This document shows positions 1-64,000 of a stretch of 64,000 nt of DNA, piece after piece; within the stretch, counting starts at the first letter, position 1, and each line of letters begins with the position of its first letter. The stretch is from the NCBI RefSeq assembly GCF_009914755.1, contig NC_060933.1; one strand, given 5' to 3'. Below the pieces are notes generated by a model, which saw only the letters and a list, made by a program, of their open reading frames with translations, was not told where the DNA came from and did no database searches. The position numbers and the translations under genes are program-made. This DNA comes from the human T2T-CHM13v2.0 reference genome, Homo sapiens.

Positions 1-469
1 TCTTTTATGCCTCCATAGCAATTTAGCAGTTGTAGAATTCAAATATGTTATTCCATGATTTTGAGAACCAGGTTCCCACAAGATGGAATAAAGTTTTAAT
101 TCATTAAATGTACTTTATGGTAGACTAGGGGTTCAACACTGGAAATCAGACAGCTTGCTGCCCTTAAAATGCTTACAGACTATTGAGAGAAAGGATGATT
201 ACAGTATAGTGTGAGAAGGACTATAGAAGTCCCCTGAGGAAAATGCATGCGTATCGGGAAAGATTACTACCTCCTATACAATCAACCTCACATTGGAGTC
301 TGTTACAAAGCTCCACTGAGATACATACTTACTGGTCCCACCTGGATGGCAGGGGCAAATTATAAAATGAAAAACACATTGAAAGAGTTAAGCCTTGGGT
401 AAGGTATGATTTTGCTCTTATAATGTTGACTCTCGGTTGACTTTTGACTGGTGGTTGCCTATTCCAGTG

Positions 470-1170
470 ATCATTCATTGATACAACTATTTACTGATTC
501 CCAACAGTATAAAAGGCACTATATTCAAGACTAAAAATAAGGCCAAAAAAAAAAAGACAGGGTATATCTCTGCCTTTGGAAAGTCACAGAAAGAACAAAC
601 AATCAGGAAATTAAAAAGATGTGACAAGCGTTGCAATGAGAAAGTAGAGATTATGTTTAGATATTTATGTCTCAGGGGAGACAGAAGTTGAAAACTGACC
701 TTGAGTTGGTAAGGTGGGGAAATCTTTCCAGGCCTGAAGGGTCAAGAGGGAATAACTAACACAAGAGAGGAGTGAGAAGTCCTGGGACGGTGATTTGGCC
801 AGAGGACACAGCACAGGAAAAGATCCAGAGGAAAAACTATAATCATGGAATTTCTCAAATAGAAATTCTCAGAGGAAAAGCAGATGACAGGTTCAGGGAT
901 CTGAGAAACCTTTATGATGAACATGAAGAAAAAGTAAGTGCTGAGATTGAAGAGGTGGACAGAGACCAATGAGTGATAGACCCTCAGAAGCTAGGTAAAT
1001 TGGGTTTCACAGTTTTGGCTTATATTGTGGCAGTAAACAGAGAGATATCAGAACTCATTTAAGGTATTTTAAGCAATGAAGTGTTATAAGAGTTACATTC
1101 AAGAAAAAAAAAATCACTTAAATTGCCATTTGAGAAATTCAATGTGGGGAGGACCAGATTAGGGAAGGGA
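470..1170 (-). mobile_element. Degraded L2 LINE fragment
   Basis: Reverse 3'-end-like tcattcattg...tatttactga followed by purine-rich L2-like sequence. Confidence 0.4.
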
Positions 1171-1180
1171 GGAGCTAAAC

Positions 1181-2000
1181 CAGTCTTCTCAGCAGGGTTC
1201 ATATACCGCATGGGGTTGGTGTGCTGGGACATAAGTGAAAGCTAGGGATACACATGGTGCAGTTTCAAGAGGTGAACATTTTACTTACAATTTGGGATAA
1301 AATAAGTTTTATGTTCTGTATGCTTCAAAGGTTTCACCCCATACATGTGCAAACAAAGCTAGCAGAACCTTGCTTTTCTCAGGCAACCAAGGTCATGGTT
1401 TTATCATGAAAGCCAAAAAAGTAAAAATAATTTATTTGTAGCAACAGATTAGAAAATATGGCACTTGTGTCTAGTCTCTGAGGCTTCACACACAAAAACT
1501 TAAAAGCAAAGATGATAGCCCTTCTCAGCCACAATTAGCAACTCAGTATAAGCAGCAGTCATCAATGTAAAAAAAAATATGATATACTTAGATGTTTATT
1601 TAAAGTATGGGCTTTTTTATTGGAGAGATGCAAATTAGTCTAAATTTCAGTATCTTTTGTGTGAAAAAAGAAACTGAACAATTACTGCATGAAACTCTTC
1701 TTTCAACAACATTTAAAAGCCAATCATGCAAATTTTAAGCGAAAATCATCAGAAGTTTTAGAGCTAAAAAAGAAATGACTAAGAGCAAAACAATGAAAAG
1801 AACAATCAAACAAGCAAATGAAAAGTTCTTGGATTCTGCCTTCCAGATCCGTTTCAAAACCCTTTTGGAAGAAAATCTCATGTTTAGAAGTACATTTAGA
1901 AAAGTGCTGTGCTATAGATGTGGCCAAATCTGTTTGAGTCAAGAGAGGGCAGTCAAACAGTTCCCTTAGACATCTCACCAGCCAACACATTTTAAAATAT
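1181..2000 (+). mobile_element. Ancient hAT-Charlie-type DNA transposon remnant (N-terminal BED-like transposase region)
   Basis: Manual translation of ~1585-1775 gives YLDVYLKYG...LNNYCMKLFFQQHLKANHANFKRKSSEVLELKKK, resembling the Charlie/Buster motif Y..SYL.FGF...L.NE.MKP.KL.RHL.T.H. A CAGT..TTCTCA-like terminus is near 1181. Confidence 0.5.
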
Positions 2001-2110
2001 TTTAAACTTAAAGACAATTTAAGAGACTGAGGTAAAACTACTTATTTTAACAACTGGTTGCAAGCATATATCATCATGATTTGGCTATATTATTGGCCTG
2101 GAAGGCCAAA

Positions 2111-2673
2111 TATATTAAAAGTCTGCAGAAAAAAACAAAACCAATAAGGGATCTGGAGGAGAAGGAGGAGGGTTGGTATGGGTGTGTGTATGCAAATACA
2201 TATATAATTTATAATAAAGAATTGACTCACACGAAGCTGGCAAGTCCCAAGATTACAGAGTGAGTGGACAAGATAGAAACCCAAGAGAGCCAGCCCGAGT
2301 ACAAAAGCTTAAGAACCAAGAGAGTTAAGGGTGTAGTCTCAGTTGAAAGGCTGGCAGGCTCAAGACCCAGCAAGAGCCAAGGTTTCAGTTTGAGTCCAAA
2401 GGCAAGAAGAAAGCTGGTGTTCCAATTTGAAGGCAATCAGGAAGGAAAAATTATTTCTACTCTGGGGACAGTCAGACTTTTGTTATATCAAGCCTTCATC
2501 TGATTAGAGGAGCCCACCCATATCATGGAGGCCAATCTGCCTCATTCAGTCTATTGATTTAAATGTTAATCTCATCCAAAAGCATCCCCATAGAAACACC
2601 TAGAATAAAGCATGGTCAAATATCTGGGCACCCCATGGCCCAGTCAAATTGACAGATAAAATTAACCATTGCA
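2111..2673 (-). mobile_element. MLT2B-type ERVL solo LTR
   Basis: Typical end ...atatctgggcaccccatggcccagtcaaattgacagataaaattaaccattgca and MLT2B internal motifs. Confidence 0.8.
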
Positions 2674-3164
2674 CTGAGTAATCTGATAAGTACTATTCAG
2701 TAATTAGTAGTGTAAAGACATTTCTCTCTATTTGAAAGATAGAGAAAAATACATTTCTCTCTATTTGAGTGAGTTTTCTAATAAGAGTTTTAAATTATAT
2801 GTAGAAGATTTCTGGATTAATAGAGGGAAATTAGTTTAGATTTTTGATGTTTCTTTAGCTGAAAGTTATCCCAGGACACGGAGTGTCATCAACATGGGTC
2901 TCAAAATTAGCTCTTGTTGCTCCTTCACTTTCTTACCTTTAGAATTATAAAGACATCTGAACATTAAATATACAAAACAGATACACACAAACCTTGACAA
3001 CCAAATCATTTAACAATTCTAAACATAAAGCTAAGTATTTGTTTCTTTTTTACTCATTTGCTTCCCTTAAAAAGCACTCCGAAAATTAGTGTTATGATAG
3101 AAGTAACTAAAACAGGGAGCTGGGACTATGATAAAGGTAAGCTACACCCAGGGACCCAGGGTAG

Positions 3165-3507
<343 letters not shown>

Positions 3508-4529
3508 GGATGGGGAATATTTCAGTATAAGAAAACTTAATTCTGAAAGGAGAGAATAAGAGACATGATAAAAGTGACAGAATTACCAATGTGTATGACA
3601 AAAAGTATTAAATGATTTGGATACATAGAGGATATTTTGGTTATTTTTTTACCTATGTAATTTTTTTTGTATTTAGGAGGCTTAAGGAAGAAAGCACTAA
3701 AAAGCTCAGTGTTGGCATGGCTCTGAGAACCTCCCTACAGAGTTGAATAGACACATATTTTGAAACAGTTGGGACACGGCATTTCTATTAGTTTCTTTTA
3801 TTCACAGTATAGGCCTATTTTCTTCTTTTAAGCTGGTGTGTCAAAGGACTCTTGAGCAATTGAATCTTGTAGGCCCGGGTGATTTTTGGTCATTTGCCAC
3901 ATGTCACTCCTTTCTCAACCGTAAACCAACACTACAGAATTACAGCTAGAAGAATATGGTACCCAGGGATTTGGACAGTTCCATTCCAATAAATGATTTA
4001 TATAATTAAAAACAAGGATAGGGAAGAGGGAACAAAACAGTGAAATACCGTACAGTTCTGGATCACAAAAGTTTTGAATACCTTCTACTTTGTAATATTT
4101 CCATTAAAGACTAGTGGGAGCCTGCCTTCAGTGCCTCACCTGAGAAAAGAAAAAGCTGTAATTAGTTTGCCTGCAGACAAACCCTTTTTTATTATATCCT
4201 GCTTTACCTAAAACAGAAAGAAGTCTTCTTTGTTCATATGTAATATCTGATTATGAACTGCACTATGCTGTCTTTGTAAAGATATCACTCACAAAAACGT
4301 ACGTTCCTAAATGGCAGAGAGCATTTCCAGCTGCTCGAAATAGATCTGGCACATAGTATAAACTCAAAAAAAATTTACTAATTTAATGTTGAATGCTTTC
4401 TGTGAAAGGGAATTTTAGTTCCATAATTAGCTACATTTACAGGAATTGAAATAGTAGCAAACAGAAACAGAAATAGAGGGCTAGAACTCTAATAAATGGC
4501 AATGGGGGACAGATTTGGAGTGTCATTTG

Positions 4530-4900
4530 CACTGAACATTCTGCTTGCACCCTTCCTGATCTACTCTCTACCCTAATATACCCTGATATATCTTCCAGGA
4601 GGTTGAGTGTCCCCTTTTCCTCTGTTTCCTATTGGGTTCTGCCAATGTGTGGGCCAGATGAAGATTAGAAGGCAAAAACAAGAAGCTGACACTTTTGTTT
4701 CATTGGCTTTTTGCTTTCCAGGCTCAATCTCAGCCATTTAACTAGCAAAGTACTCATCTTCAAGGGCGCTGACTCTCCTACAGCTAAAGTTCTCACCCAA
4801 TCCAAAGATAGAGCCTAAGCCTTTGCCATCACTTGTGAATTTCCTTTTACCCTTCCCACACACATCTTTGTCAATTGTTTTGGGTATGCCATCTTCCTAT
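4530..4900. mobile_element. Degraded ERVL LTR (LTR33-like)
   Basis: ttcctattgggttctgccaatg...gaagattagaaggc motif resembles LTR33. Confidence 0.35.
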
Positions 4901-6099
4901 GAGGACCCTAATCCATACAGCTTTGGATGTTGTGAGGTTTGGACTCAATTCTGTAGGAAAGAAGAATCAGTAGCTTTTCAAATATCGAGACATTCATACA
5001 CCTCGAAATATTAGCAGCACAAAACAACCTAGTACACTGCAAGGTGCTTAGGAAGAGAGTCCTTATTAGAAGCCATAATCAGTGCTTAAAAGAATGCATG
5101 ATATACATGGCCCAAGATACATATTAGTTAAATAAAATAATAAGTTAACCTTGAAAATAATTGATTAAATCTGTGAAGCCTACAGCTTAAACTTCAAGCA
5201 AGTACAAAGAGAGTACATTTTCTAGAAGAATCTCTAGTTATTTTGGAATGGAGGAGTAACAAAACAGGTAGACTACAGAGGAATTCTGTAAGCTTAAAGC
5301 AGGCAGTCTAAATGAGGAATTCCCCGAGACAGCAGGACCTGAGCAGGGTCTCTTTGGCCATTAGGTGTTGTGCCAGCTTTTATTCCCAGCTGTCTTACTG
5401 TGACCACAGATAATTCCTTCTGAGTGATTAAGTAAGTACATTAGTGTAGAGCCGCAGTGAACAATTATTGCTTTACAATCCATAAGGACAGACCTGGAAT
5501 CGAACACAGAGCCAAGGCATCACTTGCCTCACCCTGCAGATGCCACTCTGATATCAAAAAATGGTTGACTTCATTAAGCTTTCCAAGTATAGAGCCTATG
5601 CGGATATTTTTAGAATTAGGAAGCCTGCAAGACAAGATGCCAAGCAGAACTAAGAAGGTGAGGGGGAAAATACAAAGGAGAAATTGAACAAAGAAAGATG
5701 CTGTTGGATTTCTTGAGCAAGTTCTTTTACTTCCCTTTTGTGGCCAAATTTCCTAGGATGAGGACTTTTTTTTTTTTTCCACCTCGAAATGACCTTTATT
5801 ATTATTTGTGAGAGACTGTATAAATAAAACTTGTCTGTTACAAAAAATATGGGAAATGCAGTTAGAGCAGATAGGTAGACTACTATGTGGGAATATGTAA
5901 ATTCTGCAACTGAATTTTATAAGTGAATTAATGTTTCTACAAAGGGTTAAACTAGGCTAACCAAGAACAAAGTGATCCGTCTAGGGGCTTAATTGGTACA
6001 GAGTGATAAATTACATCTGCATAGATACTCATCTAATTCTAATTATGACCTGTAAGGTAAGTATCATTATCTCCAAATGAGTAATGTAAGAGTGCATAT

Positions 6100-6320
6100 G
6101 AAAGCTATCATATACTGATGGTGTACTGTGTTCTAGGCATGTGCAAGCATTCTAATACACGAATTCATTTAAACCTCAAAATATCTCTGTAGAATTAGAT
6201 TTTACTGGCCCTATTATTGTAGGTGAGAAAACTGACATCTATTCCACTTCCCAGGATAACATAACCTATACATGTCAGAGATGGAATTTTAACCTCATCT
6301 TTGAACTACAGATTCTCCAG
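6100..6320 (-). mobile_element. MIR SINE
   Basis: Core motif ...ttattgtaggtgagaaaactga...cttcccaggataacata...ggaattttaacc. Confidence 0.65.
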
Positions 6321-7821
6321 GGTTTCCACTATTCCATACTGTCATATGATTTTCTATCGGAAATACTGCCAGGTATTCTTAAAATTGGTGTTGCACACCA
6401 CCAAGAGACTCCCCGCCTTTATGCTCTTCCACATGTCTTCTACTAGCAAAGATGGGAGAGAGACTCTCCTCTTGAATTTATGCATTAATTGCATGCTCGT
6501 ATTAATGATTAGTGGAATAGTTCAGAATTATAAAATATACTTTGTGCTCTTCAACCCACCCTATGCTAGAGTAGAGGAACACTCTATAGAGAAAATAGTG
6601 CAGTATTATTTTCTTTAAAATATAGTAGCCACATTTGGATTCAAGGGACCAAAAACAGTGAGTTATCAAGTTTTCTGAGTTGAAAATGGAAGTGCAGAAC
6701 TTGTGAACTGTTGTATTTGGAAACATATTTGAAAAAGCTGCAAAATCATGAAGCCATTCAAAATACTATAAACCAGAGGGATAAATGAATGTACCATTAT
6801 CTGCTGGTTTATCTATTTTATCCACTTCAGAGTATCTTAATTCTCATGTTCCAGGACTGCTGAATATGTTTAATTCTGCCAAATTATTTCATAACATAGA
6901 AATGATAAGAATAAAACATATATGAATTAGCAGATTTAGAATATGTTAAGTAGGGTATTGGAGTGGTTATAGACTCGGTGAACAATACTAGGAGCATAAG
7001 ACACGGGAGAAGTGGTTATCAAATTCTAAATATTTAATATTTCATTTCTTCAGTGAAATCAACCATTCCACAAATGAATGATAGCCTAATTGTTGCTGGA
7101 GTTCAATTCTCGGATTTAAAACTCACAAGAGTGTAACTCTCAGCAAGTTATTTATCCTTTCTAATTCTCCGTTCCCACATGTGTAGTGATGAAAACAAAA
7201 ATCTGTTGTAAGGCTCAACAGAGTTAATGCCCTTAAGCACTTAGAGGAAGAGTTCAATTGATGTTTGCTCTTTGTATTAGAGCCTGAAAATTACTGTTCC
7301 CAAAATTTGCCTTCAAGAGAGCATCTACTAACAATAGGCTAAGAGTTGTGATACTGTGGCTAGGATCAAAGCTAGGAACACTCTGAATAGCATTAATTCT
7401 TTGATGACTTTTCTACTAACAAGACTCCTTTACATACCTTCAAACTATGATAATATATTTTGTGTTTATATAACAATTACATGTTTCAAACGCAATTGTA
7501 TTTATTTCTGCATTTGGTTTGACAATCAACACTTAGCTTCATGGATACTGCACTGTTTCTGTGGCCAGTGCTGCCACTACAATCTTAAGCTTTAAGTCCT
7601 TCCAGAAGAGACCAGGAGACCACCCACGTTTACCCAAGGCATGAGATTGAAACATTAAGTTTGAATTTGGAGAATCAATGAATTATACATGGTGACATCT
7701 GCTTTGTGCCCCTCAGCACCTATATAAAATATTTGCAGGACTATGTGGTAACTCCCAAGGGGTTCCTAATTGTATATTTGAAATTAATATTCATATCATT
7801 ATATAACTTGAAAATAAATTA

Positions 7822-8121
7822 CAGTTATCCTTTGGTTCCTATAAGATATTGGCTCTAGGACCCCTGTGAATACAAAAATCCATGATACTCAAATCCTTTA
7901 TACAAAATGGTGTAGTATTTTCATATAATCCACACACATCCTCCTGTATACTTTAAATCATCTCTAGATTACTTATAGTACCTAATACAATGTAAATGCT
8001 AAGTAAATATTTGTTATGTTGTATTTTTTATGTGTATTATATTTTATTGTTGTGTTGTTATTTCTTATTGGGTTTTCTTTTGGAATATTTTTGATCCATG
8101 GTTTGGTGAGGGTGTTACTGT
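7822..8121. mobile_element. MER2 (TcMar-Tigger) non-autonomous element
   Basis: ta|cagttatcc...ggacccctgtgaatacaaaaatccatgatactcaaatcctttatacaaaatggtgtagtattt...actgt. Confidence 0.8.
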
Positions 8122-8259
8122 GGAGGTTCAGCTTTTCAGCGTTTTACATTTATATTGTCAACTTTAGTTTATGTTTTATGAACTTCCTCTTCACTTTCTT
8201 TGATCATTTTTATGGGACTATTCAATATTTCCTTGCCAATTGTGTAATATCTCATTATA

Positions 8260-8680
8260 CAGTTAACTCTTGGACAACACAAGGAATAGAGGTATGAACC
8301 CCTGATCAGTCAAAAATTTGTGTATAGCATTTGACTCCTTTATAACTTAATTACTAACAGCCTACTGTTTGACAGGAAGCATTACCGATAAACAGCCAAT
8401 TCACACATGTTTTGTATGTTATGTGTATTATGTACTATATTCTTACAGTAAAATAAGCTAGACAAAAGAAAATGTTGTTAAGAAAATCATAAGAAAGAGA
8501 AAATATACTTACTGCTTATTAAGTAAAAATGGATCATTATAAAGTCTTCGTCTTTGTGCCTTCATGTTGAGTAGGAGCAGAAGGAAGAGCAAGGGCTGAT
8601 CTTGCTGTTTCAGAGGTAGCAGAGGCAGAAAAAAATCAGGTGGACCTTTGCAGTTCAAACTGTTGTTCAACTGTCAGTTA
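8260..8680. mobile_element. Tigger2a (MER28) DNA transposon
   Basis: Terminus ta|cagttaactcttggacaacac, internal ttactaacagcctactgtttgacaggaagc, and opposite end gcagttcaaactgttgttcaa. Confidence 0.8.
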
Positions 8681-10402
8681 AGAATATTCACATAATACTA
8701 GTTTTTTAAATCACTTCTTTGTTGGAAATACTAACATAAGAATTATTACAATAAAGAACAAAAGAAAACACTAAAGCATAAAGCTCTTAAAAAAATTAGC
8801 CTTTTTATTACTTTTAAATATTATCTCTAAAATGCTAAGTACAAACCAAATTTAGACTTATAAAACTCATGTGTATTAGTCTTTAAATCTTATAGAGTTT
8901 TTAGCCTATTTGTAAGTATTATCTCATTAGGGAAATGCAAAACTTCAGAGGCATCCACAAAAATTTATATGAAGAAGAGCTTTAAAATTGTAAAATTGTA
9001 AAGTTTTCACATTACTTTAAAATAGCCCGCTTTTGCAGTTAGAAGCTTGAGTGAGTTTTCACTGATTCGAGTTTAGAACCTCTTAAAAAATGTAATGAAC
9101 CAAAACAGTTGTTCTAATATTAAACACCCTCAGTAAATCTTAAAGAAGTTTAGTATTGAACCAGAATTTTTTTTCTAAGTTAAAACAACCATTCATTTTA
9201 ATACATGTTAAGGGGTTTTGAAACATTTTGGCAAAATAGGATTTATTCTTTTTTTCCTCAGGGTTACCAAAAAAACTCCAAAAACATAAACAAACAAATG
9301 AACAAAAAATTTAACTTATAAAGAGAACACTTGGCTTTTATATTTTAAAACAAATCACTTAGTAATTGTGCTACTACTCTTGAAAGACTTCTGTTAGTGG
9401 ATTTTTTGTAGGCTTTAGGTCAGTGCTATTAGTGACAGTTGTATACACCTTTATTTCTCCATTACCAGAAACACCTGTGTTTATGTGTTTATTATCCCAT
9501 GGAGTCCCTTAAAGCTTAGAAGTATTCATCTTTGTATCCCCAGAGCCAGCACAGTGCTTGGTCCATTATAGATGCTAAATAATATTTTATGGAACTAAGT
9601 AATGGTGAAAACACACACAAGATCCACAGCATAAATTTACCACCTTCCCTCTGATTAAGGGCAGAAAAAAAATCAAAAATGTTTAGCCTGCATTTTCACA
9701 ATTGGGATTCTGTAGAATAATATTGATGGAGATTTTTATAGATCTTCACACAGTCAGGGGAAAAAACCCACCTACTTGGAGAACATTGCTTCCTTTTGGA
9801 GAGGCATAATACACCTATGAAGAAATATTAAGCATAATAAAAGATACTGTTTCATACATGCCTCTTCCAGTTTCTAAAATAAAGAGACAATAAGTTGCCT
9901 GATTTGTTAATTTTAAAAACTGCAAGAAAATATAGCCTTATGAAAAAGGAACAGAGTTACAAGTTGGAAGTCAATCAAGAGAAGTATAGGCTAAAAAACA
10001 AAATGAGCTCATTATAATAATAAAAGTTTAAAATACAAGGAACCCCAAATTCAAGAACGAAATATCAATTTGTGATGGAGTGTAATCAGTAGGAAAATTG
10101 AATTGCAGAAAACAAAATCAGTAACATGATGAACAGACTTGAGAAACCCCAAGAACATAAAGTAAAAAGATAGAGAAAAATGATACAATTTGATAAATAT
10201 TTTGATTTAATTTATAAATTAAATGTGCTATTCTTAAAAACACAATAAATTTAATTTAAAAAAAAAGCAAATCCAGGATCTAATACAAATATTTCTGGGA
10301 AAAAATGGATAAGAAACTGGAGACTATACATTAAATAACTTACCAACTTATGTAAAAAATACATGAAAAAAATACCACAGTTAGATTTATCCTGGGTTTG
10401 GG

Positions 10403-10700
10403 TATTTTTAACTTTTTATTTTGGAAATGTTCAAACATATAAAAGAAAAAAGAAAAGAATATAATGAACCTCTAAGTATACATCACCCAGCTTCAGCAAT
10501 TATAAACATCACGTTAGCACTTGTTTCATTATAGCTTTTTTTTTTTTCAGAGAGGGGGAGGAATTATTATGTCCCTTATGAATGCTGAAGACACAACTTT
10601 AACAAATAAAAAGGTATTTTTCATATAACCACCATAAAGCTAGCACACCTAACAACTTAATATTAATAGTAAATTCAACTTCCCTTTGGCAGGATCATAA
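10403..10700 (-). mobile_element. Old L1M (L1MC-like) 3' end
   Basis: actttttattttggaaatgttcaaacata...ataatgaacc...catcacccagcttcagcaat. Confidence 0.55.
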
Positions 10701-11509
10701 AACCACAAAGAGGTTAGAGCTAAAAAGGAAAAGTCTAACTGACTATAGCTCAAATACCTTATCTTTGCAAAAGCAAACAAAACAAAGCAAACAAAAACAG
10801 ACTCTTAAAGCCCATCTCAAAGTCTTGGAAGGGGCCCTGAATCCCATTTCTTTAGCTTCATGATAAATTTACCTCTGACTGGAATGTGCCACTCTTAGCA
10901 TCCTGTTAAGAGGCAACAGGATTCCACAGGTTATCAGACTTCATGACATACCAAGAGAGGCTGGACCCTAAGCAGAGAGCAGAAAATACATTTGTTTTGT
11001 TGCTGCTTGTTCCTCAATATCTAGGAGGGTGCTTGATATTGAAAGGGTACTTAATAAATATAAAATGAATGAATAAGGACAGTAGAATCTCCTTAGACTC
11101 AACAAAACATGTGCATGCCTCAAACATATTAGAACTACTGAACCTCAAGTAATAACACTAGGAGAAACAAGGGGCTTTTCAGCCAAAACCAATATGGGCC
11201 AAGTCCTAAAAAGCAGAGGGGCTTGCTCTAATTCTTTGGCACAGCATAGGACCTAGAATAAAATCTTAATATAATGCCGGAAGGGTTCAGCCTAAATCAT
11301 GAATCAGACTGAATTTCTGGCTGGCAAGACAAGATGAGGATTTAAATTGTAATTACTTAAATGGAAATGAAACAAATATTTTCCTTGCACAATTGAAGAT
11401 TCTATGAAAACTTATAATTGCTACATTTATGTTGCGTGTTTAGATATGTTTGGCATCGGTCCCAGCATAATTCCAATTAATCTTATAATGACCTTTTGAG
11501 TCTGTAGTA

Positions 11510-11670
11510 CCTAGGGGTTAGAAGCTCAGATTTCGGTTTCAGACAGACGTAATTTCAAATACTAGCTCTTCCATTTGTTAACACACACCCTGAGCATTCA
11601 CAACATTCATAACAGCTATAATCTTCAGTTTCCTCACCTGCAAAATATGAGTATTGTTTCATAGATAGCA
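11510..11670 (+). mobile_element. MIR SINE
   Basis: ttcaaatactagctcttccattt...cttcagtttcctcacctgcaaaat core. Confidence 0.65.
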
Positions 11671-13146
11671 CACAGCAAATTTCATTTATTAGCTAAGGTT
11701 ATCTATATCTACATAAATAAATATTTATAAGTATGATACAGAATGTAACTTACCAAACAAACAGAGGTAATAAATGTTGAGAAAAGAATTTAAGAATAGG
11801 TGTGTTCTGGCCCTACAGCTAGGTCTCTAGCCACTAGAAATGACTCAATCTTAACAGTTGCCATCTTAAGACATCTAAACACTTGCCATTATTTGATATT
11901 TCTAATTCTCTGATTTTCTTTTAAGGTCCTATTATTATATAATTTTTTTCAAATACAACCACTGAGGTAAATGTTGTTGCAGTCCAAATTTCCAAAGACA
12001 TGACTCTTTCTTTTTATTTTTCATCCAAATGTTGAGTATTTCGTCTCAGTTGTTTCTCTTTCTAATTGCTTTAGGAGATAACATCATTGTGAATAGATTT
12101 TCTGGAAATCAAGATTGGAGAATAGAGCTGTTCAACCATGTTTCTCATGCTCAATATACGCTGTCTTAGTTGATTTTTCCATGAAGCATTCACCACATTG
12201 GCTTCTGCCTTACCTTATCCTTCTCAGATCAAGTTTCAAAAAAGATTAAACTGAAATGATCTCTTCTGAGCATTTTATTTCAGCACCTAAGGTAGCTTGG
12301 CATTTCTTAATAGATTAGGTACAAGTTTTAATGTATCTCCATAAAAGTGCTATCTTCCAGTTAACTGTACCTTCAGAAATACTCCCTAGGCCTTTTAGCA
12401 ATCCTCATAGTTTATCTGGTAAAGCAGCTGGCTGAGAGGACAAAACTGTTTTCTAAGAAAATAATCAGACCCACTAAAGTATTTAATAGCAAGCAAATGG
12501 TTCCTATAAACCACATTCAAGCATCCTTTGCAGTCCTCAATAATATATTAAAATGTGCATACTTTTCTGAACCAGTTTGATGCCCCTTACACTGTGTATA
12601 CACAAAAGAACATATTTGGAATCCTATCAGGTAATACAGAATCAGAGGTCCCAAATGAAACCTAACATATCAGTATTTAAATAAATGAAGCCCAGGCTCT
12701 TTGTAATATTTTATGCATAAATTATTAAGCCTTTCTCTAAGCCAGAGGGAAATTTTCAAATGTTAATTATATGTTTTCTCTTGGATCTTATTTTGCCAAT
12801 CATAGTGTCTAAGGTTTCTCTCTCATTCTTTACCATATAATCATTCTGGATTCCTTCACTCTCTTTTAACTTTTGTCACGCATCTCGGATCTATTTAATA
12901 TTTTTCTTGTTTTCTGCTTCCCCCTTAACCAAAAATTAAGCTCCGTGAAAGAGCAGGAAATCTGTCTTGTTGCTGCTTTTTAATCCATATCTAAGACACT
13001 AACTCATATTTATATGATACTTAATAAACATTAAATGAACAAGTAAACATAGGTCCTCTAACTCTAAATCCCTGTGAATGAAGGTCAGGTTGTTTCAATA
13101 AGACCTTAATAGTCAGTGATCATGACCATTTTAACACCAATTCATT

Positions 13147-15380
13147 TTATTTTAACTTTTATTTTAGGTTTGGGGGTACATGTGAAGGTTTGTTACATAG
13201 GTAAACTTGTGTCATGGAGGTTTGTTGTACATATTATTTCCTCATCCAGGTATTAAGCCCAGTACAGTAGTTATCTTTTCTGCTCCTCTCCCTTCTCCCA
13301 TCCTCCACCCTTAAGTAGACCCCAGTATCTGCTGTTCCCTTTGTGTTGATAAGTTCTCATCATTTAGCTCCCACATATAAGTGAGAATATGCAGTATTTG
13401 GTTTTCTGTTCCTGTGTTAGTTTGCTGAGGATAATAGCCTCCAGCTCCATCCATGTTCCCACAAAAGACATGATCTCATTCTTTTTCACAGACACATAGT
13501 ATTCCGTCATGCACATGTACCACATTTTGTTTATCCAATCTGTCATTGATGGGCATTTAGGTTGATTCCATGTCTTTGCTATTGTGAAAAGTGCTGCAAT
13601 AAACATTCGTGTGAATGTTTCTTATATAATAGAACAATTTATATTCCTTTGGGTATATACCCAGTAATAGGATTGCTGGGTCAAATGATAGTTCTGCTTT
13701 TAGTTCTTTGAGGAATCATCATACTGCTTTCCAAGTTGGTTGAATTAGTTTACACTCCCACTAAGAGTTCATAAGTGTTCCCTTTTCTCTGCAGCCTGAC
13801 CAGCATCTGTTGTTTTTTGATTTTTCAATAATAGTCATGCTGACTGATGTGACATGGTATCTCATTGTGGCTTTGATTTGCATTTCTCTAATGATTAGTG
13901 ATATTGAGCTTTTTTACATATGCTTCTTGGCCACATATATGTCTTCTTTCGAAAAGTGTCTGTTCATGTCCTTTGCCCACTTTTTAATGGGGTTGGTTTT
14001 TTCTTGTAAATTTAAATTCCTTATAGTGCTGGGTATTAGATATTTGTTAAATGCATAGTTGGCAAATATTTTTCCCCATTCTGTAGGTTGTCTGTTTATT
14101 CTGTTGATAGTTTCTTTTGCTTTGCAGAAGCTCTTAAGTTTAGTTAGATCCCATTCATTAAATTTTGCTTTTGTTGTGATTGCTTTTCATGTCTTTGTCA
14201 TGAAATCTTTGCCTGTTTCTATTTCCAGGATGGTATTGCCTAGGTTGTTTTCTAGGGCTTTTACAGTTTGGAGTTTTACAGTTAAGTCTTTAATCTATCT
14301 TTAGTTGGTTTTTGTATATGGTGCTTGGAAGGGGTCCAGCTTCAACCTTCTGCATATGGCTAGCCAGTTATCCCAGCATCATTTATTGAATAGGGAATCT
14401 TTTCCTCATTGCTTGTTTTTGTCAAATATCAGGTGGTTGCAGGTGCACAGCCTTATTTCTGGGCTCTCTATTCTGTTCCAATGGTCTATGTGCCTGTTTT
14501 TGTACCAGGATCATGCTGTTTTGGTTACTGTGGCCCTGTAGTATAGTTTGAAGTTGGGTAACATGATGCCTCCAGCTTAGTTCTTTTTGCTTAGGATTGC
14601 CTTGGGCTCTTTTTTGGTTGTATATGAATTTTTAAGTAGATTATTCTAGTTCTGTAAAGAATATCATTGGTAGTTTGATAGGAATAGCATTGAATCTGTA
14701 AATTGCTTTCAGCAGTATGGCCATTTTAATGATATTGATGCTTCATATCCATGAGCATGGGATGTTTTTCAACTTGTATGTGTGTTCTCTGATTTCTTTG
14801 AGCAGTGTTTTGTAATTCTCATTGTAGAGATCTTTTGCCTCCCAGGTTACTTGTATTCCTAGGCAACTGTGAATGGAATTGCCTTTCTGATTTGGCTCTT
14901 GGCTTGGCTGTTGGTGGTGTATAGGAGTGTTAGTGACCCTTGTACATTAACTTTTATCCTGAAACTTTGCTGAAGTTGTTTATTAGCTGAAGGAGCTTTT
15001 GGGCTGAGACTGTGGGGTTTTCTAGCTATAGAATTATCTCATCTGCAAACAGAGAGTTTGACTTTCTTTCTTCCTATGTCCCCGCCCCTTATTTCTTTCA
15101 CTTGCTTGATTGCTCTGGCTAGAACTTCCAATACCATGTTGAATAGGAGTGGTGAGAGAGGACATCATTGTCTTGTGCAGGTTTTTAAGGAGAATGCTCC
15201 CATCTTTTGCCCATTCAGTATAATGTTGGCTGTCAGTTTGTCATAGATGGCTCTTATTATTATGAGGTATGTTCCTTCAATACTTACTTTATTGAGAGTT
15301 TTTAACATGAAAGGGCGTTGAATTTTATTGAAGGCCTTTTCTGCATTTATTGAGATAATCATGGTTTTTGTCTTTAGTTC
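13147..15380 (-). mobile_element. 5'-truncated L1 (L1PA13/L1PREC2-like) with ORF2 remnants
   Basis: Reverse 3'UTR from 13147. ORF2 peptides include [20 protein letters not shown] (13364-13606) and [15 protein letters not shown] (15165-15410). TSD ccaattcatt (13137-13146) / ccaattgatt (15381-15390). Confidence 0.95.
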
Positions 15381-17763
15381 CCAATTGATTGTTATAAGTT
15401 GTTCTGCCAAAAATAAACCTGTATTATTAAAAAGAAATTATGAAAACAATGTTTTCTACAAGGAAAGGGGAAATATGAGCTGGATAGTTTCAGAGTCACA
15501 ACAAAAATATCTTTCTGACAGAAATTTTAAAAATCGTGTTTTTATATCTGAAAGTATTGCTGTAAAACTCAGGCACCTCATATTAAATCCTCCCAGGGTA
15601 AATGCAGTCATAATATGTGGAGATTTTCAGGCAGCATAAAGAGTTTAGGTTTTCTGCCTGCAATGGCAAATAACTGAAGAGTTTTACGTGGCGACAAAAC
15701 TGTGCAGTTTTGCATTTTTGAAAAAAAGATAACTCTGGCTTCATTCTGGGAATGGATTAAGAAGGAGGAGAGAGTATATGTGAGCCTAGATTTAAAGTTT
15801 ACTGAAAATGTGGAAGCGAGAGACGATGGTGGGTTTGTTCTGCTTCTATGCTTACCAAGCATTCCACAGACTTTGACTTGTCTGCTTGAGAGCACATTCT
15901 AGAAATACCAATATAAAAATGCCAATTTATGCAAAAGGTTTTTTTTCCTATTTAAGTTAATATATTAGCATTCTGGTTTCATACATCAGTTTGGTGAATT
16001 TAGTTACTGTGATTCTACTTGCATTGAAAAGAAAATTCAGGTTTCTGAGATTGCAAGGCCGAAGATCATACCCCGGACCTTGACAAATGCACCAAGATAA
16101 ATGATGCCTTGTGAAGCCTTGTGAAAGACAGTCATCTTTTTTCTGGTGACATCCCAAATTCCACGCTGGATGTGCTTCCCTTCATTCTGAATTTAGAATG
16201 TGATCTTGATCTTGAAGGAGAGCTGAGAGTCATCACAAAGCCTCAGGTGCATCTTTATTTCACAACTACAGAAAAACTCCTCTTTTTCTCTATTTTATCT
16301 ATTTTTACTACCATTGTCTGTTTCTTAAAGAGTAATGTCATAGGTCCAACCATGTGAGGGAACTATCTTTATTGGCCCTGCAGACCACAAATTTCTTCTA
16401 AGCAGACATGAAAGAATTAAGCAGCCTAGAGGGAAAATGAAATAGTAAGGAAGGTATAGCTATATGGAAACAAATAGATCTTAGCTCTTTCTTTGGGTTT
16501 TCATAATCCTCTTCTGTTTCTCACTTTGATTCCTGACACCATCAGTACCCTTAATAGCTAGCAGTAACAGCTACCTATTCATAGAGCACTTACAAATGTT
16601 ACTACTAATAACATTTTATTATAAACAATAATTATTTTATTGGGGCCATTAGAGTGTTCATTGTATAATACATGCTCTCTTTATCCTGGCCTGTACTTAT
16701 ATAATAGTTACCATATGCCCTTTGGTTCATGCAATTAAAGATATGTGAGCTCTAATCTTATTCTGTTGTATTATAGTAAAGGCCTATCATAATGATGGTG
16801 TTCGTTAGAAGTTGATATAACAGTTTCTGGATTTGTGACATTGTTTCATGTTTTTTGCATTACTGTTCCTTACTTCTACATTGTTTTTCCCATGGACACA
16901 TCCTGGAATTAGCTTTGCTTTTGTTTTCCACATTTGTCATTGCTGTTATGAAATCTTGAGGGCCTACTTCCAAAATGTATCCATAACTGTATGGTTGGCT
17001 GTAGCATACAGTTCTACTTTAGTCCTGATCTGAAGAACAAGAAGGAAGATGAAATTACATTTAAACATCTAAGCCACAGGGAGAACCATAGTGCCATTCA
17101 AATACTAGAGCAGGACAAGTTAGGAGCTGAATATAGACCTCATCAAAATGAATTGACATGGCTATCTAACCCAAGACCATCATTGGGAGAGATGTGTATG
17201 GTAGAAACAAGGGTTTTTCTCCACTTAGGTTTTGAATTAACCAAAAAATAAGTTTAGAAATCAGCAGATAAATATCAAATCACTGATGTTATTACTAGCA
17301 AAGCAGAAATTTGAGAATGTAGCTTTCTTTATAAGCAAGTAAGCCTCCTTATTTATAACTCCTGAATGAAAGACTTGCCCACCCATTTACAATTAACAGT
17401 AGACTGGAGCAAACCTCACACATAGGTACTTCTATCTAAAAGAGCAGAAATTAATGTGTATTCCCTGAAATTAGCTCACTAACTACAGAAAAAAAAGAGA
17501 GGGTGTCTGACCTATCAATGCCTTCATTTTTCTTCAAAACTCATCAGAAAAGTATGTCATTTTCCTCTCTACCCTTCTAATTGCCCAGGGGGAGAATAAT
17601 GGAGAGTACATACTTAATAGGGTTGGCACACTAATGGATGTCCCTCCACATGGAAGGAAACATCAGAAGAATGAAATAAACATTCCCCTTTAAAAATACC
17701 AAAACAGTCCCATTCTCAAATTTGACTCTCAAATCAAAGCAGTATCATTTCTCACACACACAC

Positions 17764-18141
17764 TGATATGGTTGCTGTATCACACCCAAATCTCATCTTA
17801 AATTCTAATCTGAATTGTAATCCTTATGTGTTGAGGGAAGGAGCTGGTGGGAGGGTGACTGGATCATGGGGACGGTCTCCCCCATGCTGTTCTCATGATA
17901 GTGAGTGAGTTCTCAGGAGACCTGATGCTTTAAAAGTGTTTGTCAGTTCCCCCCACCTTCCCCTCTCTCACCTCCTGCCATGTAAGATGTGCCTTGCTTT
18001 CCCTTCGCCTTCTGCCATGACTGTAAGTTTCCTGAGGCCTCCCCAGCCATGTGGAACTGTGAGTCAATTAAACTTTCTTTCTTTATAAATTACCCAGTCT
18101 CAGGCAATATCTTCATAGCAGTGTGAAAACGAACTAATATA
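17764..18141 (+). mobile_element. MaLR solo LTR (THE1D/MSTA-type)
   Basis: TGATATGG...ctaatata ends with a 5-bp TSD cacac on both sides. Confidence 0.9.
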
Positions 18142-18567
18142 CACACATAATTTCTTCTTTGTTTGAAGACAATTATCTTCTATACTCCTTCTATTCCATC
18201 TCCCTCTTGTATGTGACTGACATCCAAATGGCCTACTATGACCACATAATCTTTTTGCTCTTTTAATTATAATATATAAAGTACATACAGATGAATAAAC
18301 ACATGTAGAATAAAAATTATTCAGCAAACACCTGTCTAATCACCATTCAAATTAAGAATTATAAAATTACTACCTTCCTAGAACACCTTCATGTGCTCAT
18401 TCCTGATTATAATCCTCAAGCCCTGACTCAAATGTTAGAGGTAATTTTCATTGTGATTTTGTTGATAGCTATAGCCTTGATTTTTCCTTAAAGTTTTACC
18501 AACTCTGATTGCAGCTCTAAAAGTGTAAATCTTTTGTCTGTTTTTGAACTACAAATGGATTCATGCC

Positions 18568-18865
18568 TTTTTTTTTTTTTTTTAACAATCTCGCTCTGTC
18601 ACCCAGGCTGAAATATAGTAATGTGATCATAGTTCATTGCAGCCTCCATCTTCCAGGCTCAAGCAATCCTCCCATCTCAGCTTCCTGAGTAGCTGAGACT
18701 ACAGGCACACACCACCATGGCTGGCTAATTTTTTTTTCTTTTTAAGTACATATGAGCTCTCACTATGTTGTCTAGGTTAATCTCAAACTCCTGGACTCAA
18801 GCAGTACTCCCATATTGGCCTCCCAAAGTGTTGGGATTACAGGTGTAAGCTACTGTGCACGGCCA
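18568..18865 (-). mobile_element. AluJ-type SINE
   Basis: Poly-T followed by a reverse Alu dimer ending gcacggcc. Confidence 0.9.
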
Positions 18866-19160
18866 TGTTTTGCTTTTTGCAACCCAAATGTTTGTGAGAC
18901 TCATCTGTGTTGCTTTACATAGCTGTAGTTGACTCACTTTCCACTGCTTTAAAGTATTCAATGTATAAATATGTCACAATATACTTGTCTATTCTGTTAT
19001 AAAGGACATTTGGATATTACGAAGAATAATGCTGTGGACATCCTTGTACATGCACTATAGCTCAAAGGTTCTCCAGTTTCCTGGAGTAGAATCTCTGGGA
19101 GTTTGTTTCTCTATAAGAGTATGAATATGTTCAATTTGATTAGACAAGCTAAAACCGATT

Positions 19161-20537
19161 TTTTTGTCTTTATTCTAAAAAAAAAGAAAAACAGGATGCA
19201 TGTGCAGAATGGGCAGGTTTGTTACATAGGTATACATGTGCCATGGTGGTTTGCTGCACCTATTGACCCATCCTCTAAGTTCCCTCCCCTCACCCCCCCA
19301 TCCCCCACCAGGCCCTGCTGTGCGTTGTTCCCCTCTCTGTGTCCATGTATTCTCAATATTCAACTCCCACTTATGAGTGAGAACATGCAGTGTTTGGTTT
19401 TCTGTTCCTGTGCTTGTTTACTGAGGATGATGGCTTTCAGCTTCATCCATGTCCCTGCAAAGGACATGATCTCCTTCCTTTTTATGGCTCCATGGTGTAT
19501 ATGTACCACATTTTCTTTATCCAGTCTATCATTGATGGGCATTTGGGTTGGTTCCATGTCTTTGCTATTGTAAATATTGCTGCAATAAACATACGTGTGC
19601 ATGTGTAGAATGACTTATATTCCTTTGGGTATATTCCCAGTAATAGGATTGCTGAAACAAATGGTATTTCTGGTTCTAGATCCTTGAGGAATCACTATGC
19701 TGTCTTCCACAATGGTTGAACTAATTTACATTCCCACCAACAGTGCAAAAGCATTCCTATTTCTCTACAGCCTTGCCAGCATCTATTGTCTCCTAACTTT
19801 TTAATAATCACCATTCTGACTGGTGTGAGATGGTATCTCATTGTGGTTTTGATTTGCATTTCTCTGATGATCAGTGATGTTGAGCTTTTTTCATGTTTGT
19901 TGGCTGCATAAATGTCTTCTTTTGAGAAGTGTCTGTTCATATCCTGTGCCCACTTTTCGATGGGGTTGTTTTTTTCTTGTAAATATGTTTAAGTTCCTTG
20001 TAAATTCTGGATATTACACTTTCATCAGATGGGTAGATTGCAAAAATTTTCTCCCAATCTGTAGGTTGCCTGTTCACTCTGATGATAGTTTCTTTTGCTG
20101 TGCAGAAGGTCTTTAGTTTAATTAGACCCCATTTGTCAATTTGGGCTTTTGTTGCAATTGCTTTTGAAGTTTTTGTCATGAAGTCTTTGCCCATGCCTGT
20201 CCTAAATGGTATTGCCTAGGTTTTCTTCTAGAGTTTTTATGCTTTTGGATTTTATATTTAAGTTTGTAATGCATTGTGAGTTAATTTTTGTATAAGGTGT
20301 AAGGAAGGGGTCCAGTTTCAGTTTTCCGCATATAACTAGCCAGTTTTCCCAGCACCATTTACTGATTAGGAGATCCTTTCCCCATTACTTGTTTTTATCA
20401 GGTTTGTTGAAGATCAGATGGTTGTAGATGTGTGGTGTTATGTCTGAGGTTTCTGCTCTGCCCCATTGGTCTATATGTCTGTTTTGGTACCAGTACCATG
20501 CTGTTTTGGTTACTGTAGCCTTGTAGTATAGTTTGAA
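19161..20537 (-). mobile_element. 5'-truncated L1 (L1PA8/8A-like)
   Basis: 3'UTR and ORF2 C-terminus ([22 protein letters not shown]; [16 protein letters not shown]). TSD gacaagctaaaaccgatt (19143-19160) / gacaagttaaaactgttt (20540-20557). Confidence 0.95.
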
Positions 20538-21624
20538 AGGACAAGTTAAAACTGTTTTCAAACAGTTTGTATTAATTTACACACCCACTAGTAGTGAATG
20601 ACAGTTCCCATTGTGTTCTTGCCAACACATAGTATTGTCAATTTATTTTTGCATTTCCGATTAATGTGTGATAACATCCCAAACTTGTATGTTTGCATTT
20701 TCATTCCTCTTTTATTCTTTTCATGATGTTCATTAACTTCTGCATTCACAGAGTTCATGAATTCTTCTGCATTCTTATGCAGAAACAGAGATAACATACA
20801 GCCCCTCTCTTTTATTTTAATGCTTTCTCTCAGGGTTAGAAGTGCTTTTATAGATATTATACAAATTTCTTTCAGCTTTATTTTTCATGCCTCCTGTGAC
20901 ACTCATCCTTTACAGGATATTGACATAAGGCTTATAGTGTTCTGTCAATATACAAAATGGCAAGAAGCCACACTGTAAACTCAGAGTTTACCCTTCCTTT
21001 GAATTTCTCTTCACAGCTTCTCTGGATAGTTTTCTTTTAGGAGATGCTCTTTCCCACTGGAAAGAAAGAAAGAAAGACCAAGAAACACTCTGCATAAGTG
21101 AACACACAGAACGCAAGAAACTAGAACATTATCCGGGAAATATCAACAGCTCTGGTCATTCTTTCACATCTCCAATGGCTCAAGTAGCAACCTGAAAACT
21201 TTTCTCCAAGTTTCATGGCCCTTAATGTTTTCTCTTAATATGAAAGTATCTTTCTCACTCCATCCATCCCAAAATTTAATGTATTACAAATGGAAAATTA
21301 TTTTAATTTGAATTGTGTAATTTTAACAATGAATCATCTTTGTCATTGATATTAAACATATCATACCATCAGCATTTAATCTATTGATAATTGTCTGCAG
21401 TACAGTACTGATAAATCCCTCTCAGAAAAGCTGTGACCTAGCATCCCAAATCTAATCTGGAGTTCTGGAATACAGAGCTAGGAATGAGATTGACTGGTAT
21501 AAGTATAGACTATGTATTATATGTGTCTGGAGGCAAAAAATACCTGAAAGATAGTCTTCAAGGGTAAAGCTTGGGTTAAAAAGTCAAGTGAAGTATAAAT
21601 CCAAGGATTTATATTTGGCCAGAC

Positions 21625-21975
21625 AAAGGATTGGCTTTGTGGTCTCTTGGATCACTTATTTTGGGAAAAGCCAACTGCTCTGTTGTAAGAACACTCAAAA
21701 AAGTTCCATAGAGCAGTCCATGTGATGAGAAACTTGGGCATCCTGACAATAGCCACATGAGTGAACCAACTTAGAAGGGGATGCTCCAGCTCCAAACAAG
21801 CCTTCAGATGACTGTAGGACTAATCAATATCTTTACTGACATCTCTTGAAAGACGCTGAGCCAGAACCAACCAGCTAAGTCGTGATTGTATTCCTAACTC
21901 ACAGAAACTGGGAGATAACAAATATGTTTTATTCTAAGCTACTAAGTTTCAGGATAGTTTTTAAGCAATAATAAA
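21625..21975 (+). mobile_element. MLT1F-type MaLR LTR
   Basis: aagccttcagatgactg...gagccagaaccaaccagctaag...cacagaaactgggagataa motifs. Confidence 0.8.
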
Positions 21976-22874
21976 TATCTATTTTGCCTCTTTTATTTTT
22001 CTTTATTTGTATAGGACTTATTACTACCATAATATATAATTTATTTATTTTGATTATTGTATAACTCCCCATTTCTAAAATATAAATATACGGAGAGATA
22101 GATATATGTGAGATAGATTTTATTACTTAGTTTGCAGTAGGAAACCAAGGTCCTTAGCAGCTATGTATTTGCCCTTGGTCACATCACCAAGAAATAACAG
22201 AGCTAGATAGAAGTTGATTCCAAATCAGACTAGTATTGTATTTTCTGTTTCTGAAAATAGTGTTTAATGTACATCAGTCCTGAAGATATGGCAGTTGTGT
22301 TTTTCTTTGTACAATCACATTCCTTTTTTTTTCAGGTAATATGATGCAAGCACACATAGAAAAGTACCAAGGCAGCTTAAGTTATCACTTATAAGCAGAA
22401 TGTGAAATGTCACATCTCAAGAAATATCAGGCTGTCTCAGAGGAACACTTTGAAGACAGTAGCCACTCAACTTTCTCACTTACCTTTGCATACTCTGTGA
22501 ATTTACCTACATGCTAGAGTACAGCTAAGTAAACATTATAAATTTTATTTGGTGCAGGAGAAAGCCCTGGTCATAAGTAATGATTATATCATGCTAAAAG
22601 TGTAGTCAAGCATGATGTCTCTTGGATGACTAGCAATGGAAATTATTAATCATTTAATCGAAGAATTCACTGCAGAGAGACTTGTGAACAAAGATCATGC
22701 TAATATTGTTCTGAAGGTCTCAATTCATTTTCTCTAATAGAAAAAAGTAAGCCATTATTTATCTTCATAATAAAAACTCATCATATTCCAAGATGTCAAT
22801 AACAGTGAGATAGAATTTTGCTATAAAATGCTATGAAATCTTCAACCTAGCAGTTTACAACCAAGTATACTTGA

Positions 22875-23085
22875 AGTGCTCATGGAAAAGATGATTTTCA
22901 AGTGGCCAACAGAATGATTACATGTATTAGAAATACTTCTGCAGTGTTCCCAAACTCTATACAGCTGTCCCTGTAGCCATTCTTCAGCCCACCAAGATAT
23001 CCTGATCTAGCTTCCCAAGAAATCAGATATGCCTCTGATTTGAAAACAACTCCATATACACACAGTACACATATAGCATGGCAAA
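22875..23085 (+). repeat. Copy A of a diverged ~200-bp local direct repeat
   Basis: Aligns to 24543-24755; see findings. Confidence 0.85.
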
Positions 23086-23149
23086 AAAGGGAGCCTCTGC
23101 TTTAAAAAATTTTATATGTGTAATTCGTTCTCTAATTCTATTTCTGACC

Positions 23150-23720
23150 TAAACTATACTGTAAGAGGCTCCTAACTAGTTTCTAATCACATTATTCTCA
23201 AAATGTACCAAGGGCACTGCTGCCAAAATTTGTTTTCAAAAACTCAAATATGACTATGCACAGTTTCTGCTGATAACCCTTCAACAGTTCCTTTTGGCTA
23301 CAGGATAAAATTCAAGCTCCTAATGTGGCATAAACCCTTCATTATAAATCCCCCTCCTTGTGTTCCAACTGCATCTCTCATTACTCCCTACCTTGCACTG
23401 CATGCTCCAACAATTTCAAATAACTTACAGTTTGTATTCCTACAACCCTGTGCATTTTCTCATGCTGTCCCTTCTACCTAGAACAACTTCTAATTATCTC
23501 CCCCGACAAGCTAACCCCTGCTTATCCTTTAAGACTCAACTTGAGCATCACACTATTCCCAAATTTTTCCTGAGCTTTCCAGGCCTGATTGTAGCTAAAT
23601 ACAGTTTGCATAGCCATATCACTCTACTTTAGTGATGTGATAACTATTTGTTTAGGCATTTATCTCCCCTACCACAAGTTGATCTCCAAGAGCACATGAG
23701 CAATAGATTTTTTCTTTCCT
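23150..23720 (+). mobile_element. L2 LINE 3' fragment
   Basis: ctcctaactagt...caggataaaattcaagctcct...tcctttaagactcaactt L2 motifs. Confidence 0.65.
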
Positions 23721-24334
23721 GCCTAGTGTTAGAAGTTTGGGATGTGGCTTTGGTGCTAGAACATTATTATCATTCTGCCTTCCTTCAGGGGTATTCTGCC
23801 AAAAGGGCTAAATATAAAAGCAACTATAGCAAAATAGGTAATGAAAAATAAGCTTATTGACCACTAGGTAATTACTGATTCTTACAAATTCAGGGATTCT
23901 TCAGTTAGCTCCGCTGATGGGAAAGGGTTAGGCCTTGAAGAATATATGGAACTTCCCTTGATCTGTTTCTCTGAATCCAAAATGGCCACCACTGTGGATG
24001 TAGAAGGGACTCACTTTACCTACTTTAATTGCTGTCAGAACACAGAGAGCCAGATAACTGCTGGGCCTGCTGAGGTAAGCCCTGCCAGGTACACTTACCA
24101 AATAGATTTAAGGAGTATGAGAAAAGAAGTGGAATTTGAGACTATGTTTTACATATAGTAACCCGACACCCCAGTAAAATGAGTCCCAGTGACTATCTCA
24201 GGCTTTGGACAGTTTAGCAATTTCGTATCCTTTAGGAAGGCCCTAGAAAGATGGTTACACAAAGTGACCATGTCTGTTCCCTGCTGCTTCCTCTCCTATA
24301 AATTCCTATATCAATTTATACTGTGAAAGTTTCG

Positions 24335-24500
24335 CATACATCATATCATATCATCTTCCACAAAACTCAGTTGTTAAACATTAATGTCTGTATTTATAGG
24401 TAAGAAACTTGAGAATGATAAATGGGAAATAATTAGCATGGCCGTAAAGCTAATGAGCAGCAAAATCAGGACAAGACCCCAGGTCTTCTAAATGCGAAAC
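24335..24500 (-). mobile_element. MIR SINE
   Basis: atttataggtaagaaacttgag...ccccaggtcttcta. Confidence 0.5.
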
Positions 24501-24542
24501 TATGGTAATTTCAATGCAGTACTTTGCAACAGAGAATGCTGT

Positions 24543-24755
24543 AAATGCCCATGCATGAGTGATTCTCCACTGGAGTGACAGAAAGACTAAAGATGTTATA
24601 AACACCTCTGCAGTGTTCTCAAAATTTATATGACTGTCCTTGTAACCATTCTTGAACCCACTCAGATATCCTGTTCTGGCTACCTAAGGAACTCTGTTAT
24701 GCCTCTATTTCGAAAACCCCATGTGCGTATAACAAATAGATAGCATGGAAGGAGA
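24543..24755 (+). repeat. Copy B of a diverged ~200-bp local direct repeat
   Basis: Aligns to 22875-23085. Confidence 0.85.
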
Positions 24756-25322
24756 GGAATGTAAGTGCAAACAAATAGTCCCTCTAGGCTCTTTATTTAT
24801 GTATGCATTTATGTCAGGAACCCTAGGTATAGCCTAGTTATTTCAACCTATGATTCAGACAAAATCCTGCCTGCCTGCAGGACTAAAAGATTGGGTCTAA
24901 AATGGTGTTTATGTGAGGGACTGTGATTTCCAGAAAAATCTCAGAAGTGGAAAATCTCACTTTCCTTGGTACTGAGATTTCCATAGGGAATCTCATCCAG
25001 AGAAAAAAAGGAAGTTCAAACAAGGCTGCAGTTCAAGCAGAAGAAGGTTTGCCAACCTCAGGATTCAACCTTAGAAGAAAACGAGAAGTAGGATGTGAGA
25101 CTTCTTTCATGTTGTTTATCCTAGCACACCAGAGCATGACAGATGCCAGAAATTCAAAGCAGAGGTTTTGCTGGTAAATAAAATATATATTCGAGGTGAG
25201 ACTCCCCCTCTTTGGCTGTAGAGATTTGAGTACAGTAAAGATAATATATGATAATAAGTCTTTTCCACAGTTGACAACAACCCCAAAGTCGTCTCACAAA
25301 AAAGTTTAAAAATTCAAGTGCG

Positions 25323-25514
25323 ATGGACACAGGGTGGGGAACATCAGACACTGGGGTCTGTCGCGGGGGTGGGATGATGAGGGAGGGATAGCATTAGGAG
25401 AAATACCTAATGTAAATGACGAGTTGATGGGTGCAGCAAACCAACATGACACATGTATACCTGTGTATCAAACCTGCACGTTGTGCACACGTATGCTAGA
25501 ACTTAAAGTATAAT
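25323..25514 (+). mobile_element. Short L1PA5/6-like 3' end
   Basis: ggatagcattaggagaaatacctaatgtaaatgacgagttgatgggtgcagcaaacc...ctagaacttaaagtataat, with TSD aaaaattcaag on both sides. Confidence 0.9.
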
Positions 25515-26667
25515 TTTTAAAAATTCAAGAGTGAACAGTTTAGAAAATCAGTGAAATGAAATGTTTTGGTATATTTTCACCAAAAACGAGTTCCAATTTT
25601 TTAACTGTCACTTGAAAGGAATCATTACATTTAATGTAACATATGTTTTGTAAAACACTTAATTCTGTGATGTACTAGATTAATAGAAAAATAGCAGAAA
25701 ACTAACTTAATCATCTCCACCTCAGATCTTTGATACTTAGATATATAAGGTCTTCATTCTGACATAAATATATGTTGAAGTACTTCAAAAATGTGTAGAC
25801 TTGTTAAAAACAATTGTGAACTGACAATCCGCTAACCTAACTATAAGACTTTGCCCCTGGAATCTAGGGCTGTCATCAAATATCCAGCCATTTGCTTGCC
25901 AGGATGTGCTGTTTGCTTTGTCTCAACCCACTGATAGAAAATTTGTTATGTTACAGCAAAAAAAAAAAAAAAAAAAATGTTTAAAATCACAAATTGGTAT
26001 AAAACAAGTGGAAAACTCTACAAACTAGGGCCATAAGTTATATTAAATTAGCAAATTAAACTAGGAATTAGGGATTACAGAAGAATCAACCAAATAAATT
26101 GCCATGGTTCTTTTTTCTTTAGGATCAAATAGCACCTACCTGTCAGGAAATAAACAAGCCAGTGAAAGAATGTATAAAAAGTGGGATAGTCCATGAAGGT
26201 AGGGGGTGGAGAGTGAGTTGATGAGTTTGCCAGGGTCATGAAGAAAAGCTTACTTTAAAATTGAGTGTTGTAACTTAGGGCTACTTGTTTCCAGGGCTCC
26301 AAAGTTCATTGCTAAAAAGACATGACAGGGTTATACACCATAGTGTTCATCTTGTGGGCTTTTTCCTCTTTTTTCTTAAAAGAACATGGTATCATTTCCT
26401 CTTCTCCAGCCCACTCTGAAACAGAAACAAATATTCAAATCTGAATGGCCATTTTTAATAAAGTTTTATAGTTTAAAACTTATATATATAAAGTCTTATA
26501 GTTATTTTTTTATCCCTTTTCAGAAACTACTTAAGGTTAGGCCTGAAAGAGAAAAGAGGGGAAGGAAGAGTGGCAACTTATACAAGAGAAGAGGGATTCA
26601 CAGAAATAATGAGTTAGTCCATGAGATGGAGGATAAAGAAGAAACTTTTACAACAGAGTTTCTCAAA

Positions 26668-27010
26668 CAGGGTTTTCTCAAAACCTAGGATTCCACAAGA
26701 TGCCACTTAGGGTTCCTTGAGAGATTGTGACTGAAAAGGAATTGAAGTTGGTTTGGGGGAACTTTGTGCTCTGTGGAACACTAGCATTTGTGGAGGTGGA
26801 CAGTCACCAAGCAGCCTGGTTTGTCTTTTAGCTCTAGGTAGCACTGTCTAGCACTATGTTTACTTGGTTGAGTACATTCTCGTTTTTGACTTAGGATAGG
26901 GGAAGCCGATGATAGTTGATGAGCGTGTGATTGCATCAGGGAGAGAAGAACAGGCTTGACAACATCAGCCTCTCCCTCCCAAAATACCTTCTTCAGCCTT
27001 CCTCAAAACT
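26668..27010 (+). mobile_element. Probable 5' end of a Charlie (hAT) transposon
   Basis: CAGGGTTTTCTCAA..CC..GG.TTCC hAT-Charlie-like terminus. Possibly contiguous with the transposase at 31340+ before the ERVL insertion. Confidence 0.4.
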
Positions 27011-27011
27011 G

Positions 27012-27447
27012 TGTTGGTTAGGTCCGGTGTTGGTTCAGGTGCCAAGACAGAGTTAGTAGTGAAGGAGATTTATTGAGGGAAATGCCTATGAAAGATAAAG
27101 GGAAAAAACAACAGATACAGGCAAGAAAACCTTTTATACTGGAATGCTGATTTGACATCTATAATCAGAGAGGGGAAGAGGGGGAATCGAATAGAAAGAC
27201 TTTAAGATAATAGTGCATTTTGGTGAAAGTTTCAGGCAGTCAAACCAGGAGCACTGTCACAGAAATAGCTCATAAAGAACTCTCTCATTGGATGTAAATG
27301 AGACCCTATTACCCTGCCATACCGTCATTCACAGGAGGCTACCTGGGAAGAAAATGGCCTTGATTCAAACATTGCAGTGTGGTGTCCTCACAGCAGATCA
27401 AGTTTTTTCTTGAGATATTTGGGCAGTCTACCACCGTGGCTGCCACA
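27012..27447 (-). mobile_element. LTR16-like ERVL LTR
   Basis: gccaagacagagttagtagtgaaggagatttattgagggaaatgcct...tggctgccaca, adjoining a reverse PPT-like tcccac and the internal region. Confidence 0.65.
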
Positions 27448-28694
27448 TCCCACACCTTTTGCTACGCGATGAATCCACTTTCCCATAAACATTTGTTTAT
27501 GGAAAGGCCAACTAGATCCTTCAGGTTCTAGCTGTCTTCTCCTCCTGAAGCTTAGAAGAAGAAGATTATGGGACAAAGTTCAGCAGTTGGGCTCCTTCCT
27601 CCACTATCTATTCTAAATATCCATAATCTGCTTGTCTCAGGGGCTTAACTGATGGTGTGACCCAAACCCATCTTCCTGGAGTAACTGCATCTTTCTAGGG
27701 CCAGAGTTACTGTATTTGTCTGCCCACAGTCACAATTAGGGAAGGGAATACTAAAAAAGCACCCATGAAGATCATCTGGCTTCTACAGGTATTCTTCCCT
27801 GCTCCACTGTTTAAATAATTTGCAAACTTGGTGCTCATTTCCATATGTCCATCCACACATCTCTTCGCCAGACTTCCTTGACTCTGATCTTCCCATCCCT
27901 CTCCTTTCAGGATCCTGAACAGTGAGCCAGTCCATTGGCTACTGCTCACATGTCCGTTTATATTCTCATCTAAGGGCACTTCTTCCACAAAGGAGAATAG
28001 CTTGAGTCTTTGCCCACTGGGAATATTTTTCCTCATGACTGTATTTCCAGGCTGCTCCTGAATGTGGCTGTATTGCAGCTACTGCCCATTTTAAGACGAT
28101 ACCAACAAATCAAGCTGACCTATCTATAAGGCAAACTTGAGGTTCTGTATGGTCATAGGTAGAAGCAGAGGGAAGAGCATGGATGTAGTTGTGCTGATGG
28201 CATGAGGGTCTGGACTAACTGCTCATGCAGCTTACTGGTAGCCTCTGTTCCTGCTTGGTCTTGACCACGAATGTGCCATTTTCATCCTACACTGGCCTGC
28301 TGCTGGGCCTCCTTAACTTTATTGGACTTGTAGGTCTTACAGTATCCAACTAATAATGGACAGTTCTGGATGCACAGTCACTTGGTGCCTCACGGTCAAA
28401 GGTTCCATGTCTACAGGGCCCTGCTGGAAATTATTTCTTAAAAGGTATATAATTCTCTGTGAAATACAGCATGTCCTTATTCCGAACTCTAGGGCCCTGA
28501 GTTGTGATTCGCCCACTGAAATTTGTCAAAAATCCAACTCACACTGCTGATACCTTCATTACCATAGGTTCTTCTGGATCATATGGCCCAAATGGCAGAG
28601 TTGCTTCTACCACAGCCTAGCCATGCTGCAGAGCTCTTTGCTGCTCCAGCTCCATTCAGCATGAGAAGCCTTTCACGATAATTCTCATATGGAT

Positions 28695-29057
28695 TGCTAT
28701 GGTCTGAATGCTTTCCCAAAAAATTCATTTGTTGAAATCCTAACCTTAAGGTGACAGTGTTATGAAGTGAGGACTTTGGGGAGGTAACTGAGTCACGAGG
28801 TTGGAGGCCTTATAAATGGTATCAGTGCCTTTATAAAACAGACCCCAGAGAGCTAGCTAGCCAACCTCTACTATGTGACGACACAGTGAGAAGGTGCCAT
28901 CTGTGAAGTAGGACATGAACCCTCACCAGACACCAAACCTGCAAGTTCCTTGATCCTGGACTACCTTGACTCCAGAGCTGTGAAAAAATAAATTTCTGTA
29001 GTTTAAAGCCAACCAAGTTATAACATTTTGTTAGAGCAGCCCAAACGAGCTAAGACA
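28695..29057 (+). mobile_element. MLT1A-type MaLR solo LTR nested in the ERVL internal region
   Basis: TGCTATGGTCTGAATG...gcagcccaaacgagctaagaCA. Confidence 0.85.
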
Positions 29058-29730
29058 TGAACTGAAGCATTACTCCTCAGTGTGAATTGTGTTTCCACCA
29101 GAATTCAAAGAGGCATACTAGGAACTGTGCTTCTTTTTAGCAGTAAGGAATGAAAGAGGTAAAAGTGTCTTTTAACTCTGGAGAGGATGTTCTATAAAAA
29201 GCCAGGCCACTGGACCCTTAAACATTTCCAAAGCTACAGGTCTCTGAATCATTGTAGGGTAATATTATCTCCCTCTATCTAAAGTACATAAGTCTTACCA
29301 AGGCCTCCAGTATACTAGCCACTTCTTGCTAAGCTTGAATGTGGCTATATTGTATCATGGTCAACATAATGTCATCAATAGAATGAATTAATGTGATATT
29401 TTGCAGTATGTTCACAGTCCAAATCTCTTCTAAGTATATTATGACAGACAGCAGAAGAGTAAATATAGTTGTGTAGCAAATCTGTGAATACATTTTCTTG
29501 TTCATTGCACATGAATACAAACTTCTTATGATAGAAAATAATTTATTTGCCAAATGAGTGGCTGCATACCATGTTCCTGAGGCCATGATAATCTACTCCA
29601 GCAAAAATATTGCATATGTCACAGTAGCCACATCAGGACTAAGACTTGAATAAGCTTGCAGTAGTGTGAAGTCATTCTCTAGAATATATACATTATCTAC
29701 AGGGACAAGACCTTTTAATTTAATGGTAAT

Positions 29731-30180
29731 TGTGATGGTTAATACTGAGTGTCAACTTGATTGGACTGAAGGATGCAAAGGACTGATCCTGGGTATGTCT
29801 GTGAGGGTGTTGCCAAAGGAGATTAACGTCTGAGTCAGTGGGCTGGGAAAGGCAGACCCACCCTTAATCTGGGTGGGCCCCACCTACCATAATCAGTTGC
29901 CAGCTGTGGGGCCAGGCTATAAAGCAGGCAGAAAAAAACCTGAAAAGGCTAGACTGGCTTAGCCTCTCAGACTATATCTTTCTCCCATGCTGAATGTTTC
30001 CTGCCCATGAACATCGGACTCCAAGTACTTCAGCTTTGGGACTGGGACTGGCTTCCTTGCTCCTCAGTTTGCAGATGGACTATTATGGGACTTTGTGATC
30101 ATGTGAGTTAATACTCACTAATAAACTCATATATATATATCTTATTAGTTCTGTCCCTCTAGAGAACTCTGACTAATACA
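29731..30180 (+). mobile_element. MLT2A solo LTR nested in the ERVL internal region
   Basis: TGTGATGGTTAATACTGAGTGTCAACTTG...gactaataCA with a perfect 5-bp TSD gtaat. Confidence 0.92.
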
Positions 30181-32762
30181 GTAATATAATAGGGCCCACC
30201 ACTCCTACATCCTTAAGGTCTTTAAGAGTAGAGCTAATTCCACCCCTGGAATCCCATATTGTTCTTCATTCACTATATTTTTGGTGAGGAACAGGAGCAC
30301 TCTGTTTTTACAGGCCAAGAATCTATGGTGAGGGTTATTTTAACTGCCAAGTGTGTCAATTCTAATTATGAATCGAAGAACCTGGGAAGTGATCACTGGG
30401 TGGACTGACAGAACCAGTAGTCCTTCTATAAGCCCAACTTTGACCAAGACTCCATTTATAACCTTATCCCTATAGGCTTCTACTCTAACAGGGGCCATGG
30501 TAATATTTTGAGACTCCAAGTATCAATGTCAACTCAGGCCCTGCATCCAATAACCTTCAAAGTGTCTGGACATTACTCTGTCCCTGAAACTCAGTCAAGT
30601 GAATAAATGGCTACAGGCATAGTTAAGGAAAGACTGAGGAAACCATTACAAACTATACCTTCCATGGTGTTACATGGTCCTTCCTCCAAGGGATTTGACT
30701 ATGTCTTTAGTCAAAAGGTTCTGGGTCTGAAACTGACTCAAGTGGAGAATACTGGCAAAAGAACAAGACTTAAAATTAAGGTGCCCATCCACAGTCTCTT
30801 GCATACGCACACTTACCTCCTTTTGATTGTATATATTAAGCAACACTATTGTTGTCTCCTAATGTATATTACCATTAGGGCTATTATATTCTATTAACCA
30901 TCTCCAAGCCTCCTTACTGCCCCTCTGAACTTGTGAATCATTATATTAATAGAAATATCCTTGCTGTGTCACATATGTCATCTTCATTATTATTAATAAG
31001 CAAAGGTTTTGATCACCTCTCCTACAATTAGCACTTCCACATGCAGAGGAGAGCTACCACTATACTCCTTAGGGATGATCATGCCCATCTCTCTAGTGCA
31101 TTCTTGAAGGCATTGTTGAATGGTGTTTTTCCTGAAAGTTCCCATTAATTCCTAATGAATTTTCTGGCTTCATATAATATATCTGTTTCAGCATGTCCAT
31201 TTCCTTGAGTCTTTTAATTCCTTCCAGCATTCTTGGCTTTGCATGCCTCCTACTTACTTACTGGGGAGAAGAACTCCTCTGATATAATAGGCAGTAAGAC
31301 AGAATTTTTCATTATAAAAAAGGGCATCTCTACGTACTGTAACTCAGCTGTCCTATTGTTGCTTTGCTGTTGTTATAAATGTTGCAAAACATGGATTGTT
31401 GCCTTGCATGGATTATATGAGTTAGAAGTAAATTGCCTTATGATTATCAAGTTCTCCTTTTGCAATATTCTCAATTAGTTATTTATTATAACCTTTTGTT
31501 TTATACTTTATTCATCTTTATATTTTGCAAGTAACTCTGATGGTCTGATGTAGCAATTTTTGAAGACAAAATGTGCTGAGAAAAAGAAAGATTTTAGACT
31601 TATGTTTATGAACAATTATGAACAATTCTCATAATGTTAATGATGAGGAATTAGAGTCTTCTGGATTATTTATCTGCACTAGCATATCAAGAGAGCAAAA
31701 AATTACGTGTTTACAAGGAAAGCTACTTATCCTTGGGTTTCACATGGTCGGGTAATCCAAGTTGCCGCACCCATTCCATGTTGTCTGTGGCAGACAAGTT
31801 AGAATGTTGCAATGCCATGAGAAATCTTGAAAAGACACTTAACTGCAAATTACATCCATTTGACAAGGAAGAGTAGTGACTATTTTAAACAGCTATTGGA
31901 ATTTCAAAACAGAGTGAAGACTTTGTCAAGAAAAGTCACATACAGTCAAAAATCTCAAAAATCAAGTTTCTGAATAAGAAAACATATTGCTTAGAAGAAA
32001 AAAGTTACAAAGTTGGTGAGAAACTAAAATACCAGCTTTTAGTGACTAAAACAAGATGCAATAGGACAAATTGAAAATATTTCAGTCTTAAAAAATTGAG
32101 TAAGTTAATGTAGTGATGACATATCACATAATATTGAAAAGGCTTTATGTAATGAACTGAAAAGGAAGAGCTTGTCTATGTAGATTGATTAGTGAACATA
32201 TTTTACCAATAAATGTCATGCTATCATATTTCTAAGATTTGTAAAGGACGGAGAAATTCAAGAATAATTTTGCTACTGCAATAAGTTGCTGAAAGCAACA
32301 TAAGTCAAGACATATTTAATGTTTTGTCTTCATACTTTGAAAAAAATAAAGGTGTATCTTGAAGAAATTGCATTGGCATCTGTCCTAATGGTATCCCATC
32401 AATGGTTGGCTCTATCAGAAGGTCTAGCTCTCTAATTGTTAAAAAAAAAAAAAAAAAAAATCCTCACATTTTTCTCAATACACTGCTTTCTTTGCAGGAA
32501 GGTGAAGACAAAATGAATTACATTCTAGTTGATGCTACAAAAGTGATTAGCTTTCTTAAACAAACACAAGGCCACTTAAAAATATTGAAAAGACAGTAAA
32601 AACCTGGAAAAAGAATGTACACTTTTTCCCTCGATGCAGAAATCTGGTGGTTGACCAAAAGAGAATTCTTAATGTGATGTCTGAGCTAAAAGACCACTTT
32701 CCAAACAAAAAAAAATTGTCAGCCAAAAACTTTCACAATAGTACTTTCAAAAAAGTACTTTC

Positions 32763-35700
32763 TATCTGAAACCACTATGAACACCTAAATGCACGTAAAC
32801 TAGAAAATCTAGAGGAAATGGATCAATCCCTGGAAACATGCAACCCCCCTACCTTCAATCAGGATGAAATAGAAATCCTGAACAGACCAATAAGAGGCAT
32901 GAGATAGAATCAGTAATAAAAAATCTCCCAACATAAACAAAAAAATCCCAGGGCCAGATGGATTTACATCAAAATTTTACCAGATATTGAAAGAGGAACT
33001 GATACCAATAATACTGAAACTATTCCAAATGACTGAGAAGGAGGGAATCCTCCCTGTCTCATTCTATGATGTGAGTATTACGCTGATATGAAAGCCAGGA
33101 CAGAACACAACAACAAAAAAGAAAACAATAGACCAATATCCCTTATGAATATACAGGCAAAAATCTTCAACATAATACTAGCAAACCAAATACAACAGAA
33201 TATCATAGAGATAATTCACCATGATCAAGTGGGTTTTATCCTAGGGATGCAAGAATAGTTCAACATACACAAGTCAGTAAATGATTCACCACATAAACAG
33301 AATAAAAAACAAAAATTATCTGATCATTTCAATAAATGCAAAAAAAAAAGGATTTTGTAAAATTCTGCATCCCTTCATGAAAAAAGCCCTCAACAAACTG
33401 GGCATAGAAAGAACATACCTCACAATAATAAAAGCCATATATGACAAACCCACAGCCAACATCATACTAAACGGGTAAAAGTTAAAAGCATGCCCCTTCA
33501 GAACTGGAATAAGACAAGGATACCCGCATTCACCACTTCTATTCTACGTTGTACTAGAAGTCCTAGCCAGAGCAATCAAATAAGAGAAAAAAATAAAGGG
33601 CATCCAAATTAGAAAAGAGGGAGTCAAACTATCTCTGGTTGCCACTGATATGACCTTATACCTAGAAAACCTTAAAGACTCCTCCGAAAGACTCCGCTTT
33701 GACAAGGATTTGAATTCAGTAAAGTCTCAAGTTACAAAATCAACATACTCAAATCAGTAGCACCAATTCACTAATAACAACCAAGCTGCAAATCAAATCA
33801 AGAAGCCAATCTCATTTAGCAAAAGAAAAAAATACATAGGAATATATTTGCAGTAGTCCATCTTGTGTCGCTATAAAGAAATACTTGAGACTGGGTAATT
33901 TATAAAGAAAGGAGGTTTGATTAGCTCACAGTTCTGCAGGCTGTACAAGCATGACACCAACATCTACTCACCTTCTGATGAGAGCCTCAGGAAACTTCCA
34001 ATCATGGCAGAAGGTGAAAAGGAAGCAAATGTATCACATGGTGGGAGCAGTACCAAGAGAGAGAGTGGGAGGGGATATGCCACACACTTAAACAACCAGA
34101 TCTCTCAAAAACTCATTCATTATCTCCAGATCAGCACCAAGCCAAGAGGGATCCACCCCATGACCGAAACACCTCCCACCATGCCCCACATCCAGCACTG
34201 GGAATATCAATTCAACATGAGATTTGGTGGGGACATATATTCAAACCGTATCAGTACTTAATTAAGGAGGGGAAAGATCTCTGCAAGGAGGTCTAGAAAA
34301 CACTAATGAAATAAATCATAGATGACACAGACAAATGGAAAAACATCCCCTGCTCATGAATTGGAAGAATCAATGTCTTTAAAATGACCATACTGCCCAA
34401 AGCAATCTACAGATTCAGTGGAGTTTCTATCAAAAAATACCAATGTCATTTTCACAGATTTAAGAAAAAATAATCCTAAAATGTATATGGAACCAAAAAG
34501 AGTATGAATAGCCAAAGCAATTATAACCAAAAAGAACAAATATGAAGGTGTTACTTTAGAAGACTTCAAATTATGCTATAGAGCTATAGTAACCAAAGAA
34601 GCATTGGTGCTGATATACAAGCAGACACATAGACCAATGAAACAGAATAGAGAACCCAGAAATAAAACCACATACCTACAAAAAACTGATCTTCAATAAA
34701 GGCAGACAAAAACATTAACTGGGAAAAGGATACCCGATTCAGTAAATGATGCTGGGAAAATTGGATAGCCACAGGCAGAAGAATGAAACTGGATCCCTAG
34801 AATAAAGACTCAAATGTAAGACCAAACTCCATAAAAATTATCAAAGAAAACCTAGGAAAAACTCTTCTGGACATTGGTGTAAGCAAAGAATTTATAACTA
34901 AGACCCCAAAGCAAATGCAGGAAAACCAAAAGTCAATAAATGGGGCTTAATTAAACTAAAAACTTCTACACAGCAAAGAAATAATCAACAGAGTAAACAG
35001 ACAGCATACAGAATGGGAGAAAATATTCACAAACTGTACATTTGACAAAGGACAATATCCAGAATCCAAAAAGGAATTCAAACGAACTAGCAAGGAAAAA
35101 AAAAACCTATTAGAAAGTGGACAAGTGAAACTTTTCAAAAGAAGATATACAAATGGCAAAAAAATATATATATTTAAAAATGCCCAACATCACTAATCAT
35201 CGGGGAAATGCAAATTAAAATTAAAAATGCAAGTCAAAAACAATAAATGGCTTGGCTATGGTAAGAAGGGAATGCCTAGACACTGTTAGTAGGAATGTGA
35301 ATAAGTAAGACCTCTATGGCAAACAGTATGGAGATTTCTCAAAGTTCTAAAAGTAGATCTACCGTTCACTCTAGCAATCCCACTACTGGATATCTACCCA
35401 AAGAAAAAGACACCTGCACTTACATCAAAAAGACACCCGCACTTGTGTATCTATCACAGCACAATTCACAATTACAAAGATGTAAAATCAATCTAAATGC
35501 CCATCAGATAATGAATGGATAAAAAAAATGGTGTGTGTATATATACACATAGAATACCATGGAAGTAGTATACCATGGAACACTATTCAGCCATAAAAAA
35601 GAACAAAATAATGTATTTTGCAGCAACTTGAATGGAACTAGAGGCCATTATCCTAAGTGAAGTAATTCAGGAATAGAAAACCAAATACTGCATGTTCTCA

Positions 35701-35932
35701 GTTATAAGTAGAAGCTAAGCTATGGGTATGCAGGGGCATACAAAATGGTATAATGGGCATTGGAGACTCAGAAGTAGGTAGGATGGCAGGGGATAGGGAT
35801 GAAAAATTATATATTCTATATAATGTACACTATTTGGGTGACAGTTACACTAAAAGCTAAGACTTCGCCACTATAGAATTCATCCATATAACCAAAACCA
35901 TTTGTACTGCTAAATCTATTAAAATAAAAAAA
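32763..35932 (+). mobile_element. 5'-truncated L1PB (PB3/PB4-like) with ORF2 remnants
   Basis: ORF2 RT peptide [22 protein letters not shown] and an L1PB-type 3'UTR (actaaaagc..gacttc..cacta..attcatcca..accaaaacc). TSD approximately aaaaagtactttc (32750-32762 / 35944-35957). Confidence 0.92.
33849..34253 (-). mobile_element. MST-type MaLR solo LTR nested in L1PB
   Basis: Ends ...tgagatttggtggggacatatattcaaaccgtatCA. L1 ORF2 is continuous on either side. Confidence 0.88.
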
Positions 35933-36959
35933 TTTTTTTTTAGAAAAAGGTACTTTCAAAACAAATAAAACTACTTTGAAAGAAATAGCTGGATTCTGCT
36001 GAGCACTTTGAAAAAGAATACTACAGAAACTAGACTACTTCACAATTATTTTTCTTCACATGAACTAGTTGAACACAACTGAAAGATTCTTAGAGTTAAA
36101 AGGAAACAAAAGTTTTTGGGAAAATATCATTTTCCAAAAGCCTACTTTTTACCTTCATGAGTCAAGTGTGAGATGAAACACAGAGGCAAAGTACAAGAGA
36201 GAGCTGAGAAGATGTGCAAAGGTAGAATGAGGTGGGAGGGTTCCAGAGCTTTCCCTTGCAATATTCTCTTACTGAGTACTGGCCACACAGGTGGGCTATT
36301 TTAATTATATCCCTATTTTTTTAAGAAGGAAACAAGAGACCCTGATCAGTAATTGGGTCTTAATGTCTTCTCATCACTAATACCAGGTAGGTCATAGTCC
36401 AACGAATACAAATTAGATATTTATGTTGCAATATTCGTTCAGTTGTTTCCAAACCACTCGCTCACCAAAGACAATTCATTTGCTTTACAGGCTAACTTTG
36501 TCTTGAGACATATTTGCTTGCTCTATTCCATCTGGGGCTCTGAACAAGTTTCTTTAGAAAAAGAGAAAATAATAGAGTGAGAACTGATAAATTTTGGAAA
36601 TAGATCCCAGATTTTTAATGATGCCAAGAAAAAAGGAAGGCATATAATTTGTAAAGTACCCACAGGGCCCTAAAACATGATTAGTCAAACACATAGAAAA
36701 CATTTTCACATCTTTTCTTAATTGTAACAGATGGTTGAGCAATAAATTTCTATTTCAGGCTAAAGGATGTTCTGTAAATATATCTGGCTGGAGCCCAGGC
36801 TGGCCAGTATAGTATTTCATTGTTCAGAGAAGATCGTTTCTGTATTAATGAACTGTTAGAATTGCTCCCACTAGCTGCCTGGGCGTAACTATTATTATTG
36901 AAATTGAAGCCCTTAGTATAACAAAATTTCAAACCTAAAAGGAACAAGTCTTCCATAGT

Positions 36960-37540
36960 CCTCTCATTTTATAGATAAAATAAACAAAGAAACAAAACTA
37001 AGGCCTACACAGGTAAAGCGGTTTTCCCCAAGCCACACAGCTAACTCATTACAGAGCTCGAACCCAAACTTGAAACACCTTACCAGTACATGTGTGATGC
37101 CACTAGTAATAATGAGACTCAAAAAGATGAGAAAATAACTTGTCCAAAGTCACACATCTAGTTCATAACAAAATTCTGCATACATTCAGATCTTCTCAGT
37201 TGAAATTCTATAATTTCTGCACTATCCTCCAAATGACATCTTATAAAAGAATTCCCAGAATGTATTAGTTCCTATAGTAGAGATTAGGGGGCAGAGAAAT
37301 AAGCATTGACTCTGGAATTAAATAGACCTTAAATTCTAATATCAATACTGTCCATTGCTAGCTGTGTGGACGTTGGCAACACACAAGTCTCATTAAGCAA
37401 CAGAAGATACATTAATCATCTGTACAACTGAGACATTAACACCAACATCTTAAATTTGATATGAGTTTTAAATTAGAATAGATACAAAATACATAGTACA
37501 GTGCCTGGCACATTCCAAGCACTCAACAGATGTTAGTTGG
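36960..37540. mobile_element. Cluster of MIR fragments
   Basis: cattttatagata...aggtaaagcggttttccccaagccacacagcta (-) and ...catctgtacaactgaga...tagtacagtgcctggcaca (+). Confidence 0.6.
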
Positions 37541-38712
37541 GCTGATTTTCCTCTATGTCAATATCAAAATACTCAGATTCTTTAGGATATATGTTGTTGG
37601 CATGTCATTAATTTGAAATGGGGAGAAAAGATTCTTCTACTCTGTGTAAACCACATTAGTCATCTACTTACATCTTCAAGTCAGTGGTTGGGGCTGGAAT
37701 AGGAAGAAGTAGTAAAAAGGAAAGTAAAAAGAGTATATCAAAAAAAAGTTGAACCCACCCACAAGTGAATTGAAACACCAGAAAATATTAATATGTAGGC
37801 TTTGAATTCTAATGACGTCTGTTTCAACCCATGTTAGCTGTCATTTATGACATGACGTGCCCCTACGAAGTCTTCCAGACATCAACTATATCAGGAGTCT
37901 TCTAGCAGAAACTCTCACTTCACTCCCTCACTCCCCTCCCACCCATACATCCAGAAGAAACAGGAGTCTCATCCTCAAGACAAACATGAAGCCCTGTGGG
38001 CAAGGAAAAGAGGAATTAAAAAAAGCCAAATAGACTGAGTCCCCCTGGCAGGAAGGGTAGGTGAAATTGGCCCTTAATATGGGTAACCCCAGGTTGGGGT
38101 GCCTTAAACTTGTCACTGCTGTGCATGAAGAAGCCAAATGGCCAAAAATCCTGACCCAGGGAGGTTGGCTTTGTTGTTCCCATTTTACAGATGAGTAACA
38201 GACCCTCTGATAAAGAGATGTATGTACTGACAAAGTTAACACAGCTTCGTAAGTGACAGAATCAGTATTGATAGAGCATTGCAAGAGAAGAGAGTCCAGG
38301 ATGAATCATCACGGCAAGAGTTACAGAGAAAGGCACAGGAACCAGAGGCACAGTCCAGAGGGTCAAATGATCCAGAAACATTTACCCTCTAAGCTCAAAT
38401 GACCCATTGCCAGGAGTAGGGCTTTCACTTCTACCAAGCTGATAGAGCTGGTGAACAGGTGTGATGAAAGTCAAAGGCACTGGCGAAGAGCAAGCAAAGG
38501 GAGTTCCAAGCAGATGTTCCCTGTTGGGCATTTAGATTGTGGGCTTCTGCAGAAGCTATTTACTCCACCTGGAACACTCCCATCTCTTAAAGTTATCTGA
38601 AATATAAATAAAAATAGTTACCATATGGAGAGTTTTATCTTTGTTCCACTCAGGAAAAAATACTGATATTCTCCCAGTTAACATGCACAGAGATCATCTG
38701 GGGATAACAGGT

Positions 38713-39165
38713 TGTGTTACCAGAAACTCAGTGCCTTAAAATAACCCAAATTTATTACCTTACAACTCTGGAAATTCAGAAGTTCAAAATGGGTCTTATG
38801 GGCTAAAATCAACATAGCTGCCGAGCTGTATTCCTGGCTCTGGGGAAAAAAACCTATTTCCTTAACCTTTTCTAGTTTCTAGGGGCTGCCTGCATTCCTT
38901 GCCTCCATCTTCAAGGCACGTCACTCTAACCCTGCTTCTGTCATCACATCACCTCTCTCTGCCTTTGACTCTCTTGCCTCTCTCTTACAAGGACCTTTGT
39001 GATTACAATGAACCCAGCTGGGTAATTCAGAGTAATCTCTCCATCTCAAATTCCTTAATTTAATGACAATTGCAAAAACTTTTCTACCATGTAAAGAAAC
39101 ATAGATTCACAGGTTCTAGGGAGTAGGACATGGGCATATTTGAGGGGACATTATTCTTCCTACAA
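38713..39165 (-). mobile_element. MLT1C-type MaLR LTR
   Basis: aaaatgggtctt..ggctaaaatcaa...ttctaggggctgcctgcattcctt...gaggggacattattc. Confidence 0.8.
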
Positions 39166-39289
39166 AACAGGTACATTGTTTATTTGAAGTTTTAAAAACT
39201 GAGTAAAACCTATCCCTCTGTATTGACCTATCACAGGCTCTTTCACTAATATCCTATGTTGGAAATGTTAAAAACCACAGTGATTCCTC

Positions 39290-40470
39290 TCTCAATCCTT
39301 TCCACACTCAAACTCTAAAACATCTCCAAATTTTCCCCTCTATCCCATTTACATCCCTAATTCAGGCCCTTCTTACCTATTGCCTGGATTATTTCAAAGG
39401 CATCCAAACTCATCCTCATGCCAACATTTTCTCCCTGTTCAAAAGCATTTTGCAAAACGCTCCCAGAGTTATGTCTTAACACACAATTGTTAAAAGAAGA
39501 ACTTTTGACAAAAGAAATTTAACAAAGTTTACTTGAACAATCTGTGAATCAGAAAGCACCAACATGAAAGGATGTTATGGGCTCTGCTCCAGTAGTAACA
39601 TGAGCAGCAAGCTTTATAGGCTGATCACCAAACAAAGAAATTGCCTGATTGGCTGCAGCTAGGCATTTCCTTTATTTTGGTATGATTCTATGGAAGGTCC
39701 CTAGTTACAGAATCAGTCAGCTAGTTGGCTGTTTATGACTGTCAGAAGTTCAGTTGTTTTTGTTTGGTTTGCTTTTGTTTTTAAGTCAATTACAAGTAAT
39801 GCCTTCAAGTTAAGTTTCAGCTTGCTTACTTAAGAGCTCCCAGTACAGAGATAATCTTGGGCCAATGGCCTGGCCTCCTCATTTGCTTTGACACAATTAT
39901 GTGTCAGATTCTTGTTTAAAGCCTCTAATGGCTGCTCATCATCTAACAGGATAAAGTCCACATAGCTCAGTTTGACAATCAAAATCCCTTAACAATCCTA
40001 CCCCCAAACTACTTTTAAAATCCTCTTTCATGTATGTAACATCCCAGCCACATAGGACTTCTATTTTCAGAGGTCTGTGAGCACTTGAGAATGCCTTGAC
40101 TTTACTCATTGTAAAGCAATACTCATTGTATTGCTGGATGCCCTTAATCTCTTTCTCTGCCTCCTGAGATTCAAGTCAGCCTTTTCATACACCTCCAAAA
40201 TACCAACCAAATTTTACCTGCCTCTTCCTCCAAAATATTTTCTCAAAATGCTGTACCCAGCCAAATTAGTCATCCCCATGTATGTTTACAATTCCTCATT
40301 CTTTTTATTATAATATCTATACTTTTAATTACTAGTTATTTTTATCATCGAATGCCTTTTCTCAAACCAAGAGTTTATTGAAGGCAGGGGCTGAGACTTT
40401 TTTTTTAAATTTCTGACCCAGCATTGAATATAAGCCTAGCTCATGGTAGCTATTCAATAACGTTTTTTGT
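39290..40470 (+). mobile_element. L2 fragment interrupted by an ERV1 LTR
   Basis: L2 motifs tgcctggattatttcaa and caggataaagtcca flank 39488-39893. Confidence 0.6.
39488..39893 (-). mobile_element. ERV1 solo LTR (MER31/MER67-like)
   Basis: TGTTAAAAG...tttgACA ends with a 4-bp TSD caat. Confidence 0.75.
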
Positions 40471-41761
40471 TCTGAGCAAAACTGAGACTCAGATTGGTTC
40501 TTTACAGAATAGTAGATCAGTGACAGCCTGGGGAATCAATTTATTAATAAACATTTTTAATTTTACTTCGGATAGAAAAAAGAAAGAAAGAACACTTTCG
40601 TTTACCATTTTTTTCTTTCTTTTTTTTTTTTTTTGCACTGATATCTGGAAAGACAGAGAAATGGAAGATAAGATTTGCCTGTCCTGACCCAGTCTAAAAA
40701 GTAGAAGTAACATAGAAAGAGCAACAACAGGGGGAAGCTAAAGAGATCATGATAAGAATCTTGTAAGACTTGGGAAAAGAAGTACTAATTCAGAGGTCCT
40801 CATGGCAGAATTTTACAGAGGTAAGTACAAAGTAACCATCCTATGCTACCATAGTCTCAGAGGGTTGAGAGTGGTGACCCATGGAGAATCTCTGTTCTCA
40901 TCAAGTACGGGGGAGATAAAGGCACCCAGCAGTTTCCTTCTTACAGAAAGTCTGGTAATCATAGCAGGTGCAGAGTTTCTCCCCGAAGCGTATTTTGGGC
41001 ATCAAATACACTTTAGCAAAGTGTTCCTAGCACTTTAGCAAAATATTGGAGCAGAGAAACATAAAGGAATTTATGCAAACTCATAAACCTTCTCTTGGGG
41101 ATTCCCAGAAATACTTGTGGATACTCCAGAAGCGTTAAGCAAGCTGAGGTTCTGCAATCATGCAAATTAGAAATAAGAGTCATGGGAAGCTGAGTGATAA
41201 AGTTCATATAACCTCATATTTATTCAAAGCTGGTGAGGCCTGAGATCATTCAGGTTAAATAAAAGATTGAATAAATGAATGAATGATATGCATGATGGAA
41301 TGGAGGTGGGAATTTTTACCAAAATCCAGGTTTTATTTTCAGTGTTCAGGTCTGTGCTTAGTAGGAAACTGTAAATTCATTTTATTGAAGGTGTGTTTCA
41401 GATAGGAGTTAATTATTTTAAAAGCTTAATTCAGTGGCTGGCACATGTCCTAGTTTCACTGCTAAGTCTATCATCCTAAACCTATAATGAACTGCAAGCT
41501 TTTTAACACTATACAGTTGTCCCTCCTCAGATCTGTAGTTTTGCTCCTCTGCTTCAGTTTCCTGTGGTGGGCCAAGATCCAAAAATAGGTGCATGCAGTA
41601 CAATATTTTGAGAGAAAAAGAGAGTACACATTCATATAGCCTTTATTACAGTATTATAATGGAGTTCTATTTTATTATTAGTTGTTACTCTCTTATGATG
41701 TATAATTTATAAATTAAGCTTTATCATAGGTATGTATGTAGAAGAAAAAACATAGTCCATA

Positions 41762-44700
41762 CAGACATACCTTGGAGATATTCTGCATTTTGTTCCAGAC
41801 TACCCCAATAAAGTAAATATTACAGTAAGGCAAGTCACACAATTTTTTTGGTGTCCTAGTGTATATAAAAGTATACACTTTGTCCTAGTCTATATAAAAG
41901 TAATGTTTACACTTATAAACAGTATATATATATATGACTATAAACTATAAATGTTTATTGTCAATCAAGCGAAATGCAAATCAAAACCACAACGTGATAC
42001 CACCTTACTCCTGCAAGAATGGTCATAATAAAAAAATAATAGATGTTGGCATGGATGTGGTGAAAAGGGAACACTTTTACACCACAGATGGGAATGTAAA
42101 CTAGTACAACCACTATGGAGAACAGTATGGAGATTCCTTAAAGAACTAAAAGTAGATCTAGCATTTGATCCAGCAATCCCACTACTGGGTATCTACCCAG
42201 AGGAAAATAAGTCATTACATGAAAAAGACACTTACACATGGTTGCTCATAGTGGCACAATTCACAATTGCAAAAATATGAAACCAGCCCAGATGCCCATC
42301 AAACAACGAGTGGATAAAGGAAATGTGGTATATATATACATACACCATGGAATAACAGCCACAAAAAGAAATGAAATAATGACATTCACAGCAACCTGGA
42401 CGGAATTGGAGACCATTATTCTAAGAGGTAATTCAGGAATGGAAAACCAAACATCACATGTTCTCACTTATAAGTGGAAGCTAAGCTATGAAGATGCAGA
42501 GGCATAAGAATGATACAATGGACTTTGGCGACTCAGGGGAAAGGGTGTGGGGTGGGTGTGGGATAAAAAACTACACATTGGGCATAGTGTACACTGCTTG
42601 GGTGATAGGTGCACCAAAATCTCAGAAATCACCACTAAAGAACTTATCCATGTAACCAAACATCACCTGTACCCCCAAAATTACTGAAATAAAAATAAAT
42701 TTTTTAAAGTGTGCAATAGCATTATGTCTAAATACAATGCACATATCTTAATATTAAAATACTACATTGCTAGAAAATGCTAATGATCATCTGAGCCTTC
42801 AGTGAATCCTAATCTTCTGTTGGTGGAGAGTCTTGCCCCAACATTAATGATTTCTGACTGATCAGGACAGAAATTGCAGAAGATTGGGGTGGCTGTGGCA
42901 ATTTCTTTTTCTTTTTTTTGGCAGAATCCAGAAGTCATTACAAATTGTATTTCTTTTTTGTTTTGTTTTGTTTTGGGGCTGTAGCAATTTCTTAAAATAA
43001 GACCCCAATGAAGTTTGCCACATGGATTGACTTTTCCTTTCACAAAAGAGTTCTCTGTCATATACGATGCAGTTTGATAATATTTTACCCAACAGTAGAA
43101 CTTCTTTCAAAATTGGAGACGATCCTCTCAATGTCTGCTGCTGCTTTATCAACTAAGTTTATAAAATATTCTAAATTCTTTGTTGTCATTTCAACAATAT
43201 TCACAGCATCTTCACCCAGAGTAGATCCCTTCTCAAGGAACCACTTTCTTTGCTCATCCATAAGGAACAATTCCCCATCCATTCAAGTTGTATTATTAGA
43301 TTGCAGCAATTCAATCACATCTTCAGACTCCACTTCTAGCTCTAGTTCTTTTGTTATTTATTTCTACCATATCTGTAGTTACTTCCTCCACTGAAGTCTT
43401 GAACTGCTCAAAGCGATCCATGAGGGTTGGAAGTAACTTCTTCCAAACTCCTGTTAGTGTTGATATTTTGACCTCTTTCCATGAATCACAGATGTTCTTA
43501 ATGACATCTAGAATGCTATAATTCTTTCCAGAAGGTTTTCAGCTTACTTTGCCCAGATCCATCAGAAGAATCGTAACCTGTGGCAGGTATTGCCTTACCA
43601 AATGTATTTCTTATATAAGATTTGAAAGTGAGAATTAATCCTTGATCCATAGGCCACAGAATGGATGTTGTTAGCAGGCATAAAAACAACATTAATCTCC
43701 ATGTACATCTCCATCAGAGCTCTTGGGTGACCGGATACATTGCCAATGAACAGTAATATTTGGAAAGGAATTTTTTTGAGCAGTAAGTCTCAACAGTGGG
43801 CTTAAAATATCCATGCTGTAAACAGATGTGCTGTCATTCATTCTTTGTTGTTCCATTTATAGAGCACAGGCAGAGTAGATTTAGCATTATTCTTGAGCCC
43901 TTTGATTTTCAGAATGGTCAATGAACATTAGCTTCCATTTAAAATCACCATCTTCATTAGCCCTAACAAGAAAATCAGCCTGCCCTTTGTCCTTTGAAGG
44001 CAGGCATTGGCTTCTTTCTAGTCTAGATGGCATCGTCTTCCAATATAAGGCTGTTTCATATACATTGAAAATCTATTGTTTAGCACAGCCACCTTTATCA
44101 ATTATATTAGCTAGAGCTTCTGGATAGCTTGCTGCAGCTTCTGCGTTAGCACTTGTTGCTTCACCTTGCACTTTTATGTTATGAGACAGCTTCTTTCTTC
44201 AAACCTCATAAACCAACCTTTGTTAGCTTCAGACTTTTCTATGCAGCTTTCTCACTTCTTTCAGTCTTCATAGAATTGAAGAGAGTTAGGGCCTTTCTCT
44301 AGATTAGGCTTTGATTTAAGGGAATGTTGTGGCTGGTTTGATCTTCTATCCAGACCATTAAAACTGGAGTAGCACTTTTAAGTTCCTTCAAGAAGTTTTC
44401 TATTGCATTCACAACTTGGCTGTTTGTTTCAAGAGGCTTAGCTTTTGGCCTATCTCAGCTTTCAACACGCCATCCTCAATAAGCTTAATCATTTCTAGCT
44501 TTTGATTTAAAGTGAGAGAGATACAGCTCTTCCTTCCATTTGAACACTTAGAGGTCATTGTAGGGTTATTAATAGTCCTAAATTCATTATTGTCATATCT
44601 CATGAAACAGAGATGCCCAAGGAGAGGGAGGGAGACAGGACAACAGGTGGTTGGTGGAGTAGTCAGAACACACACAACATTTATGGATTAAGTTCGCCAT

Positions 44701-44967
44701 GTTATATGCGTGTAGTTTGTGGTACCCCAAATAATTACAATAGTAACATCAACAAATCAGCAAATATCACCATAACAGATATAATAATAATGAAAAAGTT
44801 TGAAATGCTGTGAGAATTACCAAAATGTGACACAGAGACATGAAGTAAACACATGCTGTTGGAAGAATAACCCTAATAGACTTGGTTGATGCAGGGTTGT
44901 CACAAATCTTTCATTGTTAAAAATAAATTGCAAAATCTGTGAAGTGTTATAAAATGAGGTATGCCTA
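41762..44967 (-). mobile_element. Essentially full-length Tigger1 DNA transposon with decayed transposase
   Basis: TIRs cagacatacct / aggtatgccta with TA flanks. Transposase peptides [26 protein letters not shown] (44409-44675) and [13 protein letters not shown] (43085-43282). Confidence 0.93.
41968..42700 (+). mobile_element. L1PB1-like 3' end nested in Tigger1
   Basis: End of ORF2 plus 3'UTR ctcagaaatcaccactaaagaacttatccatgtaacc. Confidence 0.9.
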
Positions 44968-46329
44968 TATAAGGTTTGGTACTATCTGTGATTGTAGGCA
45001 TCCACTATGGGTCTTGGAAAAAGTCCCCTGTGATAAGGGGGGAATACTGTACATCAGTTTCTTTGTCCATGGAACAGAACTCCAATTTATCCACTACACA
45101 GTATAAAGGAAAGCCAGATATGTAAAATATTTTTTCTAAGGAATGAAACATGCTGAATCAAATAAAGCATAATGATCTATTTAACCTTGCTCTTAACTGA
45201 GGGGAAAAAAACAAAACAGTATACAGAGTTAAAAAAAATGGAACTTTAATATAGTTTACCTTGTCCGTTGTTTAACTGCCTATGAGATGCTAAGTTGAAA
45301 TATTGTCTAACGTTTTGCCAGTAGGAGAAAAAAAATAACAGCAGATGGGCCAAGCAGAAGGCAGTGCCAAATCACTTTGAATTCTTTTCTGTGTAGTTTT
45401 TCTTCCAGTTTCATTATAGATATGACTGTGATTGATAATCCTACATCAGAAAACATATATCAGATATTCTTATAATTGTATTACACATGTGTTTCTTTTA
45501 GGGCCACTTCTATAAGCAAGATAGTATAATTAAAGTCTTTTCTAGACGGCATAGAGACGATTAGGAATCCTTGAGGAGTGAAAGAATTATCTAAGAATAG
45601 TGAAAATGAAGAGACTACTACCAGGAAACTGCATACACTAATGCCACTGGCCTGTTTTTGATGTTAACTGATTTTACCCATGAAGATGCTTATTAGTTAT
45701 CATGCACTCACTCTGATCTTGTTCAATTTGTCATCAGGAGCTAAGTGGTGTAACGGCAAAGGCAACAGATGTTGGGGATGACAAGCCAAATTACTGCAAA
45801 CTCCGTCAATAATTTCCCCTCAAAAGTAAATGGTATGACTTTCTAATCCCCTGAATTCATTTCTTTCATAAGCAGTCTATGGGTTTCCATCTGTTTCCTG
45901 GACACAGATAACCTTACTTCCTGCCACACATGATAAGTCTACTCATCAGAGTTCAACCAGTATTCCTTTGTCATTGCAAAACACTTCTTCCAACTGCAGC
46001 ATTCTCAATCAGGACTGCAATTGAAAGACTGGTAACAGTCCCACAGGAAATATCCATCGTTTGGCAGGCCCACTTTGAATCCAAAGCTTTTGAATTGTGC
46101 ATTGTCCAGTGTATTTTAAAAGTGTTTTCATAATTATATAAAAGTATGTTTATAAAATGTCTTCCTTCAACTTTTATACTGAGATACACTAGTTTATTAG
46201 TAATGAAAACTGGTTTATTCAAATAATATACTGGATTACTATTACTAAAATATATATTAACTCATATTGATTGCAACAACACTGTGATTGTTATTCACTA
46301 TTTACAGAGGAGGAAATCAAGATCTGGAG

Positions 46330-46870
46330 AGTTTATTTTTAAAATCTTATTGAGAATTTTCTGGGCGTTAGACAAGAAAGGCATGAAAGATATAGCCATG
46401 ATAAAATCAACATGGATTCTGTGCTCATGGGTCTTAAATCCAGTAAAGGAAACAGGATTTAAATATGTTATACTACTAACTATAACAAACGCTATGAAGA
46501 AAAGGGTGCAATCGTAAATTATAACAGTATGGTATAATTTAGATTGTAAGGTGAGGAAAGCCTTCTCTGATTAAGGGATTTTGAAGCTGAAATCACACGG
46601 ATGATTGGGAGTTACCCCGGCAAAAAGTAAAAGAAGGCTAGGCATCACTTTAGAAAGGTTTTAGGTGGGAGAGAGGCTAACCCATTCCAACAATGGATAA
46701 AGAGGGGAAAGTGACATGCGGCAAACCTAAGCAGGAAAACAGGGAACATATACGGGGTCATGTTAAAGTACTACCTGACTTGTCCAATGTCACACAAATA
46801 GAAAATGGCCTTGCTGAGACTAAGTTTCTTAATTTCTATTCTGCTGGTTTTTCCACTTTGCTACTACACT
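46330..46870 (-). mobile_element. L2/MIR fragments
   Basis: ggaaagccttctctga...ttttgaagctgaaa (L2) and tgacttgtccaatgtcacac (MIR). Confidence 0.5.
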
Positions 46871-47059
46871 GTCTTTTTACAAATGAGTGAACAAAGATAT
46901 TCTCCTATTTTGAATTCATATTTTCAGATGACGGCCTTTAAAAAGCAACAATACGGTAGTGATTTATCAAAATTGATTGTTGGCTAAATTAATATCTTAA
47001 TAGTGGGTTGTTTATATTCATTACATTAATTAGAATTTTAGCTATACTAAGATTTATTA

Positions 47060-47640
47060 GAGAGACACAGAGTGTGGCCCGCTCCCCCAGGGCCCTCCAG
47101 GCCCTTCGGCCGCGGGCCGGCGGGTGAGCTGGGGGTCCCCAGGACAGGCCGCGCCCTCTGTCCTGCAGACACCTGAGGCCTCCGCTGTGGCTGCCCACTG
47201 GCCGGACCCAGGTCTTGAAGCCGCGGCGAACCTCTCATCCCCACCCCACCTCGGTGACTGATGGCGGCAGCGGCTTGTCCCTGCCGGGACCCCACCCAAC
47301 ACCGGGTCTCCCAGCCCAAGCCTGCCGGAACGCAGTGTCTTTGGGTGGCGGCGGGAGTGGCGGGCCCGGAAGCATGGCGGCCACCCAAACGCCAGGCGAT
47401 GGAAGCCGTTAGGGCGTGGCGGAACCGGAAGTCGGCCTAGGGACGCACGCAGGCTCGGCTGTCTCTTTAGGCCACGGAGCTGCGTAGATCCGGAACCCTG
47501 GGCGACTGATCTGTCCCCATTGGGCGAGACCTACCTAGACAAAGGCCTTAACATACCGACAAAGGCCTTAAGGGGCCTGGGAGGTGAGCGAAGTCCCGAA
47601 AAACGGGTGGAAGGTTAGGGGCCATGGGGCGGCTGGTCTT
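47060..47640. promoter_or_regulatory. CpG-island-like 5' end of the NORAD retrocopy with ETS (CCGGAAGT) and YY1-like (ATGGCGG) motifs
   Basis: About 45 CpGs counted by hand in ~580 bp. CCGGAAGT at 47425-47432, CCGGAAGCATGGCGG at 47366-47380, GATGGCGGC at 47260-47268. Promoter activity is inferred, not shown. Confidence 0.6.
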
Positions 47641-48445
47641 CCTTCTACCAGATCTTGCTGTTGGGAGAAATGGTAGAATGACAGGCCACTTTTGGCCCGT
47701 TGGAAATGCCCACCACCCTTTGGGAAGATTTACTGGCCATTTATGGAAGGCCTGTGTATACAATATGAAAAACCTGCCCTCAACTCCACCCTAGCCTGTT
47801 GATAGAAAACATTTGTCACATCTAGCCCTTCTAGATGGAAAGAGGTTCCTGACGTATGATAAAGTAGAGTTAGAAAGTCACATCTTGTAAATTCTCATTT
47901 GTTTAAAGGAAGTCGTACAAAATAAATGTCTTCTGGAGATGATTTTTGGAAATGGAGTTATTAGACAGCCCCTGGAAGCGATACATCCACGTTTGTTCAG
48001 TGGGTTAGATGACATGGAGCTGGAAGACCTGAGAAGGAAGAGAAGAAGGTTCTATGACAGACTGGTCATATTTAGAAGACACTTTCATATTCTATCCATA
48101 GTTTTGTATGCATTTTATTCCTCACTACCTTATATATAGTTGACAATGCTAAGCTTTTTTGAAATGTCTGTTTTTTTAGATGTTCTGAAGTGCCTGATAT
48201 ATGTTAAAATTAAAGGTAATAAAAACACATTTTGTAAGTATCTTTTTGTTACAATTCATAGAAAATGTTGCTTTGGTGGGGAATGGCCAAATCACCTGTT
48301 GAGTAATACTCATTGTGTTTGTGCGCTGGTTCAGGGGAGGAGGGAAGAGGGGAAAGTGCAGAGAGCTCTATGCCACCCTGCCTACAGCGGGGCAAGATGA
48401 ATCATCTATTTCTGTGCATTTTGTTTTACTTATCTGTGTATGTAG

Positions 48446-51405
48446 TGTACATAAAGGACAAATGAGCCCTAATTTACAACATCTAGTCTTTCTAGATGCT
48501 AAGGAGGTTGCCAGTGTCTGACAAAAGTAAAGTTAGTAAACTAATATATTTTGTACATTTTGTTTTACAAGTCCTAGGAAAGATTGTCCTCTGAAAATTT
48601 GAGCATTCTTGCCCACTGGGTTGTTGGAGATAGGAAGGGTTCTAGGCCAGAACGTTCATATTTGGAAGATTCTTTCAAATTATAACTGTTGTTACATGTT
48701 TGCGGTTTATTCAAGACTGCTTTGTACAAAGTGGACAAATTAACTCCTTACTTGAAACATCTAGTCTATCTAGATGTTTAGAAGTGCCTGATGAATGTTA
48801 AATGTAGAGGTAGTAAAATACCATTTTGTAAATATCTTTTTGCTGAAATTCATAGGAAATACTGTCTTTTGGAAATTGAATTGTGAAGCCACCTTTGTGA
48901 GAAGTATAGTGCTGTCTATACTTGTTCAATGGTTTAGAGGAGGTAGGAGGGAAGAAATTGCAAAAGGTAATACGCTAGTATGTTCATAGTTGGACTTTTT
49001 CAGACACCATTTTTCTGTATCTTTTGTGCATTTTGTTTTGCTCTGTATATAGTGTATATAATGGACAGGTGAGTCCTAATTTTGCAGCATCTAGTCTAGT
49101 CTCTAGATGTTAAAGAGGTTGCCAGTGTATGACAAAGTATTTAGTAAAATTAGTATATTTTGTATGCTTTTGTGTTGAAATTCATAGGAAAACTTGTCTT
49201 CTGTGAATGACTTTTGCATAGGAATTTGTTCAACCATCCCTAAGCATTACATGTGCCCGTATTTGTCCACTGTATTAAAGTCAGAGAGAGAAGGAAGTGA
49301 GGAGGGAATGATTGAAGGCCAAAATATTCACATTTAGAAGATACCTCAGTTGATAACCATTGTTCCATGTGTGCAATTTTATTTAACAGTGCTGTGTACG
49401 TGGTGGACAAGTTATATGAAATATCTAGTTTTTCTAGATATTTGGAAGTGCTTGATGTATTTAAAAGCAGTAGTAGAATAACACTTTTTGTAAACAGCTT
49501 TTAAAAACTGATAGGAAATGCTGTTTGGAAGTGGAATTGTTGAGCTACCTGGGAGATGAGAGTGAAGAAATAGCAAAAGGTGTTTTGCCGTTGTTTATTA
49601 GAAAATTTCAGCTTAATCCATTGCCTATATGTTACATGCATTTCATTTAACTTTGCTATACTGTATATATTGTGTATATACTGGACAAATGAGTCCCGAT
49701 TTTATAATATCTAGTCTCTAGATATTAAAGAGGTTGCCAATGTGTGACAGAAGTAGAGTTAGTAAACTAACACATTTTGTACACTTTGTTAAAATTCATA
49801 GAAAGGCTGTCTTCTGAAAAGGACTTTTGAAAGTGAAATGATAACATCAGCTCTAAGTGACACATGTACCTATATCCACCAGGTTGGTGGTGGAGAGGAG
49901 TTGGAAGGAATGAAGGATTCTAGACCAGAATGCTCCTATTTAGAAGACACTTTCAGATGTAACCACTGTTACATGTGTGTAGTTTATTCAACACTACTGT
50001 GTCCATAGTGGACAAACTTAAGTCCTTATTTGAAACATAAGTCTTTCTAGATGTTTAGAGATGCCCAAAATATGTTAAAAGCAGAGGCAGTAAATATAGT
50101 AGAGGTAGAAACATAGTCTTTCTAGATGTTTAGAAGTGCACAAAGTCTGTTAAAAGTAGAGGTAGTAAATAACACATTTTGTAGCTATCCTTTTGATATG
50201 AAATATTGTCTTATGGAAATTGATCAGTTCTCTAAGCAGTACACATTATTATATTTGTGCTGGTTCATAGGAAAGGAGGAGCACAAAGTGCAAAGGGCTT
50301 TCTACCAGTGTGTTTATGATGATGCCCATTGACCATTGTCCCTTATGTCTGCATTTTCATTTACTGTGCTGTGTATATAGTGTATATAAGTGGACAAAAG
50401 AGTCCTAATTTACATCTAGTCGATGTTAAAGGGTTGCCAGTGTATGACAAAAGTAGAGTTAGTAAACTAATACATTGAGTACACTTTGTGTTAAAATTCA
50501 TAGGGAAGACGTCTTAAAAACACAGAAGTGAAATTGTTAAAATCCCCCTTAAGCATTACAGATGGCTTAAAGCTGTCTCTGGGGTTGGTAGAGGTCGGAA
50601 AGGGAAGGGTTCTGGGCCAGAATGTTCCTATTTAGAAGACACTCAAATTAGAGTCTGTGTTATGTATATGCACCATTTATTCAGTGCTATTGTGTATATA
50701 AAGGAAAACTTTAGTCCAATTTGAAACATCTAGTCTTTTTAGGTGTTTGAAAGTGCACAACATAGATTAAAAGTAAAGGGCTAAAGTAACACCCCTCTCA
50801 GTATTTGTTTTCATTACTTCCTAGGAGTGGTTGCATTTGGGAATGGAATTTTTAAACTTGATGCTTAGGAGCATATGCTGACTATTCATTGGGTGGCGAT
50901 GGGTTAGGGAGGAGGAAGTATGCAGGGAGAAGGGTTCTGAGCCCATGAGTTAGATTAGTTCAGATGGTCTGACCATTGTTCTATATGTGTATTTTAATTA
51001 ATATTGTATATTAAAGGATAAACAACTCCTAATGCTCAAAGTATGTTAAAACTAGATGTAGTAAAACAATCCCTTTATAAATGTCCTTTTGTTAGTTTTT
51101 AGGAAGGTCCGTCTTCTGGGAGTGACCTTTATTAGGTCCCTAGGAGCTAGACGTCCTATACTTAGCCACTGGGGATGGTGGAAAAGGGAGAAGAGGAAGG
51201 GTGAAGGGAAGGGCTCTTTGCTAGTATCTCCATATCTAGAAGATGGTTTTAGATGTTAACCACAGGTCTATATGAGCATTTTTAGTAAATTCCCTGTGTT
51301 TATTGTGGACAAATTCATTATTTTGCAATATCTAAACTTTATGGATGTCTGGAGTGACAATATATGATAAAAACTAGAGCTAGTGAATTAGCCAATTTGT
51401 AAATA
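48446..51405 (+). other. Array of 10 canonical Pumilio response elements (UGUANAUA)
   Basis: TGTANATA starts at 48446, 48827, 49044, 49053, 49662, 49673, 50372, 50381, 50693 and 51398. Degenerate sites are at 47755, ~48130 and 48437. Confidence 0.9.
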
Positions 51406-52121
51406 CCTTTGTTATAATTGATAGAAAAGATGCGTCTTGGACATGGAATTGTTTAACCACCTCTGAGCAGTATATGTCAGGACTTGTTCGTTAGGTTGGC
51501 AGCAGAGGGGCAGAAGGAATTATATAGGAGAGATGTGTGCAGATGTGTCCATATTTACATGTTGACGATAGCCATTGATGTATGTGCATCTCTTTTGGCT
51601 GTACTATAGGAATACATTAAGTAATTTAATGGAAATATACCTTGCTAATATTTCAGTGCTATAGATCTGCTAATGAATTATCTTAGAAACATTATACTTA
51701 GTGTATTCTGTTGCTGTATGTTTCATTTTAAGTTGAGCATTAAGGGAATGCAGTATTTAAATCGGAACTCTGCCAATGCTTTTATCTAGAGGCGTGTTGC
51801 CATTTTCGTCTTCTATGAAATTTTTGTCCCAAGAAAGGCAGGATTACATTTTTTTTAACAGATTGAGTTGGTATAGTGTATTCTTAGTTATCAAAATACT
51901 CATATAGCTTTGGGATTTTGAATTGGTAAATATTCATGATGTGTGAAAAAGCAGGATACATACTGTACGATCTCAGTCCCATAAAATTGGATGTTGTGCC
52001 TACACACCCACAGGACCTAGAAGAACATGTCAAACTATAAACTGATTGTGATTGTGAATGACTTTGTTCTTTGCTTCTTGTGTTTTTCAGTTTCCTATGT
52101 TGCACATATTAACTTTTTAAA

Positions 52122-52127
52122 AATAAA
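52122..52127 (+). terminator. Polyadenylation signal of the retrocopied transcript
   Basis: AATAAA about 20 nt upstream of the residual A tract. Confidence 0.8.
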
Positions 52128-52159
52128 GATTATTTTTAAAACCCGTAAAAAAAATTATT

Positions 52160-52385
52160 GAATGCCTCCAATGTCCCAAGCTTTCAGCTGTTTTATTTTC
52201 CTATATATTAATTGCATCTAATCATACTTCCCACCAATTTCTACTTTCTAAATCAAGAAATTGAAGTTCTGAAAGCTTCAGTACCTTTCCCAAAAATCAC
52301 ACAAATAGAAAATACTGGAGCCACAATTTGAAAATAGTACCATCTAACTCCAAAGTCAATTCTTACTGTATTTTATCACGCTATC
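52160..52385 (-). mobile_element. MIR fragment abutting the 3' end of the NORAD retrocopy
   Basis: aatcaagaaattgaagttctgaaag...ttcccaaaaatcacaca...ggagccacaatttgaa. Confidence 0.55.
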
Positions 52386-53863
52386 TTTTCAGCAACATAA
52401 AAAATTAATTCAGCCTTAGTTTAGTAATATTTCTTTGTAGTACTTTCTTCATCAGAGAGAAAAATGAGGTGCCAACAGATAATTATACATGTGTGGAGAT
52501 GACTAGATGTTGCTATGAAATCAAATGAAACAATCAACAAAGAGGCTCATTACACCTTTATCATATTTGTTAACTGAAAACATGTTTGTTGTTTCTGTTT
52601 TGGTTTGGGGGAGGACTTAGGTAGATAGGGATGATACACTGGCAACTGAGCTTATTTTTACTGTCAAATTAATCATCCTGGGTAGAATGGTTACTTGAAT
52701 AGCTTGTGTCATTATTACTCTAAAGAAAAGTTGCCACTGGGCTAGAATGGCTCATAAATTTATTGTATCAGCTGGTGTGAAATATTGAGGCATTAATTTA
52801 ACTATGGCTAAAGTAATAGCTATAATTTTAAGTGAGTTGATATAAAGTTTTGCAACTTAAAACTTGTTCAAACAGGCCCAATAATATTGATATCAGTTAA
52901 AATATTTTCTTAAAATCATTGTGCATTTTATAAAGAACTTATTTTATACCAGATTATTAAAAGCCATCCTAAACCATTTTTACACACCACAAATTTGATT
53001 TATCAACAGCACTGGTTGCATTTACTAAAATGTAATCCCTACAAGGGTAAGAAGTTTTGTCTATTTAATTTCACCATTCCATCCCCAGCACTCAGAACAA
53101 TATATTACACATATTAGCATTAAATAAATATTTTTAAATTAATGAATTAATGTGTCTCCGAACCAAATAGTTAATTTCTTTGGGGACTATTTCCTTTACC
53201 TGTTAAAAGGGAAGGCTGAGAGAGGCTCTAAGAGGTCATTATCAACTGCTTCTGGCAATTTTCTGACAACCACAAGGGGAATCAGTCTTAAAATGCAGAT
53301 TCTCTATAGATTACAGAGTGGAGAGAAGAAAGAAGTCTTTCTACCAGTCAGTTGCAAAGCTTCTTATATCTCTGCTTTTGGTAATGGAGATTTTAAAATA
53401 ATAGTAAAAGCACTTACGATTAAGTTTATTTGAGATAAAATTCCTCTACTTGCTGTTAAAATCATTCAGATTTCCATCTTTTCTATTTTAGTGTAGATTT
53501 GAGGCTGTATTGCACTTGTTCTAGTATTGCACTTGTTAGCACTATTACTGTATTACATTTGTTAATACAAATTTCAAAGACATAGCTTTTGGGCACTTGA
53601 AGAATAGAAAAATTTTTAATGGGCAAAGAGGAATGAGGCATGGTTTTTTCCCTAGAGAGGCATACAAACATGAGAGGGAACAAAATAAATATCTAAATAC
53701 AAATTACCTAAAGGGGAATACATATTTACTATGAACATATGTATAGATGTGATGCCTAGTAATTCCATTTGTGTTCTATTCCTCCTCTTTGGTTTATTTT
53801 ACTGTTGTTGACAATATTTAATAAGTCAAATCCACATCTTAATTGAGCCTGTAGATATTTTAG

Positions 53864-54248
<385 letters not shown>

Positions 54249-54307
54249 TGTGTTTAGTTTTTTTTCCCTTTCTTCTATCTATCATGATTTTCTTCTGCTC
54301 ATACCAG

Positions 54308-54743
54308 TTATGGTGGGTTGAATAGTGTCTTCCAAAACTTGATGTCTACCCAGAATCTCAGAACACAACCTTGTTTGGAAATAGGGTCTTTCCAGGTGTG
54401 ATCAAGGTGTGGATCTGGATAAGAGCATACTACATTTAGGTGGGCTGTATATCTAATTGGAGTATTCTTATTCGAGACAAAAAGGGATACACAGAGAGGA
54501 AAAGGCAGAGGAACTCTCTGGAGGCAGAGATTGGAGCAGTGCATCTACAAGCAAAGGAATGCCAGGCGCTGGTAGAGGCAAGAAAAAATTCTCCTTCCTC
54601 TAGATCCTTTGGAGAGAGTGTGACCCTGCTGGCCCCTTGGTTTTGTACTTTTCGCCTCCAGAACTATAGAGAATATATTTCTGTGGTTTTAAGCCACCAA
54701 GTTTGCAGTAATTTGTTACAGCAGCCCTAGAAAAATCAACACA
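54308..54743 (+). mobile_element. MLT1B/C-type MaLR LTR
   Basis: tggtgggttgaatagtgtc...ttggaaatagggtcttt...aatttgttacagcagccctag. Confidence 0.82.
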
Positions 54744-56449
54744 ACCACGAGTCTGTTTTGTTATATGTTACAATTTGGTTTTAGCTGTGCTTTGGAAGAG
54801 GGGCTGTGTAAAATAGCAACTACTAGTGAGAAATGATGATCTATAGAAAGTGTAACAGTTGTCAGAAACAAGGGGATTGGCTAAGGTGACCAACAAACAG
54901 CAGGTTGGACTGTAGTGTATCTAAACCTGGAGACATACCTTCATTCCTTCCTTCCCATCATCAATGTCTGAAAATGAGAACCCCCCAAAAGAGGCAAATC
55001 TCTGCTCATCAAGTGGAGGGGGATTCAAACTATCATAGGCTGTTTTTTTAAGTGACAGTCCCTGAAAACCCGGGAAGTTAAAGGCCTATGAGTTACCTAA
55101 GAGCATAGAGAAAAATAATATGATGAAGTTGACTCAGAAGAAGAATAGTGAACACGCTACCCTCAAAAAGAGAATATACTTCATTAGATACCTTATATCT
55201 TATTGCCAAACTTCCACAGAAAATTTAGAATAATTGGTATATATTGTCTCTACTAAAATTTTAATAAATAATGTAAATTAAATAGACCACACTTTGTCAT
55301 CATAATTAAATAAAAATAGTAATAGTTTTTTAAATCCAATTTTTAAAAATAAATAATGAGAACTAATGGAAAAAAGAAAATTAGGATCAGAGGAATAATA
55401 AAAATTAGAATAGTACAAAGCAAAAATTCAGTATTCCTGAAGCTCTAAATGTTTTCAATGTTAAAAAAGAAAGCATGAACATATATAACTAAAAATGTAA
55501 AAAAGGAAAACAAATCAAATTGTTTAAAAAAGCAGAATATAGTTCTTTAAAAGATAACAGTGGTCATTAAAATGTTTGAATAAAAATGAAACCATAGATC
55601 AAGACCTCATTTGGGAAAAAAATTAAGATAACTTCTAGCTTGCCTAATCAACAACAGCAATACAACAGTATAAAATACAAATACCTAAATTTAGAAAATA
55701 GAGCAACCTAAAACCACAAACATATATATACATCAAAGCCCTTAAATATTTTTCTAATTTTTTACCTAACAAAGTTATTGTTAATATTTTCTTTAATGAA
55801 AATTATCATCAGTGAGCCTTCCAATTCATGTGCCTCTGCAGTCTCTAATAAGCCATAGTGTTCAACCAAAGGAGACACTAGTGAGGAGAAAGGAGAGAGA
55901 AGAAGAGTGGGGAGGAGAGAAGTGGGAAGAGAGAAGGCAGCAAATGTCTGATTACTCAGAACCTGGATGCTAGGGCAGAATTTTACCTCTGCCTTCAGAC
56001 ATCTTCCCTTGGAATGAATGTGGTTGGTGTTGTGCATCAGAATAGACAAGATGCCACTGGACAAACCCATGTACCAGAGTTCAGGCCTCAGAGCATTTAG
56101 GGTATTCCCTCACCCTGGTCTGTCACTCTCATCAATTATAGCATGGCCTACTTCTCCCCGTCCCTTCTGTTCCAAGGTTGTAACATCAGAAGTTGGAGTA
56201 TGGGAAATGGGACAAATTAGAAGTGAGATTTTAGGAGGTATCTATCTGTCATTGGCTTCTTTCCACTTATGGTTTATTCAGAAAAATGTAGACCTAATTA
56301 AGACAGATTCAACTTTTTAACTTACTTAAGTATACCAGATTTAACTAAAATATACCAAGAAAAAAATTTCATTTGGTTAAATGATACTATGAGTTGTGAA
56401 CCAATGTTTATTCACACATATGCTTCCTCTTTCCCTGACTCCACATTTA

Positions 56450-57340
56450 GGCCTTTGGTGTAACAGGTGACTTCCTATTGTACACTGAATATTTTTTCTA
56501 TTATGTTAGGAGATTCTGGGTCCTCTTTAGGTCTTTTGTTTTATCAGCAGTCATCCTATTTAAATTGAGCACACAGGTCTTGGCCTACATTTTTGGGCTG
56601 TGACTTCAATGGCAATGTAATTTTCAGTGTCTTTGCAGTGCGATGGTGGTTGGCTCAGTTAATTTGGTACCTCTGGGGCTTCCACTGGTCCTTTCTGGTA
56701 CTGTCCAGTAAGGAGGAGATTCTCGTGTTGCCCCAGATTTGGGGAAGAGAATCTCAAGGCCACAGGAGTAAGGATCTATTGTGGCAGAGTCTCTATGGCC
56801 AGTGCGCTATGGCTTCCCCCATCTCCCTCAGTGGGGGAAGGAGTCTTGGCCCTGGGATGAAGAAACTAAAAGATAAGTCTGCTTTCCTGTCTGCTTACTG
56901 TGGAAAAACCCCCTGGCCAGTGCCACTAGGCTGCTGGGTGTCTTTGGGTGACAGAAGGGTCTTAGTCCCAGCAGGGAAGGAGAGAACTTTCCCTGGACAA
57001 TTATTTTCAGCAGAGCTTCCAATGGATTTACCCTTGAAGGCACTGCCTGTTCTACTGGTGTTGTCTGCGGCATACAGTCAGTCTGGGTGAGGAATGAGCC
57101 AGCTAGACCATCCTCTGTTGCTAGGTTGGGGGTTGGAAACACCAGACCTGAGTTGTCTTATTTTGTTGGGTGGGAGTTGCCCTGTGGCTATGTTGTCCCT
57201 CCAATCCTGGGTTCCCTGACAAGTTCTCCTTCCTCTCTGTGCCTTTCAGAGTTCTATTTCAATCACCCCTTGCATAATTTCCAGGTTTGTAGCTATACTT
57301 GGAGGGAAAGAGCAGGAAGGAATTCTCTGTCCATTTAGGC
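56450..57340 (-). mobile_element. Ancient L1/HAL1-like 5' region
   Basis: Ends with ttgcataatttccaggtttgtagctatacttggagggaaagagcagg..ccattt, resembling reverse old L1M/HAL1 5' termini. Confidence 0.4.
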
Positions 57341-57618
57341 TTTTGAAACCAATACCTCCAGATCCCTCAAGAGAAAAGATCCACAAAGGGAGTGACATTC
57401 CTAGTTTAATTTAAAAAACAACTAAACTAAACTAAGGATCAAATTGTAAACACAGAAAAATATGAGAGGATGGTTGTTGAGCTACTGGTTTTTTTTACCT
57501 AAGAAGTTTTTAACAATGAGATTCTTTCTGGGTTGTGAGTGGAAGACAAGGAGATGGCACTGCTGGAAGTCTCCAAGATGGAGTCTTAAACCTGCTGCAA
57601 GTCAGCATTTAAGGTGGT

Positions 57619-57978
57619 TGATAGGATTTGGCTGTGTTCCCACTCAAATCTCATTGCAAATTGTAATCCCCATGTGTCAAGAGAGGAACTTGGTGGGAGG
57701 TGATTTGATCATGAGGGGATTTCCCCTCGCTCTTCTCATGATAGCAAGTGAGTTCTCATGAGATCTGATGGTTTTATAAGTGGCAATTTCCCCTGGTTTC
57801 TCTCTCTCTCCTGGCACCATGTAAGATATGCCTTGCTTCCCCTTGGCCTTCTGCCATAATTGTGGTTCCTGAGGCCTCTCTGGCCATGTGGAATTGTGAG
57901 TCAATTAGACTTCTTTTGTTTATAAATTACCCAGCCTCAAGTAGTATCTTTATAGCAGTGTGAAAACAGACTAATACG
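57619..57978 (+). mobile_element. MaLR solo LTR (THE1D/MSTA-type)
   Basis: TGATAGG...actaatac ends with a 5-bp TSD gtggt. Confidence 0.9.
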
Positions 57979-58770
57979 GTGGTGGGGTGGGAATTCTCTA
58001 AGACAGAGTCCTGAACCTGCTCCAACTTAGCATTAAGAAGGAAGGTGGCAGGAGACTCACAAGATGCTAGACCCAATAATAGAAGAGATCTATTAAATCC
58101 CTCTTCAAAATAGCAATAAGGACAATACATGTGGGACCCCCAGAAGCCATAACAGGAGTTTCAGATGCCACCATATTGCAGGCACAGTAGAGATGATTGC
58201 CTGAGACTTCACATGCCTGAAGTGCCTGAAGCAACACTACTAATTTCCCATGACCCCAGGGAAGGCCCACACCTTCCCTAGGTCTCTAAGAGAGATGAAG
58301 AAGTTAACTGGGGATAGAGAGCCATAGGCTCTAAAGTGGTTTCCCAGATGCAGAGTGGACAACCCAGCTGCAGGCAGATGTAAAGATGGACACCAGCAAA
58401 TGCTATATGAAGGGATGATAATGGCCAAAGGCCAGTCAGGACGCTTTTCAGTGGATGCCAGCATATGTTCATTATTACCTTCTCTTGATATCCTGATGCC
58501 ATGTATATCCACCTCTCCCTTCCTCTGATAGTCCCTCAATATTAAGATGCAATTATAAGAAGTAAAGAGGAAGAAAAATCAATTTGCTTAAATAACACCA
58601 AAGACTCTAAAAACAAACCCAGATTTACTAATTTTACCTAGAATTGTCCAAATTAAGTTTATCTACCATCAGGTGAAATATTAGATTAAAATACAGACTA
58701 CATTTAAATTTAGTTTTAGGCATGACACCTAATCCTCTTCTTTTGATATCTAAAGTCTATGAGCTTCCTA

Positions 58771-58901
58771 GCTGAGGGTGGTGGCTCACATCTAGATCGG
58801 GATACTGAGGCAAGAGCAGTGAGCTTTGACCGTGCCACTGCAGTCTGGCCTGGGTAATAAAGCAAGACCCCTTCCCTAACAAAACAAAACAAAACAAAAA
58901 A
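58771..58901 (+). mobile_element. Degraded Alu monomer (FLAM/FRAM-like)
   Basis: gtggtggctcaca...gtgccactgcagtctggcctggg...agaccc followed by an (AAAAC)n tail. Confidence 0.7.
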
Positions 58902-59335
58902 ATGCACAAATTTATGGACTTCCTAATTTTATTACAACAAAATTTATACAGAGTAAAAATAAATTAGCTGGACAAAAACACATATATTTGTATATGTTAT
59001 AGTCTTTCCCAGCTATAAATTGTGTGATATATAGAAAGTAACTCGGAGTCACTATATATTCTCTAACAACACATATTCGTATGATTTTACCCCTTTTCCC
59101 ATGTGTGATGGTAACACATAACGTTCTATAAGCACTTTCCCTTGCACAGAATAACACCTGTTCTCTTTTCCTCACTTTCCAAGGTGAGATACAAACAAAA
59201 CTTTAAGAAATCTGTACACAGTAGTTTTCTTAAATTGAAAAACAAAATGGAAATACCCTAAACATTTAAATATAGAGGAATAATCCACTAAATTATAATA
59301 TATTGTGAATTATTTTCAGTTACCAAAAGTCAGAA

Positions 59336-59493
59336 GGGGAAAGGAGAGCATTAGAAAAAATAACTAATGCATGTTGGACTTAATACCTAGGTGATGGGTT
59401 GATAGGTGCAGCAAACCACCATGGCACACATTTACCTATGTAACAAACCTGCACATCCCCACATGTACCCCGGAACTTAAAATTAATTTTAAC
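59336..59493 (+). mobile_element. Short L1PA10-like 3' end
   Basis: taatacctaggtgatgggttgataggtgcagcaaaccacc, with TSD aaagtcagaa (59326-59335 / 59494-59503). Confidence 0.88.
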
Positions 59494-59647
59494 AAAGTCA
59501 GAATTTTAAAAAAACATTTTACAAAGTGAGTAAAATCTTTAGGATTCATATGACTGAATGTGAAAGATATAATATGCTCCTGAACAGATACTGTTCAGTC
59601 TGAAGATATTTATACCTTGATCATCTGGGTCCAGTATATTTGTTTTT

Positions 59648-60918
<1,271 letters not shown>

Positions 60919-62288
60919 TGAAACCATCCCCCTTCGTGCTTCATCTATATTCTGCACTTAAATTTCATTAGCACATATGGCATTGTCTTATTTCTAATTG
61001 TGCCATGTCTTACTTATCTTTGTGTTACTAACCACTAGCATTGAGATGATAATCACACATTAGTACTCAGTCCATGTTTGTGGAATACATAAAAAAGGGA
61101 CAGAGCCCTGACTTTAGATGACATACTCAAAACAAGTTCCTTGGTTAACTGAAAAGCTTACATCTTAACTGGGAATTGTCAAGACTGATAAACACTAAAA
61201 AAGAAGAGACTAAGGAAAAGGAAAAGCAACATTGATTTCATAAATCACACACAAATTTACTGAACATTCATATAATGAAAGCTTCAGAAAATGACACAAG
61301 CTCTGAACACAAATTTGAAGGAGAATATCTTTCCTTCCTGGATCCTGTCAAGAGGTCAATTGATCAATTAAAGAGCTGCCACTCCAGCAATTTGTCTTAA
61401 AAGTAGATTGTTCTTATCAGCAAGTTGTTCAATTAGCATAAAAGTCACAAGACTACATTTCATGTGAATTATTTTTTTCTATGTTAATTGTCTAGAGGGG
61501 AGGAAATTAGCCAAAAGGAAGAAAAAATGATGTGAGAAGACAGATTACCAATGAATCATTATAATTTAAAATGTTGTGTATCCTGCTACTGACCAAGAAT
61601 ACAAATATGCAAATATCAATCCAACTTTCATTAATATTTTACCTCAAAAATATAATTGTAAGCTATGCCCTGACTAATATGTCAAACCTAATCTGGGAGT
61701 CAGTTCTAATTTTCAATATGAAGAAATTTTAGCTGTTTTAAACTCTATTCATGGTAGTTGCTAGTTTAAATTTCTGCTAATAATATAACTCCACTATGCT
61801 TGTGAAATCTTTATTGGGTCTTTCTGTATCTGTCATGGGTCTGACTAAAGAACTCCCTGAAATTCATGTATTAGGTGAGACTGAGGAACATTGACAAAGC
61901 AATAAGGGTTGACATCCTCCACCCTACAAATCTATCATGGAAATTAATGATCTGCTCCATTTTAACTAACCAATGGTGCAAAGCAGCCATCTTCTAGGGC
62001 TTTCAGGAAGAATCTTGAAATCTGAAGCAATAACCTGAGACATTTAAAGCTACAATTTATTTCAGCTTCACTTTATACCCTTCCGCTCTGCCTGCTAAGT
62101 TACACTTTCAAATAACCTCAGAAGAATGAGACTCAGCAACGTCTGTGTTTGAACACAAGTTTAGCCTCTGGACAAATGTCCTGTTGGAATCTCACTAAAT
62201 GTTTTAAGTTTTCAACTTATCAAGTCTAAATTCCATTGACTCTTAGGTTCCTGCTGCCTACATGAACGTGACTGGCCATTTTCTAATC

Positions 62289-62480
62289 CAATGTTTCTCA
62301 GTAGGAGGAATAGCACCTTCTAGAGAGCACTTTAGGAATCTGTGGGTGCATTCTTTTTTGGTTGTTGCAGTTACTAAAAATGTGACTAGTATTTAGAGAG
62401 TGGGAATCAGAGATGCCAGATGTCCTGTAATGTATAGGACAGCTACCCCAAACGAAGACATCTGTCACATCCTATGGGAC
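62289..62480. mobile_element. MER20-like hAT element
   Basis: caatgtttctca...gggaatcagagatgccagatgtcctgtaatgtataggacag. Confidence 0.65.
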
Positions 62481-62501
62481 TTGAAAGTATTCCTGGAAGA
62501 T

Positions 62502-62684
62502 CAGTGGTTCTCAAACTTTAACCTATATCAGAATCACCTGGAGGTATTGTTCAGCACCAATTTCCGGTCCTCACCCCAGTTTCAGAGTCAGTGGGCTCAG
62601 GACAGAGCCAGATAATATGCATGTCTAGCTAGTTCCCAGATGATGCTGATGCTGCTGATCCAGGGGACCATACTTTGAAAACTG
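62502..62684. mobile_element. MER5A hAT element
   Basis: cagtggttctcaaact...atcagaatcacctggag...gatgctgatgctgctg...ggaccatactttga. Confidence 0.88.
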
Positions 62685-62774
62685 TAGCTCTAGATAGATA
62701 GTTACGTAGGTAGAAAATCTGTTTATAGTTATCTGAACCTGATAAACTAGTTTCATTTTATGTGTAAAGACATA

Positions 62775-64000
<1,226 letters not shown>

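What the first reader, a model, noticed from the sequence alone, without database searches (positions are those of the whole stretch)
47060..47640. The retrocopy's 5' CpG island has escaped CpG decay
Seen in sequence: about 45 CpGs in ~580 bp, whereas the nearby AluY (53931-54248) keeps only about 6 CpGs of a CpG-rich consensus. The island contains CCGGAAGT (ETS/GABP-type) and two ATGGCGG (YY1-type) motifs, which lie downstream of the parental TSS and were therefore carried along in the RNA. Inference: the segment has stayed unmethylated in the germline and may be a portable, possibly bidirectional promoter or orphan CpG island in a gene-poor region.
Basis: partly seen in the sequence, partly recalled or inferred. 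Interest (0 to 1): 0.7.

Follow-up and report, generated by a model that had tools for sequence, protein, structure and literature searches.

The report
NORAD retrocopy rebuilt a lost promoter
This is the front end of an old reverse-transcribed copy of the RNA gene NORAD: it kept about two thirds of its inherited CpG sites, gained four new ETS-type transcription-factor motifs that the parent lacks at these positions, and likely acts as a weak two-way promoter.

Summary
The count holds: 45 CpGs in 581 bp (o/e 0.67; window 0.16), against 6 in the AluY. The stretch is the 5' end of a NORAD retrocopy that predates NORAD's own Alu. 'Escaped decay' is overstated. The copy deaminated 33-40% of its ancestral CpGs. 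That is below the Alu-calibrated methylated expectation (47-72%) but well above HCG11 and the chr7 copy (6-13%). Retention is a family trait, and this copy is among the most eroded full-length ones. The ATGGCGG cores are inherited; CCGGAAGT is not. The copy lacks both parental GABPA sites and gained four CCGGAA de novo (0-1 in 22 relatives). Simulated p is 5e-4, or 0.4-1% after motif-panel correction. The best site lies between the divergent annotated 5' ends of LOC105376193 and LINC03094, and LINC03094's poly(A) signal is also copy-specific. Against: no HEK293T GABPA peak at the recalled coordinates. Methylation and chromatin were not tested. Verdict: a known kind (retroposed CpG-island promoter) with an unusual rebuilt ETS core.

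The parts
47060..52147 (+). Near-full-length processed retrocopy of NORAD, about 25 nt shorter at the 5' end than its longest sisters, lacking NORAD's internal Alu, ending in an A-run
   Evidence: 87-91% identity to C20:37.77 Mb; AATAAA at 52122
47060..47640 (+). Transcribed, downstream half of the NORAD promoter CpG island; 45 CpG, about one third of ancestral CpGs deaminated, about 10 new CpGs, one 30-bp deletion near 47323
47261..47267 (+). ATGGCGG core (YY1-like, label recalled), inherited
47374..47380 (+). ATGGCGG core (YY1-like), inherited
47325..47330 (+). CCGGAA gained in this copy (one G>A change)
47366..47372 (+). CCGGAAG gained in this copy (one G>C change)
47419..47432 (+). Tandem ETS cores ending in ACCGGAAGT, gained in this copy (about five changes in 17 bp, possibly partly one slippage event); lies between the two annotated divergent 5' ends
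47490..47495 (+). CCGGAA gained in this copy
47173..47384 (-). Annotated first exon of one LOC105376193 isoform (predicted model); no AG acceptor before 47384, so a 5' end; donor CAG|gtgtct
   Evidence: hub annotation
47466..47583 (+). LINC03094 exon 1; donor GAG|gtgagc, inherited from NORAD
   Evidence: hub annotation
47909..48239 (+). LINC03094 exon 2; ends 16 nt after an AATAAA (48218-48223) found in this copy only, 0 of 6 aligned relatives; no Pumilio element in the spliced RNA
47538..47571 (+). Copy-specific 14-bp local duplication (47538-47551 and 47558-47571), evidence that short templated events occurred in this island
50750..50761 (+). Empty site of NORAD's Alu (single copy of the target word); dates the copy before that insertion
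53931..54248 (-). Neighbouring Alu, Y-type by recalled diagnostic words; local methylated control

Best explanation
The segment is the transcribed half of NORAD's promoter CpG island, retroposed with the RNA, likely only partly methylated in the germline since, and it likely works as a weak bidirectional promoter built around ETS (GABPA-type) motifs that arose in this copy. Shown: origin, relative age, partial CpG loss, loss of the two parental ETS sites, gain of four CCGGAA words, and a copy-specific poly(A) signal. Inferred: G+C- and CpG-rich DNA resists methylation on its own in germ cells and embryos, which slowed deamination to about half the methylated rate. Point changes and short slippage turned CCGGGA-type words into CCGGAA. 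An ETS factor bound there would open the island and fire LINC03094 rightward and LOC105376193 leftward, in a restricted set of cells where the CpG-containing motif is unmethylated.
For: Deamination 33-40% versus 47-72% expected from 37 Alus scaled to this copy's non-CpG divergence. p=0.03 at 0.52 and p=0.006 at 0.57 for the 25/14 set; p=0.002 against the younger local Alu. No gene conversion: 16 of 21 informative island columns are ancestral, 3 derived. CCGGAA/TTCCGG is 4 here and 0 in the inferred ancestor; 15 of 22 relatives have 0 and 7 of 22 have 1. Simulations with this copy's own substitution set give 4 or more in 11 of 20,000 runs and ACCGGAAGT in 7 of 40,000. A gain of 4 or more in any of 12 promoter cores occurs in 228 of 40,000 runs, and in 221 of 20,000 with six templated events added. 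The parent's two TTCCGG sites are 47 bp apart, matching GABPA peak 285 in PMC4839217's supplement (hits at 48 and 95, ACCGGAAGTGC). One lies upstream of the RNA start, the other in the 25 nt this copy lacks. ACCGGAAGT lies 40 bp from 47384 and 34 bp from 47466. GABPA binds tandem GGAA and commonly drives bidirectional promoters.
Against: No GABPA peak was found at the recalled hg18 position (chr9:105.80 Mb) in the HEK293T lists held (file cut when stored, no chr9 positive control). Tichon 2016 says the long NORAD pseudogenes other than HCG11 'do not appear to be expressed'; this copy is probably one of its four. At the lowest calibration (0.47) the CpG deficit is weak, p=0.03-0.26. Some hexamer gains 4 or more copies in 658 of 3,000 simulations, so the ETS excess depends on the recalled 12-motif panel. 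Deamination is no lower near the ETS cluster (5 of 16) than left of it (12 of 33). LOC105376193 is a predicted model. No methylation, chromatin or expression data were read.
Confidence: 0.5

Rival explanations
1. Passive, eroding relic: the island is hypomethylated in germ cells by default, the ETS words are chance or slippage products of a sequence rich in CCGGGA, and the annotated RNAs are low-level noise.
For: Retroposed CpG islands are hypomethylated in male germ cells and methylated in soma regardless of site (PMC4509998). Most sisters keep CpGs without ETS gains. A templated duplication sits 100 bp away. No HEK293T GABPA peak. No extra CpG protection around the cluster.
Against: Adding templated events leaves 4 or more CCGGAA at 31 of 20,000. 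The sisters' rate gives Poisson 3e-4, or 0.008 for 23 copies. The best site sits between two divergent annotated starts, and the sense RNA uses a copy-specific AATAAA.
Confidence: 0.28
2. Ordinary methylated decay: the island started with about 72 CpGs and has simply not had time to lose them.
For: About half of ancestral CpG sites are gone if all substitutions are counted (44-51%). The lowest calibration gives p up to 0.26. Alus vary widely (0.12-0.86 among six Y-type elements).
Against: Composition-matched expectation is 0.52-0.72. The younger local Alu lost three quarters of its CpGs. The copy predates an Alu type that lost 57% when pooled.
Confidence: 0.12
3. One reading: a fully unmethylated orphan island whose ETS and YY1 sites were carried in with the RNA.
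For: CpG o/e 0.67 and inherited ATGGCGG cores.
Against: Deamination exceeds an unmethylated expectation of 9-17% (p=4e-6 to 0.004). The ETS sites are absent from the parent and the inferred ancestor.
Confidence: 0.06
4. The CpGs were refreshed by gene conversion from modern NORAD, or the copy is young.
For: Three island columns share the derived parental state.
Against: 16 of 21 informative island columns are ancestral. The Alu site is empty. The terminal branch is 0.045, against 0.009-0.028 for the younger copies.
Confidence: 0.03

Closest known systems
Retrotransposed (inherited) promoters, Okamura and Nakai 2008, PMC2386082 (abstract seen); Carelli 2016, PMC4772013 (passages)
   Same: Promoter-proximal sequence carried in the RNA and operative at the new site; about 3% of expressed retrocopies in Carelli.
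   Different: Here the parent is a lncRNA. The parental GABPA sites were not carried, and new ones arose inside the inherited island.
HCG11, the expressed NORAD retrocopy (Tichon 2016, PMC4947167, passages; assignment to the C6:26.39 Mb copy is from recalled position)
   Same: Same parent, retained 5' island, transcribed.
   Different: HCG11 is younger, has the Alu, keeps the 5'-terminal TTCCGG, lost only 6-8% of CpGs and has 16 Pumilio elements. This copy lost 33-40%, and its annotated sense RNA starts mid-island, is spliced and has none.
Retrotransposed CpG islands hypomethylated in male germ cells (Grandi 2015, PMC4509998, passages and first part of the Discussion); autonomous CpG-island chromatin (Wachter 2014, PMC4204011, abstract)
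   Same: Explains slowed CpG loss without any function.
   Different: Those are engineered inserts; the NORAD family is a natural, age-graded series with both kept and decayed islands.
Newly evolved GABPA sites in primate promoters (Perdomo-Sabogal 2016, PMC4839217, passages and parts of the supplement)
   Same: Substitutions create CCGGAAG sites, including in a bidirectional promoter (ZNF398/ZNF425).
   Different: There, sites are added to existing bound promoters. Here four or five arise in a pseudogene island, and binding is not shown.
PPP1R26P1 CpG85 in RB1 (PMC4537222, search listing only)
   Same: A retrocopy-borne CpG island acting as a promoter.
   Different: That one is intronic and imprinted; no evidence of imprinting was sought here.

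Membership tests
Processed retrocopy of NORAD | Colinear match to the parent RNA from near its start to its poly(A) site, without the upstream promoter | tested here: met
Processed retrocopy of NORAD | A-tail and target-site duplication | tested here: inconclusive
   A-run present; only a degenerate ~10-bp repeat read by eye; the scripted search found no clean TSD
CpG island (sequence definition, thresholds recalled) | >200 bp (or >500 bp), GC >0.5-0.55, o/e >0.6-0.65 | tested here: met
   581 bp, 0.678, 0.674
Unmethylated (orphan) CpG island | CpG transitions near the non-CpG rate | tested here: not met
   33-40% deaminated versus 9-17% expected
Unmethylated (orphan) CpG island | Measured low methylation, H3K4me3, open chromatin | not testable with these tools
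   no epigenome data on hand
Inherited retrocopy promoter | Start site lies in parent-derived sequence | tested here: met
   annotated 5' ends 47384 and 47466 both align to NORAD's 5' island; the starts themselves come from the annotation
Inherited retrocopy promoter | Driving motifs inherited from the parent | tested here: not met
   ETS words are de novo; only the ATGGCGG cores are inherited
GABPA-type bidirectional promoter | Tandem GGAA / CCGGAAGT motif between divergent starts <1 kb apart | tested here: met
   47419-47432 lies between 47384 (-) and 47466 (+)
GABPA-type bidirectional promoter | GABPA occupancy | tested here: inconclusive
   no peak found in one HEK293T list at recalled hg18 coordinates; file cut; one somatic line
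GABPA-type bidirectional promoter | Motif-dependent activity in both orientations | not testable with these tools
   needs a reporter assay
Pumilio-decoy lncRNA (NORAD, HCG11) | Transcript carries many TGTANATA elements | tested here: not met
   0 in spliced LINC03094; 10 remain in the DNA downstream versus 15 in the parent

The most novel reading that the evidence does not exclude
A NORAD retrocopy that arrived without either of the parent's GABPA sites re-evolved a GABP-type bidirectional promoter under selection: four to five new ETS cores converged inside the inherited island, and a new poly(A) signal defined a new spliced RNA. With its 21 sister islands, kept or decayed, it forms a dated natural experiment on how CpG-island promoters are born.
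Probability: 0.22. Interest if true: 0.7.

Novelty: new variant of a known kind. Interest (0 to 1): 0.48.

Why it matters
Retroposed promoter islands are known. This case separates two steps that are usually confounded: passive survival of CpG-rich DNA, and later gain of activator sites. The same ~600-bp island was inserted at more than 20 places over a long span of time, with CpG loss from about 6% to about 100%. That makes the question of why some islands stay unmethylated and become promoters testable with existing methylomes and one set of reporter constructs. It also means LINC03094 is a NORAD-derived RNA without Pumilio sites, so it would not be a decoy like its parent.

Tried and rejected
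Gene conversion from the parent: rejected. Inheritance of CCGGAAGT: rejected. Uniqueness of CpG retention: rejected. Local protection of CpGs by the ETS cluster: not seen. Body CpGs as an internal control: too few (8 kept, 8 deaminated) and biased by the ancestral rule. The first projection took in paralogous repeat hits and was redone. The first motif count missed the 47490 site because an insertion column was filtered (3, 4). One print line was mis-indexed and is not used. A clean TSD was not found. The phrase search in the GABPA supplement failed its own control and is discounted; one search returned noise. Literature: LINC03094 gave 1 paper, a target list only. The recalled alias LOC101928523 (not verified; position compatible) gave 6 papers; the 5 read mention it only in association tables or text. 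LOC105376193 and NR_109803 gave none. Listings and the empty search showed nothing on this copy's island or its ETS gains. The original NORAD paper by Lee et al. was not seen. The 3' bodies of nine older copies were not obtained, so their ages rest on 0-3 kb of sequence.

Full report
Observation. The counts are right. Window 47060-47640 holds 45 CpG in 581 bp (GC 0.678, o/e 0.674) in a window with o/e 0.156, and the Alu at 53931-54248 holds 6. CCGGAAGT is at 47425 and ATGGCGG at 47261 and 47374.

What the stretch is. A search of the window's own genome with 47055-52150 returned 100 matching pieces (40 of 95 candidates scored, so a lower bound), led by C20:37.77 Mb. That locus has its CpG island extending upstream of the match, spans 5.3 kb and has 15 Pumilio elements. 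The copy runs from parent position 2985 to the poly(A) site, 47060-52147. It starts about 25 nt later than the chr12, chrX, chr6, chr5 and chr7 copies. It has a clean empty site where the parent and the chr12, chrX and chr6 copies carry an Alu. A tree on CpG-masked columns (copies with more than 700 usable columns) is a ladder. This copy's branch is 0.045, older than chr5, chr12, chrX and chr6:26.39 Mb (HCG11 by recalled position). Non-CpG divergence in the body is 159 of 3,720 sites, 0.043. An age near 35-45 million years is my inference from recalled primate rates and Alu ages.

Has the island escaped decay? Partly. A search with the island gave 26 pieces at 23 loci, including this copy and the parent; three second pieces were not used separately. 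Ancestral CpGs were defined as CG in both younger and older relatives. This copy kept 25 and deaminated 14, with 9 changed otherwise and 11 in gaps; the deaminated fraction is 0.33-0.40 over four definitions. The methylated control is 37 Alus from the held loci (41 found; one duplicate dropped and three NORAD-borne copies left out of the pools). They give a per-site CpG transition rate 7.4-9.7 times the non-CpG divergence, hence an expected loss of 0.47-0.72, or 0.52-0.61 at matched composition. The observed 14 of 39 gives p=0.11 at 0.47, 0.03 at 0.52 and 0.006 at 0.57. Against the local Alu (6 kept of about 25) p=0.002. It also exceeds an unmethylated expectation of 9-17% (p=4e-6 to 0.004). 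So protection is real but about half. Conversion from the modern parent does not explain it: 16 of 21 informative island columns are ancestral.

It is a family trait. HCG11 lost 4 of 54, chr7 4 of 46, chr12 3 of 55, chr5 5 of 64, chrX 8 of 49 and chr17 13 of 47. This copy is significantly more eroded than HCG11 and chr7. Among 15 older copies, 7 lost 7-29%, 3 lost 43-48% and 5 lost 68-100% (7-22 sites each; two of the seven are near-duplicates). Engineered retroposed islands are hypomethylated in male germ cells and methylated in soma (PMC4509998, passages and part of the Discussion). G+C- and CpG-rich inserts adopt island chromatin by default (PMC4204011, abstract). Retention therefore needs no function.

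The motifs. The two ATGGCGG words are inherited. The ETS site is not: the parent and sisters read CCCGGGAAGG where this copy reads AACCGGAAGT. This copy has four CCGGAA, at 47325, 47366, 47425 and 47490, and a fifth CGGAA at 47420, all absent from the inferred ancestor. Of 22 relatives, 15 have none and 7 have one (some old rows include unrelated flank). Only three other CCGGAA/TTCCGG occur in the remaining 63 kb. Placing this copy's own substitutions at random gives four or more in 11 of 20,000 runs, and ACCGGAAGT in 7 of 40,000. Four gains in any of 12 recalled promoter cores occur in 0.4-0.6% of runs, and in up to 1.1% with templated replacements. Four gains of any hexamer occur in 22%, so the result is suggestive rather than decisive. 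A copy-specific 14-bp duplication at 47538-47571 shows that slippage acted here, and the tandem site could owe three of its changes to one such event.

The parent's own ETS sites. Two TTCCGG words 47 bp apart flank NORAD's start. GABPA peak 285 of PMC4839217's supplement lies on chr20 with hits at offsets 48 and 95 and the word ACCGGAAGTGC, the same geometry and word, so the parent is very likely GABPA-bound. One site is upstream of the RNA. The other is in the first nucleotides, which most full-length sisters keep and this copy lacks. No peak was found at the recalled hg18 position of this copy. That list is one somatic line, the file was cut when stored, and no chr9 control could be confirmed.

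Transcripts. The annotation puts a minus-strand 5' end at 47384 (no acceptor before it) and LINC03094's start at 47466, 82 bp apart, with ACCGGAAGT between them. All annotated junctions checked are GT-AG. LINC03094 uses an inherited donor and ends after an AATAAA found only in this copy, 0 of 6 aligned relatives, so it should come from this locus. It has no Pumilio element. Against strong activity, PMC4947167 states that long pseudogenes other than HCG11 do not appear expressed.

Mechanism and verdict. Best reading (0.5): an inherited half-island, partly protected by its own composition, that became a weak, probably cell-restricted bidirectional promoter through new ETS sites. Origin, partial decay, motif gain and the new poly(A) signal are shown; methylation state, binding and causality are inferred. 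It works like the inherited retrocopy promoters of PMC2386082 (abstract) and PMC4772013 (passages), but fails the 'motifs inherited' and 'unmethylated rate' tests. Ten literature searches showed no account of this copy's island or its ETS gains; subscription papers and unseen supplements may hold one. Novelty: new variant of a known kind; interest 0.48.

Noticed in passing
L031, L033, L035-L037, L039, L043 (C19:12.68 Mb, C1:246.97 Mb, C6:27.6-29.04 Mb): Much older NORAD-derived islands that still keep most CpGs (7-29% deaminated), five of them within 1.5 Mb on chr6, near the chr6:26.39 Mb copy; candidates for co-opted promoters.
   Followed up: partly
L037 and L039 (C6:29,034,468-29,035,038 + and 29,040,316-29,040,879 -): Two near-identical NORAD island copies in inverted orientation about 5 kb apart.
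   Followed up: no
L038, L040, L041, L042, L032: Five copies whose islands have largely decayed (68-100% deaminated): the natural negative controls.
   Followed up: partly
window 53931-54248: The local Y-type Alu is unusually decayed (19 of 22 aligned CpG sites, versus 12-67% in five other Y-type Alus), so it overstates the contrast; it also has a short internal duplication.
   Followed up: partly
window 46060-47059: The upstream flank has CpG o/e 0.35 against a window median of 0.13 per kb (95th percentile 0.28), on only 9 CpGs; a weak hint of a hypomethylated shore.
   Followed up: partly
window 48446-51405: Ten TGTANATA Pumilio elements remain in the retrocopy body (parent 15); a read-through RNA could still bind Pumilio, but none is annotated.
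   Followed up: no
L047, parent 5' region: The parent has a 17-bp tandem duplication absent from all seven aligned copies and a 9-bp deletion relative to most of them: recent changes in NORAD itself.
   Followed up: no
window 47466-48239: Spliced LINC03094 (449 nt) has a 66-codon open frame; no evidence of coding was sought.
   Followed up: no
window 47060-47640: Many ancestral CpGs changed by transversion (8-15 sites), also seen in the chrX copy; unexplained, partly alignment noise.
   Followed up: no

What the first reader, a model, noticed from the sequence alone, without database searches (positions are those of the whole stretch)
47060..52154. Near full-length NORAD lncRNA retrocopy: a candidate second PUMILIO-decoy locus
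Seen in sequence: a ~5.1 kb intronless block with a GC-rich head, about a dozen internal ~300-nt repeat units, a poly(A) signal and an A tract, embedded in unrelated AT-rich DNA. Established: NORAD sequesters PUM1/PUM2 through multiple UGUANAUA elements, and it has retrocopies in primates, of which HCG11 is a transcribed one. Inference: this copy keeps the 5' end, the repeat scaffold and the 3' processing signal, so if transcribed it could titrate PUMILIO. It could also confound NORAD read mapping, probes and guide RNAs. It may already be annotated as one of the known NORAD pseudogenes.
Basis: partly seen in the sequence, partly recalled or inferred. Interest (0 to 1): 0.85.

Follow-up and report, generated by a model that had tools for sequence, protein, structure and literature searches.

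The report
Old, decaying NORAD retrocopy on chr9
This stretch is a genuine, almost full-length processed copy of the NORAD long noncoding RNA that landed on chromosome 9 tens of millions of years ago, but it is decaying like a pseudogene and the only same-strand RNA annotated from it stops before any PUMILIO-binding site, so it is an ordinary member of an already reported set of NORAD pseudogenes.

Summary
Observation confirmed. Window 47060-52154 (+) aligns collinearly, end to end, with the chr20 NORAD locus at 91.2% identity (4498 of 4934 ungapped columns). Homology stops at both transcript ends. An 8-base A run follows at NORAD's cleavage site, and 7 of those As are absent from the parent locus.

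The copy has a CpG-rich head, 12 repeat-unit positions about 300 nt apart, and 10 UGUANAUA sites. It lacks about 21-26 nt of the 5' end that five sibling copies keep. It also lacks an Alu that sits inside NORAD and three younger copies, so it predates that insertion. On the family tree it is an independent, older offshoot than the chr6p22.2 copy taken to be HCG11 (terminal branch 0.0595 against 0.040).

The decoy idea is not supported:
- PUMILIO sites decayed at the neutral rate: 10 of 16 ancestral sites survive against 10.4 expected.
- The annotated sense RNA, LINC03094, is 449 nt and ends at a copy-private AATAAA before the first surviving site, so it carries none.
- Tichon et al. 2016 report four NORAD pseudogenes above 90% over 4 kb, unexpressed except HCG11. 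By my identities this copy is one of exactly four that qualify.

Already known in kind; low interest.

The parts
47060..52146 (+). Body of the NORAD processed retrocopy. It corresponds to the NORAD transcript from about nt 22-27 to the cleavage site.
   Evidence: Three collinear BLAST pieces. MAFFT pair alignment: 4498 matches, 436 mismatches, 91.2%. Flanks are unrelated to the chr20 locus.
47060..47586 (+). CpG-island-like head inherited from the transcribed 5' part of NORAD.
   Evidence: 527 nt, GC 0.69, 41 CpG, observed/expected 0.66. 25 of 50 scorable NORAD head CpGs are kept. GC profile.
47814..51417 (+). Array of 12 NORAD repeat-unit cores spaced about 300 nt.
   Evidence: nhmmer: 12 hits, all inside the block and none elsewhere in the window. 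One extra unit near 49095 comes from the repeat finder family D8. Tichon 2016 describes 12 units of about 300 nt.
48446..51405 (+). Span holding the ten surviving UGUANAUA PUMILIO response elements, starting at 48446, 48827, 49044, 49053, 49662, 49673, 50372, 50381, 50693 and 51398.
   Evidence: One search gives the positions. maps them onto NORAD sites 1427, 1801, 2015, 2024, 2615, 2626, 3251, 3260, 3569 and 4575.
50032..50171 (+). Private 75-nt tandem duplication within one repeat unit. It carries no PRE.
   Evidence: TRF: period 75, 1.9 copies, 87% matches. It appears as a 74-column insertion relative to NORAD. All other copies break at this point.
50752..50760 (+). Empty site (AGTGCACAA) where NORAD and three younger copies carry a 286-nt Alu flanked by a duplication of this 9-mer.
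   Evidence: Alignment of both boundaries. The 286-nt segment is a dispersed repeat: 57 hits in 221 kb of fetched DNA, including two masked stretches of this window.
52122..52127 (+). AATAAA poly(A) signal inherited from NORAD.
   Evidence: aligned 3' ends.
52147..52154 (+). Remnant of the poly(A) tail: 8 A, of which 7 are not templated by the parent locus.
   Evidence: NORAD locus reads ...CCTGTA|TTAAGCC, the copy reads ...CCCGTA|AAAAAAATTATTG. Copies on chr12, chr9:38.68 Mb and chr5:33.16 Mb end within 4 nt of the same point, also followed by A runs; the chr14 copy ends there too, followed by an interrupted A-rich stretch.
47466..47583 (+). LINC03094 exon 1 (hub annotation), inside the retrocopy head and in NORAD sense.
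   Evidence: Annotation supplied with the finding. The donor GG|GTGAGC is present in all 8 aligned copies that cover it, NORAD included. 81.2% identical to NORAD.
47909..48239 (+). LINC03094 exon 2. Its acceptor AG (47907-47908) was made by a private A>G at 47908. It ends 16 nt after a private AATAAA at 48218-48223.
   Evidence: at 47908 this copy has G where the other 7 copies that cover the column have A. The hexamer is AATAAA only here; the 7 other copies that keep it have AGCAAA or AGTAAA, and the chr7 copy has a deletion there; the 449-nt exon sum holds 0 TGTANATA and 0 TGTRTATA.
48557..49413 (-). First exon of the predicted antisense lncRNA LOC105376193. It is antisense to NORAD-like sequence.
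   Evidence: Hub annotation. The plus-strand AC at 48555-48556 reads as a GT donor on the minus strand. 92.4% identity to NORAD, longest perfect run 55 nt.
47173..48028 (-). Second exon of the predicted antisense lncRNA LOC105376193, also inside the retrocopy.
   Evidence: Hub annotation. Plus-strand CT at 48029-48030 and AC at 47171-47172 fit a minus-strand AG acceptor and GT donor. 86.9% identity to NORAD.

Best explanation
A polyadenylated NORAD transcript was reverse-transcribed and inserted here, by the L1-type route that makes processed pseudogenes. This happened roughly around the stem of the anthropoid primates, before an Alu entered the NORAD gene and before the HCG11, chrX and chr12 copies arose. 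Since then the copy has evolved neutrally and has lost 6 of its 16 PUMILIO sites.

It is not a working PUMILIO decoy. Its CpG-rich head, which is transcribed NORAD sequence, is probably a weak promoter. That is an inference from the annotated start site lying inside the copy. A latent donor inherited from NORAD, a private acceptor and a private AATAAA turn the sense output into a 449-nt spliced RNA (LINC03094) that ends before any PUMILIO site. The opposite strand has been taken up as two exons of a predicted lncRNA.

Shown here: identity, boundaries, relative age, neutral decay, and the origin of the splice and poly(A) signals. Inferred: the L1 mechanism, the absolute age, promoter activity, and the lack of full-length RNA.
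For: - Collinear alignment at 91.2% identity over 4934 ungapped columns, with unrelated flanks.
- The 3' end lies at the same cleavage site as other copies, followed by 7 non-templated As. The 5' end lies within 21-26 nt of the common start of five other copies.
- The own-genome search returns 100 matching pieces on many chromosomes, as expected for a dispersed retrocopy family.
- The maximum-likelihood tree is comb-shaped, with the chr20 locus on the shortest branch (0.005). Terminal branches are chr5 0.012, chr12 0.020, chr14 0.026, chrX 0.034, chr6p22.2 0.040, this copy 0.0595, chr7 0.0596; bootstrap support 89-100.
- The Alu at NORAD 3638-3923, with a 9-nt site duplication, is present in chr12, chrX and chr6p22.2 and absent here with an intact single site.
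- Neutral decay of PUMILIO sites: 7 substitutions in 112 specified positions (6.25%), against a private substitution rate of 6.0% overall and 4.3-5.4% in the body. 10 of 16 sites survive against 10.4 expected; binomial P(<=10)=0.51.
- Rate variation along the copy (first kb fastest) is mirrored in the chr7, chrX and chr6:29 Mb copies, so it reflects mutation and not selection.
- LINC03094 signals: the donor is shared by all copies, while the acceptor AG and the AATAAA are private to this copy. Its exons hold 0 PREs.
- Tichon 2016: the close pseudogenes 'do not appear to be expressed' except HCG11, which is about 20 times lower than NORAD.
Against: - No target-site duplication can be shown. The best candidate is AAGATTTATTA / AAAAATTATTG, 8 of 11. 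The best local alignment of the flanks scores 11, and 43% of random flank pairs do as well.
- Intron loss cannot be used as evidence, because the parent has no intron.
- No RNA-seq, CAGE, 3'-end or CLIP data were available, so the absence of a full-length sense RNA rests on the annotation and one paper's statement.
- Ten intact PREs remain, more than most mRNAs carry, so any full-length RNA would bind PUMILIO.
- The head still meets CpG-island criteria (observed/expected 0.66), which is compatible with activity.
- The absolute age relies on recalled primate divergence values, not on orthologous loci.
Confidence: 0.88

Rival explanations
1. The copy is a second functional PUMILIO decoy. On this reading a full-length sense RNA is made, at least in some tissue, and its ten PREs titrate PUM1/PUM2 as NORAD does.
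For: Ten perfect UGUANAUA and 11 UGURUAUA sites remain on the sense strand. The repeat scaffold of 12 units is intact. The inherited terminal AATAAA is intact. The head is CpG-island-like and an annotated sense start site lies within it (hub annotation).
Against: PREs decay at the neutral rate, with no sign of constraint. A private AATAAA at 48218-48223 ends the annotated sense RNA 207 nt before the first surviving PRE. No full-length model appears in the supplied annotation. Tichon 2016 finds the close pseudogenes unexpressed except HCG11, and even HCG11 is about 20 times below NORAD. Decoy action depends on abundance: the paper reckons about 70 NORAD copies x 17 sites against about 750 PUM molecules in U2OS.
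Confidence: 0.04
2. The locus has been put to use as an RNA gene with a role of its own. The main candidate is the antisense lncRNA LOC105376193, whose first two exons are about 1.7 kb of antisense NORAD sequence and could pair in trans with NORAD. LINC03094 could also act independently.
For: The antisense exons 48557-49413 and 47173-48028 are 92.4% and 86.9% identical to NORAD, with perfect runs of 55 and 46 nt. Their splice sites are canonical on the minus strand. LINC03094 uses two copy-private signals.
Against: LOC105376193 is a predicted model only. Private signal gains are expected by chance in 5 kb of neutrally drifting sequence. The substitution pattern shows no constrained segment. 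Literature searches found no functional study: LINC03094 appears in 1 paper, as an entry in a list of predicted targets, and NR_109803 in 0 papers.
Confidence: 0.06
3. It is not a direct retrocopy of NORAD. Instead it would be a DNA-level duplication, or a copy made from another pseudogene such as HCG11.
For: Its identity to NORAD (91.4%) is only slightly above its identity to the chr12, chrX and chr6p22.2 copies (90.7-90.8%).
Against: Flanks share nothing with the chr20 locus, and the 5' flanks of the copies differ from one another. The A run is non-templated. The copy lacks the Alu that the chr6p22.2, chrX and chr12 copies all carry. The tree places it as a separate, earlier offshoot of the chr20 lineage with 100% support at the adjoining nodes.
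Confidence: 0.01

Closest known systems
NORAD (LINC00657), chr20 parent gene
   Same: Collinear over the whole transcript at 91.2% identity. Same 12-unit repeat scaffold, same terminal poly(A) signal and cleavage site, and 10 of 16 ancestral PREs in orthologous positions.
   Different: It lacks the upstream promoter and about 21-26 nt of the 5' end. It lacks NORAD's internal Alu and has a private 75-nt duplication. Six PREs are lost. A private premature AATAAA is present. It evolves neutrally, whereas the chr20 copy has the shortest branch of the family at 0.005.
HCG11, the transcribed NORAD retrocopy at 6p22.2. I take it to be the copy at T2T chr6:26.39 Mb, from the cytoband in a review abstract and from recall; I saw no annotation for that locus.
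   Same: Both are near full-length processed copies of NORAD with a CpG-rich head (observed/expected 0.80 there, 0.66 here).
   Different: They are independent insertions. HCG11 carries the NORAD Alu plus a second Alu of its own. It is younger (branch 0.040 against 0.0595) and has 16 UGUANAUA sites against 10 here. It is reported as expressed as a one-exon RNA. The only sense RNA annotated here is a 449-nt spliced fragment.
The set of close human NORAD pseudogenes reported by Tichon et al. 2016 (four with >90% homology over >4 kb)
   Same: By my identities, exactly four copies qualify: chr12, chrX:79.4 Mb, chr6p22.2 and this one. This copy is therefore very likely one of the four.
   Different: The passages I read give no coordinates, so the match rests on the count and the thresholds only.
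Pseudogene-derived lncRNAs in general (a processed pseudogene overlapped by annotated lncRNA exons)
   Same: Both strands of the retrocopy contribute exons to annotated or predicted lncRNAs (hub annotation).
   Different: The parent here is itself a lncRNA. No regulatory relation to the parent has been shown.

Membership tests
L1-mediated processed retrocopy (processed pseudogene) | Homology to the parent is confined to the mature transcript, at an unlinked locus. | tested here: met
   Homology covers 47060-52147 only. The flanks are unrelated. The parent is on chr20 and this copy on chr9.
L1-mediated processed retrocopy (processed pseudogene) | A poly(A) tail at the parent's cleavage site that is not encoded by the parent locus. 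| tested here: met
   Seven extra As follow ...CCCGTA, where the parent continues TTAAGCC. The chr12, chr9:38.68 Mb and chr5:33.16 Mb copies end within 4 nt of the same point with A runs.
L1-mediated processed retrocopy (processed pseudogene) | Target-site duplication flanking the insert. | tested here: inconclusive
   The best candidate matches 8 of 11. The best flank alignment score is reached by 43% of random pairs. The younger chr12 sibling has a clean 12-nt duplication, AAAAATCTAACT.
L1-mediated processed retrocopy (processed pseudogene) | Loss of introns. | not testable with these tools
   The chr20 locus is collinear with its copies apart from its Alu, so there is no intron to lose.
NORAD-type PUMILIO decoy lncRNA | Many PREs (UGUANAUA) on the transcribed strand. 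| tested here: met
   10 sites on the + strand, against 15 in NORAD.
NORAD-type PUMILIO decoy lncRNA | PREs maintained by selection. | tested here: not met
   7 substitutions in 112 PRE positions (6.25%) against a 4.3-6.0% background. 10 of 16 survive against 10.4 expected.
NORAD-type PUMILIO decoy lncRNA | An abundant, full-length cytoplasmic transcript carrying the PREs. | not testable with these tools
   No expression data were available. The annotation shows only a 449-nt PRE-less sense RNA. Tichon 2016 says the close pseudogenes appear unexpressed except HCG11.
NORAD-type PUMILIO decoy lncRNA | Bound by PUM1/PUM2 in cells. | not testable with these tools
   No CLIP data. Published pipelines map reads to NORAD first because of the pseudogenes, which would hide copy-specific reads.
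CpG-island promoter | More than 200 nt with GC above 0.5 and CpG observed/expected above 0.6 (thresholds recalled). | tested here: met
   527 nt, GC 0.69, observed/expected 0.66. Every other copy that covers the head also keeps 0.64-0.87, so this is a family trait. Promoter activity itself was not tested.

The most novel reading that the evidence does not exclude
NORAD retrocopies may arrive with a usable promoter, because NORAD's CpG island extends about 0.5 kb into its transcript. On this reading the chr9 copy is transcribed on both strands. The antisense product (LOC105376193 exons 1-2) is 1.7 kb long and 87-92% complementary to NORAD, with perfect runs up to 55 nt. It would pair with NORAD in trans and modulate its stability, editing or PUMILIO loading. 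That would make it a pseudogene-derived antisense regulator of a lncRNA, not a second decoy.
Probability: 0.05. Interest if true: 0.5.

Novelty: already known. Interest (0 to 1): 0.15.

Why it matters
Mostly for bookkeeping. LINC03094 and the first two exons of LOC105376193 are pieces of a NORAD pseudogene, so expression, CLIP, probe and CRISPR work on NORAD should treat this locus as an off-target.
- 74 of 5052 50-mers of the copy are identical to NORAD, and 0 of 5027 75-mers are.
- 55 of 566 NORAD protospacers with NGG are perfect matches here.

The copy is also a dated snapshot of NORAD from before its Alu insertion. Together with the younger copies, it shows that human NORAD recently lost one PRE (site 2024) and shifted another. 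It does not add a second PUMILIO-titrating gene.

Tried and rejected
- Target-site duplication: searched for and not distinguishable from chance.
- The 298-column gap: I first read it as loss of one NORAD repeat unit. It is in fact an Alu gained by NORAD after this copy was made.
- First family alignment: it included 1.2 kb of non-homologous chrX sequence and inflated chrX divergence. I redid it with trimmed ends. Only the later numbers are used, apart from the NORAD UGUANAUA count of 15 cited.
- Lower substitution rate in the central repeats: considered as a sign of constraint, and rejected because the chr7, chrX and chr6:29 Mb copies show the same gradient.
- Rfam scan of 46500-52700: 0 families at the gathering threshold.
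- Literature. 'LINC03094' appears in 1 paper, as a list entry only. 'NR_109803' appears in 0 papers. 'NORAD' + 'retrocopies' gives 1 paper, listing only, not read. 'NORAD' + 'pseudogenes' + 'multi-mapping' gives 3 papers, listings only. None of the passages or listings I read or saw describes the chr9 copy.
- The Lee et al. 2016 Cell paper could not be opened under the id I tried, so its statements about PRE number and copy number are not used.
- No protein tools were used, because the feature is noncoding.


Full report
**What is there.**
Window 47060-52154 differs sharply from its AT-rich surroundings. GC reaches 0.645-0.662 in the 400-nt windows covering 47000-47599, falls to about 0.32-0.39 for the remaining 4.5 kb, and the flanks sit at 0.31-0.39.

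The block contains many families of direct repeats with start-to-start spacings near 300 and 600 nt. A profile made from seven unit cores finds 12 hits in the whole 64-kb window. All are on the + strand within 47814-51417, and five were not in the seed. Two of the hits are the halves of a private 75-nt tandem duplication at 50032-50171. One further unit, near 49095, appears only in the repeat finder family D8. That gives 12 unit positions, the number Tichon et al. 2016 describe for NORAD (passages read).

TGTANATA occurs 27 times in the window against 13.3 +/- 3.8 expected, and 0 of 100 shuffles reach 27. Ten matches lie on the + strand between 48446 and 51398. AATAAA at 52122-52127 is followed about 19 nt later by an 8-base A run at 52147-52154.

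**Identity.**
The window's own genome could be searched. The 5095-nt block finds itself and then 99 further matching pieces on many chromosomes. The best is on contig 20 at 37.77 Mb, minus strand.

With 1 kb of flank added on each side, BLAST against that chr20 locus gives three collinear pieces: 47060-50096, 50108-50761 and 50750-52147. Nothing in the flanks matches. A global MAFFT alignment has 4498 matches and 436 mismatches, which is 91.2%.

I take the chr20 locus to be NORAD for three reasons:
- It sits on the shortest branch (0.005) of a comb-shaped family tree.
- It holds 17 UGURUAUA motifs, the number published for NORAD.
- NORAD is on chr20 from my own recall.

I saw no annotation for that locus.

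**Retrocopy hallmarks.**
- 3' end. The parent locus reads ...CCTGTA followed by TTAAGCC, and the copy reads ...CCCGTA followed by AAAAAAATTATTG. Independent copies on chr12, chr9:38.68 Mb and chr5:33.16 Mb end within 4 nt of the same point and are also followed by A runs; the chr14 copy ends at the same base, followed by an interrupted A-rich stretch.
- 5' end. Five other copies (chr12, chrX, chr6p22.2, chr5, chr7) all begin 21-26 nt upstream of where this copy begins, and their upstream flanks are unrelated to one another. NORAD's start therefore lies about 21-26 nt upstream, and this copy is slightly 5'-truncated. Adding about 24 nt to the 5315 aligned bases gives the 5,339-nt length I recall for the RefSeq NORAD record (recall only).
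- Target-site duplication. None can be shown. The best candidate matches 8 of 11, and 43% of random flank pairs align as well as the best flank alignment. The younger chr12 sibling has a clean 12-nt duplication.
- Intron loss is not informative, because the parent has no intron.

**The 298-column gap is an Alu in NORAD.**
I first read this gap as a lost repeat unit, and that was wrong. The 286 nt present in NORAD (nt 3638-3923 of the aligned transcript) are bracketed by a duplicated AGTG(T/C)ACAA and end in an A run. The segment is a dispersed repeat, with 57 hits in 221 kb of fetched DNA. These include window 53954-54248 and 3221-3487, both listed as masked by NCBI. I recognise it as an Alu from recall.

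The Alu is present at the same site in the chr12, chrX and chr6p22.2 copies. It is absent here, where a single intact AGTGCACAA sits at 50752-60. This copy was therefore made before the Alu entered NORAD, and those three copies after. Relative to the NORAD of its time, the copy is complete apart from the first two dozen bases.

**Place in the family and age.**
Twenty other NORAD-like loci were fetched and compared. Ungapped identities to NORAD are: chr5:25.3 Mb 98.3% (2.5 kb only), chr12 96.8%, chr14 95.6% (1.4 kb), chrX:79.4 Mb 94.4% (4.2 kb), chr6p22.2 93.3%, this copy 91.4%, chr7 90.8% (2.1 kb), and lower for older copies.

Exactly four copies exceed 90% over more than 4 kb, and this is one of them. 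[quoted passage not shown].

The ML tree orders the offshoots by terminal branch length: chr5 0.012, chr12 0.020, chr14 0.026, chrX 0.034, chr6p22.2 0.040, this copy 0.0595, chr7 0.0596, chr9:38.7 Mb 0.086, chr6:29 Mb 0.113. Bootstrap support is 89-100. The copy is therefore independent of, and older than, the one I take to be HCG11.

Its private non-CpG substitution rate in the body is 4.4-5.3%. Set against recalled human-lineage divergences (about 3% since the split from Old World monkeys, about 5% since the split from New World monkeys), this suggests insertion roughly 40-50 million years ago. That is an inference, not a measurement.

**Is it a decoy?**
Mapping the copy's ten PREs onto the family alignment shows that the NORAD of that time had 16 sites. 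Two of them (2024 and 2626) have since changed in human NORAD itself.

The copy keeps 10 and lost 6, at NORAD 737, 1116, 1217, 1418, 2442 and 2948. The losses involve 7 substitutions in 112 specified positions, or 6.25%. The copy's private rate is 6.0% overall and 4.3-5.4% beyond the first kilobase. With the ML branch of 0.0595, 10.4 survivors are expected; binomial P(<=10)=0.51. There is no sign that the sites were protected.

The faster rate in the first kilobase is shared by the chr7, chrX and chr6:29 Mb copies, so it reflects composition and not selection.

**What the locus does produce.**
The supplied annotation places LINC03094 (exons 47466-47583 and 47909-48239, + strand) wholly inside the copy, in NORAD sense.
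- The donor GG|GTGAGC is present in all eight aligned copies that cover it, NORAD included, so it is a latent site.
- The acceptor AG at 47907-47908 exists only here, through an A>G at 47908.
- The hexamer at 48218-48223 is AATAAA only here. The seven other copies that keep it read AGCAAA or AGTAAA, and the chr7 copy has a deletion there.
- The annotated RNA ends 16 nt later, 207 nt before the first surviving PRE. Its 449 nt hold no TGTANATA and no TGTRTATA.

Its start site lies 406 nt inside the copy, so any promoter must be retrocopied NORAD sequence. The head is still CpG-island-like: 527 nt, GC 0.69, observed/expected 0.66. The other six aligned copies that cover the head, NORAD included, show 0.64-0.87, while the bodies of all aligned copies are at 0.21-0.39. 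Promoter activity is inferred, not shown.

On the other strand, the predicted LOC105376193 starts at 49413. Its first two exons (48557-49413 and 47173-48028) are antisense NORAD sequence with canonical splice sites. They are 92.4% and 86.9% identical to NORAD, with perfect runs of 55 and 46 nt.

**Practical confounding.**
- Identical to NORAD: 270 of 5066 36-mers, 74 of 5052 50-mers, 0 of 5027 75-mers.
- 32% of 36-mers differ from NORAD at two positions or fewer.
- 55 of 566 NORAD 20-nt protospacers with NGG are perfect matches here.

Short CLIP reads and some guides can therefore cross-map, while ordinary paired-end RNA-seq should not. The field already knows this. Kopp et al. [quoted passage not shown]

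**Literature.**
I found nothing that names this chr9 copy.
- 'LINC03094' occurs in one paper, as an entry in a target list.
- 'NR_109803' occurs in none.
- 'NORAD' with 'retrocopies' gives one paper, listing only.
- The three-of-four-term search listed 15 of 30 papers. I read passages of two of them and had read passages of a third, the Tichon paper. One pseudogene-lncRNA survey lists only CTA-14H9.5 and HCG11 as LINC00657-derived.
- Supplementary tables were not consulted and could hold coordinates.

**Verdict.**
This is a real, near full-length, roughly 40-50-million-year-old processed pseudogene of NORAD, one of the four close copies already reported. It decays neutrally and is partly taken up as exons on both strands. 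The PUMILIO-decoy reading is unsupported, though it was not tested directly with expression data.

Noticed in passing
L009 (chr20 NORAD locus) 2995-3280; corresponding empty site in window 50752-50760: Human NORAD carries a 286-nt Alu inside its single exon, flanked by a 9-nt site duplication. The chr12, chrX:79.4 Mb and chr6p22.2 copies share it. The chr9 copy lacks it, and several older copies show a BLAST break at the same NORAD position. The Alu is therefore a relative time marker for the whole retrocopy family.
   Followed up: yes
L018 (chr14:46.34 Mb) 4780-6152: This 1.4-kb 3' copy (95.6% to NORAD) begins at NORAD nt 3928, about 5 nt after the end of the internal Alu's A run (nt 3923). 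That may reflect reverse transcription stopping at the Alu A run, or it may be coincidence.
   Followed up: no
L012 (chr6:26.39 Mb, presumed HCG11) 6700-6987: The presumed HCG11 copy has a second Alu of its own, which interrupts the alignment at NORAD nt ~4546-4562, in addition to the Alu inherited from NORAD at 5766-6043.
   Followed up: partly
L010 (chr12:29.26 Mb) around 2331 and 7679: The chr12 copy (96.8% to NORAD, full length) has a clean 12-nt target-site duplication, AAAAATCTAACT, on both sides. It illustrates the L1-type insertion that can no longer be shown for the chr9 copy.
   Followed up: partly
NORAD nt 2024 and 2624/2626 in the family alignment; window 49053 and 49673: Human NORAD itself has changed two PREs since these copies were made. 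Site 2024 is TATATATA in NORAD and in the youngest chr5 copy, but TGTATATA in the chr9, chr12, chrX and chr6p22.2 copies. The site at 2626 has shifted by 2 nt. The pseudogenes thus preserve older states of the parent gene.
   Followed up: partly
window 53954-54248 (-) and 3221-3487 (-): Two Alu-like elements in the window outside the retrocopy, 83% and 71% identical to the NORAD Alu. Both coincide with stretches NCBI lists as masked.
   Followed up: no
Heads of all fetched copies (aligned to NORAD nt 1-560): Every NORAD copy that covers the head keeps a CpG observed/expected of 0.64-0.87, even the 86%-identical chr6:29 Mb copy, while the bodies sit at 0.21-0.39. The transcribed part of NORAD's CpG island seems to resist CpG decay wherever it lands.
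   Followed up: partly
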